The notes beneath the pieces were generated by a model that saw only the letters and a list, made by a program, of their open reading frames with translations, did no database searches and was not told where the DNA came from. Positions 1 through 16,463 of a DNA stretch of 16,463 bases are shown piece after piece; positions within the stretch are counted from its first letter, which is position 1, and each line of letters begins with the position of its first letter. A program made the position numbers and the translations under genes. This DNA comes from Promethearchaeota archaeon (GTDB lineage Archaea > Asgardarchaeota > Lokiarchaeia > Sigyniarchaeales > SOKP01), in NCBI GenBank assembly GCA_019058015.1, contig JAHLWH010000155.1, positions 1 to 16,463 of the forward strand, read 5' to 3'.

Positions 1-1
1 A

Positions 2-166
2 AAAATCTCGCAAAATAGAGTCAATGAATTAATTGAAACAGGTGCAAATATAATCGTTACGGCTTGCCCACTTTGTGAATTAGGATTAGAAAAAGGAATT
101 GACGAGAATAATAAAAAGAAAATTAAAATAATAGACTTAACTGAATTAATTGTAAAAGTTATATAA
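2..166 (+). CDS. C-terminal fragment of a CCG-domain (Fe-S)-binding oxidoreductase subunit (GlpC/HdrD/GlcF-like); truncated by window start
   Basis: Hand translation of frame 2 gives KISQNRVNELIETGANIIVTACPLCELGLEKG...IKIIDLTELIVKVI*. The GA-x-IIVTACPxC and 'DLTEL' end are typical of CCG domains. Not in the ORF track. Confidence 0.8.
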   Translation, partial: KISQNRVNELIETGANIIVTACPLCELGLEKGIDENNKKKIKIIDLTELIVKVI

Positions 167-189
167 ATTTCAAAAGAAAATATAAAAAT

Positions 190-1737
190 GTGATAAAAAT
201 GGATACATATATTTTATGCCTTGATATTGGCACAACTAATATAAAAGCTTTCCTTTTTGATAAAAATGGTGAAATTTTTGCTCAAGCTAAAAGAAAACCT
301 AAGTATATTATGGAAAAAAAAGGGCAAGTAGAGCAGGATCCAAAAGAAATCTGGGAATTAAGCAAACAAGTTATGGAAGAAGTTATAAAATCAAATAATT
401 TAAGTCCCGAGAATATAGCAGCAATTGGTATTACTACTCAGAGAGCTTCCTTTCTTTTCTGGGACAAAAATACTGGAAAAGTTTATTCTAATATTATCAC
501 TTGGCAAGATAAACGATGTGCATTATATACTGAGAAAAAAAATAAAGGTTTCTATTTTAGATTTTTACGAGGTATAACAAAATTTATCTATTTATTTTCG
601 CGGAGTATTAGGTTATTAACTTTTTCAACAATAAAATTCACTACTGACCATACATCTATGAGAACTGGATATTTTCTCGAAACTCATCCAGAAGTTAAAG
701 AATTAATTAGTAATCCCAAGACTAACATAATATGGGGTACAATAGATACTTGGATTTTATGGAATTTAACCGAAGGAAGAGTTCATGCTACAGATTATAC
801 AAATGCTCATACAGGCTTGTTAGATCCTTTTAAATTAGTATGGAATCCTTTATATTTAAAACCGCTTGGAATTCCAGAATATATATTACCAGAAATTAGA
901 GATACTAGAGGAGATTTCGGAAAAACAAAAATTTTTGGCGGCGAAATACCCATTACATGTTTAATTGGAGATCAAATGGCTAGTTTATTCGGACAGTGCT
1001 GTTTTAACGAAGGATCAATGAAAGTTACAAATGGTACGGGCTCATTTGTAGATCTTAATACAGGACAAAAATGTTGTGCTTCAAAAAGAAAATTATACCC
1101 ATTAATTGCTTGGCATATCAATGAACAAACTACTTATATGACGGAAGGAATGTCTCATAACGCAGGTAATATCATAGATTGGTTGCAGAATGAACTGGGA
1201 CTATATAATGATCCCTCCGAAACAGAAAAAATGGCATTAAGTGTGGATTCAACAGATGGTGTTTATTTTTTACCAACATTTACAACAGGCCTATCTTTTC
1301 CTTATTGGTCTGAAACCAAGGGTAATATTTTTGGTATAAATCTTGGTACAAAAAAAGAACACATAATTCGTGCTGTTTTAGAAGGATTTTGTTTTCGAAT
1401 AAAGGACATCGTTGAAGGAATTATTAAAGACACAAAAATTCAAATAGAAAAAATAAAAGCTGATGGGGGAGTATCTCAAAATAAATTTCTTCTTCAGTTT
1501 TTAAGCGATATATTAGAAATGGATGTTGAACATACAGGTAACCATGAAACTACTGCATTAGGTGCTACTTTTATGGCTGGATTAGCAGTTGGGTTTTGGA
1601 AGTCTGAAGATGAACTCCTACAGATTAGAAAAGTAGAAAAGACCTATAAACCTCAGATGACAGAAGAAGAACGTAGTAAGAAATATACATGTTGGAAGGA
1701 TATAGTGAAAAGATCTCTTAATTATGAAAATTTTTAA
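190..1737 (+). CDS. FGGY-family kinase, glycerol kinase 5 (GK5)-like
   Basis: Motifs LDIGTT, VEQDP, GITTQRAS, ITWQD, GTIDTW, ATDYTNA, GDQ, GTGSF, RAVLEG, ADGGVSQN, TALGA..AGLAVGFW. The amphipathic insert after WQD is GK5-like. ATG at 199 is an alternative start. Confidence 0.9.
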   Translation: MIKMDTYILCLDIGTTNIKAFLFDKNGEIFAQAKRKPKYIMEKKGQVEQDPKEIWELSKQVMEEVIKSNNLSPENIAAIGITTQRASFLFWDKNTGKVYSNIITWQDKRCALYTEKKNKGFYFRFLRGITKFIYLFSRSIRLLTFSTIKFTTDHTSMRTGYFLETHPEVKELISNPKTNIIWGTIDTWILWNLTEGRVHATDYTNAHTGLLDPFKLVWNPLYLKPLGIPEYILPEIRDTRGDFGKTKIFGGEIPITCLIGDQMASLFGQCCFNEGSMKVTNGTGSFVDLNTGQKCCASKRKLYPLIAWHINEQTTYMTEGMSHNAGNIIDWLQNELGLYNDPSETEKMALSVDSTDGVYFLPTFTTGLSFPYWSETKGNIFGINLGTKKEHIIRAVLEGFCFRIKDIVEGIIKDTKIQIEKIKADGGVSQNKFLLQFLSDILEMDVEHTGNHETTALGATFMAGLAVGFWKSEDELLQIRKVEKTYKPQMTEEERSKKYTCWKDIVKRSLNYENF

Positions 1738-1756
1738 AAATTTTAATTTTTTTTTC
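1738..1756 (+). terminator. Putative archaeal oligo-T terminator after the kinase gene
   Basis: TTTTAATTTTTTTTT tract immediately after the stop codon. Confidence 0.4.
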
Positions 1757-1985
1757 TAAAATAATTTAGAATAATTACCAAAAAATGAGTAAATTTTAAT
1801 CAGCTTTTAATTTCATTTTAATATCTTTTCTCCAAAAAAAAAACCGAAATAATAGTAATTATTTTTAAAATTATTGTTTTGCTCACATTTTAAAACTATT
1901 TACGATTTTAATCCATGATTTCAATAAAATATTTTTAATATCAAATATTTTTTATAATAGAATTGAAAAAAGAAAAGAAGAAGTT

Positions 1986-2816
1986 ATGCCATTCTTTCGA
2001 AATAAGGATTCTCTAAGCATTTATTTTGAGGATATCAATGACGATCCTAAGAATTTCCCCATTATACTTTTACACGGCCAAGCTTCTTCTGTTATTTTCT
2101 TCAAACATCAAATCTCATTTCTAAAGAAAAAAAAATTCCGGTCAATTTGTATAGATCCCATAGGTTTAGGACGTAGTTTTAAGCCAATTAGCATAAATCT
2201 AAAGGATCATTTAAGGGAAACTTATATAAGAGACATTGAAGATTTATTAAAACATTTAAAAATTAATAACAAATTTGGTATTTTAGCCCATTCTTTAGTT
2301 GGTGGCATGATAGCTCAAATTTTCACTAAAAAACATCCTGATAAAGTTAAATTCTTAATTCTTTTAAACTCTGGAGATTTAATGATTGATAACGACATCC
2401 GAAGTTCATTTTGGAATGTTTTACCTTACCATGTCAGAATTAATTTCCTCCAGATTGTAGAAAATTCTCTTGATGACGTTTTAAACCGCACAATCCCATT
2501 TATAAAGCTAGCTTTTACGGAAGATCCTGTTTATAAAGATTACAGTGACCAAGAATTGGAGGAAATCATCGAAGAAGAAATATTCAATATGGTAAAAGAA
2601 GCAAAAAGCTTTGATCCTTCTGACATTAAATGTCCTACGTTGATTGTGAGTGGGATGTTAGATAATTACAGTCCTTTGACTTTTTCTGAAAGGTTAGCAG
2701 AAAAGATACCTAATTCTGAATTGATTGCAGTAGAATTTGCTGGGCATCTTGCTCCATCACAAATCTATGAAGAGATAAATGGTCATATTGGCAATTTTCT
2801 TAAAAAAATAGACTAA
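1986..2816 (+). CDS. Alpha/beta-fold hydrolase
   Basis: IILLHG oxyanion region, D-x-x-GLGRS, nucleophile elbow AHSLVGG, acid region IKCPTLIVSGMLD, and catalytic His in AGHL. Confidence 0.9.
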   Translation: MPFFRNKDSLSIYFEDINDDPKNFPIILLHGQASSVIFFKHQISFLKKKKFRSICIDPIGLGRSFKPISINLKDHLRETYIRDIEDLLKHLKINNKFGILAHSLVGGMIAQIFTKKHPDKVKFLILLNSGDLMIDNDIRSSFWNVLPYHVRINFLQIVENSLDDVLNRTIPFIKLAFTEDPVYKDYSDQELEEIIEEEIFNMVKEAKSFDPSDIKCPTLIVSGMLDNYSPLTFSERLAEKIPNSELIAVEFAGHLAPSQIYEEINGHIGNFLKKID

Positions 2817-2853
2817 TAATAAATTTTTTTAAATATTATTTTTTGTGTTTATT

Positions 2854-3249
2854 ATGAATTTAGAAAAAAGCAGTATTATTTTTAATGATAGTCTTCAAAC
2901 AATTTCTTTTTTAAAAAAAGAGGTCGAAAAATTTGTAAAAGAAAGAAAATGGAATAAATACCATACTCCAAAAGAATTAGCACAAGCAATATCCATTGAA
3001 AGTGCAGAATTATTAGAACTCTTTCTTTTTAAAAGCCCCTCTCTAGAAGAAATCTTGAATAATTCCGATTTTTTTTCAAAGATATCTGAAGAATTTGCTG
3101 ATATCTTCATTTATCTTCTTAGTTTTGCAAATGCAATTAATTTAGATATCTCTTCTGCTTTTCAAAAAAAAATGGAAAAAAATCGCAAAAAATATCCGTT
3201 AAGTGAGTTTTCTAATGGTACATATAAAAAAAAAGAGTCTTTTAAATAA
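2854..3249 (+). CDS. MazG-like nucleotide pyrophosphohydrolase (dCTP pyrophosphatase-like)
   Basis: FVKERKWNKYHTPKELAQAISIESAELLELF...EEFADIFIYLL...KKMEKNRKKYP matches the MazG-like/DCTPP1 pattern. ATG 2854 was chosen over GTG 2845. Confidence 0.9.
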   Translation: MNLEKSSIIFNDSLQTISFLKKEVEKFVKERKWNKYHTPKELAQAISIESAELLELFLFKSPSLEEILNNSDFFSKISEEFADIFIYLLSFANAINLDISSAFQKKMEKNRKKYPLSEFSNGTYKKKESFK

Positions 3250-3296
3250 TTACCACTTGATTAATAATCTACCTTTTAAGGCATAACAAATAAAAT

Positions 3297-4274
3297 ATGA
3301 ATGAAATGATCGATGACATCTTATATGAACAAATTAGATACACTCTAAAAGAAACTAATTTTCCAAAATTAGGGAAAAAGTATCAAGGAAAGGTGAGAGA
3401 TAATTATTCTAAAGAAGGTATTAGAATTATTATCGCTACTGATAGGTTGTCATCCTTTGACCGAGTTATCACTACTATTCCATTTAAGGGACAAATTTTA
3501 AATCAGCTCTCATCATTTTGGTTCGAAAAATCAAAAAATATAGCAAGAAATCATTTAATTTCTGTTCCGGATCCTAATGTTTCAGTTGTTCATGAATGCA
3601 AGACAGTTCCAATAGAAATGGTGATTCGTGGTTATATTACTGGAAGCTTGTGGCGTGCTTATCAAAAAGGAGAAAAATTCTCTGGGATTGAATTTCCAAA
3701 AGGATTAAGAAAGAATCAAAAATTTGATGAACCAATAATTACACCCTCAACTAAAGAAATACATGGTCATGATATATCTCTCTCTAAAAAGGAAATTTTA
3801 GATAAAAATTTGGTCTCAAAATCCATTTATGAACAGATGGAAGAAGATACCATTAAATTATTTGAATTTGGGCAAAATTTCAGTAAAAAAAATAATCTAA
3901 TATTAGTAGACACAAAGTATGAATTTGGATTAAAGGATGATGAGCTTTTAGTTATTGATGAGATTCATACACCTGATTCATCAAGATTTTGGATTGCTGA
4001 TACATATGAAGAATTATTTGGTAAATCTGAGGAACCTGAAATTCTTGATAAAGAATTTTTTAGAGGTTGGCTTATGGAAACATTTCCGGAGATATTTCCT
4101 AACATTAAGCCAGATGAAAAAATCCCTGAAATTCCAGACAGGATAAAAATAAAGTTAGCTAAACGTTATATTAACAATTTCGAAAGAATAATTGGGGTGC
4201 AATTTAATCCTGATACTAAAAAGGATCCTATTGAACGAATTAAAGATAATTTAAAAAATGCTGGTTATTTATAA
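3297..4274 (+). CDS. purC: Phosphoribosylaminoimidazolesuccinocarboxamide (SAICAR) synthase, long type
   Basis: GKVRDNY, TDRLSSFD, IPFKGQILN, PIEMVIRGYITGS, TPSTK, LVDTKYEFG, DEIHTPDSSRFW, LDKEFFR. Confidence 0.97.
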   Translation: MNEMIDDILYEQIRYTLKETNFPKLGKKYQGKVRDNYSKEGIRIIIATDRLSSFDRVITTIPFKGQILNQLSSFWFEKSKNIARNHLISVPDPNVSVVHECKTVPIEMVIRGYITGSLWRAYQKGEKFSGIEFPKGLRKNQKFDEPIITPSTKEIHGHDISLSKKEILDKNLVSKSIYEQMEEDTIKLFEFGQNFSKKNNLILVDTKYEFGLKDDELLVIDEIHTPDSSRFWIADTYEELFGKSEEPEILDKEFFRGWLMETFPEIFPNIKPDEKIPEIPDRIKIKLAKRYINNFERIIGVQFNPDTKKDPIERIKDNLKNAGYL

Positions 4275-4415
4275 TTTTTAGATGAAAAAACTATTGAATT
4301 GATAAGAATCTTGATTGGGATCATTCTGGAATTTCTTTTTTTTAATTAAATCTTTCAAATAATTAAAGATTTTTGTCGTTGTAAGATGCTCTTTAAAATC
4401 ATTTTATTTTTCCTT

Positions 4416-4444
4416 TAATAAAAACTAATAAAAATTAATAAAAA
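4416..4444. repeat. Three direct TAATAAAAA repeats with exact 10-bp period upstream of purS
   Basis: TAATAAAAA at 4416, 4426 and 4436, separated by single C and T bases. Confidence 0.7.
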
Positions 4445-4504
4445 GTATTGAGTATATTTTTAATTATCAGAATCTTGAAAATTTTCATAAAAAAATAGAA
4501 TATC

Positions 4505-4768
4505 ATGGAATATATTGTAGAAGTAGTATTAGAAAATAAGCCAGCTGCACGGGATCCAGTGGGTTCCACTATTCAGAAAGATCTGATGGCTAAGCAAGGA
4601 TATGATATGGTTTCAAATGTCAGAACAGGGCAATATTTAAGGATTTATGTAAAAGCCGAAAATGAGCAATTGGCAGAAAAACTCGTGGAAAAAATGTGTA
4701 ATGATCTCAGGATTTTTAATCCAGTGACCCAAAATCTAACAGTTCTAAGTGTTAAAAAGAAAAATTAA
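4505..4768 (+). CDS. purS: FGAM synthase subunit PurS
   Basis: 87 aa with K-x-x-x-x-DP-x-G-x-TI, VRTG and the C-terminal L-x-x-x-NPV; lies directly before purQ. Confidence 0.93.
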   Translation: MEYIVEVVLENKPAARDPVGSTIQKDLMAKQGYDMVSNVRTGQYLRIYVKAENEQLAEKLVEKMCNDLRIFNPVTQNLTVLSVKKKN

Positions 4769-4785
4769 AAAATATTTTTAAAAAA

Positions 4786-5496
4786 ATGAATATAAGAATT
4801 GCTGTTATCCAATTCCCAGGATCAAATTGCGATCGTGATGCAACTCATGTATTAAACAATGTTATTGGCATCCAAGCGGATTTGATTTGGCACACTAATT
4901 TTAAAGAAAGAAAATATGATGGTTGTATTCTTCCAGGTGGTTTTTCTTTCGGGGATTATTTACGTGGCGGAATTATAGCAGCTCATAGTCCTGCTGTAAA
5001 GGAAGCTGAAATAATGCTTAAAGATGGACGTCCTGTATTAGGGATTTGCAATGGTTTTCAAATTCTTACAGAAGCTGAATTTTTACCTGGTGCACTTTTA
5101 AGAAATAATACTTTAAAATTTGAATGTAAGTGGGTTCATATAAGGGTTGAAAATAATGAAACGGCATTTTCAAATCAAATGAAAAAAAAAGAGATAATGG
5201 ATATTCCCATTGCTCATAGTGAAGGCAGATACTTTTACGATAATTTAAAAGAATTATATGATAATGATCAAATCGTTTTTAAATATGTTTCAAAGGAGGG
5301 GCTTCTTAATGAAGAATCAAATCCAAATGGCTCATTCGATAACATTGCTGGAGTTTGCAATTTAGAACGAAACTGTGTTGGCTTAATGCCTCATCCTGAA
5401 AGAGCTTCAGAGGAAATCTTAAGCCCATTTAAGAATACTCATGGGATAAAATTATTTAATTCAATGGTCAATTTTATAAAATCTAAAGTGATTTAA
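4786..5496 (+). CDS. purQ: FGAM synthase glutaminase subunit PurQ
   Basis: FPGSNCD, LPGGFSFGDYLR, GICNGFQIL (catalytic Cys), PIAHSEGRY, NPNGS, GLMPHPER (His/Glu). Confidence 0.98.
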   Translation: MNIRIAVIQFPGSNCDRDATHVLNNVIGIQADLIWHTNFKERKYDGCILPGGFSFGDYLRGGIIAAHSPAVKEAEIMLKDGRPVLGICNGFQILTEAEFLPGALLRNNTLKFECKWVHIRVENNETAFSNQMKKKEIMDIPIAHSEGRYFYDNLKELYDNDQIVFKYVSKEGLLNEESNPNGSFDNIAGVCNLERNCVGLMPHPERASEEILSPFKNTHGIKLFNSMVNFIKSKVI

Positions 5497-5500
5497 TCAT

Positions 5501-7744
5501 ATGCCCATAGTTGAGAATGAAGGAGAAACGGTTGAGGTTGATTTAACAGAAGAAGAGATAAAAAAGATTAAATCACTTCTTGGAAGAGACCCATATATTA
5601 CAGAATGGGGTATGTTTGATGTAATGGGAAGTGAGCATTGTTCTTATAAATCTTCTCGCCCTAAATTAAAATTATTTGAGCCTGCAGAAGAGAATTATGA
5701 TTATGTTTTAGCGGGTCCCGGACAAGATGCTGGTGTTGTTGATATTGGTGACGATTATTGCATAGCATTTCGAATTGAATCTCATAATCATCCTTCTGCA
5801 ATAGAGCCATATCATGGTGCAGCTACGGGTATTGGGGGCATAATTAGAGATATTTTATGTATGGGTATGCGCCCAATAGCATTATTAGATCCACTTCGAT
5901 TTGGAAGATTAAAAAATAATTCTCATTCTCAATGGCTACTAAAATATGTTGTAAAGGGAATTGCAGATTATGGAAATTGTACTGGAATTCCTACAATTGG
6001 TGGAGAAGTTGAATTTGACCATAGTTTTGAAAATAATTGCTTAGTAAATGTAGCATGTATTGGTGTTGGTAAAGTTGAAGATTTGGCTCCAAGTAGAGCA
6101 TCAAAACCTGGAGATTATGCTGTATTAATGGGAAATTCAACTGGGAGAGATGGTATTCATGGAGTTACTTTTGCTTCCAGAACTTTAACAGAACAAAGTG
6201 AATCAGATCGACCAGCGGTTCAAATTGCAGATCCTTTTAGTAAAAAATTAATTATTGAGGCAACGGTTGAGGCGGTTAAGACTGGATATATAAGAGGATT
6301 AAAAGATTTGGGAGGTGGGGGACTTTCTTGTGCTTCAAGTGAGTTAACGGGAGATGGAGGTACTGGGATAGAATTTGATGTCAATAAAGTTTTTACTCGT
6401 GAACCAAACATGACTCCATTTGAGATAATGCTTTCAGAATCTCAAGAAAGAATGATGTTTATTGTAAAAGCTGAAGGCTTAGAGACTATTCTTGAAATAT
6501 TTAAAAAATATGAAACCCCTTATGCTGTATTAGGAAAAATTAATAATTCAAAACTATTAAGAGTTAAAAATGCGGATAAGATAGTAGTTGAACTAGATCC
6601 CACTCTATTATCAGATTTTCCTGTTATTATTAGAGAAGAGAAACGCCCAGAGTTTCTGAATGATTTAATTAATCAGAAAACTCCTGAAAGGACATTAAAA
6701 TTTGATGGGATAATATATCGGTTAATTGCATCCGAAAATATTTGTAGTAAAGAATGGATTTATAGACAATACGATCATGAAGTAGGCGTACGATCAGTAG
6801 TAAAATGTGGAGATGGAGATTCGGGCGTATTAAGAATAATTGGAACAAATAAATTTATATCTGGTAGCGCTGGGTGTAATTCTAAACATTGTTTTCTCGA
6901 TCCGTATGAAGGAGCAAAAGGTGCAGTAGTCGAAATTGGATGTAATATTGTTTCTAATGGCTTAAAACCTATTGCAATGGTTAATTGCTGTAATTTTGGC
7001 AATCCTGAGAAGCCAACATCTTTTTGGTATTTCTCTGAATGTGTTAAAGGTATGGCAGATAGCATAAAATTTTTTAATATCCCTTGTGTTGGGGGAAATG
7101 TTTCTTTTTATAATGAGGATGAAGTTCTTCAAAAAGTAATTAAACCAACACCTATTATCATGCTTTTAGGGTATATTGAAGGTCAAGAAAATATAATCAC
7201 ATTACCTTTTAAAAAAGCAGGAAATCCAATCTTTTTAATTGGAGAAACAAAAAATGAATTAGGGGGTTCGGAATATCATTCAGTTATTTACAATATTGAA
7301 GGAGGCACTCCACCAAAAGTCAATCTCGATTCCACTAAAAGAACTTGGGACTTTCTATTGGAAGTCAATAAAAAAGGCTATATTAGATCTGTTCATGATG
7401 TTAATAAGGGTGGATTTTTAATTACTATTTTAGAAATGAGTTTTCCAAATGAATTAGGAGCTGATCTAAATCTTTATGATTGTTTTGATAAAGATTTAAC
7501 TTCCGAACAATTTTTATTTAGTGAGTCGGTTGGAAGATTCATAATAGAAGTAGACGCTGATAAAATAAAAGAATTTATAGCATTAATTGAAAAGAATAAA
7601 CTCTATTTTAAAGAAATTGGAGTCATTATTGAAGAAATGCAAATTAAGATTAAAAGACTTGAAGAAAATTTTAATTTAGATATTATGATAGCAAAAAATT
7701 TATTCAATTCAACATTACCTAGAATCATGGAAGGAGATATGTGA
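5501..7744 (+). CDS. purL: FGAM synthase subunit PurL (small type)
   Basis: SEHCSYKSS, ESHNHPSAIEPYHGAATGIGGIIRD, TGRDGIHG, DLGGGGL, MLSESQERM, QYDHEVG, NFGNPE, GGNVSFYN, FSES. Confidence 0.98.
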   Translation: MPIVENEGETVEVDLTEEEIKKIKSLLGRDPYITEWGMFDVMGSEHCSYKSSRPKLKLFEPAEENYDYVLAGPGQDAGVVDIGDDYCIAFRIESHNHPSAIEPYHGAATGIGGIIRDILCMGMRPIALLDPLRFGRLKNNSHSQWLLKYVVKGIADYGNCTGIPTIGGEVEFDHSFENNCLVNVACIGVGKVEDLAPSRASKPGDYAVLMGNSTGRDGIHGVTFASRTLTEQSESDRPAVQIADPFSKKLIIEATVEAVKTGYIRGLKDLGGGGLSCASSELTGDGGTGIEFDVNKVFTREPNMTPFEIMLSESQERMMFIVKAEGLETILEIFKKYETPYAVLGKINNSKLLRVKNADKIVVELDPTLLSDFPVIIREEKRPEFLNDLINQKTPERTLKFDGIIYRLIASENICSKEWIYRQYDHEVGVRSVVKCGDGDSGVLRIIGTNKFISGSAGCNSKHCFLDPYEGAKGAVVEIGCNIVSNGLKPIAMVNCCNFGNPEKPTSFWYFSECVKGMADSIKFFNIPCVGGNVSFYNEDEVLQKVIKPTPIIMLLGYIEGQENIITLPFKKAGNPIFLIGETKNELGGSEYHSVIYNIEGGTPPKVNLDSTKRTWDFLLEVNKKGYIRSVHDVNKGGFLITILEMSFPNELGADLNLYDCFDKDLTSEQFLFSESVGRFIIEVDADKIKEFIALIEKNKLYFKEIGVIIEEMQIKIKRLEENFNLDIMIAKNLFNSTLPRIMEGDM

Positions 7745-9141
7745 TGGGTGGTCTTTTTGGAGTCTTTTCAAATAGTGATTGTATAGAGGATCTTTTTTAC
7801 GGGACTGATTATCATTCCCATTTAGGAACCAGAAGAGGCGGATTGACCGTAAAAAACTCTGGTGGATTTCAAAGATATATTAAGGATATCACAACAACTC
7901 AATTCAGGTCGAAATTCGAGGATGATATCAAGAAAATGCACGGAAATAAAGGTATCGGAGTGATCAGTGATTATGATGATCAACCCTTGATAATCGGCTC
8001 ACGTTTAGGCGTATTCGCCATTGCTACAGTTGGTAGAATTAACAATTTGGAAAAGCTAGCAGAAGAAGTATTAAAGAATGGATCACATTTCTCAGAAATG
8101 CATGGAGGGGAAATCAACCCCACGGAAATGGTCGCAACTATAATTAGCCAAGGTTCTACCTATGAAGAAGGAATTCAGAAAGTCCTCGATATGATTGATG
8201 GTTCTTGTACTATGCTTATATTAACGGATGAAGGTATTTATGCGGTACGAGATAAACTTGGTAGAACACCTCTCATTATAGGAGAAAAATTAGGATCTTA
8301 TGCCGTTGCAATGGAAACTTGTGCATTCCCAAATATCGAGTATAAAATAACAAAATACCTTGGACCAGGTGAAGTAATTTTCATAAGTGAGAAAGGTCTT
8401 GAACAGAAAATCGCACCTGGTGACCGGATGCAAATTTGTGCTTTCTTATGGGTATATTATGGATATCCAGCATCTAATTATGAGGGTATTAATGTTGAAG
8501 TTGTTCGTTACAAATGCGGTTCTTACTTGGCAAAGAAAGATGATGTGGAAATTGATCTCGTAGCGGGTATCCCGGATTCTGGAACACCGCATGGCTTGGG
8601 TTATGCTAGTGAAGCAAAAACTCCTTTCTCACGACCATTTGTAAAATACACCCCAACCTGGCCACGGAGTTTCATGCCTCAAGATCAATCCATTAGAGAA
8701 CTCGTTGCGAAGATGAAACTCATCCCGATTAAAGAACTCATTGATGGTAAGCGTCTACTTTTCTGTGAAGACTCAATCGTGAGAGGAACGCAACTTAGAG
8801 ATACAATTCAAAGGCTGTACAATTCTGGGGCTAAGGAAGTTCACATGCGACCAGCATGCCCTCCGCTTATTTATAGCTGCAAATTCCTTAATTTCTCCCG
8901 CTCTCGTTCTGAATTAGATTTAGCAGGACGCTGGGGCATAAGAGAACTAATTGGAAAGGATATCGACGATCCTGCCGAATATATCGACCCTGAGTCTGAT
9001 AATTATAAAGCCATGGTTGATGTTATACGTAAAAGGTTGCAGTTGACAACGTTAAAATACCAGAGACTTGAAGACCTAGTTAAAGCTATTGGTCTACCCA
9101 AGGAAAAACTGTGTACGTATTGCTGGGATGGCGTAGAATAG
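7744..9141 (+). CDS. purF: Atypical amidophosphoribosyltransferase (PurF-like) lacking the catalytic N-terminal Cys
   Basis: The PRTase domain is intact (GIPDSG, FCEDSIVRGTQ, EVHMRPACPP, LCTYCW) and RDKLGRTPL is present. The N-terminus is MGGLFG rather than CG(I/V)FG. ATG 7744 overlaps the purL stop (TGATG). Confidence 0.88.
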   Translation: MGGLFGVFSNSDCIEDLFYGTDYHSHLGTRRGGLTVKNSGGFQRYIKDITTTQFRSKFEDDIKKMHGNKGIGVISDYDDQPLIIGSRLGVFAIATVGRINNLEKLAEEVLKNGSHFSEMHGGEINPTEMVATIISQGSTYEEGIQKVLDMIDGSCTMLILTDEGIYAVRDKLGRTPLIIGEKLGSYAVAMETCAFPNIEYKITKYLGPGEVIFISEKGLEQKIAPGDRMQICAFLWVYYGYPASNYEGINVEVVRYKCGSYLAKKDDVEIDLVAGIPDSGTPHGLGYASEAKTPFSRPFVKYTPTWPRSFMPQDQSIRELVAKMKLIPIKELIDGKRLLFCEDSIVRGTQLRDTIQRLYNSGAKEVHMRPACPPLIYSCKFLNFSRSRSELDLAGRWGIRELIGKDIDDPAEYIDPESDNYKAMVDVIRKRLQLTTLKYQRLEDLVKAIGLPKEKLCTYCWDGVE

Positions 9142-9143
9142 TT

Positions 9144-9331
9144 GTTAAAGAATTCCAAGCATTAACTGAAAATTTTGATATTCCATCAAAAAAATTGGAG
9201 TTATTATTAATTAAAAAGAAATTTAAGTTAAGATTCTTAATGAAATTTTTAATTTGGATATTATCAACACAAAAAATTTATACTATTCAACATTTCCTAG
9301 AATAATGGAAGAAGCAAATTCGAAAATATGA
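9144..9331 (+). pseudogene. purL: Degenerate relic of a purL 3' end (about 62 codons, one frameshift, two TAA stops)
   Basis: With one A restored in the A7 run at 9188-9194 it reads VKEFQALTENFDIPSKKIGVIIN*KEI*VKILNEIFNLDIINTKNLYYSTFPRIMEEANSKI*. This aligns without gaps to the PurL C-terminus (7565-7744), with 31 of 56 residues identical by hand count. Confidence 0.88.
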
Positions 9332-10914
9332 GTAGTTTAAATTATTATTCAAATTGTTTTAAAAATTGCAACTCTTGTTCAAAAGATAATTTTTTTAATA
9401 AAGATTTTAATACAAAACTTCTTTATTCCTCTCCCTTAATGATTAATAAACCTCGAGATCATTGCGGAGTTTTCGGTATTTCAACACCAGATATGGAATA
9501 TAACATTGCTCATGAGTTATATTTAGGGCTAATGGGTGTTCAACATAGAGGTCAAGAAGCAGTTGGCATCTCTATTGTAAATGGACATAATAAAATTCAT
9601 TCTTATAAAAGTCGTGGATTGGCTGCGCAATCTTTAAATCAGGAACTTTTAAAACAATATTGGGGAAATGCTGGAATCGGTCATGTGAGATATGGCACAA
9701 CTGAAACTTCGAATATTCTTTTTGCTCAGCCGTACCAATTTTGTTCTAACCAGATTGAATATTCTTTTGGTTTCAATGGCACTATTGCAAACTATATGAA
9801 ATTAAAGAAGCAATTAGGTGAAAAAGGAATAATAATCAATAGTAATAGTGATACTGAAGTAGTTGCAAATTTATTTGCTTCTTTAAGTATTGGTACTAAA
9901 GATTGGATTGAAATCTTTAGAATTGCTGCAAAATTTCTCGATGGATCTTATTCTCTCACTTTATTAACGCCAGAGGGCGATATTTATGCTGTAAGAGATC
10001 CGTATGGATTTAAACCTTTATGTTATGGAGTAGTTGATGATGATAATCGAATTAAAAATGTTGTAGCATCAGAAAGTTGCGCAATAGATGCTGTTAATGG
10101 CAAATTAATTGATGATGTAAAACCAGGACAAATTGTTCATTTTGAACCTACAGGTAATATTAATAAGGAAACCTTTGCGAATTCAAAAAGAACAGCATTA
10201 TGCCAATTTGAATTTGTTTATTTCGCACGACCTGATTCGATAGTTGATGGAGTTCCTGTAAATAAAGCAAGAGAAAATTTAGGCATAAATTTAGCAAAAG
10301 AACACCCTTGTGATTTATATAATACTATTATTGTTCCAGTTCCTGATTCTGGGAGAAGTGCTGCATCAGGATATGCTAAAGAATCTGGATTTCCTTATGA
10401 AGAAGGTTTAATGAAGAATAGATATGTTTGGCGAACTTTTATTATGCCTGGTCAAAAGAATCGTGAGAACGCAGTTTCTGAGAAATTAAACCCCATTAGA
10501 TCAATCATAAGTGGAAAAAACGTAGTCTTAGTTGATGATTCCATTGTAAGAGGGACAACAATGGCTCAAATAGTATCACTTCTTAGAAAAGGCGGAGCAA
10601 AATCAGTTCATGTGCGAATCTCCGCACCGCCAATAAAAGCAGCATGTTATATGGGGATTGATTTTCCTTCTTCCTCTGAGCTATTGGCTGGACGGATGGA
10701 ACTTATAGATAAAGATAATTGGATAGATCTTGTTCGACAAAAAATTGGAGCCGACTCATTAAATTATCAAAGTATTGATGGTCTGGTAAGAGCAATAGGA
10801 TTAAGGAAGAATCAACTTTGTTTAGCATGTTTAAATGAAGAATATGTAATTAAGAGTGCTTCAGAATTGCAAAATTTAGAGAAATACTTTGTGAGATCGC
10901 GTGATCGGATATAA
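9328..10914 (+). CDS. purF: Amidophosphoribosyltransferase, canonical Fe-S/propeptide type
   Basis: KPRDH/CGVFG cleavage site, QHRGQE, GHVRYGT, FNG, SDTE, RDPYGFKPL, CQFEFVYFARPDS, VPDSG, VDDSIVRGTT, CYMGID, LCLAC. ATG 9439 is an alternative start. Confidence 0.97.
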   Translation: MSSLNYYSNCFKNCNSCSKDNFFNKDFNTKLLYSSPLMINKPRDHCGVFGISTPDMEYNIAHELYLGLMGVQHRGQEAVGISIVNGHNKIHSYKSRGLAAQSLNQELLKQYWGNAGIGHVRYGTTETSNILFAQPYQFCSNQIEYSFGFNGTIANYMKLKKQLGEKGIIINSNSDTEVVANLFASLSIGTKDWIEIFRIAAKFLDGSYSLTLLTPEGDIYAVRDPYGFKPLCYGVVDDDNRIKNVVASESCAIDAVNGKLIDDVKPGQIVHFEPTGNINKETFANSKRTALCQFEFVYFARPDSIVDGVPVNKARENLGINLAKEHPCDLYNTIIVPVPDSGRSAASGYAKESGFPYEEGLMKNRYVWRTFIMPGQKNRENAVSEKLNPIRSIISGKNVVLVDDSIVRGTTMAQIVSLLRKGGAKSVHVRISAPPIKAACYMGIDFPSSSELLAGRMELIDKDNWIDLVRQKIGADSLNYQSIDGLVRAIGLRKNQLCLACLNEEYVIKSASELQNLEKYFVRSRDRI

Positions 10915-11020
10915 AGATAATTCATTATATTAATTTAAAAATAATTGGAAAAAAAATATAAATTATCCATCTATTTAATAATTAGGACTAATAAAAATTA
11001 AGTCTGGGTTGAGTTTGGTT

Positions 11021-11215
11021 ATGAGTTTCATAATGGTAAGAGTATGTCATAGATGTAAGGAATATGTAGTTATTAACCCATCTAACCCATCTAATCAACA
11101 AATAATTAAGAAATTTGAATTAAAACATACAAGACATGCAATTGTATCGCTCTCAATTTCGGAAGTAAAAGGCTATTATGAAAATGTCGGAAAAAAATTA
11201 TTAGAAGAACAATAA
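11021..11215 (+). CDS. Small hypothetical protein, putative C2H2-type zinc binder
   Basis: CHRC-x23-HTRH; followed by a T-rich tract. Start is uncertain (TTG 11009, ATG 11021 or ATG 11033). Confidence 0.7.
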   Translation: MSFIMVRVCHRCKEYVVINPSNPSNQQIIKKFELKHTRHAIVSLSISEVKGYYENVGKKLLEEQ

Positions 11216-11216
11216 C

Positions 11217-11246
11217 TCTTTTTCTTTTAAGTTTTTTTTGATTTTT
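11217..11246 (+). terminator. Putative oligo-T terminator after the small zinc-binding ORF
   Basis: TCTTTTTCTTTTAAGTTTTTTTTGATTTTT immediately after the stop codon. Confidence 0.45.
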
Positions 11247-11260
11247 AATAAACTCAATTC

Positions 11261-11280
11261 GATATTATCTAGATAATATC
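11261..11280. promoter_or_regulatory. Perfect 20-bp palindrome, candidate operator upstream of the RHH gene
   Basis: GATATTATCTAGATAATATC is its own reverse complement. An extra half-site GATATTAT lies at 11294-11301 and a TATA-like TTTATATT at 11307-11314. Confidence 0.6.
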
Positions 11281-11343
11281 CTATTTTTAATTTGATATTA
11301 TAGGAGTTTATATTAAAAAAATATGTAGGTGTAGTTAAAAAAA

Positions 11344-11505
11344 GTGAAGCTAATAACGGTTCATGTTCCAGAAATTTATATACGTGGAATTGAAGAATTG
11401 GTAAACTCTAACGTTTATCCAAATAGATCAGAAGTTATCCGTGTAGCAATTAGAGATTTACTGAAAAGTGAATTAGGATCCCTAGTTGCTATTTCCTCAC
11501 AATAA
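11344..11505 (+). CDS. Ribbon-helix-helix (CopG/Arc/MetJ) transcriptional regulator, CdrS-like, 53 aa
   Basis: Hand translation from GTG gives MKLITVHVPEIYIRGIEELVNSNVYPNRSEVIRVAIRDLLKSELGSLVAISSQ*. It has an alternating beta strand plus the YPNRSEVIRxAIRDLL motif, and AGGTG lies upstream. Below the ORF-track length cutoff. Confidence 0.9.
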   Translation: MKLITVHVPEIYIRGIEELVNSNVYPNRSEVIRVAIRDLLKSELGSLVAISSQ

Positions 11506-11612
11506 TCTCTTATTTTTTTTATTGTTTTAGGCGTTGCTAAATAAATTTAACTTAATAATAAAAATATGCAAATAGATTTCTAAATATTAAATATATCTTT
11601 ATCTTGTTATAA

Positions 11613-12194
11613 ATGTTATTTAGAGTGAAAAAATTTTCAGAAAAGCTTCTACTTCCTTTAGGTACAAAGTTATCAAAGATTTCAGCAAATTACATTAGTA
11701 TTTGTGGTTTTATTTCTGCAATTTTAGTATTTATAGGATTCTCTTTTAAATGGATTTTATTAGATATTATATTTCTCTGTTTTATCTTTTTAATTGATCA
11801 ACTAGACGGTGTAATCGCTCGACTCCAAGGAGCTACAAAATTCGGAGGATTTTTAGATTCAACATTAGATCGATATTCAGATATATTGATCTTTGTTGGA
11901 ATTATACTTGGAGAATATACTGAGATAATAATTGGATTTATTGTTATTTTCGGTGCATTCTTAACCTCGTATACTAGAGCGAAAATAGAAGCTCTGGGTA
12001 TTGTAAGTTTAAGTGGTGTGGGGTTATTGGAACGGACAGACAGGATTCCAATACTTATTATTGGAACAATAATACAAATCTGGATCCCATTTGCTATTTG
12101 GTGGACAATGGTAATATTAGCAATTGGAACTCACCTAACTGCAATTCAACGATTTATTTTTGCATATAAAAATTTATCTCATAAATCAGAGTAG
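11613..12194 (+). CDS. CDP-alcohol phosphatidyltransferase (archaetidylinositol-phosphate synthase/PgsA-like)
   Basis: Signature DQLDGVIAR...GGFLDSTLDRYSD, plus SYTRAKIEALG, VGLLERTDR, TAIQRF; several hydrophobic helices. Confidence 0.92.
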   Translation: MLFRVKKFSEKLLLPLGTKLSKISANYISICGFISAILVFIGFSFKWILLDIIFLCFIFLIDQLDGVIARLQGATKFGGFLDSTLDRYSDILIFVGIILGEYTEIIIGFIVIFGAFLTSYTRAKIEALGIVSLSGVGLLERTDRIPILIIGTIIQIWIPFAIWWTMVILAIGTHLTAIQRFIFAYKNLSHKSE

Positions 12195-12216
12195 ATTTTT
12201 AAATGTATCTCCTTTA

Positions 12217-13044
12217 TTACATTTTATCTTTTAAAGTATCTATTACCTTTAAGATTTTTTCTCGAAACCAATGTTCGTCTGGTTCCTTGTGTTGAGTACT
12301 AATAAAATTTATTACGGAAGAAAACAATGGAAAGTAAAAATTTGTTATGGAATACTTAATTCTATCGAGTTCAAAAGGGATTTTTCCGTTTTCATCATAA
12401 TAATTCTTTGAAAAACTACAGTTCAATGTGTTTATATTATTTCTCCATTGATGACCTAAAATTCTATAAATATTAACATCATTTTTAATCTTCCGTAAGG
12501 GTTGTACCAATTCAATCTGATGCTTTTTTAATAAGGATTTGTACAAATCTAAAATCTCAGAAATTTGATTCAACTTTTCAACGGAATTATGAGACTCCCT
12601 TTCACCTGTTATGATTTTTTGAATATTATAAAAATTTGCTATAGGAATTCTCATCATATGAAGAAATAAATGACATGCTGGACATGGGGTAAAATATCCG
12701 AAATATTTTTGAACTATAGCAATATTTTGTAAAATTAATTGTTCAAATAAATTTCCGACATCGAGATAAATAAAGGGCATGAAATCTAATTTTTTTGATA
12801 AATACAACTTTACTAGATAATCGAAATTTTCCCATGGTTCATTTTTATTACCATATAAAACCCGATGATACAAACTAATTCCTAGCAATGACTTTACTTC
12901 GTTCTCCTTAAATAATTGAATCACTGCAGCAATACTGTCTTTTCCTGCAATTTCGGCAATAAATCGATTTGAATTAACATCAAGTAGAATTGGAGGATTT
13001 TTAAAGAAATCTACATATTTTATTATTTGTATTTTAGTGGGTAT
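12217..13044 (-). CDS. Uncharacterised PP-loop (adenine nucleotide alpha-hydrolase-like) protein with a CxxCH motif; probable non-canonical start
   Basis: The frame stays open upstream of the listed GTG (12924) as far as TAG at 13066-13068, and encodes FIAEIAGKDSIAA (PP-loop-like). Downstream it has TPCPACHL, IITGERESH, QPLR and CSF. ATA at 13044 lies 7 nt after GGTG. Confidence 0.7.
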   Translation of the reverse strand: MPTKIQIIKYVDFFKNPPILLDVNSNRFIAEIAGKDSIAAVIQLFKENEVKSLLGISLYHRVLYGNKNEPWENFDYLVKLYLSKKLDFMPFIYLDVGNLFEQLILQNIAIVQKYFGYFTPCPACHLFLHMMRIPIANFYNIQKIITGERESHNSVEKLNQISEILDLYKSLLKKHQIELVQPLRKIKNDVNIYRILGHQWRNNINTLNCSFSKNYYDENGKIPFELDRIKYSITNFYFPLFSSVINFISTQHKEPDEHWFREKILKVIDTLKDKM

Positions 13045-13068
13045 GTTGATGCACCATAAATTAGGCTA

Positions 13069-13086
13069 TAACAAAAATTTTTGTTA
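13069..13086. promoter_or_regulatory. 18-bp palindrome in the divergent PP-loop/mch intergenic region
   Basis: TAACAAAAATTTTTGTTA is self-complementary. A related dyad TCAAAAA-TAT-TTTTTGA lies at 13107-13123. Confidence 0.35.
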
Positions 13087-13204
13087 ATTTAATAGTTAAT
13101 TCCTAGTCAAAAATATTTTTTGATTTTCTATTTATTTATAAATTAATAATTATTTATTTTCAAAATAAATTAATAAATACTTAAAAAATCAAGAAAATGT
13201 TATA

Positions 13205-13211
13205 AAGGTGA
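13205..13211 (+). promoter_or_regulatory. Shine-Dalgarno site of mch
   Basis: AAGGTGA ends 9 nt before ATG 13221. Confidence 0.6.
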
Positions 13212-13220
13212 GATAAATAA

Positions 13221-14219
13221 ATGGCATTTTTGAGTGTAAATAAATTAGCATTAGAGATTGTAAAAAAAGTTATTTCAAAAAAGGAAATATTGAATATTTC
13301 AGTTGAAACTTTGTCAAATGGCGCCACAGTATTAGATTTTAGTAAAGGATCTTATGGGGCTGGTAAATTCTTATCTGAAATTTGTCTAGGAGGTCTTGGA
13401 ATTGTCAAATTTACAAATTATATGCTGGATAAACATTATATTCCTGCTGTTACTGTCAATACTTCTGAGCCAATAATTTCTTGCATGGCATCTCAATTCG
13501 CAGGGTGGAATGTAAAACTAAAAAAAGAAGTGGAAATTGATGGTGAAATCAAAAAGAAGAAGGTTTTTGAATCTTTAGGTTCTGGTCCCGCTAGAGCGCT
13601 GTCACGAGTTGAAAAAGATTTATATGAAGAATTGGGGTATAAAGATGATGCCGATTGTGCAATTTTAGTATTTGAAACAGCAAAATTACCCAATGAGGAA
13701 GTAATGGAATTAATAGCTAAAAAATGCGGAGTAAGCCCCAGTAATGCTTATGCATGTTGCGCACCCACAGCATGTTTGTGTGGCTCAATTCAAATAGCAT
13801 CAAGAATTGTAGAAACGGGTATTCATAAACTGCATGAGTTACATTTTCCGTTAGATGTGATTAAATATGGTTTTGGAACGACCACAATTGCCCCAATTGC
13901 AAAAGATGATTTAAAAGCAATGGGAGTTACTAACGACTCATTAATTGCAACTGGAAGTGTATATTATACAATTGAAGCTGACAAAGAAAAACAAGAAGAA
14001 TTGTGGGAACTTGTTAAAAAAGCACCCTCAAACACATCTTCCAGCTATGGAAAACCTTTCATTGAAACCTTTAAAGAAGTCGACTATAAATTCTATGATA
14101 TTGACCCAGGACTTTTCGCTCCAGCATTATTTACTGTAAATAATTCAAAAACCGGGAAGATAATATCGGCTGGAGCTATAAATAACGACCTTCTTAAATT
14201 ATCTTATGGTTTATCTTAA
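13221..14219 (+). CDS. mch: Methenyltetrahydromethanopterin cyclohydrolase
   Basis: LSVNKLA, LSNGATVLD, EICLGGLG, CMASQFAGW, LGSGPARAL, APTA..GSIQIASRIVETGIHK, MGVTND, PS..S..YGKPF, FYDIDPGLFAPA. Confidence 0.96.
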   Translation: MAFLSVNKLALEIVKKVISKKEILNISVETLSNGATVLDFSKGSYGAGKFLSEICLGGLGIVKFTNYMLDKHYIPAVTVNTSEPIISCMASQFAGWNVKLKKEVEIDGEIKKKKVFESLGSGPARALSRVEKDLYEELGYKDDADCAILVFETAKLPNEEVMELIAKKCGVSPSNAYACCAPTACLCGSIQIASRIVETGIHKLHELHFPLDVIKYGFGTTTIAPIAKDDLKAMGVTNDSLIATGSVYYTIEADKEKQEELWELVKKAPSNTSSSYGKPFIETFKEVDYKFYDIDPGLFAPALFTVNNSKTGKIISAGAINNDLLKLSYGLS

Positions 14220-14220
14220 A

Positions 14221-14249
14221 TTTCTATTTTTTATTTTCTTTTTTCCTTT
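14221..14249 (+). terminator. Oligo-T terminator region after mch
   Basis: TTTCTATTTTTTATTTTCTTTTTTCCTTT immediately after the stop, between convergent genes. Confidence 0.5.
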
Positions 14250-14252
14250 ATA

Positions 14253-14849
14253 TTACCCCATAAAATTCTGCTTTGCTCCAATTAGCGTGGTAGTTTCTTC
14301 GATAATTGTTGATAACTCCTTTTCACTAGGTTAATTAGTAATAATTTTATCTAATTCATTGAGTTTAGAAAATGATATTGCAGCCAATAAATCCCAGCCT
14401 CCATAAATCGGAGAAGCATATGTAATTAACCAATCCTCTCCATACTCGGTTGATCTTAAATCTTTTATTTTATTTACAATTTCTTCTTCTAATCCAATTT
14501 TTTTTAACCTAACAAGAACATAAGCACGATAATATAGATTTTTGGATTTTATTTTTGTGGCGTCAAAGTTGTTCTTTGTGCTGGTGAAGGTTGTAGATTC
14601 TTCAATTATCTTAGATAGTTCCTCATCAATTTTAAAAAAAGTTTTCAACTTATCTAATTCTTCATGCTTCGAAAAACATATTTCCAATAAAATATCCCAA
14701 GATCCAAATATGGGAGTACAATAAAAAACAAACCAGTCTTCATCTTCATCATCTTCTCTTGATTTTAAATTTCTAACTTTCTCCACTACTTTCCATTCTG
14801 AACCTATCTCCCGTAGTCTGATAAGAATGTATCCTTTGTAATATCGCAT
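14253..14849 (-). pseudogene. Tandem two-domain Lrp/AsnC ligand-binding (RAM)-like protein without HTH, interrupted by an in-frame TAA at 14331-14333
   Basis: Two internal repeats: YYKGYILIRL...PIFGSWDILLE...ELDK...IIEESTT and YYRAYVLVRL...PIYGGWDLLAA...ELDK. Repeat-2 homology continues in frame past the stop (PSEKELSTIIEETTTLIGAKQNFMG*). The RAM-fold call rests on the A-Y-V-L-V...G-x-W-D...T-x-T pattern. Confidence 0.7.
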
Positions 14850-14948
14850 GTTAGTTAATTTTTTTTAAGTTTATTACTATTTATTATTGTTAGTTAAATT
14901 ATAAAATTTGGCTAATAATGTAATTAATTAGGAGTAATATTGATAGAT

Positions 14949-16463
14949 ATGATAAACCGTGAAGAGATAGAAAAATCTATTTGGATTGAAGGGCTTAAAA
15001 ATGCAATAAAATTTAGGGGTACTGCTCAAAAAAAAGCAGTTATTGGAAAATTGATAGCTTTAAACGGGGAACTTAGTCTAAAATTAAAAGAAATAATGCC
15101 ACTACTAAATTCAATAATTGAAGAAATCAATAATTTATCATTAAATGCGCAAGAAGAGAAATTATTATCTTTAGACCCAACTGTTTTAGAAAGAATTAAG
15201 GAAAAGGTTGAGGAAGTAAAAGAATTACCACCTCTTCCAAATGTTGAGAAATATGAAAAGATTATCATGCGTTTAGCACCTTACCCTAGTGGAGCTCTTC
15301 ACATTGGTAATGCTCGGATGCTTATTTTGAATGATGAGTATGTAAAAAGATACAATGGAGAACTAATTTTATTTTATGATGATACAATTGGTAGCTCTAA
15401 AGCTAAGATAAATGATCCTAAAGCAAAATATATTCTTCCTGAGGCGTATGACTTAATCAAGGAAGGATTGGAATGGTTAGGAGTAAAATATAATAAGGAA
15501 TATTATAAAAGTGATAGATTGGAAATTTACTATAAATATTGCAAGCAACTGCTTACTGAAAATAATGCATATGTTTGTTTATGTGAAGGTAATGATTTTA
15601 GAGAGAACTATAAAAAAACTGGAAAGGAATGTCCTCATCGAAATAATACTCCCGAGAAAAATTTAGAAGGGTGGGAAAAAATGTTAAATGGTGATTATCA
15701 AGAGATGACAGCCGTTGTTCGATTGAAAACTGGTATGGATCAGAAAGATCCTGCCTTAAGAGACCAAATTATCATGAGAATATCTGATGCAGAACATCCA
15801 CGAGTTGGTACTAAATATCGAGTCTGGCCCATGCTTGAATTTTCTTGGGGAATTGATGATTATTTAATTGGAATTACCCACATTTTAAGGGGTTCTGATC
15901 TGGTTAAAGAAGATATTATTGAAAAATTCATCTGGGATATATTTAATTGGGAATATTGTGAATTTCTACACTATGGTAGATTAAATTTTCCGGAAAGAAA
16001 ACTCAGTAAAACACTATCAAGAAATGCCATTTTACAAGGAACTTATAAAGGGTGGTATGATCCAAGAACTTGGAGTATACAATCTCTTAAAAAGCGGGGT
16101 ATAAAGCCTGAAGCTTTAAGGCGAACATTATTTAATTTAGGATTGTCTCTTTCAGGAATTACATTCTCTGATCAATGGTTATATGCCAAAAACTCTGAAT
16201 TGATTGATTCTATCTCAAATAGATACTTTTTTGTTAATAATCCCGTATCTTTGATAATAGAGGGTATTCCGTTTGAGGAGATTAAGGCAGAACCACTTTT
16301 ATTACCAACTAATCCTAAAAAAGGTAAAAGATTAATAAGAAGTAAACTAATAGAAGGTAAATTAAAGGTATATATCTCTAAAAGTGATGCTGACAAATTA
16401 AATAAGAATAACCAGATACGTTTAAAAGACTTATTTAATATTAAAATAACTGAAATTTTAAAG
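14949..16463 (+). CDS. gltX: Glutamyl-tRNA synthetase, archaeal type; truncated by window end
   Basis: Hand translation shows an N-terminal LKNAIKF..AVIGKL domain, LPPLPN, MRLAPYPSGALHIGN (HIGH), YVCLC..ECPHR, HPRVGTKYRVWP, ITHILRG, KLSKT (KMSKS) and GWYDPRTW. An in-frame TTG at 14940 after GGAG is an alternative start. Absent from the ORF track because it has no stop in the window. Confidence 0.97.
   Translation, partial: MINREEIEKSIWIEGLKNAIKFRGTAQKKAVIGKLIALNGELSLKLKEIMPLLNSIIEEINNLSLNAQEEKLLSLDPTVLERIKEKVEEVKELPPLPNVEKYEKIIMRLAPYPSGALHIGNARMLILNDEYVKRYNGELILFYDDTIGSSKAKINDPKAKYILPEAYDLIKEGLEWLGVKYNKEYYKSDRLEIYYKYCKQLLTENNAYVCLCEGNDFRENYKKTGKECPHRNNTPEKNLEGWEKMLNGDYQEMTAVVRLKTGMDQKDPALRDQIIMRISDAEHPRVGTKYRVWPMLEFSWGIDDYLIGITHILRGSDLVKEDIIEKFIWDIFNWEYCEFLHYGRLNFPERKLSKTLSRNAILQGTYKGWYDPRTWSIQSLKKRGIKPEALRRTLFNLGLSLSGITFSDQWLYAKNSELIDSISNRYFFVNNPVSLIIEGIPFEEIKAEPLLLPTNPKKGKRLIRSKLIEGKLKVYISKSDADKLNKNNQIRLKDLFNIKITEILK

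Follow-up and report, generated by a model that had tools for sequence, protein, structure and literature searches.

Why does a Promethearchaeota archaeon carry, directly upstream of a canonical purF, a second purF homologue whose glutaminase nucleophile is gone? The step that PurF catalyses commits the pathway to purines and is subject to regulation, and the enzyme is treated everywhere as glutamine-dependent. In the 16,463-nucleotide stretch of DNA analysed here (the window), positions 7744-9141 of the plus strand form a stop-free open reading frame for a 465-residue PurF homologue with the N-terminus MGGLFG, which we call Cys-less PurF (gene purF').

The two active sites

Aligned by BLASTP with the canonical PurF encoded just downstream (29% identity, E 7e-50), Cys-less PurF places Gly2 opposite Cys46 of its neighbour, a position that also corresponds to Cys1 of structure 1ao0. 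The canonical motifs QHRGQ, GHVRYGT, FNG and SDTE are replaced by SHLGT, GVISDYD, TVG and NPTE, respectively, and every substitution that the first-pass annotation had listed for the class II glutaminase motifs is indeed present. In PurF, the glutamine-binding and oxyanion residues are the arginine of HRG, the arginine of the RY loop, the Asn-Gly pair and the aspartate of SDTE; here, R, R, N and D have become L27, S75, V96 and P126. Cys-less PurF is, on this alignment, predicted to be unable to hydrolyse glutamine. The PRPP loop is kept (EDSIVRGT, versus DDSIVRGT in the neighbour), and Cys232, Cys379, Cys457 and Cys460 lie opposite the canonical Fe-S cysteines as candidate ligands of a putative cluster; both features had been read correctly at first pass. 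By conservation, the PRPP-reacting type I PRTase site is intact.

The N-terminal Ntn-fold domain (residues 1-228; 7744-8427, plus strand) has Gly2 for Cys1 and contains the motifs DYHSHLG, GVISD, TVG and NPTE, and the type I PRTase domain with its C-terminal tail (8428-9141, plus strand) holds the loop E342-D343-S-I-V-R-G-T-Q350 and the four cysteines. An AlphaFold2 model (pLDDT 92.7) predicts an Ntn fold fused to a type I PRTase, with TM scores of 0.84-0.85 against 6lbp, 1ao0 and 1gph. These structures represent the [4Fe-4S] PurFs (Bacillus subtilis 1ao0 and 1gph, Arabidopsis 6lbp; profile TIGR01134), closer in sequence than any other solved structure (best E 2.6e-49), which share with Cys-less PurF the two-domain fold, the PRPP loop and, by alignment, the four cluster cysteines. 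Unlike them, Cys-less PurF has neither Cys1 nor the glutamine-binding and oxyanion residues, several of its PRTase-half motifs are rewritten, and a long branch sets it apart in a clade of its own. Its TIGR01134 score is 190.9 bits, below the curated equivalog cut-off of 350.

Are these changes the product of chance? Comparison of 87 family members with 23 canonical PurFs argues that they are not, since 42 columns conserved at 90% or more in canonical PurF are altered in the family, while 43 further columns reach at least 90% conservation in the family only. Both groups have in common the segment D343-T349 and the four Fe-S cysteines, the latter at 90% or more in each. Within the family, the PRPP loop, four flexible-loop residues (K301, R308, R318 and K325) and the four cysteines are kept in at least 90% of 82-87 members. 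The residue after the initial methionine is Gly in 70 of the 87 proteins, Ser in 16 and Val in one. The family signature, conserved at 90% or more in family alignments, comprises the N-terminus M-[G/S/T/A]-G-x-F-G, GTDYHSHLG and the PRPP-loop variant RGTQ; all three motifs occur in the window protein (MGGLFG, GTDYHSHLG, RGTQ). New polar residues are found family-wide in the N-domain (D12, C13, D16, D22, Y23, R55, K57, D76, H87), and the newly conserved residues, judged by alignment, probably sit around the old glutaminase active site. Motifs conserved in the PRTase half of canonical PurF have been rewritten too (ARPDS to GYPAS, KNRY to KYTP, RGTT to RGTQ, GID to LNF), and two extra cysteines, C13 and C372, are conserved.

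Constraint, distribution and origin

Could the gene simply be a purF duplicate that is decaying or has lost its function? Such a fate would agree with the loss of every glutaminase residue and with the TIGR01134 score under the cut-off. However, the conservation data contradict it, and we give it practically no credence. Relative to genome G144, dN/dS is 0.10 for Cys-less PurF (9 non-synonymous and 23 synonymous differences) and 0.19 for canonical PurF; the first-pass annotation had held that lack of activity combined with lack of purifying selection would speak against its proposal, and such selection is present. In five Asgard genomes of family f1, Cys-less PurF is 84-85% identical to the window protein, versus 55-57% for canonical PurF, and it is the more conserved of the two in 10 of 10 genome pairs. 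Its N-domain (82-84%) is conserved to nearly the same degree as its PRTase domain (85-87%), while the working glutaminase domain of canonical PurF reaches 48-53%. None of the 18 Asgard matches has a broken reading frame, although contig ends truncate two of them, and family members of Asgard archaea and of many bacterial phyla are 55-68% identical to each other. A pseudoenzyme would be recognised by relaxed constraint, or by both domains having lost their catalytic residues; here the PRTase residues are invariant. The label 'glutaminase-dead', used at first pass, therefore holds for the glutamine motifs and fails for the N-domain as a whole, which is no dead weight: it is as constrained as the PRTase domain and has acquired family-wide motifs in its active-site loops.

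The family is large. We found it in 80 loci from at least 13 bacterial phyla, which confirms the statement in the first-pass annotation that 'MGGFFG-type' proteins occur in anaerobic bacteria. Among 151 Asgard genomes, on the other hand, it is confined to a single order (18 genomes with the gene). This contrast between a large bacterial family and one Asgard order suggests transfer, and the Asgard lineage probably acquired the gene from bacteria. In a tree of 110 sequences, computed with FastTree alone and bearing SH-like support values rather than bootstraps, the 87 family members are split from canonical PurF by a branch of length 0.96 with support 100, so that the phylogeny called for at first pass does resolve a separate clade; the window protein falls in an Asgard subclade of 11 sequences (support 98). 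Databases label these proteins amidophosphoribosyltransferase, and a literature search for the family returned no biochemical or genetic characterisation of any member.

Does Cys-less PurF stand in for the canonical enzyme anywhere? Among 50 genomes carrying the gene, none has it as verified sole PurF. A PurF above the TIGR01134 cut-off is present in 34, a near-full-length PurF at 311-329 bits in three more, PurF fragments in five, and a long, 633-residue Cys-type PurF in seven. The co-occurrence check suggested at first pass thus shows Cys-less PurF accompanied by a Cys-type PurF almost throughout the genomes examined. Eight Bacteroidota genomes gave no canonical PurF match at E 1e-30 and looked at one point like cases of replacement; a laxer search recovered the 633-residue long-type PurF in seven of them (G200 being the remainder), and the replacement claim was therefore abandoned. 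The cysteine of this long type (HECGI) was seen by reading two of the genes. TIGR01134 at E 1e-35 matches just 10 of 101 Bacteroidia genomes, because the long-type PurF scores low. The Asgard genome G135 (99% complete) has no canonical PurF match; its syntenic region is broken by a contig end, and a DNA search with the purF region of G141, from the same genus, gave short matches only, the best of them at a contig end, so that either gene loss or a gap in the assembly may account for the absence.

Gene order in the window and elsewhere

In the window, purF' lies within a block of purine genes, all on the plus strand, that opens with purC (SAICAR synthetase, 3297-4274; PF01259, E 2.1e-66) and continues with purS (4505-4768; PF02700, E 1e-17), purQ (glutaminase subunit of FGAM synthetase, 4786-5496; PF13507, E 4.9e-40) and purL (FGAM synthetase II, 5501-7744; AIRS, AIRS_C and FGAR-AT linker domains). 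The purL stop codon overlaps the purF' start as TGATG (junction ATGTGATGG), with GGAGA 7 nucleotides upstream, and within the order purC-purS-purQ-purL-purF'-purF Cys-less PurF would be translationally coupled to purL. Downstream of it lies the canonical, glutamine-dependent purF (9328-10914; TIGR01134, 422.9 bits, above the cut-off), whose Cys46 codon occupies 9463-9465 and which has an alternative start, Met38, at 9439. This is the single canonical PurF found in the genome, where purD is also present. No Rfam match reaches the gathering score in the window. Upstream of purF' in 20 regions, from 20 of the 50 genomes, an Rfam search at E 0.1 gave no riboswitch and one chance-level miRNA match.

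Repeat search and alignment brought out a feature absent from the first-pass reading. A 127-nucleotide direct repeat has its first copy in the functional 3' end of purL (7610-7736, plus strand) and its second just upstream of canonical purF (9188-9314, plus strand). The second copy no longer codes: it has kept 79% identity to the first, is interrupted by two in-frame stops, and represents a decayed remnant of the purL 3' end. This relic is present in G144 as well (tblastn). A decayed purL end preceding canonical purF looks like the scar of an insertion, and in the window's genus purF' seems to have entered the operon by insertion, with purL on one side and purF on the other; to describe it as 'kept beside' a canonical purF was too simple.

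How general is this arrangement? A Pfam survey of the two nearest genes on either side (163 ORFs and 11 extras) covered 43 of 50 chosen loci; in no case was a neighbourhood conserved from phylum to phylum. The ORF caller had missed the gene itself in the seven loci left out (L014, L016, L018, L024, L033, L040, L043), and also carB in L067 and purF in L010; the neighbour counts below therefore come from a tblastn search of all 80 loci. In bacteria, carB is the most frequent neighbour and directly flanks purF' in 10 of the 80. All five carB-linked genomes tested have two carB genes and one carA, and carA adjoins the other carB in three of them. DUF1846/pyrJ adjoins purF' in two of the 80 loci. 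Locus L028 has the order guaA (without GATase)-carB-purF'-asnA and locus L029 the order gdh-x-purF'-carB-glnA-sigma54 activator. A canonical purF is adjacent in four of the 80 loci, the bacterial L010 and L076 among them, and a pur operon surrounds the gene in one (L010).

These counts bear on the idea, raised at first pass, that Cys-less PurF takes its ammonia from PurQ. In such a relay PurQ, or another distinct glutaminase, would dock on the former glutamine site. In the window purQ does lie two genes upstream, and it shares locus L010 with purF'. However, purQ is nearby in just one of the 80 other loci, the fetched stretches from family f1 genomes outside the window's genus have no purL beside the gene, and PurQ already has its partners, PurL and PurS, both encoded in the window. 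A supply of ammonia from PurQ is unsupported by this distribution, and we regard the relay as very improbable.

The same neighbourhoods invite another question: might Cys-less PurF be a non-catalytic partner of canonical PurF, forming mixed oligomers with it or sensing a metabolite or redox state through the Fe-S cluster and N-domain, and so tuning its activity? Canonical purF is adjacent in 14 of the 18 Asgard genomes, in varying orientation, as well as in the bacterial loci L010 and L076, and co-occurrence with a Cys-type PurF is nearly constant. Moreover, KNRY and ARPDS, altered here to KYTP and GYPAS, are positions that we take to be part of the PurF nucleotide feedback site. However, a pure regulator would need none of the catalytic PRTase residues that are invariant family-wide, 76 of the 80 loci have no adjacent purF, and the two genes are far apart in most bacteria. 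Even in Asgard archaea, 11 of the 14 adjacent pairs are convergent and therefore not co-transcribed. A regulatory role thus seems improbable to us.

Ammonia as a possible nitrogen source, or another reaction

The reading that fits best is the first one offered at first pass, a two-enzyme entry into purine synthesis, one enzyme using ammonia and the other glutamine. It is favoured by the intact PRTase site, the place in the pur operon, the co-occurrence with Cys-type PurF and the bacterial links to carA-less carB, pyrJ, asnA, gdh and glnA. We infer that Cys-less PurF is an ammonia-dependent phosphoribosylamine synthase, and put the chances at about even. Folded like a [4Fe-4S]-type PurF, it would convert PRPP and free ammonia to 5-phosphoribosylamine. 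As a glutamine-independent isozyme alongside canonical PurF, it would spare glutamine, and the ATP for glutamine synthesis, when ammonium is plentiful. The N-domain, under strong constraint, would probably close the PRTase site and form an ammonia entry into the old channel.

There are precedents for parts of this scheme. In Brown et al. 2011 (PMC3261824), which cites Mei and Zalkin 1989, Cys1 mutants of Escherichia coli PurF are described as having lost the use of glutamine and kept that of NH3. Those mutants were made in the laboratory, by point mutation of an enzyme that has no Fe-S cluster, whereas Cys-less PurF is a natural lineage, conserved across phyla, in which the whole glutamine site is remodelled. 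PyrJ of Streptococcus pneumoniae (DUF1846) is reported to be an ammonia-only CTP synthase (bioRxiv 10.1101/2024.09.24.614635). Much as proposed for Cys-less PurF, it does the work of a nucleotide amidotransferase without glutamine and co-exists with the glutamine-dependent enzyme; it differs in its unrelated fold, and the activity reported there for PyrJ is demonstrated, while that of Cys-less PurF is deduced. Second PurF copies are found in other archaea as well, namely Mlab_0150 of Methanocorpusculum labreanum (Ser for Cys; PMC3261824) and the tandem 'PurF2' of other Asgard families, some of which have Ser or Val in place of the Cys. By that paper and by our reading of the Asgard copies, such duplicates arose recently or within particular lineages and retain QxRGQE along with further glutaminase motifs; in score they resemble canonical PurF, and they lie outside the Cys-less family.

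Several observations run against the ammonia reading: no genome is verified to depend on Cys-less PurF alone, purine-gene links are weak outside Asgard archaea (four of the 80 loci have purF adjacent and one has a pur operon, with no riboswitch in 20 upstream regions), and the N-domain is conserved far beyond the apparent needs of NH3 use. The rewriting of N-domain and PRTase-half motifs might reflect a change of substrate, of product or of regulation. Has the enzyme, then, acquired a new function, the PRTase half activating PRPP and the remodelled N-domain handling a different nitrogen donor or nucleophile, for which the linked CarB suggests carbamate or carbamoyl phosphate, so that product or nitrogen source differs from that of PurF? 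None of the four former glutamine-site loops looks decayed; each bears a new sequence that is kept at 90% or more across phyla, with the N-domain as constrained as the PRTase domain; the altered PRTase-half motifs and the extra cysteines point the same way, and the top neighbour is a carA-less carB, not a pur gene. However, the replacing residues (G2, L27, S75, V96, P126) are mostly small or apolar and so speak for an open conduit more than for a new polar site that binds a ligand, the gene sits within a pur operon both in the window and in L010, and the neighbouring genes yield no candidate substrate. We consider such a new function rather unlikely.

The ammonia-dependent reading can be extended, tentatively, to a wider picture, in which Cys-less PurF would be one part of an anaerobe glutamine-bypass toolkit (second carA-less carB, PyrJ, GATase-less GuaA, AsnA) that makes nucleotides from ammonium. 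The Ntn domain, rather than being a relic, would have been re-engineered into an ammonium capture and entry site (free N-terminal amine with the D-Y-H-S-H and S-D loops) feeding the old channel; one Asgard order would have taken this piece only from bacteria, and the window's genus would have wired it into the purine operon. For carB and pyrJ the evidence is one of association, and it comes from bacteria; the window genome has one copy of carB, and no DUF1846 was found in it.

Whatever its reaction, a widespread and strongly conserved family predicted to be unable to use glutamine is at present labelled 'amidophosphoribosyltransferase' without comment. If its function differs from that of PurF, a new PRPP-dependent reaction is hidden beneath routine annotation. 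Should it prove to be an ammonia-dependent isozyme, purine synthesis could begin without glutamine in many anaerobes, among them relatives of the archaeon from which eukaryotes arose. With PyrJ and carA-less CarB added, this would amount to an ammonia mode of nucleotide synthesis, and metabolic models and nitrogen regulation in sediments and gut would have to be reread. The Asgard case, with both enzymes side by side in one operon, offers a clean test system.

Fold and family of the Cys-less PurF

The Cys-less PurF (465 residues, starting MGGLFG; 7744-9141) lies in a purine block on the + strand, in the order purC (3297-4274), purS (4505-4768), purQ (4786-5496), purL (5501-7744), purF' (the Cys-less gene) and canonical purF (9328-10914). 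The purL stop overlaps the purF' start codon (TGATG), with a GGAGA 7 nucleotides upstream of this start. The host is a low-GC Asgard archaeon; near-identical proteins are listed under names that include Promethearchaeota and Lokiarchaeota. Its genome, 94% complete at 3.84 Mb, contains a single canonical PurF (423 bits with the canonical profile TIGR01134), one Cys-less paralogue (181 bits) and purD. Near the purine block is a gene for methenyl-tetrahydromethanopterin cyclohydrolase (MCH; 13221-14219, E 2.5e-110). On the - strand, a 235-residue protein (12217-12924) has no Pfam family, and a 172-residue protein (14331-14849) consists of two halves that resemble each other and matches the Lrp/AsnC ligand-binding domain only weakly.

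The paralogue is 29% identical to the neighbouring canonical PurF (BLASTP, E 7e-50). The first-pass annotation described it as a PurF with every glutamine amidotransferase motif altered, and alignment of the two proteins bears this out: Cys1 is replaced by Gly2, QHRGQ by SHLGT, GHVRYGT by GVISDYD, the oxyanion NG by VG and SDTE by NPTE. Also as described, the PRPP loop EDSIVRGT and four cysteines (232, 379, 457 and 460) are retained. The nearest solved structures are those of Bacillus subtilis PurF (1gph and 1ao0, E 2.6e-49), and an AlphaFold2 model based on an 82-sequence alignment (pLDDT 92.7, pTM 0.91) superposes on 6lbp, 1ao0 and 1gph with TM scores of 0.84-0.85. Model and sequence matches together indicate a full PurF fold without the glutaminase site. 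Judged by its residues, the protein is devoid of glutaminase chemistry and has an intact phosphoribosyltransferase (PRTase) site under constraint.

Among 1.84 billion representative sequences searched, 977 proteins matched at E 1e-30 or lower. Family proteins begin M-[G/S/T/A]-G-x-F-G and continue with FYGTDYHSHLGT. We collected 80 loci from genome contigs, whose Cys-less PurFs share 55-84% identity with the window protein; the phyla represented include Planctomycetota, Gemmatimonadota, Acidobacteriota, Thermodesulfobacteriota, Bacteroidota, Bacillota, Verrucomicrobiota, Lentisphaerota, Spirochaetota and Chloroflexota. When 87 proteins of the family were set against 23 canonical PurFs, 57 columns proved conserved and identical in both groups, the PRPP loop and the Fe-S cysteines among them; 42 canonical-conserved columns were altered in the family, and 43 were conserved in the family only (D12, C13, D16, D22, R55, K57, S75, D76, H87, W236, W306, C372 and W461 included). 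Each of the four loops that once formed the glutamine site bears a new conserved sequence, and motifs of the PRTase half are rewritten too: ARPDS to GYPAS, KNRY to KYTP, RGTT to RGTQ and GID to LNF. A literature search, with supplementary files outside its reach, found no study of this family. The nearest described case is a Methanocorpusculum PurF duplicate with Ser in place of Cys (PMC3261824); according to the same paper, a PurF without Cys1 is still able to use NH3.

We consider it about an even chance that the Cys-less PurF is an ammonia-dependent isozyme of PurF, which would convert PRPP and ammonia to phosphoribosylamine. The residue following Met is always small in the family (G, S, T or A). 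Methionine aminopeptidase removes Met ahead of a small second residue, leaving a free N-terminal amine; speculatively, Met removal here would place such an amine where Cys1 sat. Equally speculatively, the former glutamine-binding residues, now small or apolar, might form an open ammonia entry.

Constraint, distribution and origin

Does the former glutaminase half (N-domain) still matter? In five genomes of the window's family, the Cys-less PurF is 84-85% identical to the window protein, versus 55-57% for the canonical PurF; over the N-domain the figures are 82-84% versus 48-53% for the working glutaminase domain. Identity is higher for the Cys-less protein in 10 of 10 Asgard genome pairs, and the comparison of rates is a fair one since the two proteins branch similarly within Asgard. 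Between bacteria and the window, the values are 55-68% for the Cys-less and 37-45% for the canonical PurF. Purifying selection is apparent against the same-genus genome G144, where dN/dS, from small counts in both cases, is 0.10 for the Cys-less gene (9 non-synonymous, 23 synonymous) and 0.19 for canonical purF (28 and 38). The N-domain is glutaminase-dead yet, by these comparisons, not dispensable. This strong constraint, with the rewritten PRTase-half motifs, leaves room for three alternatives to an ammonia-dependent isozyme: the protein may use a different nitrogen donor or make a different product, which we hold to be unlikely, though the likeliest of the three; it may act as a partner of PurF, a less probable reading; or it may be fed by a glutaminase relay, which seems very improbable.

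Using matches above 600 bits, we found the Cys-less PurF in 18 of the 151 Asgard genomes searched: 17 of 26 in the window's family, one of two in another family of the same order, and none of 123 outside these families. In a FastTree phylogeny of 110 rows, the 11 Asgard Cys-less sequences group together in a single clade with SH-like support of 98. It nests among bacterial clades, though the nesting nodes reach only 85-91 and the root lies on a long outgroup branch. Transfer from bacteria to Asgard would be the simplest reading of this tree, which was built without bootstraps.

The locus carries a possible scar of insertion. The final 127 nucleotides of purL (7610-7736) recur, 79% identical, as a direct repeat immediately ahead of canonical purF (9188-9314), with a start-to-start spacing of 1578 nucleotides. 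In translation the second copy can be recognised as the C-terminus of PurL, interrupted by two in-frame stops, and this relic is also found in G144. The repeat suggests that purL once abutted purF and that the paralogue was inserted between them, duplicating the junction. The Cys-less gene adjoins purF in 14 of the 18 Asgard genomes, on the same strand in only three, all of the window's genus. In other genera of the family the two are convergent neighbours, and purL lies beside neither in the stretches examined.

The canonical purF ATG at 9328 is the exact point where the relic stops. The longest ORF of canonical purF has a 45-residue leader (9328-9462) ahead of Cys46. The leader includes the Cys-rich segment CFKNCNSCSK and is conserved in G144, where 4 of its 45 codons differ. 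An alternative start at Met38 would give an 8-residue propeptide, compared with 14-25 residues in other genomes of the family.

Other PurF copies in carrier genomes

That the paralogue accompanies a canonical PurF held up in most of the 50 carrier genomes checked: another PurF exceeds the TIGR01134 cut-off (350 bits) in 34, is near full length at 311-329 bits in three, and occurs as truncated or split pieces in five. Seven others, all Bacteroidota, have a low-scoring, long-type Cys PurF of 633 residues (two of the seven genes were read directly), and one genome (G200) gave an ambiguous result. The Cys-less protein had appeared to be the sole PurF in the seven Bacteroidota, a reading we rejected on finding the long type (L098:674-2575 and L099:375-2276), which begins HECGI... 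and contains a large insert. Its matches to TIGR01134 are confined to two weak pieces (about 93 and 31-35 bits), so that family searches with strict thresholds make such genomes look PurF-less. In one Asgard genome (G135) no canonical PurF was seen; the syntenic region breaks at a contig end, and an assembly gap may account for this as well as gene loss.

Other Asgard families have a canonical PurF in tandem with a canonical-like 'PurF2' (L085-L089, from G038, G006, G007, G002 and G066). Its N-terminus reads ...GIFAFDE..., and QxRGQE is kept. At the Cys position, G038 and G006 have Cys itself, G007 and G066 have Ser, and G002 has Val. 'PurF2' is a paralogue distinct from the Cys-less PurF.

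Bacterial neighbours and ammonia

Neighbours were counted by tblastn over all 80 loci. carB directly flanks the Cys-less gene in 10 (L015, L020, L026, L028, L029, L044, L047, L049, L060 and L067), with no adjacent carA; canonical purF is a neighbour in four, guaA in three, DUF1846/pyrJ in two and asnA in one, and a pur operon surrounds the gene in one (L010). This weak linkage to pur genes in non-Asgard genomes, and the fact that no genome was found to rely on PurF' alone, also keep the other donor or product, the partner role and the relay in contention beside the ammonia-dependent isozyme.

All five carB-linked genomes tested have two carB and one carA; carA adjoins the higher-scoring carB in three of them, and the carB linked to purF' has no carA beside it. 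Such a carA-less carB may encode an ammonia-dependent carbamoyl-phosphate synthetase. At L028 the order is guaA (ATP-pyrophosphatase part only), carB, purF' and asnA. A nitrogen-assimilation cluster in a Desulfobacteraceae metagenome-assembled genome (L029:5584-15868) reads gdh, small ORF, purF', carB, glnA and GAF-sigma54 activator. The window genome has a single carB and no DUF1846. PyrJ is reported in a preprint (bioRxiv 10.1101/2024.09.24.614635) to make CTP from ammonia only.

Two further loci deserve mention. At L076 (5399-10891), genes for three proteins resembling parts of glutamate synthase (a Fer4 protein, a flavoprotein of the Pyr_redox_2 type and a GXGXG protein) lie directly upstream of purF', and canonical PurF follows. 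At L044, two 23S rRNA intervening-sequence protein genes (PF05635; 3667-4038 and 7575-7934) bracket the carA-less carB.

For this family, the new elements are its Asgard case, rates compared domain by domain, the putative insertion scar, the reassessment of genomes that had seemed to have PurF' alone, and the finding of two carB with one carA.

Follow-up and report, generated by a model that had tools for sequence, protein, structure and literature searches.

A decaying copy of the purL 3' end lies between two purF-type genes in a purine biosynthetic operon of a Lokiarchaeial genome

The DNA analysed here, referred to as the window, is a whole contig of 16,463 nt (16.5 kb) from a Promethearchaeota archaeon of the class Lokiarchaeia, the genome of which (G000) amounts to 3.84 Mb. 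As listed in Table 1, the window carries a cluster of purine biosynthetic genes in which an intact purL is followed by two genes of the purF type, separated by a spacer of 188 nt. The first of the two, a PurF-like gene without the Cys nucleophile, is called aPurF, and the spacer is called the relic. The stop codon TGA of purL (7742-7744) overlaps the ATG of aPurF by one base.

Table 1. Features of the window and the evidence bearing on each
Feature	Position	Strand	Evidence or remark
HdrD-like gene (CCG domain, Pfam), 3' end	2-163	+	tblastn with the 431-aa protein of G003:C456; residues 378-431 match at 61%
HdrD-like 3' end and short spacer before the FGGY kinase	2-189	+	slot occupied by aPurF, on the opposite strand, in G003
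FGGY kinase	190-1737	+	
alpha/beta hydrolase	1986-2816	+	
MazG-like	2845-3249	+	
purC	3297-4274	+	
purS	4505-4768	+	
purQ	4786-5496	+	
purL (FGAM synthase subunit II), intact, 747 aa	5501-7744	+	NCBIfam NF002290, 878.7 bits (cut-off 648), profile positions 1-723 of 723
Intact purL tail (T), codons ~689-744, upstream member of the duplicated pair	7565-7733	+	BLAST, 7568-7736 against 9147-9314, 76% identity
aPurF, PurF-like paralogue, 465 aa, start MGGLFGV	7744-9141	+	TIGR01134, 190.9 bits, below the cut-off of 350
Relic (R), 5'-truncated second copy of the purL tail	9144-9331	+	BLAST, alignments, shuffles, decay in relatives
Last ~55 nt of the relic, adjoining and overlapping the purF start	9277-9331	+	alignment of eight spacers
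Canonical purF (type B), 528 aa	9328-10914	+	TIGR01134, 422.9 bits (cut-off 350)
sORF68, 68 aa	11009-11215	+	homologue directly after purL in G003
RHH, ribbon-helix-helix protein, 53 aa	11344-11505	+	Pfam RHH_1, E 3.2e-8; second gene of the block downstream of purL in G003
CDP-alcohol phosphatidyltransferase	11613-12194	+	
mch	13221-14219	+	
gluRS	14940 onward	+	

No tRNA was found in the window. A protein of 172 aa without family assignment is encoded on the minus strand (14331-14849); its residues 3-95 gave a second, overlapping tblastn match of 48% in every relative, and it appears to contain an internal repeat. An ORF of 64 aa with a GTG start (9111-9305) runs from the end of aPurF on into the relic, the first frame of which it follows; as an artefact of the relic, it is best not annotated.

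The spacer sequence was compared by BLAST with the whole genome, and the segment 7568-7736 of purL matched bases 4-171 of the query with 76% identity (E 8.7e-27), the sole other match in the genome being a 46-base AT-rich stretch (E 9.4e-5). The local alignment of the relic with the purL tail scored 136, and none of 500 mononucleotide (not dinucleotide) shuffles, which scored 24.5 +/- 3.8, reached this value. These results bear out the initial annotation, made from the sequence alone, in taking the spacer for a copy of the purL 3' end. Its description of a gapless alignment with a 1-nt deletion was right about the lost nucleotide, but the relic has 9 nt extra near its end compared with the intact tail. 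Its count of 31 identical amino acids out of 56 was essentially right, our recount with X placed at the breaks giving 30/56, and its divergence of ~45% applies to the protein level (~46%) and not to the nucleotide level (24-27%).

Base by base, the segment 7568-7733 of purL is duplicated at 9147-9310, and the remaining 9311-9331 corresponds to the former purL end and stop, which are gone from the intact copy. The 5' edge of the relic corresponds to purL codon ~689. The relic has no start codon and lies directly behind aPurF, 2-6 nt past its stop (9139-9141), as had been reported. The relic keeps the purL frame through ..EFQALTENFDIPSKK; one base is missing at an A7 run near 9190-9197, and after the change of frame it reads on through ..FNLDI..KNLYYSTFPRIME. 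In the homologous frame there are two in-frame TAA stops, at 9212-9214 and 9224-9226, and the terminal TGA (9329-9331) overlaps the ATG (9328) of the canonical purF. The frameshift, the two stops and the overlap, all of them pointed out in the initial annotation, were thereby confirmed. We concluded that the spacer holds a partial second copy of purL without function, comprising the last ~56 codons and the region of the original stop.

The order purL-aPurF-spacer-purF was also found on seven other contigs, from the genomes G001, G002 and G004 and from the metagenome contigs L096, L097, L098 and L100. Among the eight contigs, the relic is of full length (188 nt) on four, and these four sequences are 98-99% identical; it has a 69-nt internal deletion on three (G001, L097 and L098); and on L100 the last ~55 nt remain, preceded by unrelated sequence. 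Since the relic recurs on seven contigs in three states of decay, it is real and is decaying, in agreement with the earlier description of a stranded, decaying purL 3' end. A second purL tail was found in no other of the 263 loci screened (1.86 Mb). An assembly chimera at 9141-9144, which had been considered in the initial annotation, is effectively refuted by the seven contigs, which come from other assemblies and carry the same gene order and a homologous spacer. Similarity beyond chance, truncation with lesions, varied decay and a gene order recurring on other contigs were thus all found. As a feature the relic is of an ordinary kind, namely a pseudogene made of a gene fragment that a rearrangement left behind, and it is unusually well documented by its eight contigs and three states of decay.

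The 3' ~55 nt are the sole part of the relic kept in all eight spacers compared, the rest being deleted or replaced in four of them. The whole spacer or these last ~55 nt might accordingly be kept for a present function, as a purF promoter, a ribosome-binding region or a leader, which would be compatible with any model of their origin; an A-run followed by TTTATA, and GGAAG a few bases ahead of the ATG, would fit such a role. Motifs of this kind are, however, expected by chance in a genome so rich in AT, no Rfam match was found across 9000-11700 at E<=1, and the G000-G001 identity of the spacer (85-89%) is no better than that of the adjoining purF 5' end (83-87%). We therefore regard a present function as doubtful. 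The identity of the spacer tracks that of the adjoining DNA, being 99% to G004 and G002 and lower to G001, and from these comparisons no special constraint on the spacer is apparent, except that the last ~55 nt were never lost.

Over 3000-12600, the identity of G000 to G004, G002 and G001 is a mosaic, with blocks of 99-100% beside blocks of 83-90%; the block 8650-9400 is 99% identical to G004 and 85-97% identical to G001, falling along the block. Such mosaic identity among close relatives suggests recombination between these species. Within the clade (G004 against G000 and G001), variation was seen at the left end of the cluster too: in the region 98000-112500 of contig C10 of G004, the hydrolase gene has neither the FGGY kinase gene nor the HdrD-like gene upstream of it, in contrast to G000, G001 and G003, the last being a sister species outside the clade.

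A PurF tree of the 63 complete sequences of the order, from which fragments were excluded, resolved three clades, namely aPurF (20 sequences), type B (33 sequences, including the purF of the window), which has an N-terminal extension, and type C, which starts with MCG and lies directly 3' of purL in 9 genomes of other genera. The purF of the window satisfies the PurF equivalog model TIGR01134 (Table 1), with a Cys nucleophile and HCGVFG at residues 45-50. The extension of type-B PurF comprises ~45 residues before the catalytic Cys (9328-9465 in the window); within the clade it is rich in Cys, with CxxxCxxC here and CxxCxxC in G001, and its first ~16 codons are not alignable between the clade and G003.

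The only Pfam match of aPurF is GATase_7, and the protein fails TIGR01134 and is without the N-terminal Cys nucleophile. When it was aligned to the B. subtilis PurF (1GPH) from residue 2, Gly was found at the place of the nucleophile Cys1, and the N-termini of all 10 orthologues read conform to (M/L)GG(L/I)FGV. The stretches HRGQ, NGN and SDTE of the B. subtilis protein, which we take to be glutaminase-site positions, are replaced by HLGT, VGR and NPTE, respectively; DSIVRGT and the C-terminal CxxC are kept. Judged from these residues, aPurF may be an ammonia-dependent or regulatory PurF. It shares 64-69% identity with genes from contigs that bear the titles Lentisphaerae, Verrucomicrobiota, Planctomycetota, Thermodesulfobacteriota, Aminicenantes and others, and its homologues are annotated at source plainly as amidophosphoribosyltransferase. 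A limited literature search returned no relevant title on Cys-less PurF paralogues, and we do not claim that the family is undescribed. As far as the matches and fetched loci show, the 25 genomes of the family (G000-G024) comprise 13 with aPurF only, 8 with type C only, 1 with both (G017) and 3 with neither (G007, G010 and G019); aPurF and type C are thus nearly complementary across the family. Neighbouring, convergent copies of aPurF and type-B purF occur in five genomes, which belong to three other genera.

The initial annotation had proposed that a segment consisting of a purL tail and the atypical purF, coming from a related donor, entered purL by homologous recombination on the left and by illegitimate joining on the right, leaving a chimeric PurL and a stranded old tail. 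The composition of aPurF would fit a foreign origin, its GC being 0.40 against ~0.31 and its GC3 0.32 against 0.17-0.27 in the neighbouring genes, but the high GC is common to the copy in G003 (0.40) and, more weakly, to those of other genera. When two aPurF fragments of G003 were added to the PurF tree, along with seven homologues whose contigs are titled as other taxa (six bacterial phyla and Lokiarchaeum ossiferum), the aPurF of the clade was nested within the family clade (99%) and had the G003 fragments as its closest neighbours. In G003, aPurF is found on the opposite strand at a distance of 7.5 kb upstream from the purL end, flanked by the HdrD-like gene on one side and the FGGY kinase gene on the other, and this slot is empty in the window and in G001, where 24-27 nt separate the two genes. 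By its place in the tree and its presence elsewhere in the sister species, aPurF is native to the lineage and not foreign. A donor carrying the whole proposed segment also finds little place among the sampled loci: purL was found within 4 kb at 0 of 77 aPurF loci outside the clade, and in G008 purL and aPurF are convergent.

As for the chimeric PurL, the distances from G000 to P0122 and P0123, two functional PurLs retrieved by a search of a collection of 5.8 billion proteins, tracked the distance between P0122 and P0123 in 40-aa windows along the whole protein. The tail is the fastest-evolving part of PurL in every lineage; the intact tail is at 0.47-0.54 from the PurLs of the G003 side, these being at 0.41 from each other, and its distance to eight outgroups is 0.65 in G000, 0.60 in P0122 and 0.67 in P0123. 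There is thus no breakpoint or excess divergence in a scan that covers 59 tail sites, from which a short tract could escape, and we saw no sign in these sequences that PurL is a chimera. The sites at which the relic alone differs and those at which the intact tail alone differs lie intermingled and do not form a mosaic.

The relation between the two tails was then considered within the genus. In a PurL tree with the tail removed, P0122 and P0123 fall with G003, opposite the G000 clade within the genus (94%; 100% for the genus clade). A nucleotide tree was also made from 32 tails, from which the truncated relics of G001, L097, L098 and L100 were excluded. There the tail of G003, the intact tails of the G000 clade and the four full relics come together in a single clade (support 100/99), and a genus-specific deletion of two codons is common to all of them. 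The source of the copy thus lies inside the genus, and the placement of both tails in the genus clade is a further point against a donor. The relic and the tails of G003, P0122 and P0123 have a C-terminal extension of 5-7 residues after ..IME and share the motifs (Y/F)YS and P(S/L)(K/N)(K/N), the relic having the states PSKK and YYS as in G003, P0122, P0123 and the outgroups. The intact tail of the G000 clade has LYFKE and FNS at those places and ends in ..MEGDM, its end being 9-12 nt shorter and running into the aPurF start. Judged from these motifs and ends, it is the relic that preserves the ancestral type of purL end. The initial annotation had predicted that relatives without the insert would have a tail closer to the relic abutting purF. 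In the first respect this held, the tails of G003 (25/59 residues identical to the relic), P0122 (33/59) and P0123 (32/58) being at least as close as the genome's own intact tail (27-30/56) and having the same extension; a purL that abuts type-B purF was not seen among the sampled genomes and contigs.

The trees disagree on the next level of grouping. The nucleotide tree made the relic and the intact tail sisters (91/72), and the protein tail tree paired the relic with the G003 side (91/73). AU tests with both trees gave p values of 0.43-0.50 for all alternatives, so that none of the three groupings was rejected, and the polarised shared-derived sites among the relic, the intact tail and the G003 side numbered 2, 4 and 6, which is the noise level. 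A local duplication, which the initial annotation had set against its own reading, is accordingly favoured by the nucleotide tree and not by the protein tree, and the AU tests reject neither outcome. Over ~170 sites, 18 unique substitutions were counted in the relic, 18 in the intact tail and 30 in G003; their distribution over the three codon positions (6/6/6, 8/4/6 and 14/7/9, respectively) does not discriminate. Among the five genes with enough sites, fourfold-site identity between G000 and G003 was 0.58 for aPurF and 0.31-0.41 for the other four; being near saturation, it leaves too little for a neutral clock.

The ancestral-type features of the relic, its grouping in the protein tree and the layout of the e14 prophage at icd/icdC, which is the same (PMC13626634), speak for a donor. 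Against the native position of aPurF and the continuous PurL, we consider the donor history distinctly unlikely, and the initial annotation is in its overall interpretation partly supported. The pairing of the relic with G003, P0122 and P0123 in the protein tree, and the near equidistance of the relic, the intact tail and the G003-side tails, would also suit a duplication older than the crown of the genus, in which case the G003 side would have lost aPurF by recombination between the tails and kept a tail of the relic type, and both purF genes would have moved later. This history would call for three or more additional rearrangements on the G003 side; in the nucleotide tree the relic and the intact tail are preferred as sisters; and no vestige of a relic was found upstream of the G003 purF (score 23 against 23.1 +/- 3.6 in shuffles). 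We hold it to be highly improbable.

The wider layout differs between the clade and its sister species. In G003, for which the layout was assembled from four contigs (C496, C456, C21 and C89) of a genome 69% complete, purL is followed after ~95 nt by sORF68, RHH and an amidohydrolase gene. In G000 the sORF68-RHH block follows purF, with 67% identity to G003 over 438 nt (11054-11478 against G003:C21 622-1051; E 6e-35) and an alignment score of 174 against 25.4 +/- 2.7 in shuffles, and in G004 and G001 a further ~15 kb is passed before the amidohydrolase gene is reached. Compared with G003, both purF-type genes of the clade thus sit between purL and sORF68. sORF68, which has no Pfam match, and RHH are a conserved pair that travels together and marks the old region downstream of purL. 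The DNA downstream of purL in G003 showed no similarity to the 5' coding part of the window's purF.

The PurF of G003 is the sister of the clade's PurF with 100% support, and purF, like aPurF, is native to the lineage. In G003 the type-B purF adjoins pyrG and glnA, as it does in G027 and G029 of another family, and G000 has pyrG-glnA without purF; from this linkage, type-B purF may have reached the purL locus in this clade only. In other families of the order (loci L064-L070, L072 and L075; f2 and f4), purL and purQ form one open frame of ~980-1020 aa with the PurL part first, which is followed by a type-B purF in 6 of 9 loci examined; no separate purL tail precedes purF there.

The linkage of purF to pyrG-glnA, which implies that its position here may be derived, and the long stem (0.35) of the genus type-B PurF count for an opposite order of events. 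The order purL-aPurF would then have come first, and a fragment with a purL 3' end and a type-B purF, from a second copy or from a congener with coupled purL and purF, would have been inserted behind it, the relic being a hitch-hiker that never functioned at this site. This order needs an outside source for the last 21 nt of the relic, which are missing from the intact tail, and with the G003 PurF as sister of the clade's PurF the donor would have to be a congener. Moreover, none of the genomes and contigs sampled has purL followed directly by a type-B purF, and a purL tail was found in the flanks of 0 of 73 other metagenomic purF loci. We consider the opposite order very unlikely.

The junctions give a closer view of the insert. 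The C-terminal end CTYCWDGVE of aPurF and its stop are conserved in the orthologues, as is its start. Of the 8 nt past the aPurF stop, 7 agree with the 3' flank of aPurF in G003; they end in TAAA, which is also found at the start of the duplicated purL segment. At the left junction, the intact tail matches the purL of G003 through ATGGAAGGA, after which 12 nt lead to the aPurF ATG with a new stop (TGATG). With conserved aPurF ends and such flanks, the insert amounts to the aPurF ORF and, on each side of it, no more than ~10 nt. The insertion point lies ~21 nt before the old purL stop, and ~170 nt of purL are repeated on both sides.

The history that we favour, with a probability of roughly 0.55, is one in which purL and purF, formerly adjacent and coupled, were separated when the native aPurF entered 21 nt ahead of the purL stop and ~170 nt were duplicated along with it. 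In the ancestor of the clade (G000, G001, G002, G004 and the four metagenome contigs), purL would have had a slightly longer C-terminus and a TGA overlapping the ATG of the type-B purF, an overlap by which the two genes would have been translationally coupled. The ancestral adjacency of purL and purF proposed in the initial annotation is retained here, since the overlap of the relic's stop with the purF ATG argues for a former direct coupling. The lineage's own aPurF would then have been placed ~21 nt ahead of the purL stop, and the same event would have duplicated the preceding ~170 nt of purL, either by a replicative template switch or by a repair event with microhomology at the right junction. 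The upstream copy would have stayed in frame and gained a shorter end (..MEGDM) and a stop overlapping the aPurF start, so that PurL stayed whole. The downstream copy, without a start codon, would have drifted to the frameshift and two stops seen here, to the 69-nt deletion in one sub-lineage and to the remaining ~55 nt in another, and the old copy of aPurF would have been lost. Because the last 21 nt of the relic are missing from the intact tail, the simplest order is that purF joined the purL stop first and that aPurF and the duplication came later.

Several observations count against this favoured history. Neither of its two intermediates was seen in the sampled genomes or contigs, the pre-insertion state having been found in none of 79 metagenome loci, 135 family genomes and the 263 loci screened for a second purL tail. 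The position of purF beside pyrG-glnA in G003, G027 and G029 adds a step; unique changes are as numerous in the intact tail as in the relic; and the nucleotide and protein trees disagree as described above.

In one specific form of the favoured history, a template switch would have written an inverted copy of a gene 7.5 kb upstream into the last codons of purL, with the 170-nt duplication, so giving a native purL-aPurF-purF operon in which the last ~55 nt of the dead copy have since become a signal for purF expression. We regard this full sequence of events as unlikely; if true, it would make the locus a record of operon assembly and exaptation that can be dated and read at the level of the sequence, and this in the archaeal lineage closest to eukaryotes. 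On the favoured history, a biosynthetic operon in a Lokiarchaeial (Promethearchaeota) genome would have been rebuilt from the genome's own genes, the disrupted gene still being whole, and an oddly composed gene beside a gene fragment need not imply horizontal transfer. For annotation, the 188-nt spacer should be taken as neither a regulatory RNA nor a small gene. The enzymological question posed by the three PurF types of the family, one of them without the Cys nucleophile, may outweigh the scar in interest.

Both genes flanking the relic belong to the superfamily of PurF, glutamine PRPP amidotransferase (TIGR01134; B. subtilis 1GPH/1AO0), and the downstream one passes the cut-off. With regard to the arrangement as a whole, two known systems may be compared. 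The e14 prophage at icd/icdC was reportedly described by Hill et al. in 1989. In E. coli K-12, an intact 3' end of icd lies at one edge of the insert and a displaced C-terminal pseudogene repeat, icdC, at the other (PMC13626634). As in that case, the 3' end of the target gene stands here as a direct repeat at both edges (7568-7736 and 9147-9314 flank aPurF); unlike that case, the insert is one metabolic gene with at most ~10 nt of flank and without integrase or phage genes, and it is native to the lineage. With no integrase and a native insert, the locus does not belong to the e14/icd class of site-specific integration. Replicative template switching of the FoSTeS/MMBIR type produces junctions that combine duplication with insertion. 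Compared with cases of that type, the mechanism here would be read from the layout, the source copy is known in the sister species only, and the two copies, now 24-27% divergent, go back to old events; like them, the locus joins an inverted copy of a nearby sequence to a flanking direct duplication, with microhomology (TAAA) at the junction.
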